64,000 nt of DNA from the human T2T-CHM13v2.0 reference genome, Homo sapiens. The DNA is taken from assembly GCF_009914755.1 (NCBI RefSeq), contig NC_060936.1. The stretch is one strand, 5' to 3'. This document shows, piece after piece, positions 1-64,000 of this stretch. Under the pieces are notes generated by a model, which was not told the origin of the DNA, searched no databases, and saw only the letters and a program-made list of their open reading frames with translations. The position numbers and the translations under genes were made by a program. Within the stretch, counting starts at the first letter, position 1. Each line of letters begins with the position of its first letter.

Positions 1-679
1 AGAAGCAGCCAAGTGGGACTCCTGGCTCCAGCTAGTTTCTGTAGCTGTGGTCAGGCTGGGGCTGGGGCCAGCTCTGGCCTCCTCTCAGAGGCTTCTGCAT
101 TCACAAGTCTGGTGCCTGGGTTTGGGTATTCCTAGGGCATCTTTCTCTCTCTCTGTAGTCTGGCCATGTGATCTTTCAGCATGGGCTTCAAGGGGGACAT
201 GATGGGCTCTACATGGTGGCTCAGGACTCCAAAGCTATCTTAAGATAAAGAGCCAGGCAGGAATCTTTTATGAACTCATCTTGGAAGTCAGTAGCAAGGG
301 TGGGAGACAGTCCTTTACTTGAACCCACTTCACTGACTTTACTGCTGTTAATTTCACTTAGCTTAACACATATGAATTGAGTGACCACTAAGGGCAGGGT
401 ACCATGCCATGTGCTGGAGATTTAAAGATGAATAAGACATGCTTCCTCCCTTCAATTTGTTTTTAATTTGGGGGATGCACCCAAAGCCATTGTTTCCTTT
501 AGGTTGCACACTGATTACTTCAGTAATTGATATAACATATATTGGGCACTTCAAACCCTAGTTCTACCACTTGCTAACAGGTTTAAATGAATTAACCCAT
601 GTAAAACTTAGCCCAGTACCTGGCTTATGGTAAGGGCTCAATGAGTGTCAGCTTTGCTGGTTAACTGCCTGTTTGCACT

Positions 680-1080
680 CAGATCAGTCCTGGACCTTCC
701 CTTGCTCTGCTCTGTATTTCAAGAAACTACATTCCCTGGGCTCCCTGTAACTCCCAGGAAGGGTCAGCCATTTGGAGGAAGACCAGTGGAAGACCAGAAG
801 ACAGAATTTGGATAGAGGCAGAATATTGTCCCCCTTCTCTCTGCATCCTGTGGCATCTCCTCCATGGCTCCAGCTCAGATCCTGATGTGGTTTCAGCTCC
901 CACAGGGCAGCCTGCTGCTGTTCCTCCAACCCTAGGAACTGTTTCCCACTACTTCTAATCTCGAAGCTGCCTTATGAGCATCAGTTTGCTTTCTCATCTC
1001 TGCTGTGTCTTGAATAACCCATTTCCTGTATTAAATTCCCCTAGATTGAAAGACCTAAAGTGGTTCATATTTCCTGGTTG
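680..1080 (+). mobile_element. ERVL-type LTR fragment (LTR33-like)
   Basis: 3' end ttaaattcccctagattgaaagacctaaagtggttcatatttcctgg resembles recalled LTR33 terminus. Confidence 0.5.
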
Positions 1081-1095
1081 AAAGAGTTAGCTTCA

Positions 1096-1379
<284 letters not shown>

Positions 1380-1394
1380 CTAATATTAGTATTA

Positions 1395-1560
1395 GTATCT
1401 CATTTAACTGTATAACAGCTCTATCAGGTGGGTGCCTTTATTATTGTCCTTTTATAGATGGGGAAACTGAGGCAAAGGAAGATTAAGTAACTTGTCTCAA
1501 ATCGCATAGTAAGTGGTGGAGGCAGAATATGAACCCAAATCTGTCTTCAGTCCAGTTCCT
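1395..1560 (-). mobile_element. MIR
   Basis: Core tagatggggaaactgaggc...taagtaacttg. Confidence 0.8.
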
Positions 1561-4268
1561 GATGTGCACAATCAGGTAAAGTCGCTATCTACCTACTAGC
1601 TGAGCTTTTAGAAGCCTCTTTTTACTCTTTAAGGCACTACCAAAGTTGGGGAAGTTTGCCTCTTGATATCCAGCAGTTCTTTCTTTCTGGGAGTCTCTCC
1701 ACGCCAGTTTCTCATAAAGCTCTTGTGAAAACGCATGAATGAATAAAATATATGTGGTTTATTTCTGCATTGCTCTGTTTTAGTGATTTATTGATAATTT
1801 AGAAGGCTTTACTGTCTAATGTATGGGCAGATCATAGGTAGTTGATTAAGAGCGAGACTAGTGGTCATGTCTATAAAACACTGAGCATGGGCCCTGGGAA
1901 GAAAGAAATGTAACCTCACATGATAAAATTGTTTCGCTGGTGTAGCTAAAGTCAATTGCTGATATCTTTTTCTAAAAAGCCATCCATAATAGTCCAAGGA
2001 ATGCCCATGTCATTCAAAAGATACTCAAAATTGAGAACAGCTGCCTTCAAGTGGGACAAAACGTGAGGGAAAGCTTTACAAAGTGGAAAATTACAATGGT
2101 TCCCCCGAGCCTGGCATGAGGAATGAAACATCAGATTAATCTCACACACAAAATAAGAAGTATATTAACAATTACTGTCATTCCAGAAAGAGATTAAACA
2201 TGAGCATTGATGAAAGATTACTTTGGTTCAGAGAACTGGGGCTTTTTCCTCGCAACAAAGATCATTATTATTGGCAAGAAGATACTTTACCCTTTTAATC
2301 ACAAATCCACTCTCAGCTTTTGCCAGTTAGGCAAGGACTAAATTTGAGGTGAGCTGATCATTGAGGACTTCCCTGGAGCCTGGGTAACCTTGGCGAGTCT
2401 GGTTGAGCTGGGAATGTAACAGGCTTACTACTTTTTGCTTTTGTGTGATTCCATCTTCCTATGCTCCAGCTGTGAAAATCATTTCTGTCCAGCACCTCAG
2501 GTTATTTGAAGATTGGTTACATCCTCCCCACTTTGGTATTTCTACTGTAAACAATACTGGAATGAGGTATTTAATGAGGACTTTTGAAATGGGATCCAGT
2601 TTCAATGGGATGCCTGAGAGTGTCAGGGGAAAGATACCACATCCCCTACACTTTATACCCCTGCCCCCTGCCCCAGGAAACGAGTCTTTTCCTGTTTCTT
2701 CATTCAAAGCATCCTCCTTCCACAGTTAGCACTGAAGCTGATAGGGCTCAAAGCCACATGTAGGCAATAAGGTTAGAGAAACCATTCTTCAGCTTTAACT
2801 CCTTAGCATTTTCCCCCTGACTCATTTCCTGATTCATGAGCGCAAGACACGGTAGGCAATTAATTTTCATTTTATTCAGAGAGAGCTCACCTGATAGGTC
2901 TGATGAATCCTTTTCTGTGGGAATTCCAAAAGACCAAAGCAAAACCAGTTCAAGCCCAAGATGAGTCTCATTAAATCCCAAGCTCACCAAGCTCGAATCA
3001 TGAGACTGGGTGTGGTCTATGGTCTTGCAAGCCCATGCTTGAATGAAGTATTAGAGGCAGGCACACAGTGCTGATCTTTCAGATTCGCTGCCTCCTTATC
3101 AGTAATGCAAACAGCAGCCCTCAGAGCTTAGAGCAGGCACAGAGCAGAAAAATCCTAGGGATCAGGATACAACTTTACTGAGGTTCCAGACAATATATAT
3201 GGAGAAGGGGCCAGCATGGGATCCAGAGAGCAGGTGGCAGCCATGCCCTGACCTTGGGCCCTTGGTGCTCAGGCCAAACCTGACACCAGCTAAAGGATAA
3301 TGAATGAAGAACAAAAAGAAATGGTTTAGCTGGGTGGTTGTCCATGCACCCAGCTAAAGCTCAATTATTGGGCTGTTTGTACATTTTACAGTATGACACC
3401 ATATCAGTTTTTAGAACACGGCAAAGAACCTTTCCAACTTTCAATCAGCAAACTTAGAAGAGTCTCCACGCTTCCTGTCTCATCGCCCTCAGCAAGCAGA
3501 GTTCCTGAGCCAATGCAGGGACAAGACTTTGCTCTAACTGTCAGCAATTATTAATAACTGCAACTCCTCCATGCAAGCAATGGATTCAGAATGAACTAGA
3601 ATTTTCTAGTCTTAACTCCAAACACCCAGGAAATGGAGTCCAGCTGGCTCAGTCTGAGTCACATACTCACAATTGGCCCAATCATCTTTGGGTAAGGTGA
3701 CATGGGCCTCATAGAACATACATGGCTGCCTGGGGCCCATCCCTGTGGGCGAGGGGACAGACTAGGGTCCTTGTAAGCTGCCAGAACCTATAAGTAGTGT
3801 GTCTTATAGTTGTCTCGCAGAGAAAGAAGACCTGGGCAGTGATTCCTATTTTTCCTAGAATCGAATGTCCCTATCACACTACACATTCCTTCTTTAAATT
3901 CTCCACTTTCTGGCTTAATTGTGCTTTCAGAATTTGGGACATGTACTGTTAGATAGACACAATGCTAAAGATCCCAGATCCTAGTTTTTGCATTTTGCAA
4001 CATGGCGGCAAGTTTTTCTGTATCTGACTCTAGGCTCAGCATTAGCTAGATCCACCAAGATGATGGCCAAGTTAGATGAATCACCAGACTGTAATGCATA
4101 GTTACCAAGATATGCCAGACATTTTCAACCTTTCATCCTTTATTCTTCTTGTCTTCTCAGCCTGGAATAGCCTTAAATAATCCAGCTACTGAAATCCTGC
4201 TCATTATCCTTAAGACACAGTTCATATGCCAATTCGTCCCTGAAGTCTCCTTTAGTCCTTCCAAGTTT

Positions 4269-4451
4269 TGAGTTGTCAGATTTAGCAAATGAAATAGAGA
4301 ATGCCCAGTTACATTTGAATTTCAGATACACAATGAATAATCTTTTCTATAAGTATGTCCTAAATATTTCATAGAGCATACTTATACTGAAAAATTACCT
4401 GTTGTTTTTAAAATTTAACTTGATGTCCCACATTTTAATCTGGTAATCCTA
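4269..4451. mobile_element. MER53 palindromic non-autonomous DNA element
   Basis: gagttgtcagatttagcaaat...cccagttacatttgaatttcagata...tataagtatgtcc/catacttatac...tctggtaatcc; self-complementary. Confidence 0.8.
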
Positions 4452-4829
4452 CCCTAGTTGGGTTTAGGTATAACCTCTTCTTGCCCGACATTTTGTCTGC
4501 ACTTTATCTTTCACATTTATTTTATTTAGCCATGGAGTAGTGGGTCATTTCTGTTTTCTCCTTTCTCACTAAATTGTAAGATACCTGAATGCAGAATTGT
4601 TCCTTATTTATCTTTATCTTTTTATCTTATTTATCTTTTTATCTCCTCCACATCACCTAGGATGTGTATAGGATCACCTGTCCTATACACAGTAGGAATT
4701 AATAACTATTCCAGTTAGTGAATGAAAATTTTGTTGAATCTAAGCCTTTGGCTGTCACATATATGAGATGTATGTTTGCAACCAAAGTCCAAACTACTCC
4801 CAAATAATAGTAATACATGTCTTTTATTT

Positions 4830-5060
4830 GAACAGTTAAATGCCAACAACTGTACTAAGGGCTTTATATCCGATCTAAAAAAGTAAACCATACTACTATC
4901 CTATGAGTAGATAGAATAATCCCATTTTACAGATGAAAACAGATGAGGATTCAGAGGTTGCAATAATATGCCCAAAGTCACAAAGCTAAGAATTAGCAGA
5001 GTCAGGATTCAAACTTTAGACATGCCTGTCTCCAAAGCTAGTAAGTTAATCTTATCTACC
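4830..5060 (-). mobile_element. MIR
   Basis: cccattttacagatga...cccaaagtcacaaagctaag...caggattcaaac. Confidence 0.8.
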
Positions 5061-5104
5061 CTCACACCAAAGAAAGACTGGGTGTGTCTCTGTTTTTGCT
5101 AGAA

Positions 5105-5600
5105 TATTGGTTCAGCTGGTTTTATTTTTTATAGTGACCAAAATTTTAGTGGCTTCAATGGATAGAAGTTCATTTCTCTCTTATGTACTAATATAAATCA
5201 GAGTTGACAGTCCAGGGGAGTAGGCGGTTCTGCTCTCCAAGGTCCCTCAGACACCTGGGTCCTTCTATCTTGCTGTTTCACAATCTCCATGGCTGCTGCC
5301 CTTCCTGCAGGATTGATGCAGCTCACCCATCTACATTCCAGTCTATGGGATTGGAAAAGTAGGAAATGAAATGCAAGCAACTTCCTTTTAAGAATATGGT
5401 CCTGCCTTTGTTCACACTTCCCTTCCACTACATCCATTGGCCCCAAGATAGGCACAGAGCCACACCTCACTGCATGGAAAGTGGAACATGTAGTCTTCAG
5501 GTGGTTGTCCTTACACCCAGCTAAAGCTTAAGAGTTCTTTACTTAAAGGAAGAAGGGGACAATGTGTGTTGGGTGGGTCCAGCAATCTCTGTGACAGTCA
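5105..5600 (-). mobile_element. Old MaLR LTR (MLT1I/J/K-like)
   Basis: agtggcttcaa...catttctctctta...catccattggccc...cacacctcactgca typical of MLT1. Confidence 0.55.
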
Positions 5601-6159
5601 TCAGAGTAAAGGAGGCAGGGCAGATGTTATGAGTGGGAGAAGATAAATTCAGGGAGCAGAGGAGTCAGGGAGGTGAGAGCAAGGAGACAGCAAGAGGACA
5701 GTGGTAGACACACGGCTGAGTTATGGGCTGTGCTAGGTCTCCCTGTTCCCAGAGGTCTGCTGTGAAGGTGGGTGCAGTGGGCATCTGCCATCCTTTCTGG
5801 TCACCTGATACCCTGACCACACTTCCTATGTGGGAGAGATTTCTCACTGAATGAACCAACTCCCCCCTTAATAAATGAACTCGCCCATCCCCGCCTAGAT
5901 AGAAGCCAGAAACTTGATTTTTGAGCCTCCTTGGTAGCCAAGACACAGTCAAGAGGCTGTATCTGCTCTAGATAATGAACTAGAAACAAGTGAAGTGGAA
6001 AAGCGGCTTCTGGGTAGAATCCATTCTAATGAAAATGGTGGCAAACACCTCCATTTATAAGAGACAGTAGGAACAGAGGTTCCAGTAGTAGCAGAGCTCA
6101 GTGTTGGTGGTGTAAACTGAAGAAGCTATGCCCAAGGGTGGCACCCATAGGGCTATGGT

Positions 6160-6640
6160 AGACTGAATAACTGTCTGCACTCTTCGTGTTCTCCCTGTAA
6201 TAGAATCTATGCCTTTAACCATGTGACTTTGCAGTGCCTCCCATGGCAGAAGACAGAGTCTACATTCTAGACCCGTTGACTGAGGGCTTGGTTGTGTGAC
6301 TTGGTTTGAGCCATGGACAGTAGATGAAAGGGACAGCATCTCAGAGAGGCCTTAAGAAGCATGGTGAGTTTCCATCAGCCCACTTGAGCCTCTTTCCTCA
6401 CCATGAGAAGACTACGTTCCATGTAACCATTGCCGCTTCAATCTGGGTCTTAGAAGGAAGACACCTGAAACAGAACTGAAACTGACCTGAACTCTAAACC
6501 AAACTCCAGTTTGCTCAGCTGAGCCCAGCCAAGATTAGCCAAGCCACAACAGATCCAAGAACAGAGAATAAAATGCTCATTGTTGAGATTGGAGAATAAT
6601 TTGCTATATGGCCCTACTACAGAAGAAACCTGACTAATAC
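6160..6640 (+). mobile_element. MaLR LTR (MLT1G/H-like)
   Basis: atgtgactttgcagtgcctccc...gggcttggttgtgtgacttgg...aataaaatgctcattgtt...ctgactaatac. Confidence 0.6.
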
Positions 6641-8326
6641 CATTTCCTACTGGTGTGTTTCTGAGGTATATTTGGGCAAGGCTGATGTTGAGCAAGTATG
6701 TTCCAGAACAGTTGCAGAGGTTATCTACCACCTTCCACTCCTCTGATTACTTGGAGCCTGTGTCATGAAGTTGTCAAATATTTGATGGTTGTCCTTAGGT
6801 TTGGTTGTTTCTGGCAATGTGGCTACCATATTTGATTCTCTAGCCTTTCTGGAGATTCTGTGATGTACCTGATATCCTTGGATAAATTAATTTTCTGCAT
6901 ATATTAGGGGTAAGTCATGTTTTGGTTTGCAACTTAAAACCCTGGCTAAGAGAGGGTCAGCAGGGGTAGGAGAGTATCAAAATCAAGGCCACGTAAGATG
7001 TCTCTCACCTCCCTCAGTGACCACAGGACATTTTCCAATTTGCTTCATGGAAGCACTTCAGGATTTGCTAGCTTTGGACTTTGGGTAAAAGTGTAAACAA
7101 TCTAAGAACTCTGATTCTAGATTTTACAATTTGGCACTGGTACTTAAGATTCTTCTCCTTGGTACTGCCGGGGCAGACTATTTTTTCTTTCAGGCCAGTG
7201 GAAAGAAGACTTGGCTGTGACCCAAGAGACCTGGGCTCCAATCCCAACTGTGCCAGCAAGCTGCAAGACCTTGAGAAAGGGTGTTCCTTTTTTGGGTCTT
7301 AGTTTTCCTGTATCCAGAATCCCAGGACAATAACATCTGCTTTCCTTTTTATGATGGTGGCCAGGAAAAAAAGAAATCATGGGAATATGTCATGGAAAGC
7401 CACAAGATCTGAATAAATGCAAAGTGTTTTGTGTGCATCTGTGTTTAATATGTAGGGTGGCATTAAGTAAGTACAAATGTATACATAAGCACACATGCAG
7501 TCAAGAAGGAAATGTGCAAACTTTTTTTTGTGGTTTATCTTGGGGCTATGAGGTTACAGTTGATTTAAGTACTCTTAAATGCCCCTGCATTTTCGACATC
7601 TTTTATAATGATCATGCATTACTTATTTAATAAAAAGATTATTTTTAAAAGAATAGAAATGCATTAATGTGCTATGTTAACGTAGGATATTTATTATAGA
7701 AATTCTTTTGAAAGCATGACTCTTATCAAGTAGAAGTAAATATGAGGACAGGCAGGGAAAATGGAGAGAGGAAATGGGAGGAAATGGTAGGAAGGAGGTA
7801 CTCCCTTGTCATCAGGGCACTGGACCCTTATAGAAAGAAAGATGAGGAAAGGGGTATGGCAGAGGGATCACCTTTCTACACCCAGGGAACCCCTCTGTAA
7901 TGTGGCACTTTGAGTCATGGAATCATTCATCACTCGATAAGGCCGTGCCCACCAAATGCACGGGAAGTTGAAAAGAAACCTGATCTCCCCAGCATTAGCC
8001 TATAAGGTTATGTTGTTGCTGTCCCCCAGCACCAGAGCAATAAAGGATCTGGTTACATAGATCCTCAGGAAATCCTCAGGAAATAATCTGAGCATATGAG
8101 CCCGGTGAAGAGGGGCCAAGAATTTTCTCTGGGTCCTAGGTTTTTTGAGATGCCTGCAGCAACCATCTTCCAAAAAGATTTTCCCATTGTAAATACAATG
8201 ATTAAGAGGATGAAGGAAAGTGAGGCTACAAGCTGAGTGTAAGCACAGAAGCCACAGGCTTTGGTTGAGCTGTTTGCCACCTCATCCCCATCCTACTATT
8301 TTACCCCAACAAGACTCTGACCCTGT

Positions 8327-8378
8327 CGAGAGAGACAGACAGACAGAGAGAGAGAGAGAGACAGACAGAGAGAGAGAG
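8327..8378 (+). repeat. (GA)n/(GACA)n microsatellite
   Basis: Seen directly. Confidence 0.9.
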
Positions 8379-8559
8379 AAATGCATTCTCCTCTCTTCCC
8401 TTAATTCATGCTTCCTAAAAAGTTGCCAGGTCCATTCCACAAACCTTTATGGAGCAACTAGTATGTTCCAAGCACAGTGCAAAGCTCAGGAGTACAAGAT
8501 AATGTCCCAAGATTAGTCTAAAGTGGCATACAGGTTCTCTAAGAAAGGTAGAGTTAATA

Positions 8560-8790
8560 ATGATCATTGCTAATATTTTTGAGGGTTCACTATGTACCAG
8601 GCACGTGCACTTTCCGTGGGTTATCTCATTTGAGCCTCACACCAATACTATGAGGTAAGTGCTATTATTGTCCCTATTTTACAAATGGGAAAACTTTGGC
8701 CTGGGGACTTTGATTTGCTGAGGTCACACAGCTTACTAGCAAAGGAGAAAATGTGTGAATCTAATAACCTGGCTCCAAGCCCACCTGCTT
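8560..8790 (-). mobile_element. MIR
   Basis: atctcatttgagcctcac...tattttacaaatgggaaaact...ggtcacacagc. Confidence 0.8.
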
Positions 8791-9399
8791 AGTTGCTCTG
8801 CAGTACAGTGCAGAGGCAGGAAACAGAGGAGGGTAGTCCAGTCAGCCTGGGGAAGATCAGAGGTGGCTTCATGGAAGAGGTGACCATTGAGCTGGGTCTT
8901 GAAGCATAAGCAGGAGTTTGCTTGAGGACAAGGAGGCAGGAAGGGTAAGACAGTAGGAGAGCAGAATATTCTGAGGCAAGGGGTAGAGAGACAGGTTGGC
9001 CTCTTGTGGAAATACCACATATTCTGTTACAGTTAGAAGGTAGGGGGCCAGCAGGCGTAGGCTGTGAAGGGTGAGGAGCCTGTTGAGATCTTGGCTCAGC
9101 AACTCCCACACCTGGTGGCTTCCCCTCAGAATCAATCACGGACATGTGGATTTGCCAGCAGGCAGCAGGTGAGCCAGCAGGGGCCTCACAGACCCGACAC
9201 TCCCAGCCCAGCTGGGGCTCCTTTCCAAGGAGCTGAGTTGGGTCTTTTCCAGAATATTCCCTGGTGGACCTGAAGGCAGCCTGTCTGAGTGCCAGATACA
9301 GCAGCTGGGTTGGAATATGAGAGGGAAAAGTTATGGCCGGAAGAGAGGAGAAGACTTTTACCTGAAATGCGCAGTGGTCAGGACTGCAGGCTTTGCCCA

Positions 9400-10395
9400 A
9401 GAATCACGGATTTGAAGCCCAGCTCCTGCATTTACCTATGGTGTGATCTTCAGTATGTCACTTACCTGCTCTGTTCCTCAAGTGTGTCTTCTGTAAATTT
9501 GAGAACCATCATAGGTATTTCTTAGGCTATTGGTGAAGGTTAAATGAAGCAATTCATATCCAGGACTTAATGCAATGCCTTGCACAGAGTAAACACTCAG
9601 TTAATAGTGATCTTTATTATAAGCAGTCATGGCTACTCGTTCAACATTCATTCAAAAAAGATTTATTGAGTGTTTTTTTATGCCTGGCGCTGGATTATGG
9701 CCATGAACAAGGAATACAAAGTTCTTGCCCTCCTGGAGTTTATATTTTAGGGAGGGAGACAGACAATAAGCAATTAATATTTTTAATAATTCCAGATAGT
9801 GGTGAGTGCTGTGCAGATAATAAAAGAGTAAAATGTGTGCGTGTGTGTGTGCATGCACGTGCACATGTGAGCTTTAGATGAGACCATGAGATTAGGCTGT
9901 CTCTTGAGGAGTTGACATTTGAGCAGAGATCTGAATCAAAGAAGCTTATCTTGTCCAAATATAGAGCAAGAATGATTCAGGCAGAGGACATAACAAATGT
10001 AAAGGCCAGGAGGCAGGGAATCACTTAATATATTCAAGGAATTACCAGAAAGACAATGAGCTGGAAGTAGGAGAGTGATGGGAGATTAGGGAGGTTAATA
10101 ATGATAACAATAATAACTTCTATTGAGCACTTGCTTAGGGTTAGGTAATTCCCACTCAGTCTCTTCACAGGCTCTACAAGGAAGGGGCGATTAAAGTTCC
10201 CATTTTACAATTGAGAAATTAAGACCCAGCAAAGCAAAGGAGCTTGCCCAAGGTCACATAGCCAATATGGGGCTGCAGAGCCAGGACTTGGGCCCAGGAA
10301 ATGGCCCCAGAGCTCATTCATGATCACTGCCCTATTCTACCCTCACTGGGAAGGCACTCAACTGTGTGTCCAGCTCTATGCTTGGCAGAGGGAGG

Positions 10396-10431
<36 letters not shown>

Positions 10432-10930
10432 TGCGTGTATATTTGTGAGTGTGTGTGCATATTTGTGAGTGTGTGTGCAAGAACTGGGATCAGGGGAGGA
10501 AGAGAGTGAGGATTACAGATGTTTCTTTGCTCTTAGTTGTGGAAGGAAGACTGATACACAAGAAAGCATGATGATTAATTCAAGATGAAATATAATTAAG
10601 TGACAAGTTACATGGCCCTGACCCTAGTGCCTTGAGAACTTTCTAGAGAAGAGCAAATTGATGAAGGGATGAAAGGGAAGCAGGAGAGTTTAGTGATTAA
10701 AAGTAAGGACCCCAGAACTAGACTCTAGGACTCAAATCTCAGCTCTTCCACTTATCAGCAATGTGATTTGGGGCAAATTACTTAAGCCTCTCTCTGCCAG
10801 TTTGCTCATCTATAAAATGGGAACGATGACAGTACCTACCTCACAGGTTTGTTGAGGATTAAACAAATGAGTTGATGCACATACAGCACTCATAATAGTG
10901 CCTAGCAGAAAATAAGAAGTAAACACATGT
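9400..10930. mobile_element. Cluster of MIR (+ 9400-9620, - 10100-10340, + 10680-10930) and L2 (- 9640-10080) fragments
   Basis: MIR cores; L2 3' end cattcattcaaaaaagatttattgagtg. Confidence 0.7.
10401..10478 (+). repeat. (TG)n microsatellite followed by a 20-bp tandem duplication
   Basis: gtgtgt run, then atatttgtgagtgtgtgtgc twice. Confidence 0.9.
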
Positions 10931-11789
10931 TCACCATGATCAAGATTTGTTTTTTGCTATTTTCATCCTAGATTTTAAAAACTGACTTCACAGATATAAC
11001 ACACATGTTCAATAGCCTCTTTACTTATTAATGCATTTATTCCTACTAACCCTCAATGTTGTAATTTCAATATAGGTGATCTCTATAGTGATGATATTAA
11101 AGATGATCCCTCCCCAGCACCTGACACACTAGTGTTTCAGTTCCTTGAACTTCTTTCCTCTAATGACCTTCTCCTCTACCTTCTCTCAGTCACTGTGTCC
11201 CAGGGCCACACCCTATAACTTCACCCCATCACTAATCTTGATTTCTTGTGTCCACCTTCTAAACACTATGGTCTCAAGTACCCCAACTCCAACAATCCTT
11301 TGTCCTCATTGGGACCCCCAGTTGCTCAATCCTACCATGTCGCTATTCATGGTCAACCATTAAAATAACTGCCTTGTGAATATCTCCAACTCCTTTGTCC
11401 CCCTCCGGCTTTGCCATCCTCTCTTGGCAAAACAAAGCCCTGGTTAAATGCAGTCCTACCTACTCTATACTCAAACCTGTGCAGCTGAAAGTGGCTAGAG
11501 AAAAATCACACCACTTCCTGCTGGTGTTACTTTAAATTCCTGACCACAGACTTCATATGGATTTCTCCGGTGAATCCACTCTCTCACTGTGTAGATGAGC
11601 TTCTGCTTCTATCTAAAGTCAATCCCTCTTCTCGTTTGCCAGATCTTATGCCCTCTTGTCTACCAAAGGGTATCCCCTCAGCAATTCTCTCCTCTCTGTC
11701 CTGGAATTTTTCCTCTACAAGATCACTGACAGCAGCATACAAACCTGTTTTCTTTCTTTCTTCTTAATACATTTTTATCCAGCCCCACT

Positions 11790-13865
<2,076 letters not shown>

Positions 13866-15474
13866 CCCCTCCACAGAGCTGTTTATATTTGCTGTAGTAA
13901 CCAGTGTCATTCTCTACTCTGGCTGGCCTTTGGCCTTACTCTGCTGCTGAACTGCTCTTCTCAAGGTTACCAATGACCTCCACATTCCTAAAGCCAATGG
14001 TCCATTCTCAGTGCAAAGTCTATCTTACTTGACTAGAACACAGCATCTGACACAGTTGACACTGCATTCTAGTCTCTCTTCCCCTGAAAGAGTTTCTTCC
14101 CTTGGCTTCTCAGATGCCATGCTCTTCTGGTTTTCCCTTCTGCCCTTTCACAGTCTCCTTTGTTGGTTCCTCCTTTTTTATTTGACATAAGGAAGGCCTC
14201 AGCCGTTGGTCCTCTTCTCTCTCTACCTTTGCTTCTGAAGTGACCTTGTCCTGTCTCATGGCTTTAAAGACCAACTCTATGCCAATGACTCCCAAGTACA
14301 TAACTCCAGCTTAGAGCTCTCTTTGGTACCCACTCATATAGCCAACCACCTACACTTGGATGTCAATAGATACCCTGATCTTCATATGTCCTAAGCTGAC
14401 TTGTGAGCCTCTCCCACACCCACCCCACCTGCATTCTTCTCCATCTCAGTGAATGACAACTCAGTCCTTCCAGTTGCTCAGGCCAGAAAACCTGGAGTCA
14501 TCCTTGACTTCCCTCTCTCCACTCCACATCGAGTCCACCAGGAAACCCTGCTGCTTCCCTCTCCAAAATAAGCCCAGAACCCTCCAAGCCTTTACCACTC
14601 TTCTACTGTCATCATGGTTCATGCCATGATCATCTCTGGCCTGAATATTAAAATATCTTCCTCACTGCTTTTCAAGCTTACTCCCTTGCCCCACTAATGC
14701 TAGAGCCAGAAGTATCCTTCTAAAATGTGAATCTGGTTACATCACTTTTCTACTCGAAACCTTGCAATGGCTCCTATTTCATTTGGAGTAAAAGCCAAAG
14801 TCGTCATAGAAACCTAAAGGTATTTCACGACCTCTCCCCTCCCCATCGCCAATACTTCCCACCCCCTCACCCCCAGCTAATAACCTCTCTGACCTCACCT
14901 CCAACTACCTCCTTCCTGCCTCATTCCGCTCCAGCCACACAGCCCTCCTCGCTGCTTTGAACACGTGAGGCATACTCCATTCTTAGGGACTTTTGCACTC
15001 ATTGATCACTCTGCTTGGAACACTTTCCCCTTGGAAGCCTGCGTGGTCCATTCCGCCCTTCCCTCAGGCCACTGCTCAAAGGTCGTCTTCTCTATGAAAC
15101 CCACCTTCACCAAAACCACCAGATGAAACTGTAAACAGCACTGATCCAAACTCCTGATCCTCCCCATGCTATTCTCTTCCCCATCATTCTTATCATTTGC
15201 TAACATAATATATTATTTATTTATTGAAACATTTTTGGTTTGTTGTTCTCTACACTTTGCAGGAATTTAAGCTCCTTGAGGGCAAGGATTTTTTTATCTT
15301 TGTCTCTCCACTGACATACCCCAAATTCCTGGAATAGAACCTACCATCTCACAGGAGCTCAACAAATACTTGTTGAAATGCCATAGGCACTTCTCATGTG
15401 CCAGGCACTCTATTTGCCACTAGAGAAACAGATATGAGAAGACCTGCTCCTTGTCAGCATGGAGTGGAGAGTTT

Positions 15475-15660
15475 AGAGTGATGTTTCTCAAAGTGGAGTC
15501 TGGTGAATTCCAACATCACATTCACCTGGGGCATTTTTTCAAAATGCAGATTCCCAGGCCTTGTCAAGAGCTACTGAATCACAATTTCAAAAAATGGGGA
15601 CTGGGACTCTGTATTTTTAATAAGTCTCTTTGGTGTTCCTTCTGTCTGTCAGTTGGGAAG
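15475..15660. mobile_element. MER5-type hAT MITE
   Basis: tgtttctcaaagtg...aaaatgcagattcccaggcc...tactgaatca...tgtatttttaataag. Confidence 0.7.
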
Positions 15661-15933
15661 CAAGGGTCTAGTGGAACTACGACCCACAGTTCTGGGAAAT
15701 AGTATTTGTCCCCAAGTTTATTACAACAACTTGGCCAAGTCACTTTACCTACTTGGCCTTAGTTTATTCAAATACCCAGTGAGATTAAAATGTATTAAAG
15801 GATACCTTTGGCAACCTACAGAGTAGTACAGATATGCCCTTGCTATAGTCCACTGGAGAAAATTTCTGGACTGCTTTGGGTAGCAGTAACAGGCAACAAA
15901 ATCCTTTGTTATGTGTACAAAAAGCTATGCTTC

Positions 15934-16232
15934 TTTTTTTTTTTTTTTTTTGAGACGGAGTCTTGCTCTGTTGCCCAGGCTCGAGTTCAGTGGTGCAATC
16001 TCAGCTTACTGCAAGCTCCACCTCCCGGGTTCATGCCATTCTCCTGCCTCAGCCTCCTGAGTAGCTGGGACTACAGGCGCCTGCCACCATGCCTGGCTAG
16101 TTTTTTGTATTTTTAGTAGAGACGGGGTTTCACTGTGTTAGTCAGGATGGTCTCGATCTCCTGACCTTGTGATCCGCCTGCCTCGGCCTCCCAAAGTGCT
16201 GGGATTACAGGCGTGAGCCACTGCACCTGGCC
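15934..16232 (-). mobile_element. AluY
   Basis: Diagnostic gcaagctccacctcccgggttcatgccattctcc and ggatggtctcgatctcctgacc; TSD aa(a/g)gctatgctt. Confidence 0.93.
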
Positions 16233-16863
16233 AAGGCTATGCTTGTTAAAATTTACAACCTGAATTACTGCAAAGGGGCAAAAGATGTTAACAGAAGGTG
16301 CAAATAAGCCCAAAGAATGGATGACAGGGCTTCCCAGGCAGTCAACATGTTTCAAACGCAGACTGTAAATGCTGCTCCCTGTTGATTTCTAGAACCTTCC
16401 AGGAGCACCAGCTTCTGGACAGGGCATCTCATATGCACCCATGACGAGGTGGTGGAGTCTGGTCTGTGTGGGAAGTTTGTCTATTGGGGAGGAGTCATGG
16501 GGCCATGATGGGGGAGGTTTGGCTCTGTCACTGTTTAACAGTGAGACCTTAGAAATATTGGCATCACTGAGCCTCAGTTTTCTACAGCTAGAAAGTTAGC
16601 ATAATAATTCATTCATCATTCATGCAAGTACCTGATAAATGATGAATTCATTCATTGAACAACTTTTAAATTTGGTAAGCGTTAGCTGAGATAATGTGTG
16701 CGAAGTGACATGCTTATCACTGGAAGACTTTGGGATTCACCAATACAAGTGGTTGTACAATTTGGAAACTGTTTTGTTTGTATCCAAATTTTATTTTGAA
16801 AAAATTCAAAACTACAGAAAATTTAAAGAACAGTCAACGAACTTCGCCCTCCATCTAAACTAT

Positions 16864-17401
16864 TGTATTAGTCAGGGCTTTCCAGAGGGACAGAACTAAT
16901 AGGATATATATATTTATCAAAGGGATTTTATTAGGGAGAATTGGGTCACATGACCACAAGGCAAAGACCCACGACTTCTGCAAGCTGAAGGGCAAGGAAG
17001 TCAGTAGTGGCTCAGTCCGAGTCCCAAAGCCTCAAAAGTAGGGAAGCCAACAGTGCTGCCTTCAATCTGTGGCTAAAGGCAAACCACTGGTTTAAGTCTA
17101 AGGGTCCAAAGGCCGAAGAACGTGCAGCCTGATGTCCAAGGGCAGGAAGCATCCAGCATGGGAGAAAGATGAAAATCTGAAGACTCAGCAAGCCAGCTTA
17201 CTCCACCTTCTTCCGTCTGCTTTTTCTAGCCATGCTGGTAGCCGATTGGATGGTGCCCACCCACATTAAGGGTAGGTCTTCCTTTCCCAGTCCACTGACT
17301 CAAATGTTAATCTCCTCTGTCAACACCCTCACAGACACACCAGAAACAATACTTTGCATCCTTCAATCCAATCAAGTTGACACTTCATACTGACCATCAC
17401 A
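16864..17401 (-). mobile_element. MLT2A (HERV-L) solo LTR
   Basis: TG...CA termini; ccttcaatccaatcaagttgaca; 5-bp TSD actat/cctat. Confidence 0.85.
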
Positions 17402-17439
17402 CCTATCAATTGTTGCTACATTTGCTTTTTTCCATGTAT

Positions 17440-17441
<2 letters not shown>

Positions 17442-17487
<46 letters not shown>
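17442..17487 (+). repeat. (CA)n microsatellite (~23 units)
   Basis: Seen directly. Confidence 0.95.
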
Positions 17488-17489
<2 letters not shown>

Positions 17490-19049
17490 CTTTTGACTGA
17501 ATCATTTGAAAAGAAGTTGCAAATACCACAACACTTTGCTTCTAACTACTCAGCATGAATCTCCTAAGAATGAGGACATTCTCGGGCAGGTATCGCACTT
17601 GAGCCATTAATATTGCTGCAATGATGTTGCATAGTAACAAAAATTCAAATTTCCTGAAGATGCCCCAAAATGTCTGTAGTAGGTTTTATGTTTTTATTGA
17701 TCCAGGATTCGAACCTGATCACCAATTGTTTTATTGCTTTTAGTTGCTATGTTTGTATGTCCACTGTGTCTCCTTTAATCCAGAAAGGTGCTACTTTTTA
17801 TTTCTCCTTCTTATTTGGTCTTTCATGACATTGAGAGGTTTTGGAGTCCAGGACAGTTGTTCTGCAGAACGGTCTGATTGTTTCCTTATGATTAGATTCT
17901 GGTTTAAGAGACAGGAATACTGCATAAACGATCAAGTCTCCAGAACATCACTTCTGTAGATACAGGATATCTGTTTGTTTCATTATTAGTGATGGTAATT
18001 CTGATCACTTGATTAAGGTGATATTGCCAGATTTTCCCATTGTAGAGGTTCCTTTTAACCTTTTGTAATTACTAAATAATTCATGGAGTGATCCTTTGAG
18101 ATAGTATAAATAACCAATTTCTCAATAACTTTTCACTCAGTGGTTTTGGCATCTCCTCAAAGTTTGTAGCAAAATGGCAATTTTCTATTTCTCTTTGTCC
18201 TACAATATATATTAGTTAACATCCAATCTAGTTTCCCCTTCAATTTTACTTCTTTCTTTTTTTTCTTCTCTTTTCTTCCTCCTTCTCTCCTTCCCTTCCT
18301 TCCCTTCTCCCTCCTCCCCACCCTTTCCTCCTTTCTTCCCTCAGGTTGGTGGCAGAATCCATTTCCCTGGGATTGTAGAACTGAGGTCCTGTTCTCTTGC
18401 TGGCTATTGGCTGGGAATTACTGTCAGTTCCGAGACTGCCTGCAGGTTTTTCTTATCAAAAGACAGTCTCCATAAGTCCTCTCACAGCAGAGCAGCTTCT
18501 TCAAGCCATCAAGGGAGATAAGTCTCTTTTTAGTAGGCTAAGACAGAGAGTTATTGAAAACAGTTTTAATAGGTGGGTGTTTAGGGTTAGAGTGTGTATG
18601 TCAGTGGGAACATGACACCCCTAACCAGGGGAAAGTTGACTCTAAATGGGAGGAGAGACTGAAAAAAACCTTATTTTTTATGTATAAAGCACATATATAT
18701 ATACACACAGAGAGAGAACATAAACTGATAAACAGTATATCTGTTATTAACATTTCATGAGGAATCTAACAAAAAAAAGTTTTCAAATGCTGCCTTAGGG
18801 AGAGACATAGTATCACTGGGTTAGGCCATAAAGCTGGTCTCTTTCAACCACAGTGATGTGAGGTAGGTTTGAGGGTACCCAAAATCATTGATGAGAATCC
18901 CTTACGCTGATCTCACTCCCTAGAGTTGACAAATGGCTTTCATTTATTGTAGGTGTTCTTATTGCCAGATCTGGACTTTTAAGGGGCAGTGGATGGGCTT
19001 TGGGTGGAGGAATCTCTGACGCCCTGAACTGTAGGCATAACATAGGTAC

Positions 19050-19429
19050 TGATATGGTTTGGCTGTGTCCCCACCCAAATCTCATCTTGAATTTTAACTC
19101 CCATAATTCCCATGTGTAGTGGGAGGAACCCAGTGGGAGGTGATGAATTATGAGGGCAGGTCTTTCCTGTGCTATTATCATGATAGTTAATGAGTCTCAT
19201 GAGATCTGATGGTTTTAAAAACAGAGTTTCCCTGCACAAGCCCTCTGCCTGCCACCATCCATGTAAGACAAGACTTGCTCCTCCTTGCCTTCTGCTGTGA
19301 TTGTGAGGCCTCCCCAGCTATGCAGAACTGTAAGTCCATTAAAGCTCTTTCTTTTGTATATGGCCCAGTCTTGGGTATGTCTTTATCTCGGGTATGTCTT
19401 TATCAGCAGTGTGAAAATGGACTAATACA
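19050..19429 (+). mobile_element. THE1 (THE1B-like) solo LTR
   Basis: tgatatggtttggctgtgtccccacccaaatctcatcttgaatt...ggactaataca; perfect TSD ggtac. Confidence 0.9.
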
Positions 19430-19449
19430 GGTACCTGTGTATGAGGGCT

Positions 19450-19690
19450 GGTGAAACATAGTCATTAAATCACAGAGCTTGAGTTGGACAACCTGGTTCA
19501 AATTCTGGCCTTGCTGTTTACTGTGTGACTTGGGCAAATTATTTAACCTCTCCAAGTTCATTAACCATAAAATGGGGATTAAAAAAAGTACTAAATCATA
19601 GGTTTGCTATGACAATTAAATAAATAAAGTATCTGGAACAGTGATTGGAACATAGTAAGTGTTTAGCAAATGGTAGCTATTATTATTATT
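19450..19690 (+). mobile_element. MIR
   Basis: gtgtgacttgggcaaattatttaacctctc...aaaatggggat. Confidence 0.8.
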
Positions 19691-20744
19691 ATGCATGTTT
19701 ATATTTATGAGAAGACATATTTATATACATTTATATTTATGGGAAGACATATTTATGAGAAGACAATTTTATGCTTTCATAAAATTCTCAAAGGGATCTA
19801 TGACTCCCAAAAGGTTGAGAATCTCAGAAATGTAAGAACTGTTCTTATTATAAACCCATTAAGTAACATATAATCCTCTCCCTGCTTATCCACATCCAAA
19901 GAGCCACCATGTTCTGGCTATTCAATTAGAATATCTACTCACCACTTAGATATATGACCTAGCCCGCCCACTCACCATCTCACACAAACGATTTCAACAG
20001 CTACCTTCTTCAACCTCCTACTCTTACCACCACTTCATCTTTTAGTTCCCTTTGTCTCCAATCTTGCCCTGTTTCAATCATCTGGAATTGTGTTGTTTGT
20101 TTGGGTTTTTTAATCTTTCAAATCCTATCTAATCTTTCTCTCCTACTGCAAATCCTTCAGTGGCTCTCCATGACTTAGGCAAAACCTTTTTGCCTGATGT
20201 AGTTTCTGATCTGACCCTGTCCGCCTCTCTTGACTTACAGTCCGCCTCTCCCTGTCTCCCACACTATGCTAGAGCTATCCTATACCCACCCCTCTCCTGC
20301 TTCCATGCCTTGAAGGTGCTCTTCTCTATCTGGAATGCCCTTGTCTCTCTGGCAGCGAGTCTCAAACTCAAAGCCTTGCCTGAAATTTCCAGACAGATTT
20401 ATGTTTATATGCTTTCTCTGTACTCCTCTTGAATTTTAAAACAATTTTTCCTTGTTTTGTGGTCATTTTTTTTGTCTCCAAAAGACTGTGAGCTCCTTAA
20501 AGACAGGAATCAAATAGTTTCATCTTTCTTCTTTGGTGCTAAATTTACTTAGTATATGTTCAATAAATATTTATTGGATAAGTGAACGAGTAAATAAATT
20601 AAAAAATTAATAAAGTTTAATAAGTTGCCCACACTATTATGTAACTGAAATAGCTGAATCTAGAGTCCCATGTATTCACACCGTTTTTGATCATAAAGAA
20701 CAATAAAACCCCAAGTTTGCTTAGCTTAATCAAAAAGAGCAATA

Positions 20745-21070
<326 letters not shown>

Positions 21071-22469
21071 AAAAGAGCAATAGGCCCAGAACTTGAATTC
21101 CAAGGGGCATCTTTCAGAGTTTCAGTCCAAGGTGGACCCAGGGGGTCCAATGACAACATCACCATCTGTCTCTCTAACCCTCAGCCCTATTTTCTTCTCA
21201 GCTCTTCACCTTTATCCACTAAAGAGGGTCCTTACCAGCAACAGGCTTAGTTCATCCTTAGAGCACCATGATTTTAGAAAAAAACAGAAAACAACTTCTT
21301 GTCCTAGCAACCATAGATTAATTCACTTGATGGCACTCTGATTGGCCTGCTTTGATCTTAGTCTGCGCAATACACTAATTGTTGTAAACAAGGAGATGGG
21401 GAGTCATGTTTGGCCAAGGCTTAACTACATGTCCACCTCTGTGGCCAGAGGACAAGCAAAGTAATGCAATTAGCAGTCCACTGGTGTCAGATGGGTTGTG
21501 GAGGTACAGTGACAATGGATAGAGGTTTCTGGGAAGATAGAAGCTGTGTATCTTCACTCTACCCAATGTTCCCTTCATTACTCCATGGAGCCTTTCTAGC
21601 CAATAATGGGCAGAAATAGAGACAACATTTATTTTTACTTCCATGGATACTTTAGGGAGGTGGCTGAAAGGAATCTTGGTCATTGTGCTTTACAGCCAGT
21701 TTAGTTGTTTAAATGTGATTGATTTGTGGCCTCAGCTGTTTGGGGAAATAAACACATAACAATTTCATTTATTTCATTCACTACCTCTAGTTATATTGTA
21801 TTAAATCTTCCTCACGGGGTAGCAGATCCCTTATCAAGAGCATAAACTGATCCAATTATTTTCTTGACACATCAGGCAATTGAAACTCATTTCGGTCTAG
21901 TTTAAGCCTGTGGTTCTGAATGTCCATTTCAAACTCCCGGGCTGTCCCAACTCGACCAAGGGGATTGTGAGCTGCTGCTCTTCCTTCTTGTGTCTCTGGG
22001 CATTGTGTTGTGGGAATGGGGAAAACAGGGGAGGACATAAGCAGTACTAGCTCACTCCCTTTCCCCTCCCCTCCCTGGGTCTATCCTTGCAGGCAATTGA
22101 GAGTTAGGAAGAAGAGATGAATTATCTGCTGGCAGAGGGTGAGGAGATGCCCTTGGTCTCCTCTGTTTGATGTGGTCCTCTCTGTGTTGATGACATGCAT
22201 GATTTTCTAGAGGTAATATTGAGCTTCATCCTGGCCCCTGCTGCCCCAGATGTCCCTGACCCCTCTAATCTCTCTCAATGATCCTTTACCTTGTGGGGCA
22301 TCCCTCCTCTTATCAACTTTGGACATCTTCATGTCCCCTGCCCCTTCCTTTAGCCCTCTGCTACCTTGCATGAAGCCCTGGGAATCTCTGACATCCTCTT
22401 TAACATTCTCAAATGGCTGCGGGGAACTAGGCTGGGTAGAAGATGCCTCATTTTCTTCCTAGGCACAAG

Positions 22470-22807
22470 GCAATAGATGGAATATCTGTGTCCCCCAGAA
22501 ATCCTTTGTTGAAGTCCTAATCCCCAATATGGTGGTATAACGAGGTGGGGCCTTTACTAAGTGATTATGAATGGAATTTGTGCCCTTATAAAAGAGGCCC
22601 CACAGAACTGTCTTACCCCTTCCACCACGTAAGGACCCAGTGAGAAGACAGTCATCTATGAACCAGGAAGCAGACCCGTACGAGACACCAAATCTGCTGT
22701 GATCTTGGACTTCCCAGCCTCCAGAACCATGAGGAATAGATTTCTGTTGTTTATAAACCACCCAGTCCATGGTATTTTTGTTATGGCAATCCAAGAGGAC
22801 CAAGACA
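22470..22807 (+). mobile_element. MLT1A-like solo LTR
   Basis: gttgaagtcctaatcccca...gtgcccttataaaagaggcccc...gatcttggacttcccagcctccagaac. Confidence 0.75.
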
Positions 22808-23539
22808 CACATTATCCACAGTTCCATCCCATCTCTCCATACTATTGGGGGCTACTCCAGCTAGCCTCATGATTTTAGAAATCTACAGGTAGGAAGTCCT
22901 TGGGTGCATGCATGCTCCCAACCTGGAGCTGCCACTGGTACACATTATGCCTTGTGCAGGCTGTAAAAGGGCACCTCATCTGAGTGGACAAATTACCCTT
23001 TTTCCTTGTTCCTCAGCCCCTATTCTTGCCCTCAGCCAGCCATCTTAATGAACAGTAAAAACGCACCATCCTATGTTGTGGTCCCCCCAGATTCCAGGGT
23101 AGGCATGCCAAGTTCACCCAAGAATCCCTTCACCCGTGATGGCAGCCCAGGGTTTGCCTACTGACTCGGCAGTTCCACAAGCATCCAGAGAGGTTGCCAG
23201 TCTCCACTTCTTGCAAGCAACCCCCTCAGTGATTTTCTTGAAGCTTCATCTTCCTTCAATTTGATGGGACAGCTGTTCTTATAGTGTGGTCATGAACTCC
23301 TGGGGGTCTTCAAGACCCTTTCAGGGGATTCACAAGGTTAAAATTACTTTCATAATAAAATATTTGCCTTTCTCACTGTGTTGACTTTTGCACTGAGGGT
23401 ACAATAATGGTAGATGAAACTGCTAGCACCTCAGCATTAATGAAGGCAGTGGCACTCAAATAAACTAGCAGCCATTGGGTTCTTCACCACCACACACTCA
23501 CCAGTAGGAAAAAAGAATTCCAGTTTCCATTAAGAATGT

Positions 23540-24184
<645 letters not shown>

Positions 24185-25014
24185 GGTATACATCTTTAAA
24201 ATAATATTCCTTGTGATGGAATGGGAAATACACATGAAGCACTTCTGCTGCATACAAAAGTATCATGGCTGTCCTAAGAAAAAACACTTTGCAACTGAGT
24301 TGTAAGCTGAACTAGCTCCTTCTTTCATGGAACACCATTTTTACTTGAAACAATATTGAAAAAACAAATTATTGCTCTATCAACTAAGAGTTTGGCAGCT
24401 ATTTCCTTGAAACTGTACAAAGAGAGCCTGTCGCTTCCAAAAAAGTAACTGACAGTATTGTTGTCACTTGAAAAAACAATGAGTTTTCAAGCAGAAGTTA
24501 GAATTTTTCAAAATTTGCGTCTGCAACCATAAGCTTGATAGCTTCCCATACTTAACACGTTTCTAATGACATCATAGGTGACAATGAATATGGTTTCTGA
24601 CCAGTGTAATGAAATGTATCAATTTAGGAAATCTGCATAACTCAAATAATTAATATTTCCAAATATTACCAATGGATGATGTTAAAAAAAATGGGAAAAA
24701 AGACCCATTCTGAGTATAAGAAAGACCAATGGATTTCAACATATTAATAGCAAAGACCAGAAATGATTAACATGGTTTCAGATTCCACATTTGAGTAATG
24801 CTTAAGAAATAACCATTTGTTAAATTTTTGTGTAATATCAAAGAAGTATATCCATAGTTACATTAACGGCTATTAAAATATTCATTTTTTTCTGATTACA
24901 CATCTGTGTGAGGTCAGTGTTTTTCATATTCTTCAATCAAAGTAAATACAACAGATAAAATGAAGTAGTAGATATAAGAATCTAGCAATTTTGGATTAAA
25001 GTGGACAGTAGAGT

Positions 25015-25223
25015 TTTTTTTTTCTTTTTTCTTTTTTTTTTGAGATGGAGTTTAACTCTTGTTGCCCAGGCTGGAGTGCAATGGTGCCATCGGCTCACTG
25101 CAACCTCTGCCTCCTGAGTTCAAGAGATTCTCCTGCCTCAGCCTCCCAACTAGCTGGGATTACAGGCGCACGCCACCACGCCTGGCTAATTTTTGTATTT
25201 TTAGTAGAGATAGGGTTTCACCA
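25015..25223 (-). mobile_element. 5'-truncated AluS (Sp/Sq-like)
   Basis: ctcttgttgcccagg; ends within the left arm. Confidence 0.9.
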
Positions 25224-25861
25224 GTAAGGAGGTTTTTAACACTGTAAAACAATGCTGCTATTCTCATTAATTTTTTGTTTGGAAAATACAGTTATTCACA
25301 TTAAAATCTTACTTATGTTAACATGTAATGGATTTTTATTATTTTTAAATAAATTAGTAAGTAAATATTTTTAAAGTTCTAGTTTTAATTTCTAATATCA
25401 TAAATGTTCACAGATGCTGTAAACAAAAGCTCCCTGGAGCTGTCAATAATTTTTAAACATGTAAAAGGGTCTTGTGACTAAAAACTTTGAGAACTGTTGT
25501 GCTAGGAGGTGGAGAAGCACCCCTCCCATCCACTGTAGAAGGAAAGGGCTCTGACCCCAAATACGGCAGGACTCACTAGGCCTCTGACTAGTTACCCAGA
25601 CCTCCCACAACATCTTTCCTCTTGATATAGAACCAGTTCTGCTGCTTTTTAGAAGTCCTGGGTGAATGTCTGGCTCAGTTGTTTGTGGGTCTATTTAGAA
25701 GGTTGGATATTTGGAACCTTTGTTCAGTGTTAGTTGTCTTTTCCTGGAGCTAGGAACTTTCCCACTCATTACTGTAAAATAATCTTTAATGGTTTTACGG
25801 TATTTTTGTTTCTTTGTGGGAGAGTAATTATTCTGTCACAACGTAGATTTGACCTTATTTT

Positions 25862-26518
<657 letters not shown>

Positions 26519-26545
26519 TGAGCTTATTTTAAAATATTCATTACT

Positions 26546-26920
<375 letters not shown>

Positions 26921-28189
26921 TTAGGTTAGAATCCCAGCTTCACCATTTGCAGAGAAACTTTGGGCAAATTATACAACTTTTCTAACCTCATTTTCTCATC
27001 TGTAAAATAGGATACAAATACCTGCCTTTCATGTTGCTCAGAGATAAGGTATATAAGTCATCTCACACATGATAGCCAATAAAATGAACCATCATCATGA
27101 TCATGATCATCATCATTATCTTAACAGAGGAGATGGGAGTTCCTGTTGGAATCCTCTGAGATGAGCAACCTAAGCCCTTTTTGGTGCTCTTAGTAAGTTT
27201 TTAGATTTCTCTCTGAATGCTAGGCAGCAGCATATCCACTGGATAAGATGAATTTCTATTATCCTTTTCCCCATTCTGTCCTGATAAAGAGAAAATGTTT
27301 CCATCATGACTGAAAGGCCATTTTCCCTGAAAAGGCTGTTTTTTCTTACCTCCAATTCCCCCCAAGACAAACACCCTCCTTTGGACTTCCCCCAACTCTA
27401 GACCTTGGTGTGGGCCAAAATGGACCCCAAATAAACCACCACTGGGTACCAAGTTTGCCCAGTAGTAGAAAAAATAAACAGCTGGTTGAATTTTATAAAG
27501 TAAGATTGCTAAATAAAAAGTGATGTGATGCTGCAGAGACTGTTCTCTTGAGTGTTTTTATTTATTTTTTTAGATAAGAGCCCCAGGAGGGGAATTTTAT
27601 GGAACGATGCATGAAAATGGTGTGCTTCCTCATACTGCTAAAATCGAAGCCCTGGGTCCCTTTCATAGCAGAGGGAGGCAGATTAATGAGTTGGGGGGAC
27701 ATGGCTGCTGCCTCTCAGCAGCTAGCTCAATTACCTCTCCTGTTCAAGCTGTGCTTTGGGTCTTGAAACACAAGACTGGTGGAATTTTAACCTTGCTGGA
27801 GGACTTTGTTCCTTCACTGAGGCTGCCTACTTTTAGCTTGAATATATCCTTTACTTCTCATAGACAGGCTTGCTGGAACCATGGGTGTGAGGGAATTACC
27901 CAGTGAGTGCCCTTTTAAAAACAAGTGAAGTAAATGAGATCATGAGGATAATGACAAATGAGAAGCTCTGGGAAGAAAAATAAGACCCATTTGGGGAAAG
28001 GATATTAGTAATATGCACTTTTGTGCTAATGAAGCATTTTGGTGGGAGAGGCAGCTTGTCCAAAGAGCTTGGTCAGAAATCATCTGAGTGCAGGTTACAG
28101 AAACCCACTCAGATTCACTCAAGTAAAATGCGTATTTAATATGAGGCATTAGGTATACCTCATGATCCCAAATGCATACAGGACAGCTG

Positions 28190-28448
28190 AGAATTAAGAG
28201 GTTTAGATCTCTATGGCTAAGTGTAGGGTCCTAAACCCTGGTTGCCTGGCTTCAAATCCTGGATGTATCACTTACACTACATGACCCTGGACAAACTACT
28301 CATCACTCTGTGATCCATTTCTTCTGTCTGTAAAGCAGGGAAAATAAGAGAACTTACATCTTAGAATTGTTGTGAAGTGAGTATATACACATAAAGTGTG
28401 TAGAATGGTGTCTGAAACATATTAATCTCTTCATAAATGTTAGCTATC
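28190..28448 (+). mobile_element. MIR
   Basis: ttcaaatcctgg...atgaccctggacaaact...ctgtaaa...ataaatgttagctat. Confidence 0.75.
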
Positions 28449-28538
28449 AAAATTTTCGTAATAGCTATCTTGCTTCAGACCAACTTTCCCACTAAGGACA
28501 AATAGAAAAACTGGATGAAATTTTTAAAAATAATTTTA

Positions 28539-28858
<320 letters not shown>

Positions 28859-30148
28859 TTAAAGACATTGGAGAACTGCGAAGGCTGGGAGGACTTAAGA
28901 GCCTAAGATCACAGAGAGAAGGGAAGCAAAGAGCTGTGAACCTGACATTCTGTGTTGCTTTTCCCCACAAGGCATCTGCTAGTTGACAAGGATTACCTTA
29001 GATACCCAGAATCTGGACAGAAAAGATTGAAAGGTGAAGAGTTGAGCATTTCTATTGGCAAACTTATGGAGATAAAGGACGTAAAAATTGGAGTTTAGGG
29101 TCAAGAAAAAGGAACCATGATGTTTACTCAATGTTTTCAAGTGGAACTTTCAAGGTTATAGTCTAGAAATATGGATTAACTAGAAATACAGCAACCCTCA
29201 TAAAGACTAAAGCCCAGTTTTGAATCTGTTCATTCATTGACTTAATTAAGGTGAGCTGATCTGCCTTTACCTAGTTACCTGCCAGAAGCAAAAGTTAATA
29301 ATCTTTGGAGGAAGATAACATAACCAAGAGCCTGATATATAATATCTCATATTAAATCTAAAATTACCGCATTCACTTGGAGATAAGACAAGATGTCCAG
29401 CAACCATGAGGAAGAGAAACCCAGACAGTACAAAGAGACCAATAGAAAATAAAGATACTGGAGTTAAAATGACTTTAAAATAACTGCCATAAATGTATTA
29501 AAGAAATTAGATGGTGGTGTGGTAATTTTCAACATAGAATATAGAACTATTGAAAATGATATGAAAATTCCAGAACTGAAAAATACAATATCCAAAATAA
29601 AAAACTTGACATATGAAGTTATCATTAGATTAGAAAGAGCTGAGATAGGATTAGTGAACTGAATAATTTGTCAGAAGAAAACATCTGGACTAAAGCATGG
29701 AGTGACAAAAGAATGGAAAATATGGACAAGAACCTAAGAAACATGTGGGACAGAGTGAAAGTTTGAACAAATAAGTAGTTGGAGCCCCAGAAGAACAAGA
29801 GGAATAGAATGAGGGAGAAACAATGTATGAAGACATAGAGGCTGAAAATTTTCCAAAACTGATCAGTACTGATCAATAGAGTGGGGGAGAAGTGATGTAT
29901 GAAGAGACAGAGGCTGAAAAATTTCCAAAACTGATATGCATCATAGATTCAAGAAGTTTTATGAACTCCAAAGAGAATGAATAGAAAGGAAATCACACAT
30001 AGGTACATGGTAGTGAAACTACTCAAAAATCAAAGAACATATCATCTTAAAGTCAACTGAAAACAATACATATTACCTTTAAAGAAGAAACAATAATTTG
30101 ATATGACTTCTCAAAAAAAAAAAAGGGGGGGGTTAACTATAACTAGGT

Positions 30149-30499
<351 letters not shown>

Positions 30500-33059
30500 T
30501 CACACTTCTGTACCCACTGATAATAACCTTTAAAATAAAAGTAAAATGAAGATATTTACAGACAAGTAAAATATGAGAGAATTCATCATCAGCAGATGCT
30601 CCCTAAAAAAATACTGAAGGGAGTTCTTGAGGTTGGAAGTAAATGATACACTGTGAAAGCATGGAAATACAGGAAAGAACAAAGATTAATGGAAAGCATA
30701 AATATGTGGGTATATCCAAATTAATATTGAATATAAAACAGCAATATTAATGTCTTATGTGGTTTAAAATATTTTTAGAATTAAAATATATGACAATAAC
30801 AGCATCAAAGGTGGGAGGGTGATAAATGAAGTATTCATGTTCCTTGAATTGTCCAGGAATTGGCAAATTTTATTCACTGATATTAGACTTGGCTGAGTCT
30901 ATCTGTGCAGTTGTCTTCAGGGCAATCACTGAAAAGAATAGTAACAATAGGTAAAACCTTGTTCATGGTAGATGGAATTATTAAAATACGTAATTAATCC
31001 AAAATAAGGCCAAAAAAAAAGTACAAAAAGGGAACATAGAACAGATGAAATAAAGAGAAAACAAATAGTGATATAACAAAATTAACCCAAATATGTAGAT
31101 AATTCCATGATTTGCAAAAAGACTTAATACTTCAATTTAAAGCCAAAGATTGTCAAACTGGATAAAAAATGAAATAAAACTATATTCTTTTTACAACATA
31201 CACTTTAAATACTAAGATACAGAAAATTGAAAGTAATAGGATAAAAGAAGGTATATCATGTAATGCCAACCAAAAGAAAGCTGTATAGTTATATTAACAT
31301 CAGATAAAGTAGACTTTAAGGCAAGAAGAATTATAAGAGATAAAGAGAAGTGTTTTAAAATGATTAAAAGGTCAATCTACAGGAAAGTGGAAATATTCTA
31401 AGTGTATGTGAACCTATTAACAATACCTCAGAATATATGAAGCAATAAAGACAGAGTTAAAAAGAGAAACAGACAAATCCAGAAGCATAGTTGGAGATTT
31501 TAATATATCTTTCTCAGTAACTGATAGAACAAGCAGGCAAAGAAGTCAGCATGATTATAAAACATGGCCTAGTTGATATATATAGAGCGCTACACCTGAC
31601 AACTGCAGAATACAGACTGTTTCCAAGTGCACATGGACATTTACCAAAATTGACCATGTACTGGGCCTTAAAGTAAATCTCAAAACGTTTTAAGGGATTG
31701 AAATAAACATGCTTTCTGACCGCAGTGGAATTGAGCTTGAAATAAATAACGATGGGCCACTACAGTATCTCTAAATATTTGGAAATTAAGCAATATACTT
31801 CTAAATAATTAACAATAAAATCACATTGGAAATCAGAAAGTACTTAGAATGGAATTGTTATGAAAATATGACGTATCAAAACCTGTGGTCACAGCTAAAG
31901 CAGTGCTTAAAGAATATGTATAGCTTAAAATGCGTATGATGGAAAAGAAGAAAGGCTGAAACTCAATTATTTATCTCTTAGGAAGTTAGAAAAATATCCA
32001 GCAAGTAAAACCTATAGAAGGTAGAAGGAAAAAAGTAATATATATAAAAGTAGAAATTAATAAAATTGAAAACAAATGTACAGTAAAGAAAATCAACAAA
32101 ACCAAAAGTTACTTTTTGAAATGACTCATAACATCAATAAATCACTTGCAAAAAAATAAAAACAGGAAAATAAAAAAGACAGATTTTAGAAATAAAAAGG
32201 AAATATTATTATAGGTCCTATGGGCATTAAGAATAAATTGGAGACTGTTAGAAACAACATGTCTATTTTTAAATTTGGAAATTTAAAGAAAATGATTAAA
32301 TCCCTAGGAAATCAAACCTTAACAAAACTGACATATGAGAGAGTGAGAAATCTGAAAAGCATTCTATCTATAAAAGAAAATTTAAAAATCTTTCCATATA
32401 ACCTCTTGGGAAAATTTTTTGCAGTGCAGTAAAGCTGAATGTATTTACACACCCTAAAATCCTGCAGTCTCACTTCTAGGAATATATACTCAGCATAAAG
32501 GAAGGTATATGGATACCAAAAGACATGTACAAGAATAAATATAGCAGCATCATTCTTATTAGCAAATGAAAACAATCCAAATGTATATCAGCAACCAAAT
32601 AAGTAAATGAAAAGTGGTAAATTGATTCAATAGAACACTATATAGCAATGAAAGTGAATGAACTATTTCTACATGCAATAAAGTGGATAATCATAAACAT
32701 AATATTGAGGGAAAGAAGCCAGATGCAAAAGAATATATATGATGTGACTCCATTTATGTAAAGTTCAAAAATAGGCAAAGTAATACAGAATACTGGTCAC
32801 CTTTGAGAAGGATGGAGGGAGTGGTTATTGTAAGGGTGTGTAAGAGATGCTGGTAATGTTCTGTTTTGATCCAGTTGGCTGTTACATTGATGTATTTATT
32901 CTATGATTGTGCATTTTAATATATGTATATTATACTTCAATAAGAGTTTTTTAAAAAAATATTAGCTATTATTACTTTGGTTGGTATAAGGGACTATGAA
33001 GGAAAGCTGTCAGGAGCCAAAGCAGCTTGGGTGGGTCCATACCACATTCCTATTTCCTT

Positions 33060-33560
33060 AGACTCTCCCGCTAATATTTGTGGAGCCTGGAAGAAGTGTA
33101 CAAATGGAGGCCCAAATACCATCTATAAAAATACTCTAAAGTTGTCATTCAGGCTAAGAGACTGTTCACTAAAATATGTCTTTATCCACCTACTTAGACA
33201 AATATACTTTTATAGTACCCTGGAAGGCCAGGTTTGAATTTAGAATTCTCAGTTTCAGAGCTGTAAAACGATGGCCTGGAGAGAGGCAGTTCCCCAGCCC
33301 CAGCCTGTGGCCCTGTCTTCCCAGTTCTGGCTCTCTGCAATGAGCCTCACCTGCATTTGTGTGGATATGCCATCCTGCACATGCAAGCTCCTTCACATCC
33401 CCAGCAAACTGCTGCCCTGTGGCCACCCCTTGGGTCCAGGGACACATAAACCAGCAGTGTGGCCCAGCCTGGGGAAGAGACATCTGAAGAAGAAGCCTGC
33501 ACAAGCTGTAGGAACAGATTCAGGGACATTTGGGCAGGGAGTATGGGGTCACAGATGACA
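33060..33560 (+). mobile_element. hAT-Tip100 element (MER115/Zaphod-like)
   Basis: gtacaaatggaggcccaaatacc...ctggaaggccaggtttgaatttagaattctc recalled from consensus. Confidence 0.5.
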
Positions 33561-36029
33561 AGAGCATGGTGTGAAAGGGTGGAGAGCAGGCCCCAAGTGG
33601 ACATGTCCTTAGCCTCAAGGAGTCCTTGCTCTGGGTGGAAGGACACAGGAAAGGGAGGGTCAGAGCAGACCAAGGGACAGGGTCTTTTGCCCAGTTTCAA
33701 AGGAAATTCTGCATTGTCTTTTAGAAAGTCAATGATGCACTTTCAGCCATTAGAAAAAGAAAGAGACAGAGAGAGACAAAGAGAGATTTTTAAGTAGAAT
33801 GGGTGAATTCTACTCAGTGAACATATGTCCTGTACTAAGTGTGAGATGAAAGCTAAAAACCCCCATCAGAATATACCCTTATCATGAATGTGGGGTTTGT
33901 GTGTGTGTGTGTTTTCTCACAACGATATCCCTAGAGCCTGGTGCCTTGAAAATCTCAATAAATATTTGACTAATAAATCACTCACTGATAACTATTCCCT
34001 TAGTTATCAGATGCCCCCTGCTTCTCACAGCATGGGCATTTTGCTGGTGCTGGTGTTCAAAGCACATGTATTTTGAACAAGATTGAAAAAGGAATGAAGT
34101 CTGGCCAGCCCAGTGGTCCTCTCTAGCACATTACAGAGATTGGCCTTTGGAGCTGAAAGCTGGACAGGATCTCAATGATCCTGCAGGCCAGGGTGTCAGG
34201 GCATCGAAGCACCCCAGAAGCTGAATGTGAATGTGTGAATGTGGGCAAATATTCATTTTTCTGAGGAGATGCACATAGCTTTCATGAAAGTTTCAAAGGT
34301 GTCTATGGCTCCCCAAATGTCAAGAGTTCTCAGTGAATCCTCTTATTTTATAGATGATGGGTCTATGGCACAGAGAGGTGAACTCAAGTTCACTCTGAGC
34401 TCTATTCAAATCTACTGATGCCTGAAGCTTCCTTCCACCACCTCATAGCAGAACTCATGTCCTCGGTTATGGTAGGATGGGGGAGACCGTGAAGCTTTCT
34501 TTTGCAAGGGCTCTCAAATTTAGCCATGTGTTAGAGTCATCTGGATTTCTGGTATAGAAGGTGATTCTAATGTGTAGCCAGGGTCAAAGCCCACTGGGTT
34601 AGAATATTTCACTAAAAAGTGTGTAGTGGGGTTTGTGGGATGTAGTTTGAGTGCCAAGCTCTGCTCCGAGTCTCCTAGCCCAGAATGCTGACTACAACAG
34701 TCTAGAGTGTACAAGGAAACAGATCTAAACGAAAAGCAAGTTCCACTTTGTTAACCGATGGGCAGGTACTAATGACCTCATCACCACTCATGCAAATTAG
34801 GGCTTCCCTGGTACCCAGAGCTGGACCACTTGACTTCAGCTGGGAAACTGAAGTAGGATTTCCCATTTCTTTCCCTCCAAAAAGATAGCATAGCTGGTAG
34901 TACATAACCCACCTGGCTTACCTAGGCATGCACAGGTGAAGATGCTGGCACAAAGGTGTGCAGAAAATGGCTGGGCCTGTGGGGCAGAGCTGCCTCACCT
35001 CCATCACACACATGGCTACATGATCTCTTATTTTACCAACTGTACAGAAGAAAAATGGAAGGAAAAGGAGGTTGCCTGAGTCACATCCCAGACCTTCTTT
35101 GATGGCAGGGGAAGGGTAGGAAAGTCCTGAGTTTCTACAGGAAGGATAAAGTGGTCTTGACCATGGCAACCTTACTCACTAATGAAATGTAGCCTAATCA
35201 ATATCTCAAGTTCATTAGATTAGCAATTCGTCTGTTAGGTGAGAGTTGAGGAGGAAGTGGCAATTAGAAAGGAAAGAAGAGTAGCCTGGCATGGGAGTGA
35301 GAAGAACATGTCACCTCAACTGCAAAGAGACAATTACAATGCAGTGATGAGAGTTAAGGTTGGGGTTTCCTGAGGACATAGTGGAAAGATCTACTCACCT
35401 GCATGAGGCTAAGAGTTACTGAACAGTTTTGTGGAGGAGGTGACACCTTCAGCAGAATCCTAAAGAGTGAAAGTGTTCCAGATGGATAGGGGAAGGGAAA
35501 TGAATTTTCACACATATTATGGCATAGAGGTTCGAGTAGCATGGTATTTGAAAGGATTGTAAGAGTTGACTATGACTAGAATATAGACTGCACAAAGAAG
35601 GTGTATTTGTAATGGGTTATTAAAATATAAGAGGCATATCAACCATTCAGTGAGTATTGTTTAGGATGAATAAATTACTTAGCTGGCCCCCAAATTAAAG
35701 ACATTCTTAATTTTCTTGATTTGGAAAAATTCTACTAATTTTGACCAGTTTCTCTTTATTCACTAGAATCTGGATATTTTTTAAGGATAGGATTGCATTG
35801 AATTTGACTCAGTAAGAGTCATAAATACAGCATCCGACTTCTTACAAATTCTGAATTCATGTATTAAATAAGCTTTCTGGGCTTGAACGTCCACAGGAGA
35901 ATCTCAGAATGACTAAAAGTTATCAAATGGGCCTTGAATAGACACAGCATCAGAAGTGAGGGTGTCTTGTGCAGTTACAGAGAAAGTGTTTTGGGATCAA
36001 CTGTTGATTCGAACACTGGCCAAGGTCCC

Positions 36030-36230
36030 TTAGGGAGAAGTGTAAAGTGTTTAGAGCCAGACAGGCCTGGGTTTGACTCTCAGCTCAACCATTATCAACT
36101 GAATGCATATAGGCAAGTCACACTGCTGCTCTAAGCCTTGATATCCATATTAATAATGTGGAAGTGATATCTATTTCAATGAATTGTTAAGAGGATAATC
36201 TGAAAAAATGTGAACAAACTGTCTTGGCCA
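36030..36230 (+). mobile_element. MIR
   Basis: agagccagacaggcctgggtttgactctcagctc...ggcaagtcac. Confidence 0.7.
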
Positions 36231-36923
36231 AGGCTATTTTTATCGTAAGGAACAGGAAAGCACTTAAACTAATTCAACTGAAATCAAGGAATAAGAAATG
36301 AAATATAGCATCCTCAGGAGAGAAACCAGGAACTGAATTGTTGGAATCCAGGCACATGTGCCATCTCCCAGGAGCTACTGAATCTATCTTACAGCATCCT
36401 GTCTGTTTCTCTGTGCACATTTTTCCTTCTCTACACAGTGCAGACTGATCTCAGCTTTCTTCAGTTCCCTTCTACCTCTCACTATTTCCGACTCTGGACC
36501 TTTCTACACTCCAGCCTTTCCATAGGAAGTACTCCGGGTTAGTTTTTCTGTGTCCTAGTGCCATGTTCCTGGGAGAAGAACTGGATCAACTGAGCTTAGA
36601 TCCAGTGTTCATCCATGGTCCAGTGATTTGTGACCAGGATGTGAGACTGGACAAATGACATAAACATGGCTCCAGGCCCACCGTTTCAGCCCTGTATGGG
36701 GATGATTCCTAGAGAGAGGGCCTTCAGGAGAGCAGACACCCCAAAACATATGAGCTGCAAGCACCTAGCTTAAGTAGGAGCACAACAAATATTAGCTTCC
36801 ATCCCTCCCCACTCTCCTAATTCTAGAAGAGCAGGTTTCCATAAGGAGCCCATACACAAGCACAATTGTTCTATATTTTTACCTTTGCTTGGGCTATACC
36901 TCTTATTAAGAATATCCTATTTT

Positions 36924-36995
36924 CACCCAAGTACTAACCAGGCCTGACCCTGCTTAGCTTCTCAGATCAGACAACATCAGGTGCGTTCAGAGTGG
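36924..36995 (-). pseudogene. 5S rRNA pseudogene fragment (nt ~14-85), antisense to and fused with the SET retrocopy
   Basis: The reverse complement ccactctgaacgcacctgatgttgtctgatctgagaagctaagcagggtcaggcctggttagtacttgggtg aligns ungapped to recalled human 5S rRNA at about 63/72, with most mismatches at CpGs. Confidence 0.93.
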
Positions 36996-39160
36996 ATGAA
37001 AATCCTTACTTTGAAAGTAAAGTTCTCTCCAAAGAATTCCATCTGAATGAGAGTGGTGATCTATCTTCAAATTCCACCGAAATCAAATGGAAATCTGGAA
37101 AGGATTTGATGAAACGTTCAAGTCAAATGCAGAAGAAAGCCAGCAGAAAGAGACAGCATGAAGAACCAGAGAGCTTCTTTACCTGGTTTACTGACCATTC
37201 TGATGTAGGGGCTGATGAGTTAGGAGAGGTCATCACAGATGATATCTGGCCAAAACCATTACAGTACTACTTGGTTCCCGATATGGATGACGAAGAAGGA
37301 GAAGGAGCAGAAGATGATGATGATGATGATGAAGATGAGGAAGGATTAGAAGATATTGATGAAGAAGGGGGTGAGGATGAAGGTGAAGAAGATGAAAATG
37401 ATGATGAAGGGAAGGAAGGAGAGGAGGATGAAGGAGAAGATGACTAATAGAACACTGATGGATTCCAACCTTCTCTTTTAAAAATTTTCTCCAGTCCCTG
37501 GGAGCAAGTTGCAGTGGTTTTTTTTTTTTTTCCTCCTGTGCTCAGTCGCCCTGTTCTTGAGATCTCTTTTCTCAACTTATTTTAGGGGAAATACCTTGAG
37601 CAGAATACAATGGGAAGAGTCTCTACCTCTTTCTGTTCGAAATTCATTTTTATTGCTTACTATCTGAATAAAAACTGTATGGAATCAACACTACTGAGCT
37701 CTGTGGGAAAAAAGAAAAACCTGCTCCCTTCGCTCTGCTGGAAGCTGGAGGGTGCTAGGCCGCTGTGTAGTAGTGCGTATAATTCTAGCTTTTTTCTTCC
37801 CTTCTCTGTATGTTGGGCTCAGAGAGTACACTGTGTCTCTATGTGAATATGGACAGTTAGCATTTACCAACATATATCTGTCTACTTTCTCTTGTTTAAA
37901 AAAAAAGAAACTTTAAAAAATGGGGTTATAAAACGTCAGCAAAGGGTGGGTTTGAGATGTTTGGGTGGGTTAAGTGGGCATTTTGACAACATGGCTTCTC
38001 CTTTGGCATGTTTAATTGTGACATTTGACAGATATCCTTGCTGTTTAAGATGACACTTTTAAAATAAATTCTCTCCTAATGATGACTTGAGCCCTGCCAC
38101 TCAATGGGAGAATCAGCAGAACCTGTAGGATCTTATTTGGAATTGACATTCTCTATTGTAATTTTGTTCCATTTATTTTTAAATTTTCTTTTTGTTTCAC
38201 TGGAAAGGAAAGATGATGCTCAGTTTCAAACATTAAAAGTGTGCAAGTTGCTTTGTTACAGTAAAACTAAATGTGTACACAAAAGATTTGATGCTTTTCT
38301 CTCAGCATAGGTATGCTTCCAATGACCTTCCAAGTTTGACTTGTATAACATCACTTTCAAACTTTGTCACTCTAACTTCATATTTTTTGATATGCACTTT
38401 GGAGGATGACCTCAGGGTTATGTGAACTGAGTAACGGGATTAGAATCAATGTACTAATATCTCCATAGCTGGGAAACATGGGTAAAATTTGCCATTGTTT
38501 TCTGAAATTATTCACATCATTTGAGATACCGGATTGCTCAATACTTTCTGAGTATATTGTGCCCTTGATTTTTATCTCCAAGTGGTAGTTTTTAAAATTG
38601 GCCTTTTACCTGGATATAAAATAATAGTGCCTGCCACCACCATCCAACAGACCTGGTGCTCTAATGCCAAGTTATACATGGGACAGTTGCTGGCACGTCT
38701 TCATTGGCTATATAAAATGTGGCCAAGAAGACAGGCTCTCAGAGTAAGAAGTCTGTGGTGGTTAGCAGTAACTTTCCCTACTCTCTGGTATAAAGCTCTC
38801 AAATGTGACTATGTGAATCTGGGTGGAATAATGGACTCAGCTCTGTCTGCTCAATGCTATTGTGCAGAGAAGTACCTTAATGCATAAGCTTTTTAATGCT
38901 GTAAAATACAGTAGCTGAAATTAAATGCCACTTTTTCAGAGGTGAATTAATGGACAGTCTGGTGAAATTCAAAAGGTTTTTGATGTATAGAACTTGATGA
39001 ATGGAACTATTCCATCAATAGGCAAAAGTGTCACAACCTATCTAGATGGATAGTATGTAATTTCTGCACAGGTCTCTGTTTAGTAAATACATCACTGTAT
39101 ACTGATCAGGAATCTTGCTCCAGTAAAGGAACATAAAGACTTTTTTTTGGAAAAAGAAAA
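36995..39160 (+). pseudogene. SET: 5'-truncated processed pseudogene of SET (TAF-I/I2PP2A histone chaperone): C-terminal half of CDS, ~1.7 kb 3' UTR, degraded A-tail
   Basis: ORF 36992-37447 reads [22 protein letters not shown]...[11 protein letters not shown]...[16 protein letters not shown]...EGEDD*, matching the SET NAP-domain C-terminus and acidic tail with no introns. It is followed by SET-like 3' UTR, a decayed polyA signal (cagtaaag ~39121), an A-rich tail 39151-39160, and TSD aagaatatcctatt at 36908-36921 and 39161-39174. Confidence 0.96.
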
Positions 39161-39175
39161 AAGAATATCCTATTA

Positions 39176-39478
<303 letters not shown>

Positions 39479-39490
39479 CTATTTCCTATT

Positions 39491-39536
39491 CCATCCATCC
39501 ATCCATCCATCCATCCATCCATCCATCCATCCATCC
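39491..39536 (+). repeat. (CCAT)n tetranucleotide STR
   Basis: About 11 units, seen directly. Confidence 0.95.
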
Positions 39537-42207
39537 TTTCATCTCTGTCTTTTTTCCTATCCTGGAAGACCCACTTCCTCCAGGAAATCTTCCTTATATC
39601 CTCAATATCTTCAGCTACCCTTCATCTCCCTCATTTCTGTCAATTCATTAGAGTCTATAACACACAATTTAGCACTAAGTTACACAACTTAGGTTTTTCT
39701 CTTAATCACTTTGAAGATGTTGTTGTTTCAACTGGATTATAGATTTATTCAGAACAGAGAGTGCCACAGTGCCAAGCACAAAGAGGAACAAAGAGTGTTC
39801 AATGAACAAAGAAAATTACAGAACAACAAACATTTTATATCTAGAAAGGATCTCAAAAATAATGAAGTTTAATCTGCTTGATTTCAGAAGAAGAACTGAG
39901 GTTAATACAGAAGAAACATCCTTGGCTGATGAAATAGAAAGAATAAAATGGAGATTCAATATTATATTTACATGTAAAATATGTTTTATATATTTATAAA
40001 AATTACATATTATTTATGTAACAGAAGAATTTTCCCCCATCATACTGTGGAATGGTAGTTGGAGGATCATGATACGTTCAAGCTGGGAGGGAACTTAGAA
40101 GTGACGTAAGACATGCAATTTAAGTTTGTAGATGAGAAAACTTCCTCCTAGGAAAAGGAAAAGATTTGTCCAAGATCACCCAAGTTTTTAGTAGTAAAGC
40201 TGGGACTAGGATCCACACCTCCTTCTTCTCACTCCTATGATTATTTTCCACACTCCACTGTCACCAAATCCTTGCTTTAAGCTTCCATTCCTCACTAGAC
40301 CATGCATCTGACATTAGGGCTCATTTGTCCCTCACAGTTTTAGTTCTATATCATTTATCCTTAACCATTCCATGCACCATTTTCCTTTTCAGCTTCTTCT
40401 TTCTGCTATCCATTTGTATTTACCTCTGCTTACTTTGTCCTTGATCTGTGGACTACACAGTTTGCCCTGTCTCCTTGGCTATAACCTTGATTCTGCTCCT
40501 CACCTCTGCCTTGGTGTAAATACCTTTCCCAGTTCAGCCTGGTCTCAGCACTGGGTGTCGCCTACTCTTGACTAATTCATGCATTGATTTAACACACATT
40601 TACTGTGCATGTCTTCTGTGAAAGTTTCTGAATGAAGAACACTTAGTATCTACTCAATATGCTCACAATCTATTGGTGAGAGAGGGATTTTAAAACAATA
40701 TGGTAAGTGTGTTCATCTCAGAGCTTTATTCCTATGGGAGACCCAAACTGAGTAAGGAATGGTGGGAAGGTGACAATCAGGGAAGACTTCCTGGACGTGT
40801 TCTCTGAAATGAGGCATTAGGACAGATCAGTGGATATGCATTAGCTGATGGGGCAGTGGAGTGGAGGTGAATGAGGATGCAGACAGAAAAAAATAACTTA
40901 AAAAAAGGCATAAAAACATAAAATAGCAAGGGGTACAAAAGAATGACTAGCACCCTGATGTTCTTCAAGGATAAAAAGGAAGGCAGGTGGTAGTGTGGGC
41001 TAAGCCTGGCGAGATGGGTGAACCACATTGGGAAGGCCTTGTCTTCCAGTTGGGAACTTGATCTGTTGGGATTTAGGGAGCTAATAAGTGACATCCCTGT
41101 TCCCTGCCTGAATTATTAATTGAGAGGAACCCCAAGGAGTCAGGCAGATAGAGGTTAAAATGTCAGCTTTACTACTGATAAAACAATAAGCATGGCTTAG
41201 ATTTGGCCAAATTGCTTGCTAACACTTCCAGTACTGAACTTAATTCCCAAAATCCAGGCCTCTCCTACAGGGGCCAATAGGTTTAGAGCTGATGATAATG
41301 CTTTACAAGCATCTGGCCCTGAGAGAGGGGAGTGGGGGCGGGGTGGGGGAGAGAGAGCTGAGCCAGCTCACCTCCTTATCTTAAATTTACCAAGCAGATA
41401 AATCACTCCTCCTCTGGGGAGAGAGGGCAGAAGTGTTACCCTAATGGTGGTCCCTCCACTTGGAACATGAAGCAAGAGGGGAAGGAAGTTCCTACCTAAT
41501 ACATATCCACCTCTTACTGAGTACCTACTGCACACTGCCATGCAGAAGGCCCTGGTTCCACAAGCTGGAACCAGACAGAATCAGAATTAGGCTGGGAAGA
41601 TTCTCTAACAGGGTAGGTAAAAAGACATGGGAGCCCTTTGTACCCAGTACTTGCTGTTCACGAGAAAAGGACAGAGCTCTTAACGTGAAGAATTTTTAGA
41701 AACAGCATTGTGTATACCCAGAACTCCTCAGAGATAGTCTCACTTCTAATATCACCCAGACACTGTTCTTTCATCAGAAAGGCCTCTCTTTGGCATAATG
41801 TTTATCCTGACTAAACCAATATGACCATCTGCCCCTCCTCACAATGGTTGTTATTGAGGTGAGAACACAAATACAACCTTGTCACAGCCCATAATGGCAG
41901 GGAACATACCTGCTACTGGGGTATGTTCTCCTCTTAGGGAAAGAGGATGGGCAAGGTGGCACTATTAAGCAGGTGTTGACATTAAGAACCTTTAAAAAGC
42001 ACCTCTTCTTTCCCTACCTTCTATTTTAGCATTTTCTTGAAAATTTCTTGCCTCCTTTTGTAGAACCCTAGAATGTTAGGACTGAAAGAAACCCATTGAA
42101 TCTGCTTCTCCACCTGTGCTTGAGAATAGCTTCAGCATCTTCTCCCTGCAAAATGGCCATTTGTCCTCTGCTTGGATGTGTCATTGACAAGAAACTCACT
42201 ATCTCTC

Positions 42208-42234
42208 ATAGCACAGCACAGCACAGCACAGCAA
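42208..42234 (+). repeat. (AGCAC)n pentanucleotide repeat
   Basis: Seen directly. Confidence 0.85.
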
Positions 42235-43029
42235 ATGGCTGATGCTAATCTAGATGGGGCAGTGCTCTCTATAACCTGATGCTTATACTCTGTTTTTACT
42301 TTCTATTTTGCTGAAAATTTTGCAAGTCTATATGACTGTGGAACAAATAGACCTCTGCTTTAATACTTCACTTTTTTGCTTTCATGTTCTTCTGTCAGGT
42401 CTATGACATTTCCAATTCTTATGATTTTTTTTCCTTCTGGGATATTCAGACATTATTTTGGAATGTTGAGGGAAAAACACTCTCCCTGCAAATCTCCTGA
42501 CACTGGGTTTATGTGGATCCACAGTTGCCCATTCTATCAACAAACTTCCTGACTTTAGGAAGGTTATTCCTGACTTTGAATATCAGTGGTCTCTTTGTAA
42601 TTCTCACTATTGGTCTTAATTACAGAGCTAGAGACATACATGCTAGGCTGGTTCTGACATTCTCATCTCTCCAGCAGACCACACTGGTCTATGGCTTTGA
42701 CATTCCTCACACACTGAGAAATTCAACACAAGAGTGCATCTTCTGAGCCCAGCCCTTCTGTCCAAATGTAACCCCCTGGAGATCCACATAGAAACCAGAC
42801 TAGATATGGACTATGCAGGCTCCTTAGTTAGGAAAGTGTTACAGCCAGAGCACTATGATACCACAATAGAAATCTTCCTCAAAGGAAGGATTGCATGCCC
42901 AATATCTTTCAGGCATGGCCATTTAGCCAGTTTTACATCCACCTAATCAAACCTTACATCTCTACCTAATATGTCATACTCAAGGAGACCCTGATAATCC
43001 ATCCACACCATAATTACAGTAGATATGGA

Positions 43030-43440
43030 AATCAAATAATCTGGGTTTGGATTCTAATACAACCACTTATTTTCTGTTGTGACCTCACATGAATGTCTTA
43101 GTGTCTTTCAGTCTCAGATTTCTCATTTGTAGATTGAAATAAAAATATTTCCTACCTCTTAGGATTATTGTGAGCATTAAATGGAATATGTATATAATTC
43201 ATGAGGTTAGCAGAACGTAGTAGTTACAACTGCCATTTGCAGAGACACACTACTTGGGTTCAAATTCCAGTTCTACTTTCAACTTAATCTGTGACTGTGG
43301 ACAAGTCACTGAAGTTCTCAGAGCATCAATTCCCTCATCTGGAATATGGGAATAGTACTAATATCCACTTCACAGTGCTGTTGTAAGCAGAAGCTTAAAT
43401 AGTACTCACAGAGAGTTTAGCAGAGTACCCAGAATAGACA
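43030..43440 (+). mobile_element. Two adjacent or nested MIRs
   Basis: Two successive MIR cores (ctcagatttctcatttgta; caattccctcatctggaatatggg). Confidence 0.7.
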
Positions 43441-44050
43441 CTTGAAAAAAAAAAGCTAAAAAATTCCTGATACATATATGTATCTATTATATACTACAGA
43501 AATATTAGTATTCTTCCTTCCTTCCCTTAGTCTAACTTTCTAGCAAGCCCTTCAAAAGAGGAAATGACATTAAGTTTAATCATAGTGAACCCATGCTGAC
43601 AGGCTGTGAGCATCACTTCCCTTTCTGGAATACTAGTTTTCAGCATAATAGTCTTGGCATTTGCTCATAGTGACTCAATTTAGCTAGGGAAACGTAACTA
43701 CCCAGATGAAACAATGGAAGAGCCATAAGTGCAATAGAAATTTAGAGACGAAGGCATCAGACTTCCTAAAAAGTGACATTTGAGTCAGTCCTTGAAGATT
43801 ATTTAGTTCAGGGGAGGGCCAGGAAGAATAACATAAATAAAAGCCCAGAGGAGAAAGTACACAGAACATCTGGGTGGCAGAAATGGTGTTTGTAAGGTCT
43901 GGTGGAAAATAAATGTAAAAAGAAAGGTTGAGGCCAATTTATGGAGGCACCCGAATGACACAAACAGACACTTGGCCATAGTAAATAATTCACTGTTAAG
44001 TTCTTAAATAAGGGAATAACAAGAAGAAAACAATATTTAAGAAAATTAGT

Positions 44051-44372
<322 letters not shown>

Positions 44373-44399
44373 AAGAAAATTAGTGTATGGATGACAATG

Positions 44400-44900
44400 T
44401 GACAATATATGCTAGAAGCCTTTAAAAAGATATACTTTTAGATGCCATTAACCTAAGATATTCATTAACCTGACAGTTGTGCTTCTAAGACTTAACTTGA
44501 AGGAAAAGTTTAAAATGTGTCCAGAGTTTCAGCTATTAAGATGTTCATCTTGGTGTTGCCTAATGTAGCACACACCAAAAAAGGAAAAATACTAAATGTT
44601 CAATAACATAGGATTGAGTAGATAAATTATGGCACATCCTTACATGGGGTATATAAAATCATAGAAATGTATTGACATGAGAAATGGTCATGGGGTATTA
44701 TTAAGTGTTTGAAATGGCTATGAAATACTTGTAGGATCTTATATTTGCTTTTTTTAAAAGTAATGGGTCAATATACCGATACTTGAGGGAAAAGTCTAGA
44801 AGCCAACGTACTCCAAAATATTAACTAATTCTATCTGATGAATGGGATTATGAATTTTCTTTATTTTCTTCTTTTTGCCTGTTTGCATTTTCCACGAAGA
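44400..44900 (+). mobile_element. L1ME 3' fragment
   Basis: ctaaatgttcaataacatagga...gataaattatggcacatcc. Confidence 0.55.
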
Positions 44901-44949
44901 AAATTTATAAACACAGTGGTATTTAAATCTTGCTTTTTAAAAAGATTGA

Positions 44950-45494
44950 TGTGAATATAGAATCCAGACCCTTAAATGACCCCAGTGATTTTTATCTTAG
45001 TCCACCCTTCCCCTTGAGTTTGGGCAGGACTTGTTTATTGTTATAGGACCTATTATTGCTTCTCACCAATGGCATATGGCAAAGGTGAGACATCACTCTC
45101 TTGATTAGGTTACATTATGTGAGACTCCTTAGCAGACTAAAGAGAAAGATTTTCCTGTGCCCTTGAAGAAGCAAGCTGCTATGCTGTGAACTACTAATGG
45201 AGAGGGCTACATGGTAGGGAACTGCAGGTGGTCTCAGGAGCTGAGGACCTCAGTCCTACAACCATAAGGAACTAAATTCTGCCAACAACCACATGAACTT
45301 AGAAGAGAACCCCAAACTCTAGATGAGGATGTAGCTCCTGCTGAAAGCTTGATTGCAGCCTTGTAAGACCCTGAGTGGAAGACCTGCCTAAGACTCAGAC
45401 TCTTGCTTGACCCACAGAAGCTGTGAGAAAATGAATGTGTTATGTTAAACTGCACAATTAGTGGTCATTTGTTATACAATAGAAAGCTAGTACA
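44950..45494 (+). mobile_element. MLT1E-like solo LTR
   Basis: cttgaagaagcaagctgctatg...aggagctgaggacctcagtcctacaacc...aatagaaagctagtaca. Confidence 0.75.
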
Positions 45495-45678
45495 ATGTAC
45501 AAAACAAAAATTAGAAATATTTTACATGTTTAAAACAGCTCTTTCTTCTAGAATATTCAGAAGTACCTATCGAAATTCAAAGATAGAATGCAAATTAATA
45601 TTAATGATATCAAAACTTAAATCAACATTGTTTAATTGTCGAAATGGCTGAACTTGTTATTTAAGATTTGAAATTCTA

Positions 45679-46066
<388 letters not shown>

Positions 46067-46641
46067 TTACACAGCTGCCAGCGGAAATAACTGGCATCTC
46101 ACTTCATAAATCTCATGCAAATGTAAGAGTAATATGAATTATTAATGTAAAATGTCCCTCAGTCTCCACATGCAACTATTGTGAGTGCCACTTTGAATCG
46201 TGAGTATTCCTGGAACTTCAAATTGGAGCAAGAAGAGAGGCAGCAACCAGGCATTTGACATTATTGGGAAACAAAACTTTGTTATACAAGAATGTATTGC
46301 ATTGTTTTCTGAGACAGAAGATTTGATAAATTATTTCATTTTTATTTTTTCCTACCTAAACACTTCCATCCTTTCTGTTCTTTCCACACTCCATCACTGT
46401 CCGTCTCTGACATCAGCTGCCACAACAGCTTACAAACCCTCATGGCATTTGAGCACAGTCACCTTTTGTAAGGCAATGTAGAGAAGCATCTCTCTGGAGC
46501 CTGACCGTGTTGATAATGGAGTGAATGTTTAGGGTTGTTGTTTGTGCTGTACCAGAGCTAAATGCCAGATCCTAAGTGACTATGTATTCTTCAATTCAAT
46601 TTTTATGTATTTATTATTTATCTGTTTATTTTGTTACATTT

Positions 46642-46962
<321 letters not shown>

Positions 46963-46996
46963 TAACATTTATGGTATGCAAAGTGCACAAGTCGCA

Positions 46997-48600
46997 CTCA
47001 CTATCATGAGAACAGCATGGGGGGAACCGCCCTCATGATCCAATTACCTCCATCTGGACCCTCCCTTGATACATGGGGATTACGAGGATTACAATTCAAG
47101 ATGAGATTTTGGGTGGTGACACAGCCAAACCATATCATCCCACACATGGCCCCTCCAAAATCTCATGTCCTCACATTTTAAAACACAATCATGCCTTTCC
47201 AACAGTCCCCCAAAATCTTAGCTCATTCCAGTATTAACCCAAAAGTCAAAGTCCAAAGTCTTATCTGGGACAAGGTAAGTCCCTTCCACCTATGAGTCTG
47301 TAAAATCAAAAGCAAGTTAGTTACTTCCTAGATACAATGGAGGTACAGGCACTGGGTAAATGCGCTCATTCCGAATGGGAGAAATGGCCAAAACAAAGGG
47401 GCTACAGTCCCCATGCATGTCTGAAATCCAATAGGGCAGTCATTAAACCTTAAAGTTCCAAAATGATCTCCTTTGACTCCATGTCTCACAACCAGGTCAC
47501 AGTGATACAAGAGCTGGGCTCCCATGGCCTTGAGCAGCTTTACCTCTGTAGCTTTGCAGGGTATAGCCCCCCTCCTGGCTGCTTTCGCGGGCTGGCAGTG
47601 AGTGTCTGAGGCTTTTCCAGGTGCATGGTGCAAGCTGTCGGTGGATCTACCATTCTGGGGTCTGGAGGATGGTAACCCTCTTCTCAGGGCCGGCTTGAAT
47701 TTCTCCTTAGAAAATGGGTTTTTCTTTCCTATTGCATTGTTAGGCTGCAAATTTTCCAAACTTTTATGCTCTGCTGCCTCTTGAATGCTTTGCTGCTAAG
47801 AAATTTCTTCTGCCAGGTACTTTAAATCATCTCTCTCAAGTTCAAAGTCCCACAGGTCTCTAGGGGAGGGGCAAAATGTTGCCAGTCTCTTTGCTAAAGC
47901 ATAGCAAGAGTGACTTTTACTCCAATTCCCAACAAGTTCCTCATCTCTATCTGAGACTAACTCAGCCTGGACTTCACTGTCCATATCACTATCAGCATTT
48001 TGGTCAAAGACATTTAACAGTCTCTAGGAAGTTCAAGACTTTCCCACATCTTCCTGTCTTCTGAGCCCTCCAAGTCTCTAGAAAGTTCCAAACTTTCTCA
48101 CGTTTTCCTGTCTTCCTCTGAACCCTCTAAACTGTTCCATCCTCTGCCTGTTACCCAGTTCCAAAGTTGCTTCCACATTTGTGTGTATTCTTATAGCAGT
48201 GCCCGACTACCTCGGTAACAATTTACTGTATTAGCCCATTTTCACACAATTATGAAGAAATACCTGAGACTGGGTAATTTATAAAGAAAAGAGTTTTGAC
48301 TCACAGTTCTACATTGCTGCGAAGGCCTCAGGAAGCTTACAATGATGGTGGAAGGCAAAGGAGAAGCAGGCACCTTCTTCACAGGGTGACAGTATGGAGT
48401 GAGTGCAAGTAGGGGAAATGCCAGATGCTTATAATACCATCAGATCTTGTGAGTCTTACTCATGATCCTGAGAACAGCATGGGAGGAAACCTCCCCCATG
48501 ATCCAATCACCTCCACCTGGTCCTATCCTTGACAAGTAGGGATTATGAGGATTACAATTCAATATGAGATTTTGAGTGGGGACACAGCCAAACCATATCA
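46997..48600 (-). mobile_element. MaLR provirus (THE1D/MSTA-like): full 5' LTR 48227-48600, internally deleted int 47138-48226, truncated 3' LTR 46997-47137
   Basis: Two copies of gacacagccaaaccatatca; MaLR-int sequence (aaaagcaagttagttacttcctagatacaatgg); ORFs 47328-47759 and 47796-47984 (-) give typical MaLR-int peptides. Confidence 0.88.
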
Positions 48601-49339
48601 CTGCCCCAATGATGTTTTGTGCTGTTATTGAACTATGGTGCAAAAAGAGCACTGGGATAGGGTAGCTTACTCTGAGGACAGGACAGGGGGTGATGCCCAG
48701 GCTGCATGGATGTGTTCCAAATTGACAAGAGAGAGAAAGGAGTTATTTGTTTTCCTTTAGATCCTATGTAGGTCACCATAGTAGGAAATAAGATGGGAGC
48801 ACAGAACAGAATAGTATTTGAATGCTGCACCCTGTACTAAACTGGAGCTTTCCTTTTCCTTGTTCTATTGTGGGCATGTCGAAGCAACTCTACTACACAG
48901 TGTTTCCCAAAGCTTTCTCTTCTCCACTTCCCAGCCATTGGCATAGGTCTGACTTTCATCATTTCTCACTTGGGCTTTTGCTTTTGTCCCTCAAATGTGG
49001 CCCCTGCCTACCTTCTCTGCATCCTCTAATTCATCCTTCACGTAGCCATCAAAGTCCTGCTCACATACCAAAGACCTCTAATGTCTCCCCACTGCCTATA
49101 AGACAAGGCCAAATTCTTAGCATGTAGTTACAGCTCCTTCAAGGACCTTCCCCATTATATCTACTTTCTCAATCTCTTCCGTAGACACTACTCCCCTTCC
49201 TTGTAACCTGAAACCCAGTCACAGAAACTTACTCTAGGTGTCCCTAATTAACTATACTTCCAAGATTTTGCATAAGCCCCTCCTTCTTTCTCAAATAATG
49301 TCTTTTATCTCCCTCCTCTGCCTACCGAACTCTACAGTA

Positions 49340-49810
49340 GCATAGATGGCTGGCTGGCCAACAAAAGCAGTGTAACCCTTCCATATTGCAGAGTTGTCAC
49401 TCAATCAGGGACCACACTTCCCAGCACCCATTGCACATAGGTGGGACCACGTGACCAGCACCTACCAATAGAATGTGAGCAGAATTGGCATGTGACACTT
49501 GCAGGTAATGTCATTCAGTTTGAGGTTCACAATCCTCCACATGCAGTCTCTCTTCACTCAATGGCCAGCTGGATTTAGAGTATCTGGATAGGACTCCGAT
49601 GCCCCCAGGTGACAGTGGAGCCCCTAGTTGGAAAAGCCTGTGTCCCTCGAGTCACCAGTTACTGTAGAGGTAGCCAGGAGAGCCTCCTGACCATTTGTGT
49701 CTGCACTCAACTTTGTACGAGTATAAAATAAAATTTTACTGTTAGTCCTCTGAGATTTGGAGATTTACTTGTTACCACAGCAAAGCACAACCTATCCTAA
49801 CTAACATACT
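49340..49810 (+). mobile_element. Old LTR (LTR16/MLT1-like)
   Basis: cacttcccagc...accaatagaatgtgagcagaa...ctgagatttggag...tcctaactaacata. Confidence 0.55.
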
Positions 49811-50199
49811 TACTCGCTTTTCAAGGCCCAGGCCAAAGGTGAAACTTCCCCTTAATTGCCTGTATAGACAGAGTAAGATGCCACTCCCTGGACTGTGCTC
49901 CAGTTGCTCTGTGAACCTACCTCTAATACCCTATTTATCATACTTATATTGTAATCATTTGTTTTTATTTATCTTCTCCATTAGCCTGAGAGCTCCTTTG
50001 ATGCAAGAACCATCTCTTATTTGTCATGTCACATTGCTTAACTTAGTATCTGACAATGTGCTGAATAAATGAATAAACAATGTAATTAATTCCTATTTGT
50101 CTGTAACTACGAGTTTGATAGGATATAAAAGGTGAGGTCCTTTGGGGTTTAGGTGGACCTAGCTGCCAAGTGGAAGATAGGAATACAGTGAACACTGCA

Positions 50200-50660
50200 A
50201 GTTTTCTACTTAACATTTATTCTCTGTCTTCCTGTCTAAAAAACACTGATTTTCTTTAGGGGGTCAATGTACCCAGAAGAAAAATAATCACTTCCCTAGA
50301 CTTCCTGTGGCTATATTTGGACATTGGATGGGTAAGCTTTTATTGGGAAAGCTTTTATTTTTCTGATATAGGTACCGCTTCTTCCTGCTTCCTTCTTCTT
50401 TGCTCTGGCTAGAATGTAGAAGTGATGCCTTGAGGTGCAGCAGCCATGGTGTGACCATGAGGACAAAAGCCACAGTGCATGGATGGCACAGAAGACAGAC
50501 AGGAGGATCTGGGATCCTTGATGGCATTGCAGAGTCTGAACTGAATTATGGAGCAATTCAGGCCTGAACTGCCTTTCTCCGACATTTGATTATGTGAGAA
50601 AAATAAATCCCTATGTGCTTACACTACTGCAATTTGGAGTTTGCATCAGTGTATGCTGAT
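50200..50660 (+). mobile_element. MLT1J/K-like LTR
   Basis: ggtgcagcagccatggtgtgaccatgagg...gggatccttgatggcattg...atgtgagaaaaataaatccct. Confidence 0.6.
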
Positions 50661-51976
50661 ACAAGCTCATTGATATTAGGGTATTAGAGAGTTTTGAAGC
50701 ATTCTTAACCTCACCTTTTACTTGACTAAGCTTAAGTTAATGACAACCCCTTAAAAGTAATGGATGGCGAACTAGATCTAAATTATTTGGTTCTTTAAGG
50801 GAATTTGGTAAGTCTGAGCAAAACAGGGATAAATCGAGTCCTTAGATAGCTGGGTGACCTTGGGAAATTCCCTGTTCTTTCTGCAGGAGATGTTATCTAC
50901 ATTTAGAACTGTTATTCTATATGCACCTAGAAAATGCTAGGCTCAATTGCTGAACATGTTTAAATAGGTTATTTAAATCGCACAACAACCTGATATAGAT
51001 ACTTTTAACGTCTATTTGAAGATATGAGGACATTAGGGCTCAGCCAGTTTACTTGCCCAGTGTCACAGAGAGATGAAGTCAGGATTTGAACCCAAAGTTC
51101 TGACTCCTAAGCTACACCCTTAACTACTATTAGACTGTCTTGAAACAGTAGACAGGTAGATATTTGTTGAGTGATCACATGAGTAAGTGAATAAAACTAT
51201 CTCTTTCTGTTCTAATATCCCATACTGCTATAGATACGGCATTGTGACTTAGTTAATCTGTATTGCTCAGGAATTTTTCCCTTTGAGGAACAGAAACCCA
51301 AATCAAACTATTTTAAGAAAAAAAATTAAAAGACGTTGAGAGTGGAGTGACATAGAATTTTTAGCCCTGCATAATCAAGGAGATGGATGGGCTGGCCTCC
51401 AAAACTTCTGCCACAGGAGGTCTCAATGCTGTTATGGCTCTCTGTCTCTTGTTCTGCTATTTCTTTATGTGAGCTCTATTCTCCCTCTGGCAGGGTAGCT
51501 GATACCTGCAACCCCTGGGCCATCCAAATCTGTGCCCAGAAAGAAAGAAGAGCTGAACAGTGATTGGTTCAGCTGAGGTCACATGCCTATCATTGAACCA
51601 ATCACTAAGATCAGATAATTTGGCCCTCTTATTGGTCCATCTTGTGTGATAGTGGCAACCCAGAGACCAGAGGATAGAACAGGACTTGTAGCTTCCACCA
51701 AGAAGTGGCTCCCTAAGAGATGGGAGGAACAGTTATTATTTGAAGGAGAGAGCTATGGAGACCCAAATATCCCCATGAGATGCCAGCTACAGAACCCAGC
51801 CTCTGGTGTCTAAAAGTCTGCTCTCTCAAGCGTTCCTTCTGATTCTGAGAGCTTCATCCTGTCACAGAAGCAATGGTTCAGAAAAGAAAAAGCTGGTGGG
51901 ATGGCTCATTCTTTGCAGGAACAGAAGTTGACACAATGCATATTAATTCAGACTCAGAGAATATGTGCTTGGCCTT

Positions 51977-52930
51977 GTAAATAAAAATGGTATTCTAAGC
52001 ACCCCAAACATCTGAATGGACCCCTCCTCTCACTCAAGGGCATTCCAAAGTTAACCTGGAAAACTAGTTTGGGCCGTGATGAGAAGGGGGATCAGACATG
52101 CCTCATTATACCCTTCTCCCTTTTGGAATTCAGGACCAGCTGACAAGCATTAACATTAAAACAGATCTTAAGAGTGACAAAGCAGACTCTTTGTAGCAAT
52201 AAGATACCAAATTCCAACCTCACTCTAGGATAGCATCACCTGACAGACAGCAGCCCCTGAAGGAAATTGAAGTATTTTACCCCAAATTATGTTTCTTTGC
52301 CATATCTTGAAATAGTCCTGCAAGTCTGTCTCTTGGGAGAAAATCTACATTCTGAAGAGAATCCCCTTCCTGCTATAGGTGTTTTTCCTGATCCAGGAGA
52401 GAATCAACTCTGTTAAGAAATGTTTACAATCTATTCTCTCTGAAGCCTGCTACCCAAAGGCTTCCTCTGCATAATGGGAACCTTGGTTTCCACAACCTCT
52501 ATCTTAACCCGGACATTCCCTTCTATTGATTCTAGGTTTTTAGACAATAACTTAACTCTTCAACCAATTGCCAATCAGAAAATCTTTTTTTTTTTTTTTT
52601 TTTTTTTGAGACAGAGTGTCACTCTGTCACCCAGGCTGGAGTGCAGTGGCATGATCTCGGCTCACTGCAACCTCCGCCTCCTGAGTTCAGGTGATTCTCC
52701 TGCCTGGCCTCCCAAGTAGCTGGGATTACAGGCATGCGCCATCACACCCGGCTACTTTTTGTATTTTTAGTAGAGATGGGGTTTCACCACATTGGCCAGG
52801 TTGGTGTCGAAACCCTGACCTCAAGTGAGCCACCCACCTCAGCCTCCCAAAGTGCTAGGATTACAGGTGTGAGCCACCACTCCTGGCCAAGAAAGAAAAT
52901 CTTTGAATCTACCTATGACCTGGAGGCCTG
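51977..52930 (+). mobile_element. MER4-family ERV1 LTR, 3'-truncated, interrupted by an Alu
   Basis: tgtaaataaaaa...ctgaatggacccctcctctc...caagggcattccaaagttaacctg...gacatgcctcattataccc. Confidence 0.75.
52585..52888 (-). mobile_element. AluS
   Basis: TSD agaaaatcttt. Confidence 0.93.
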
Positions 52931-53983
52931 AGTTCTCAGTTTGCTCAGAACTCAGAAGGGAGAGCAGCTACTCAGTAGGCTTCTTTAGAGACTCCAACAG
53001 ACACCATCAAGAGCCCAGATGCCTTTAATTTGCCTCCTGTGCCTGGGAGATATGTCCCCTTAGCATCGCATTGCTGCCACAGCAGCAAATATCACATTAT
53101 CATGTGACACATCCAAGCTGGAAGGACAGGGAGGCAAAGGTGCTTTTCTCTTTTATCAAGGAGGGAAATATTACCCAGAAGTCACTAGGCAGAATGCCCC
53201 CTCTCTTACTGTCTAATTGGCCAGGCTGGGTCACACATCCACTCAGACCATTGACTAGCAAAGAGAAACAGAAGTATCATGACTGCTTAGTCCAAGTCAA
53301 CTAAATCATGATGAACCATTTGGAACCGGAGATTTGACCTCACGAATCAAATCAGGGTTCTGTTAGCAAAAGAAAGAAGTGGGAGTGATGGTGTTTGGCA
53401 GTTTGCAGTGTTTACTGTAGTACTATTCACAATTTGTGGTTGAGTATTTGTTGGTTTGATGATTAAGATCTGACTCTCCTTTCCAGTGTAACTGCCGTGA
53501 GGCAGGATGTGTGGCTGTGTTGTTCCGTGCTGTGCCCTCAACACCTACCAAAGAGTCTTCCTCATAGTAGGGGATCTCAGAATTGCTGGGCACTGTAGTA
53601 AATACCAGAAGGAACATCAGACACGCTCCTTGTTTTCAAAGAGTTTGTGGTGCAAATGAGGCAAGACTAATACATTTAAATCATTTTCTGTTAATATAAG
53701 ACAAGGCGTCTCCCTTCCTTCTTCCAAATAACGTTTCTCAAATGTCTACAATGTGCAGACACTATGGGAGGTGATGGTGATGCAACAGTAAACAATGAAT
53801 AAGACCTGGACCCTGTCCTTCATGATCAAGGGCGAGTGAGGGAGATCAATTGAGAAAACCACCATGATAACAATAGGTCAGGAAGTCGGGGGGGCATAGG
53901 AGGGAAGGTTCTGTGTTTATTCTTTAATAAACCCCAGAGGATCCAGCCTAGGTCCTGGGACCCTGCAAGCACTTAGAAAATAG

Positions 53984-54284
53984 TCGCCTGTGGTTCATGC
54001 CTGTAATCTCAGCACTTTGGGAGGCTGAGGAGTTTGAGGCCAGGCATTAGAGACCAACCTGGCCAAGAAAGTGAGACCCCCCCCCGCCCCCACCGCCAAT
54101 CTCTACAAAAATATTTTTCAAAATGAGCCAAGTATGCTGGTGCATGCCTATAGTCCCAGGTACTGGGGAGTTTAAGGCAGGAGCCCTTGAGCCCAAGAGT
54201 TTGAGGTTACAGTGAGATGACTGAGCCACTGTCACCAAACTGGGTGACAGAGTGACACTCTGTCGCAAAAAAAAAAAAAAAAAA
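53984..54284 (+). mobile_element. Diverged AluJ (Jr4-like, gaggttacagtgag); donor of local duplication
   Basis: Alu arms with private variants, a poly-C insertion, and an A18 tail. Confidence 0.88.
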
Positions 54285-54419
54285 CTGGCCATTGTGTATT
54301 GTGTCAGGGGAACAACAACAAAAAAACCCTATCAAAGATGTAGGGCAGGCATTGTTGGCTCCACTTTGCAACTCAGGAAACTGAGACCCAGAGAATTTAA
54401 ATGACCTTCTGCAAATAAT

Positions 54420-54860
54420 GAGGAACGGAGCCGGAACAAGAACCCAGCAACGCTGATGGCCTGCTGCCGGTTTCTACTCCTCACTGCCTTTCTGATGAGG
54501 TGGCTCGCTGACATCAGATTCTCAGTGTTGCGAGTTGTTCTGTGCCTGGCAACCTCACTTGACCCAAGGATATCTAAATCCATCTTCTCACACGTCGTGT
54601 GTAAACCAGCATTCATTTCCCGCCTGTCCTTCATTCGGCAACCCCAGCCTAAGGGAAAGCAAAGAGCCTGTGCTGGGAGGCCGAGGTCTAAGCACGTAAG
54701 ATGAATTTTTCTCCTTTTCTTTTAATGACAGCGGCTCTTTTGTATTGAAGCACTAATTATAATTAGTCACTTCCTATAAAGTGTGCAAACATCACAGCAC
54801 AGTTAGGAACCCGCATAATTTAAACATTATTGATAATTTAATTTAACAATCTGGGATTAT
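54420..54860. promoter_or_regulatory. Candidate enhancer (unique, CpG-retaining, homeodomain/ETS/E2F-like motifs)
   Basis: Motif content only; see findings. Confidence 0.35.
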
Positions 54861-55131
54861 GTGGGCTTTATAAGAGAGTACTCAAACCCTGGAAGACAGG
54901 GGAAAGGTCTTTGTTATATTACGGGGGCACCTCTCCCTTGGTGTGCTGTGCAGGCCTTTGTATAGATTTGTAAGGTTTCCCATGAAAATGGGAACAAATG
55001 TCCCCAAAATATTTAAATACAATTATTATGTTATCAAAGAGCCTTGGTTTTCCGATTCCCAGCTATAATTTTTATAGTTTAATAGGTGTTAATGACTACC
55101 CTGTAACTCAGGTGTATAATACAGGAAATAA

Positions 55132-55527
<396 letters not shown>

Positions 55528-55880
55528 TCATTCCTTTCTTTAAATCAGATTAATTATGACACCATATCCTTATGCCAGTGGGATGTGGGAAATTTAATCT
55601 CAAACCATACTGGGGACACTTCTTCATGTCCCAGGGGCTTAAAAGGATCTGGGAGGCTTAAGTGGTTGGGTGTCCTCACTGCCTAAGCCCAAGGGGGTCC
55701 TTGATGTCTGCAAGTCTCTGCTTCTGAGCCATTTATAGGGTTTGGGAACTTTTCCAGATGGACTCAGGGTCTCCCTTGCCTCAGGCACACCCACTAACTG
55801 TCCTTGCTGAAGATTCCTCACTGCCTTTCTTCTGAGGCATTTTCCTAGAAGAAGGGCACAGAGTAGTGTGCGTGTGTCTG

Positions 55881-56174
55881 AGTATCTTTGTTCCCCTGAC
55901 ACAATAGCCACTTTTTCTTTTTCGGTGACAGAATGTTGCTCTGTCACCCAGTTTGGTGACAATGTCCCACTCATTTCACTGTAACCTCAAACTCGGGCTC
56001 AAGGTATCCTGCCTTAGTCTCCTCCCCAGTAGCTGGGACTTTAGGTATGCACCAGCATGCTCAGCTCATTTTAAAAAAATATTTTTGTAGAGATGGGATC
56101 TTGCTTTCTTGGCCAGGCTGGTCTCAAACTCCTGGCCTCAAGGTATCCTTCCACCTCAGCCTCTCAAAGTGCTG
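55881..56174 (-). repeat. Inverted local copy of the 54010-54340 Alu plus its 3' flank, bounded by a 33-bp direct repeat
   Basis: Shared non-consensus variants and shared flank attgtgtcaggggaacaa; direct repeat at 55848-55880 and 56174-56206. Confidence 0.85.
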
Positions 56175-56669
56175 AAGAAGGGCACAGAGCAGCGTGTGTG
56201 TGTCTGCTGCGTGATGAACCCACGGTCAGCTCGCCCCTTCCTAGCTGGGCAAGTCTTCCTCATTCAGTAGTCTCTCTACCCTCTCTTTCAGGGAGACCAA
56301 CATTCTCTCTGCATCTGCTGAGACCTGAACAAAACATCAGAGGAGCTCTTGGCTCAAGGTTGCTTCTGCTCTCCTGCCCTGTGAGCAGGGACGCAAACTA
56401 CACCTGGCTTCCTGCTTGAAACAGAGGGAAGGAATTAATCTTTTAATATAATTAATATACAAAGTACAATTTAAACATACAATTAATTAATCCCTTAATA
56501 TATTATCCTGTCACATTAGTTAATCCTCACCAACCAGTGGTTTGGGTTTTTTTTTTTTTTTCAACCCAGAGAGATTTTCTTAGAATATCCTATATGTTTA
56601 TTCAAATAATATTTATTTCACAGTTCTGATGTACAATGCCGTGTGCTGGCTAACGGAGATACAGCCATG

Positions 56670-57100
56670 TGATACCTTGCATTATTGCTTAAAATCGTTC
56701 ATTCCTATCTGCGTCTGTGTCCTGTGTTGTAGGACTTTGCAGTTGCTCCTACAAGAGGCAGAGTGTATTGTCTCACCCCACTGAGGTTGGGCTTGGCCAT
56801 GTGGCTCACTTTAGCCTACAGAGTGTGGGCAGGTGTGACTGCGTGCCAGTTCCTAGACTAGGCTGTAAGAGACTGCTTTCATTGCCTCTTGCACTTCTGT
56901 CATTGCCATAAGAAAAACATGAGAGCAGATCTCTGAAGGATAAGAAACACCGTCAGCTTGGAGTTAAGTTCGGTGGAAACAAGCCTAGATCAGTAAAATT
57001 CCAGTGAACCTGTGGATATGCAAGTGAGAATACATCATTATTGTTATGTTACTGAGTTTAGGGATTGTTTATCATGCAACATTGACTGACCAATACAAGT
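56670..57100 (+). mobile_element. MLT1G/H-like LTR
   Basis: gactttgcagttgctcct...gggcttggccatgtggctcacttt...gactgaccaataca. Confidence 0.6.
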
Positions 57101-57974
57101 AATGATGAGTGACAAAGACATGATCTCTGCCCTCGTGGAGTTTATAGCCTGAAGGGGTTAGGCAGACTTAAATCAATAATTATATAGACAATTTTCAAAA
57201 ACGTAATTGTGATCAGTAGTCATGACGGAAGTCCATGTGAATCTAGAGTGCTGGCAGAGTGTGGAACAGAAGCACTCAGCCAAGTTTGTCTTTAATTTAT
57301 CTATAATTATCTGCAACTAATTATACTCCCAAATTCTCTCACATAGTTAATGCTGTTGCATTTGTATGGACCTTGTAAGCCACCTTAACTCTAAGAAACT
57401 AATCAACCAAAATGTATTAGTAGGTATTTATGATGTACACAGGTCCATGATGGGGCTATGGAACATTCTGGAAGCATGAGACTCAACACGTTCTCAAGCT
57501 ACTGGGGGTGGGGGAAGCAATATACAAACACAATACAAGCTAACCAGTGATATGAAGTGGCACACTGTCGTCTGAGAGTGGCCTTGATGAGCAAGTGATG
57601 CGCACATCACTGTGGCCTGCTTCTGTCCTCCTTCTCTACCAGAAGAAAGTAATGTGTACCTCTTTAGGAAAGGTCAAAGATGTAAGAGTTGAGAGTGTCT
57701 TTAGGCAAAGTCCCATGGAGATATGCCAATAAAACACTCCCTTGAAGCAAGTGCTCTTCTGGGAGTCGACACATAACATTTGTTAATGCCAGGAGTGTGC
57801 GATGGAATGGGAGATGCCAAAAGGACCAAGTGGAGCAGTGGGAAAAGGTGGATGTCAGTGCCAGATGAGCTTAGGTTTTAGGCCCAGTTCTTCACTTAGT
57901 GATATGTGACTTTAGACAATGAAGTAACTTCTCTGAAATTAATTTCCTTATGTGAGAAATGGGAATGACCACTA

Positions 57975-58345
57975 TGGCAGAGGTTACTAGAGCTCACCAA
58001 TATCTAGTTCCCCTGTTCTTCCTGGCCCTGGCATAGAGCCTGACTATATTTGCAGTTAAGTATGGCCACATGATAAAGTTCTGGTCCACATGATGTGGGC
58101 AGAAGTGATGTGAGCCCCTTCCAGGTGTGATCAATAAAAGTCTCCCATATGCAATCCTTGTTTTCTTTCTCCATCTGCCACCTGAAGAGAGAGAATCCTG
58201 AGATCCTATAAGAAGGTCTAGTTGCAAGGTGAAAGGATCCTGAGTCCCTGAATGGCTGCATGGAGCAGAGCTCTCCCTCCTAACCCAAATCATGTGGGAT
58301 TATGTCCAGTCACTGAAATTTTGGGGTTGTCTTGTTATAGCCATT
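57975..58345 (+). mobile_element. Old LTR (LTR16/MLT1-like) inserted in a MIR
   Basis: ttgcagttaagtatggccacatga...gggcagaagtgatgtg...ctgagtccctgaatggctgcatggagcagag. Confidence 0.55.
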
Positions 58346-58632
58346 AACTTATCCTGGTTAATGTAATTATCTACTTTGCAGTATCATGAGAATTCAACAC
58401 ACTTGGGGAAATGCCTAGCTTAGGTGCTCAATATATGGTCACTGTCACATAAAAATTATTAATAAGTCCTATAGGAATGGTGCTAAACAAATGATCTGGG
58501 GCTTCAGGGTTGGGGGAGCAGGCAGCTTCCTGTATGGCCCCCAGTTCCTTGAGACTGGGCTCTGCCAGCCACTGAGATCATATGGAGTTTGAGAGGATCA
58601 GAGACCTGACCTTGGAGTTCTCTGATACCTGC

Positions 58633-59177
58633 TGTGATGGTTAATATTGAGTATAAACTTGATTGGATTGAAGGATGCAAAGTGTTGTTCCTGGCTGTGT
58701 CTGTGAGGGTGCTGCCAAAGGAGATTAACATTTGAGTCAGTGGACTGGGAGAGGCAGACCCACCCTCAATCTGGGTGGGCACCATCTAATCAGCAGCCAG
58801 CATGGCCAGAATAAAGCAGGCAGAAGAAGGTGGAAAGAGCAGACTTGCTGAGTCTTCTGGCCTTCATCTGTCTCCCATGCTGGATGCTTCCTGCACCCAA
58901 ACATCAGACTCCAAGTTCTTCAGCTTTTGGGCTCTTAGACTTACACCAGTGGTTTGCCAGGGGCTCTCAGGCTTTTGGCCACAGACTGAAGGCTGCACTC
59001 CTTCCCTACTTTTGAGGTTTTGGGACTAGGATTGGCTTTCTTGCTCCTCAGCTTGCAGATGGCCTATTGTGGGACTTTACCTTGTGATCATGTGAGTCAA
59101 TACTCCTTAATAAACTCCCTTGCATATATACACCTGTCCTATTAGTTCTGTCCCTCTAGAGAACCCTGACTAATAAA
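58633..59177 (+). mobile_element. MLT2A (HERV-L) solo LTR
   Basis: tgtgatggttaatattgagt...cttgattggattgaaggatgcaaag...gagaaccctgactaata; perfect TSD cctgc. Confidence 0.9.
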
Positions 59178-59539
59178 CCTGCCAAGAGGCCCACAGAGTG
59201 GTTAGTGGTTGCTCAGTGCAGAAGACAGGGAAAATGAGAGCAGTCTCAGAAATAGATGCAGTTGGAAGAAAGCAGTGCAGTTGTCTCCGCAATACAGACA
59301 ACAGAGAGTTCCAGTTCCCAGAAAGCTCTTCTGTCTTCTCCCTGATGATGACTGATGTTGGAAATGAGAAGCTGAGACATGGCAAAGCCACAAAGTGGCT
59401 TCTGAATCAACCATGGAGCCAGCATTAACTACGTTATAGGATGCTCTAATTCTCTGAGAGCCAACCATCTTTGCCTGGTTATATTTTATCTGGTAAGTCA
59501 ATTAAGTAGCATTTAAACAGAATGCAGCATTCTCTAGCC

Positions 59540-59825
59540 CAGTACTTGCAAATTGGCAGCCCAGTTGTTAAAAATTGAGCTAGTTGCCAACTTTTAAAAA
59601 CAGAACGATTTCATATAATATTCAGATTTCTTGCATCTCTAATAATCAAATGACCTGGTAATGTAGGACCCACATCTCCAAATGGTGACAATTGGCTGGT
59701 ACTAAGTAGCTGCTGCTCCTGTTGTATGTGGCAGGGACTACAACATTAGCCACAGGACCTACCTAGCTATTTTACCATTTATATTACTTGCCTGGCCCCT
59801 GTAATCATCTGGGTTGACAACCCTT
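59540..59825 (+). mobile_element. MER102 (hAT-Charlie)
   Basis: ttgcaaattggcagccc...agttgccaacttttaaaaa...gcctggcccctgta. Confidence 0.7.
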
Positions 59826-59958
59826 AGGTTAACTGGTATGTTAAACATGATTTTACCATAAGGTAAAATTGTTTAGGATTATGATTATGGTAGCCATCTT
59901 TATGTCAATGATAATTTGAAGCATATTTGTTTATTGTTCAGGAAATGGTAATTGGTTA

Positions 59959-60350
<392 letters not shown>

Positions 60351-61044
60351 ACAAAGATGAATCCTGCTCTAAGAAGTCCCTAGTCCAGTTTGGGGGATAT
60401 AATATGCACAACAACTATATTCGAAGGTGCAAAAGTATCCATTTCTAGGAAAGGAGAAGGGAAAGATGTATTTCTCCTAAAAAATAAAATAAAGTTTCAT
60501 GCAGGAAGAACTATTTATGTTGGGCTTTGAAGATTTGGTATGATTCAATTGTGTAGAAATTGCAGGGATGCCTTCCAGGAATGGGGAATGGCATGAGCAA
60601 ATGCCTGGAGGTATTAAAGTACTCAATATGTAGAAGGAAAAAAAATTCATTTTGATGGAAACACAGGATTCATGAATGACAGTGGTGGGAAATAAAATTG
60701 GGAGGCTGGATGAGACCAAAGCATGAAGGCCTTTGAAGGATTCTAAGGAGTTTATTTAACTCCTTCCGTGGGCAGTGAGAGATGTTGAGCGGGAAACAGC
60801 TAGGCTCAGATGTGTTACTCAGAGAGAAGAGTCCAGAAATAATATGGAATACAGAATAGCAAAGAAAGAGACCAGAGATTATTTGCAATTATTTAAATCA
60901 AAAGTAATAAATATCAAAACCAGGGTCATGGCGGCCAAAACAACAAGATGATGGAAGTGGGAGGTGTAGAAAGTCTCTGGGATTTGACAAGCAGTTGATA
61001 TTTGGGGGTGGGGCAAGAAATGATGTGGAATTAAATGCTTCTGA

Positions 61045-61404
<360 letters not shown>

Positions 61405-62244
61405 AACATCTATCTTTAAGAGGTAAAGGTGGAAGCTATGGGGCAGGGCCTCCCAGGAAGCAGGAGGTGAGGCCAGAGCACAGGAGGAGGGATTTACCCT
61501 CAGGTGCTGCCTGACCGGTGAGTGATCCTAACCCTGAATCAGCCGCTGAGTCAGCCTCAGGGCCCTGTTTGACAGTTATGACATCTTGATCCACAGAATG
61601 GAGGACTCCCAGGCAGTGTTTCCTTGTGCTGCCTAGACACAGCTAGCCCTGGAGACCACCTCTGGGCCTCTGGTTACACTAGCTCGACAATTTCTTAGCT
61701 TCTGGTGATCCTTTTCAATCCATCACGTAAAAGGTGATTTACAACCAAACATATTACACCCCAGGTAAAAGACCGTTCATTGATCTCTGGTTTTTCCTAG
61801 GACAGATCCACCTTACTAACCAGGGTGCATTCTCAACACACAGCTCTGCACAGGTTCTTATATCTCTTCTCTGTGCCACACTTTCCATAGCTGCTTTTAT
61901 TTCCTTTTCACTTTGATTCCATGTTCTCTGTACATGAAGATATCGATGATCATAACTTGAAGATGCAAAGACAGAATTTAATGTTTATGAAGTGTTTTCT
62001 CCTTTGATTCCTCTAATAACCCCACTGGGTGGGTGTGGTCATTAAATCCATCTTATGGATAAAGAAGCTAAGATTCAGAGAAGTAAAATACCTTGTTCAA
62101 CTGTTCACTGGGAATAAACAGCAGAGCAGACCCCTGACTCCAGAGCTCATGCTAGAAGGAGCTGAAGCATCCAAATAGTCCACCTGAACTCTTTGATTTT
62201 GAAGTTTCAGGGGTTTAGATATAAGCGGTTTGAGGTTGAGGTAT

Positions 62245-62730
62245 GAATTGGTTATCCATCGCCACTACAGTGCTGTGTAATAACCAACCACAAAACTTCA
62301 ATGGCATATAACAATAAACATTTAGTTAGCTCACAAGTCTGCATGGTTCAGCTGTTCTGGGTGTGGCTGGGCTCACTGATGTGCCTGCAGTCAGTTGCAT
62401 TTCGGCTAGTCAGCTCTGCTGACCTGGCCAGATTCATTCATTGGTGTGAGAGCTGGCTGGCCACCTATTCATCGAATAAGATGACTAGGTCCCAGCTCTG
62501 GTCCGTGTCTTTCTTCTTCCATCTAGGCTGGATGTTTGATGGTGATGGCAGAACAAATAGAAACATGCGAGTGCTTGTTCAAGTCTTTGCTTGCATCACA
62601 TTTGCCGACAGTCCTTTGGCCAAAGTGAGTCACACATCCCGCCTAGATTCTGGCAGGAATTGGAAAGTCACATGGCAAATGGATATGGACAGGGTGAAGA
62701 CTGGGAGCTATTAATGCAATCAGCCTACCT
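62245..62730 (-). mobile_element. MLT1G/H-like LTR
   Basis: gtgtaataaccaaccacaaaacttcaatggcat...ctttggccaaagtgagtcaca. Confidence 0.6.
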
Positions 62731-62799
62731 CAAGGCGAACGTCCAAATCAAAACCTTCTTATTTCTATCCATTTTCTACTCCACTAAAGTACAGTTAGA

Positions 62800-63350
62800 C
62801 AGCAATGCTTTTGAAGTTCAGTGGCTTCCTATGGCAACCAGAGTAAAATACCGGTTCCTTACCGTCACTACAAAGCCTGCCATTAGTGGGTCCCTGATGA
62901 CTTCTCCAAACTCAATTCTGGCCATTCTCTCCATCTCTCCCTGTGCTCCAGCCACACTGGCCACGTTTTCCTGGGTCAGGGCTTGGCACATGTTGTTCCC
63001 TTTACCTGCAAAGCATCCTAACCCCACCCTCACCCTTCATTTGGCTGCCTTCCCCTCATCCCTTAGGGCGAGGCTTAAATGTCACCTTCTTGTACCACCT
63101 GACCCAAAGTGGCAGCCTCTACCTCAGCTTCCTGTTTGTATTCTTATTTAACTCTCATCACCATTTGCAGTCGTACTTTTTACTTGTTTTCCTATCTTTT
63201 GGTCTGTCTTCCCTGCTGGGGTGCAGGTCCAGGAGGACAAGAACCTCATTGGTCATGTCCACCATTGTGTGCCTGTGCCCAGCATAGCAGTCGATGGAGA
63301 GTGGGCACTCGATACACATATGAATAAACGAATGAGTGAGTGAGTGAGTG
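62800..63350 (+). mobile_element. L2 3' end
   Basis: gctccagccacactggcc...cttaaatgtcacc...ends tgaataaacgaatgagtgagtga. Confidence 0.75.
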
Positions 63351-63351
63351 A

Positions 63352-63695
<344 letters not shown>

Positions 63696-64000
63696 TCAGA
63701 TAAACTCTTAAAGATAGAGATCAACCTCTCTGGACTTGGGATTCAATGTCCTGCCTCCTCAGAGAAACTCTTATGACCTTAGACAGAATTTCTAGACAAA
63801 ATTTGGCTTATCAGTGAGAGTAATTTTACCAAAGTAAAATTACATGGTGTCTTTCCTCTTGTTTGGTGGGAAGGTGAGGAGCAGGACCAGAGAACCCACC
63901 CCAAAGCCTTCACCATGAGCAGGTGGAAGAGACACGGAATCTGTGACATGGGGAGAGGCAAGTGCCACAGAGCACTAGAGATGGGTTCAGGAAATTTGAG

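What the first reader, a model, noticed from the sequence alone, without database searches (positions are those of the whole stretch)
36908..39174. Chimeric retrocopy: antisense internal 5S rRNA fragment fused to a truncated SET mRNA inside one TSD (candidate twin priming in trans)
Seen: the order is TT|aagaatatcctatt (36908-36921), 72 nt of reverse-complemented 5S rRNA (nt ~85 to 14), a junction at a shared G (36995), SET cDNA from ...DENPYF through the 3' UTR and A-tail, then aagaatatcctatt (39161-39174). The 5S piece has no A-tail or TSD of its own. Established: L1 TPRT makes TSDs at TT/AAGA-like sites. The familiar small-RNA chimeras (U6-L1 type) carry the small RNA in the same orientation, generally from its 5' end. 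5' inversions arise by twin priming on the same RNA. Inference: here the second-strand 3' OH primed reverse transcription on a different RNA (5S, plausibly ribosome-associated with the L1 RNP), and the two cDNAs were joined. Separate annotation as a 5S pseudogene and a SET pseudogene would hide this single event.
Basis: partly seen in the sequence, partly recalled or inferred. Interest (0 to 1): 0.82.

Follow-up and report, generated by a model that had tools for sequence, protein, structure and literature searches.

The report
Backwards 5S piece on SET retrocopy
A dead retrocopy of the SET messenger RNA on human chromosome 12 carries a backwards 72-base piece of 5S ribosomal RNA at its front end, apparently from one insertion event, and chimeras of this kind have already been described.

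Summary
AAGAATATCCTATT occurs at 36908-36921 and 39161-39174. Between the two copies lie two unassigned T, 72 nt of antisense 5S rRNA (nt 85 to 14; 36924-36995), a 5'-truncated intronless SET cDNA (36995-39151, ending at the parent gene's poly(A) site) and a 9-nt A-tail.

- **Age:** the two parts have compatible non-CpG divergence, 3/60 for 5S and 99/2120 for SET.
- **Uniqueness:** no other locus among those scored in this genome spans the 5S/SET junction.
- **No own TSD:** the 5S piece has no target-site duplication of its own, unlike 11 of 15 stand-alone 3'-truncated 5S copies I sampled.

A single L1-mediated event, with the second-strand end priming on 5S RNA (twin priming on a second RNA), is the best reading.

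The idea is not new. Law & Burns (2026) list 27 5S/LINE-1 chimeras, 23 of them antisense and many truncated near nt 90, and propose twin priming. Doucet et al. (2015) proposed the same model for snRNAs. The only difference here is that the partner is an mRNA retrocopy rather than LINE-1.

That Alu looks older, so one nick site was used twice. Primate orthologues could not be checked.

The parts
36906..36911 (+). L1-endonuclease-type first-strand nick site, TT|AAGA, read in the orientation of the SET part
   Evidence: Sequence read. The TSD begins at 36908, directly after TT.
36908..36921 (.). Upstream copy of the target-site duplication, AAGAATATCCTATT
   Evidence: (family D4): 3 matches against 0.02 expected.
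36922..36923 (.). Two T that belong to neither the TSD nor 5S. They may be non-templated or primer/template overlap.
   Evidence: The register comparison shows the 5S match ending at nt 85 (36924). The TSD ends at 36921.
36924..36995 (-). 5S rRNA fragment, nt 14-85, antisense to the SET part. It lacks nt 1-13 and nt 86-121, and has no A-tail and no TSD of its own.
   Evidence: 63/72 identical to a chr1 5S gene. Searches show no TSD of its own.
36995..39151 (+). 5'-truncated processed copy of SET mRNA. It starts 7 nt inside an exon (DENPYF...) and runs through the stop codon (37445-37447) and the full 3' UTR to the natural poly(A) site. RefSeq SETP7 covers only 36995-37644.
39152..39160 (+). 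Short A-rich tail, 9 nt
   Evidence: the parent gene continues with unrelated sequence after the aligned end.
39161..39174 (.). Second copy of the TSD, 14/14. It is the downstream copy for the 5S+SET insert and the upstream copy for the Alu.
39175..39469 (+). AluS-like element with an internal deletion of about 20 nt and an A-rich tail. It is a separate and probably older insertion at the same site.
   Evidence: (SRP-type hit, + strand): non-CpG divergence 27/220 against 99/2120 for SET.
39470..39483 (.). Third copy of the TSD, AAGAATATACTATT (13/14), downstream of the Alu

Best explanation
One L1-mediated retrotransposition event made the whole 36922-39160 insert.

1. **First-strand nick (shown):** L1 endonuclease nicked the bottom strand at TT|AAGA.
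2. **First cDNA (shown):** the poly(A) end of a spliced SET mRNA was reverse transcribed from that nick, up to a point 7 nt inside an internal exon.
3. **Second nick (shown):** the top strand was cut 14 nt downstream, which produced the TSD.
4. **Priming on 5S (inferred):** the free top-strand 3' end (...CCTATT, T-rich) annealed to a 5S rRNA molecule at or beside loop D, near nt 86-89. It primed a second cDNA that ran towards the 5S 5' end.
5. **Joining (inferred):** the 3' ends of the two cDNAs were joined at minimal overlap, namely G36995, or GATG against 5S antisense nt 14-10 if one base is skipped. Fill-in and ligation completed the insert.

The product is TSD, antisense 5S (85 to 14), sense SET, A-tail, TSD. 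It is a non-functional insertion scar.

The same nick site had probably been used earlier by the adjacent Alu. That would explain the third TSD copy.
For: **Single event.**
- A 14/14 TSD flanks 5S and SET together.
- The 5S piece has no TSD or tail of its own.
- I sampled 19 dispersed 5S copies, and 15 of them are 3'-truncated: 14 end at nt 88-91 and 1 at a nominal nt 98. Of those 15, 11 have a direct TSD of 10 nt or more at their own ends. A further chr3 copy shows the same. None of the 15 has a distant TSD mate like the window's.
- Of the 40 hits scored out of 539 candidates, none except the window itself spans the junction. No source locus or RNA-level chimera is therefore seen.
- Non-CpG divergence is 3/60 (5.0%) for 5S and 99/2120 (4.67%) for SET, Fisher p = 0.76. 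Divergence at CpG sites is 6/12 against 13/38, p = 0.50.

**Retrocopy hallmarks.**
- The exons are contiguous, the copy ends at the parent's poly(A) site, and an A-tail and a TT|AAGA site are present.

**Orientation and polarity.**
- The 3'-truncated end of 5S abuts the upstream TSD, and the piece reads antisense towards its 5' end. Top-strand priming predicts exactly this.

**Class precedent.**
- Table S2 of Law & Burns lists 27 5S/LINE-1 chimeras. By my count of the strand columns 23 are antisense, and 10 of those end at nt 89-102.
- One of them, 5S:13-89 on an L1PA10, is almost the same piece as here.
- The authors propose twin priming. Doucet et al. 2015 give the same model for U5, U1, U2 and U6.

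**Priming spot.**
- Stand-alone 5S copies overwhelmingly end at nt 88-91, and their TSD 3' ends overlap the 5S antisense TCT. This region therefore looks like the preferred internal priming site for target DNA ends.

**Cis comparator.**
- SET mRNA can also undergo classical twin priming on its own RNA. A chr2 retrocopy has an inverted 5' segment inside a 16-nt TSD.
Against: - No orthologous empty or filled sites could be examined, so joint arrival is inferred rather than shown.
- The age test has little power for 72 nt. With 3/60, a two- to three-fold age difference cannot be excluded.
- There is no clean Watson-Crick overlap between the TSD 3' end and 5S at the priming junction. Two T are unassigned, and pairing of TTTT with G86 G87 A88 G89 would be mostly G-T wobble.
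- The 5S piece lacks nt 1-13, whereas Law & Burns say the 5S start is commonly at the junction. Their table does show starts from nt 1 to nt 50.
- A single locus cannot separate priming on 5S RNA from ligation of a pre-made 5S cDNA fragment in the orientation seen here.
- The published class has LINE-1 as partner, not an mRNA.
Confidence: 0.72

Rival explanations
1. Single event, but the 5S piece is filler. A free 5S cDNA fragment, made elsewhere by reverse transcriptase, was captured by end joining between the upstream target end and the 5' end of the SET cDNA. Its orientation is then a matter of chance.
For: - The overlaps at both 5S junctions are minimal: two unassigned T on one side and 1 nt on the other.
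- The piece is truncated at both ends.
Against: - In the published 5S/LINE-1 set, 23 of 27 are antisense. Random-orientation capture does not predict that bias.
- The end next to the TSD lies at nt 85. That is within a few bases of nt 88-91, where 14 of 19 sampled dispersed 5S copies end and where target ends overlap 5S. This points to priming from the target end.
Confidence: 0.15
2. Two separate events. A SET retrocopy inserted first. Later a tailless 3'-truncated 5S retrocopy inserted on the opposite strand exactly at the boundary between the TSD and SET, without duplication or with a small target deletion.
For: - Stand-alone 3'-truncated 5S retrocopies are common: 15 of 19 sampled dispersed copies.
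- The flanks of the 5S piece share a weak 12-of-15 similarity, GAATATCC-TATTTT against GAAAATCCTTACTTT.
Against: - The left flank of the 5S piece is 14/14 identical to the copy after the SET tail and 13/14 to the copy after the Alu. It is therefore target sequence and not a duplicated piece of SET.
- The right flank matches the SET parent base for base.
- The insertion would have had to land within 0-2 nt of the TSD boundary in a 2.2-kb element.
- The weak flank similarity is unremarkable under a looser null (P about 0.10).
- 11 of 15 stand-alone truncated copies carry clear direct TSDs.
Confidence: 0.06
3. Template switch or RNA-level chimera. Either the reverse transcriptase jumped from SET mRNA to an antisense 5S template, or a ligated or spliced hybrid RNA was retrotransposed, as in U6/L1 chimeras.
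For: Template switching and RtcB ligation are established routes to small-RNA/L1 chimeras (passages seen).
Against: - Those routes give both parts in the same orientation (Law & Burns Fig. 7 legend; Doucet section 6). Here the parts are opposed, so an antisense 5S template would be needed, and none is known to me.
- No other genomic copy of the junction was found.
Confidence: 0.03

Closest known systems
Antisense 5S rRNA/LINE-1 chimeric insertions (Law & Burns, Cell Genomics 2026, PMC13174262; bioRxiv 2025)
   Same: - The 5S fragment is antisense to the poly(A)-bearing partner and sits at the partner's 5' end.
- It is 3'-truncated near loop D (about nt 90), next to the upstream TSD.
- One TSD of 7-17 nt and an EN-type site enclose the whole insert.
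- Twin priming is the proposed mechanism.
- Table S2 has a near-identical piece, 5S:13-89 with an L1PA10.
   Different: - The partner here is a trans-mobilised cellular mRNA (SET) and not LINE-1. That study searched only upstream of LINE-1 elements.
- The 5S piece ends at nt 85 rather than nt 89-102.
Inverse snRNA/L1 and snRNA/SVA chimeras explained by twin priming on a different RNA (Doucet et al., Mol Biol Evol 2015, PMC4476161)
   Same: - The small RNA is 3'-truncated and in the opposite orientation, between the TSDs.
- The cleavage site fits the EN consensus only in the orientation of the retrotransposon part.
- The model is top-strand priming inside the small RNA, in a loop.
   Different: - The small RNAs there are U5, U1, U2 and U6, and the partners are L1 or SVA.
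- Those authors report complementarity between the small RNA and the insertion site. Here such complementarity is weak.
Classical twin priming (5' inversion) on one RNA (Ostertag & Kazazian 2001; seen only as cited and described)
   Same: - Two reverse transcriptions start from the two ends of the staggered break.
- The inverted 5' segment lies inside one TSD.
- The cDNA ends are joined at microhomology.
- A SET retrocopy of this classical kind exists on chr2.
   Different: The inverted segment here comes from another RNA species, not from an upstream part of the same transcript.
U6/L1-type chimeras (template switching or RtcB RNA ligation)
   Same: A small Pol III RNA lies at the 5' end of a 5'-truncated retrocopy within one TSD.
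   Different: In those chimeras U6 is full-length and in the same orientation as the partner. Here 5S is truncated at both ends and antisense.
Tailless, 3'-truncated small-RNA retropseudogenes (Schmitz et al. 2004, as described in Kojima 2010, PMC2912911)
   Same: - The truncation region of 5S is the same. In my sample 14 of 19 dispersed copies end at nt 88-91.
- There is no A-tail.
- A T-rich target end abuts the truncated end.
   Different: Those copies stand alone with their own direct TSD (11 of 15). The window piece has none and shares the TSD of the SET retrocopy.

Membership tests
Antisense small-RNA/retrocopy chimera made by twin priming (5S/LINE-1 class) | Small-RNA segment at the 5' end of a poly(A)-bearing retrocopy, in the opposite orientation | tested here: met
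   5S lies on the minus strand at 36924-36995 and directly abuts SET on the plus strand from 36995.
Antisense small-RNA/retrocopy chimera made by twin priming (5S/LINE-1 class) | One target-site duplication encloses both parts, and the small RNA has none of its own | tested here: met
   The 14/14 TSD lies at 36908-36921 and 39161-39174. The best repeat of the 5S left flank is that 14-mer, 2165 nt away.
Antisense small-RNA/retrocopy chimera made by twin priming (5S/LINE-1 class) | Endonuclease-type cleavage site in the orientation of the poly(A)-bearing part | tested here: met
   TT|AAGA at 36906-36911.
Antisense small-RNA/retrocopy chimera made by twin priming (5S/LINE-1 class) | The small RNA is 3'-truncated in a loop (5S: about nt 46 or 90), with that end next to the upstream TSD | tested here: met
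   The 5S piece ends at nt 85, two bases from the TSD. Published antisense cases end at nt 89-102 in 10 of 23. Dispersed copies end at nt 88-91 in 14 of 19.
Antisense small-RNA/retrocopy chimera made by twin priming (5S/LINE-1 class) | Both parts arrive together in orthologous alignments | not testable with these tools
   No primate genomes are held. As a proxy, the divergences are compatible: 3/60 against 99/2120, p = 0.76.
Antisense small-RNA/retrocopy chimera made by twin priming (5S/LINE-1 class) | The partner is a LINE-1 element, as the published catalogues are defined | tested here: not met
   The partner is spliced SET mRNA, with four contiguous exons of the chr9 gene.
Processed pseudogene (L1-mediated mRNA retrocopy) | Intronless copy of a spliced mRNA that ends at the poly(A) site, with an A-tail and a TSD | tested here: met
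   Identity to the parent exons is 92.9-95.4%.
Stand-alone tailless 5S retropseudogene | Own direct TSD immediately flanking the 5S fragment | tested here: not met
   The flanks share only a 12-of-15 similarity with a gap (score 8). The null P ranges from 0.02 to 0.10 depending on the control used. The left flank is the 14/14 copy of the distant TSD.
U6/L1-type template-switch or ligation chimera | Small RNA in the same orientation as the partner | tested here: not met
   The orientations are opposite.
Classical (cis) twin priming | The inverted segment derives from the same RNA as the sense segment | tested here: not met
   The inverted segment is 5S rRNA and the sense segment is SET.

The most novel reading that the evidence does not exclude
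Capture of 5S rRNA by the free top-strand end does not depend on LINE-1 RNA being the primary template. It also happens when L1 proteins mobilise a cellular mRNA in trans. It uses the same loop-D priming spot that produces the abundant stand-alone 3'-truncated 5S retrocopies. 5S capture would then be a general side reaction of any L1-made staggered break.

In addition, the SET truncation point may have been set by annealing of the 14-nt target overhang to the first-strand cDNA. The evidence is a 12-of-15 match in register with the start of the TSD.
Probability: 0.3. Interest if true: 0.4.

Novelty: new member of a known kind. Interest (0 to 1): 0.24.

Why it matters
**Annotation.** RefSeq lists only SETP7, at 36995-37644. 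The real insert is one 2.24-kb event that also holds a 5S fragment and 1.5 kb more of the SET 3' UTR.

**Mechanism.** The locus extends a published class, the antisense 5S/LINE-1 chimeras, to an mRNA partner. This fits the view that the second-strand end at an L1 integration site can prime on abundant bystander RNAs whatever the primary template is.

The finding does not open a new question. The mechanism and the 5S orientation bias are already in print.

Tried and rejected
- **Buzdin et al. 2003.** This is the original catalogue of chimeric retrogenes, said by others to include 5S and mRNA partners. It is not held. I could not check whether a 5S/mRNA chimera, or this locus, is listed there.
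- **Literature on this locus.**
  - A search for SETP7 found 12 papers. The 10 listed are phage papers, GWAS and other unrelated studies by their titles, and I opened none of them.
  - Searches on twin priming, 5S and chimeric retrogenes turned up no paper on an antisense 5S/processed-pseudogene chimera.
- **Law & Burns supplements.** I saw only part 1 of 3 of Table S3 and part 1 of 5 of Table S2, which holds the whole 5S sheet. Their PDF supplements are not readable here.
- **Genome-wide scan.**
  - The Rfam 5S family search of the genome returned only the chr1 tandem array: 47 hits scored out of many candidates.
  - The pattern search found 411 matches but lists only 100, mostly from the array.
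  - I could therefore sample only the 19 dispersed copies among the listed rows. That sample is biased towards copies intact over nt 49-82, and none of the 15 truncated ones resembles the window.
- **cmscan on seven dispersed 5S loci.** It gave global alignments that hide truncation, so it was not useful.
- **Lenient local aligner.** It over-extended several 5S boundaries into the flanks, so I used the blastn boundaries.
- **Exon border.** I asked whether the SET 5' end sits at an exon border, which would have hinted at an RNA-processing origin. It lies 7 nt inside the exon.
- **One complex event for Alu plus SET.** I rejected this because a TSD copy separates the two elements and their divergences differ.
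Full report
**What is there**

Reading 36700-39600 and the repeat search give the following order on the + strand:

| Element | Window coordinates |
|---|---|
| TT, then AAGAATATCCTATT (TSD copy 1) | TSD 36908-36921 |
| Two unassigned T | 36922-36923 |
| Antisense 5S rRNA, 72 nt | 36924-36995 |
| SET cDNA | 36995-39151 |
| A-rich tail, 9 nt | 39152-39160 |
| AAGAATATCCTATT (TSD copy 2) | 39161-39174 |
| AluS-like element with A-tail | 39175-39469 |
| AAGAATATACTATT (TSD copy 3, 13/14) | 39470-39483 |

With up to one mismatch the 14-mer occurs three times in the 64-kb window against 0.02 expected. None of 100 shuffles reached three.

**The 5S piece**

- Rfam finds 5S_rRNA on the minus strand at 33.6 bits, E 2.7e-4. 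That is below the gathering score because the piece is partial.
- The window's own genome is searchable. The piece matches the chr1 5S tandem array at 88% over 72 nt.
- Aligned to one array gene (L028), it is 5S nt 14-85 with 63/72 identities.
- Of the nine mismatches, six fall on the 12 CpG positions, and five of those are CpG-type transitions. Three fall on the 60 other positions. This count is mine, made from the alignment printed.
- Beyond nt 85 there is no 5S similarity.

**The SET part**

- It aligns to four consecutive exons of the chr9 SET gene, with introns precisely absent: 36995-37103, 37101-37275, 37273-37424 and 37422-39151, at 92.9-95.4% identity.
- It is closer to the parent (93%) than to other SET retrocopies (90% or less).
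- Its 5' end lies 7 nt inside an exon, not at a splice border.
- Its 3' end coincides with the parent's end, about 20 nt after AATAAA. After that point the parent continues with unrelated sequence.
- The remaining reading frame encodes the C-terminal 150 residues of SET, starting DENPYF, and matches Pfam NAP at E 4.7e-9.
- RefSeq's SETP7 (36995-37644) therefore covers less than a third of the retrocopy.

**One event or two?**

1. The TSD pair encloses 5S and SET together.
2. The 5S piece has no duplication of its own. The best repeat of its left flank is the 14-mer 2165 nt downstream, right after the A-tail.
3. As a control I fetched every dispersed (non-array) copy among the 100 rows listed for a 34-nt 5S pattern: 17 exact and 2 one-mismatch matches out of 411 matches in all.
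   - 14 of the 19 end at nt 88-91, one at a nominal nt 98, and four reach nt 117-121.
   - Of the 15 truncated copies, 11 have a direct TSD of 10 nt or more at their own two ends. Often the TSD 3' end overlaps the antisense TCT of 5S nt 90-88.
   - The other four have no clear TSD. None has a distant mate like the window's.
   - A further chr3 copy, seen, is again a stand-alone copy with a 17-nt direct TSD.
4. None of the 40 hits scored out of 539 candidates, apart from the window itself, spans the 5S/SET junction. No source locus for a pre-formed chimera is seen.
5. The ages are compatible.
   - Non-CpG divergence is 3/60 (5.0%) for 5S and 99/2120 (4.67%) for SET, Fisher p = 0.76.
   - Divergence at CpG positions is 6/12 against 13/38, p = 0.50.
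   - The blocks overlap by 3 nt at each of the three junctions, so about 9 positions are counted twice.
   - The power for 72 nt is low.

**Mechanism**

The polarity is the informative feature. The end of the 5S piece next to the upstream TSD is its 3'-truncated end (nt 85), and the + strand then reads antisense 5S towards nt 14.

This is what results if the top-strand 3' OH left by second-strand cleavage primes reverse transcription inside 5S RNA. The bottom-strand nick meanwhile primes on the SET poly(A) tail.

To obtain the same product, a template switch from SET mRNA would need an antisense 5S template.

The two cDNAs meet at G36995. If 5S A13 is skipped, SET GATG matches 5S antisense nt 14-10.

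The priming junction is not clean. Two T are unassigned. The TTTT at 36920-36923 could pair with G86 G87 A88 G89 only through one A-T pair and three G-T wobbles. That pairing is my inference.

The position agrees with the stand-alone copies, which almost all end at nt 88-91 with target/5S overlap. It also agrees with loop D as named by Law & Burns.

**What is already known**

- **Doucet et al. 2015** (PMC4476161; passages, section 6 in full).
  - They describe 3'-truncated U5, U1, U2 and U6 copies in inverse orientation to L1 or SVA inside one TSD.
  - The EN consensus is seen only in the L1 orientation.
  - Their model is top-strand priming on the snRNA, which they call twin priming.
- **Law & Burns 2026** (PMC13174262; abstract and outline, passages, section 18, Table S2 part 1 with the whole 5S sheet, Table S3 part 1).
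  - They state that 5S in 5S/LINE-1 chimeras is typically antisense and truncated at positions 46 and 90.
  - 20 of their 27 have TSDs of 7-17 bp.
  - They take the antisense bias to indicate twin priming.
  - In their table I count 23 of 27 antisense. Twelve of those end at nt 40-50, ten at nt 89-102 and one at nt 80. The 5' starts run from nt 1 to nt 50.
  - One entry, 5S:13-89 on an L1PA10, is practically the piece seen here.
- **Moldovan et al. 2019** (PMC6789731; passages) mention 3'-truncated 5S conjoined to L1s or to other cellular RNAs, citing older work that I could not read.
- **A cis comparator in this genome.** A SET retrocopy on chr2 has an inverted 5' segment inside a 16-nt TSD.

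The new element is only that the partner is a trans-mobilised mRNA.

**The third TSD copy and the Alu**

The Alu is flanked by the second and third copies of the same 14-mer, so the same site was used twice.

- Against a majority consensus of 17 Alus from this window, the Alu shows 27/220 (12.3%) non-CpG differences. It is the second most diverged of the 17, compared with 4.67% for SET (Fisher p = 2.4e-5).
- A few of those mismatches lie beside its internal 20-nt deletion and may be alignment artefacts. By my reading of the printed alignment the excess remains roughly twofold. I did not compute that separately.
- The consensus is local and mixes subfamilies, so this is a rough estimate.

If the Alu came first, both events used the canonical TT|AAGA nick. 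If SET came first, the Alu would have had to nick AA|AAGA inside the SET tail. TSD copies 1 and 2 are identical while copy 3 differs. That pattern fits the Alu-first order but does not prove it.

Independent Alu insertions at an identical site with TSDs of the same size are documented in NF1 (Wimmer et al. 2011, PMC3219598; passages).

**An unexplained detail**

The target copy plus two T (GAATATCCTATTTT) resembles the first bases of the SET copy (GAAAATCCTTACTTT). There are 12 matches in 15 columns, in register with the start of the TSD.

| Control | Result |
|---|---|
| Random window pairs | P about 0.02 |
| Shuffles of the left flank | P about 0.03 |
| Overlapping positions of the SET copy that reach the score | 4 of 2137 |
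| Looser null | P about 0.10 |

I found this post hoc. It may be chance, or it may mean that annealing of the overhang to the first-strand cDNA fixed the truncation point.

**Verdict**

The finding is real, correctly described and correctly interpreted. It is a new example of a known kind rather than a new mechanism. The decisive orthologue test could not be run here.

Noticed in passing
window 39161-39174, 39175-39469, 39470-39483: The adjacent AluS-like element is flanked by the same 14-mer (13/14 for the third copy). One TT|AAGA site therefore received two independent insertions with TSDs of the same length. By non-CpG divergence the Alu looks about twice as old as the SET copy.
   Followed up: partly
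window 37645-39160: RefSeq SETP7 stops at 37644, but the homology to the SET 3' UTR continues to 39151 and is followed by the A-tail. The annotated pseudogene is about 1.5 kb too short, and the 5S piece is not annotated at all.
   Followed up: yes
L049 (G000:C2:155935200-155937300): A SET retrocopy on chr2 shows a classical 5' inversion. Its antisense segment corresponds to positions 697 down to 244 of the window's SET copy (counted from 36995) and is joined to a sense segment covering 702-1290. An A-tail and a 16-nt TSD (AAGAAACAGAGAGGTG) complete it.
   Followed up: yes
L030-L048 and L050 (dispersed 5S copies): 14 of 19 sampled dispersed 5S copies end at nt 88-91. 11 of the 15 truncated copies have direct TSDs, and the 3' end of the TSD often overlaps the antisense TCT of 5S nt 90-88. 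This marks a sharply preferred internal priming spot.
   Followed up: partly
window 36910-36923 versus 36998-37012: The target-site copy resembles the first 15 nt of the SET copy (12/15 with one gap), in register with the start of the TSD. The empirical P ranges from 0.02 to 0.10 depending on the null used.
   Followed up: partly
one search hit table (other SET retrocopies): Many SET retrocopies in the genome end at query position about 1286-1292, which corresponds to window position about 38282. SET therefore seems to have a proximal poly(A) site as well as the distal one used here.
   Followed up: no
window 39489-39535: A (TCCA)n-type microsatellite starts a few bases after the third TSD copy.
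   Followed up: no
window 39360-39419 and several fetched loci: The Rfam hits to mir-3135, mir-1268 and Metazoa_SRP all lie inside Alu elements and fall below the gathering scores. They reflect Alu sequence and not separate RNA genes.
   Followed up: no
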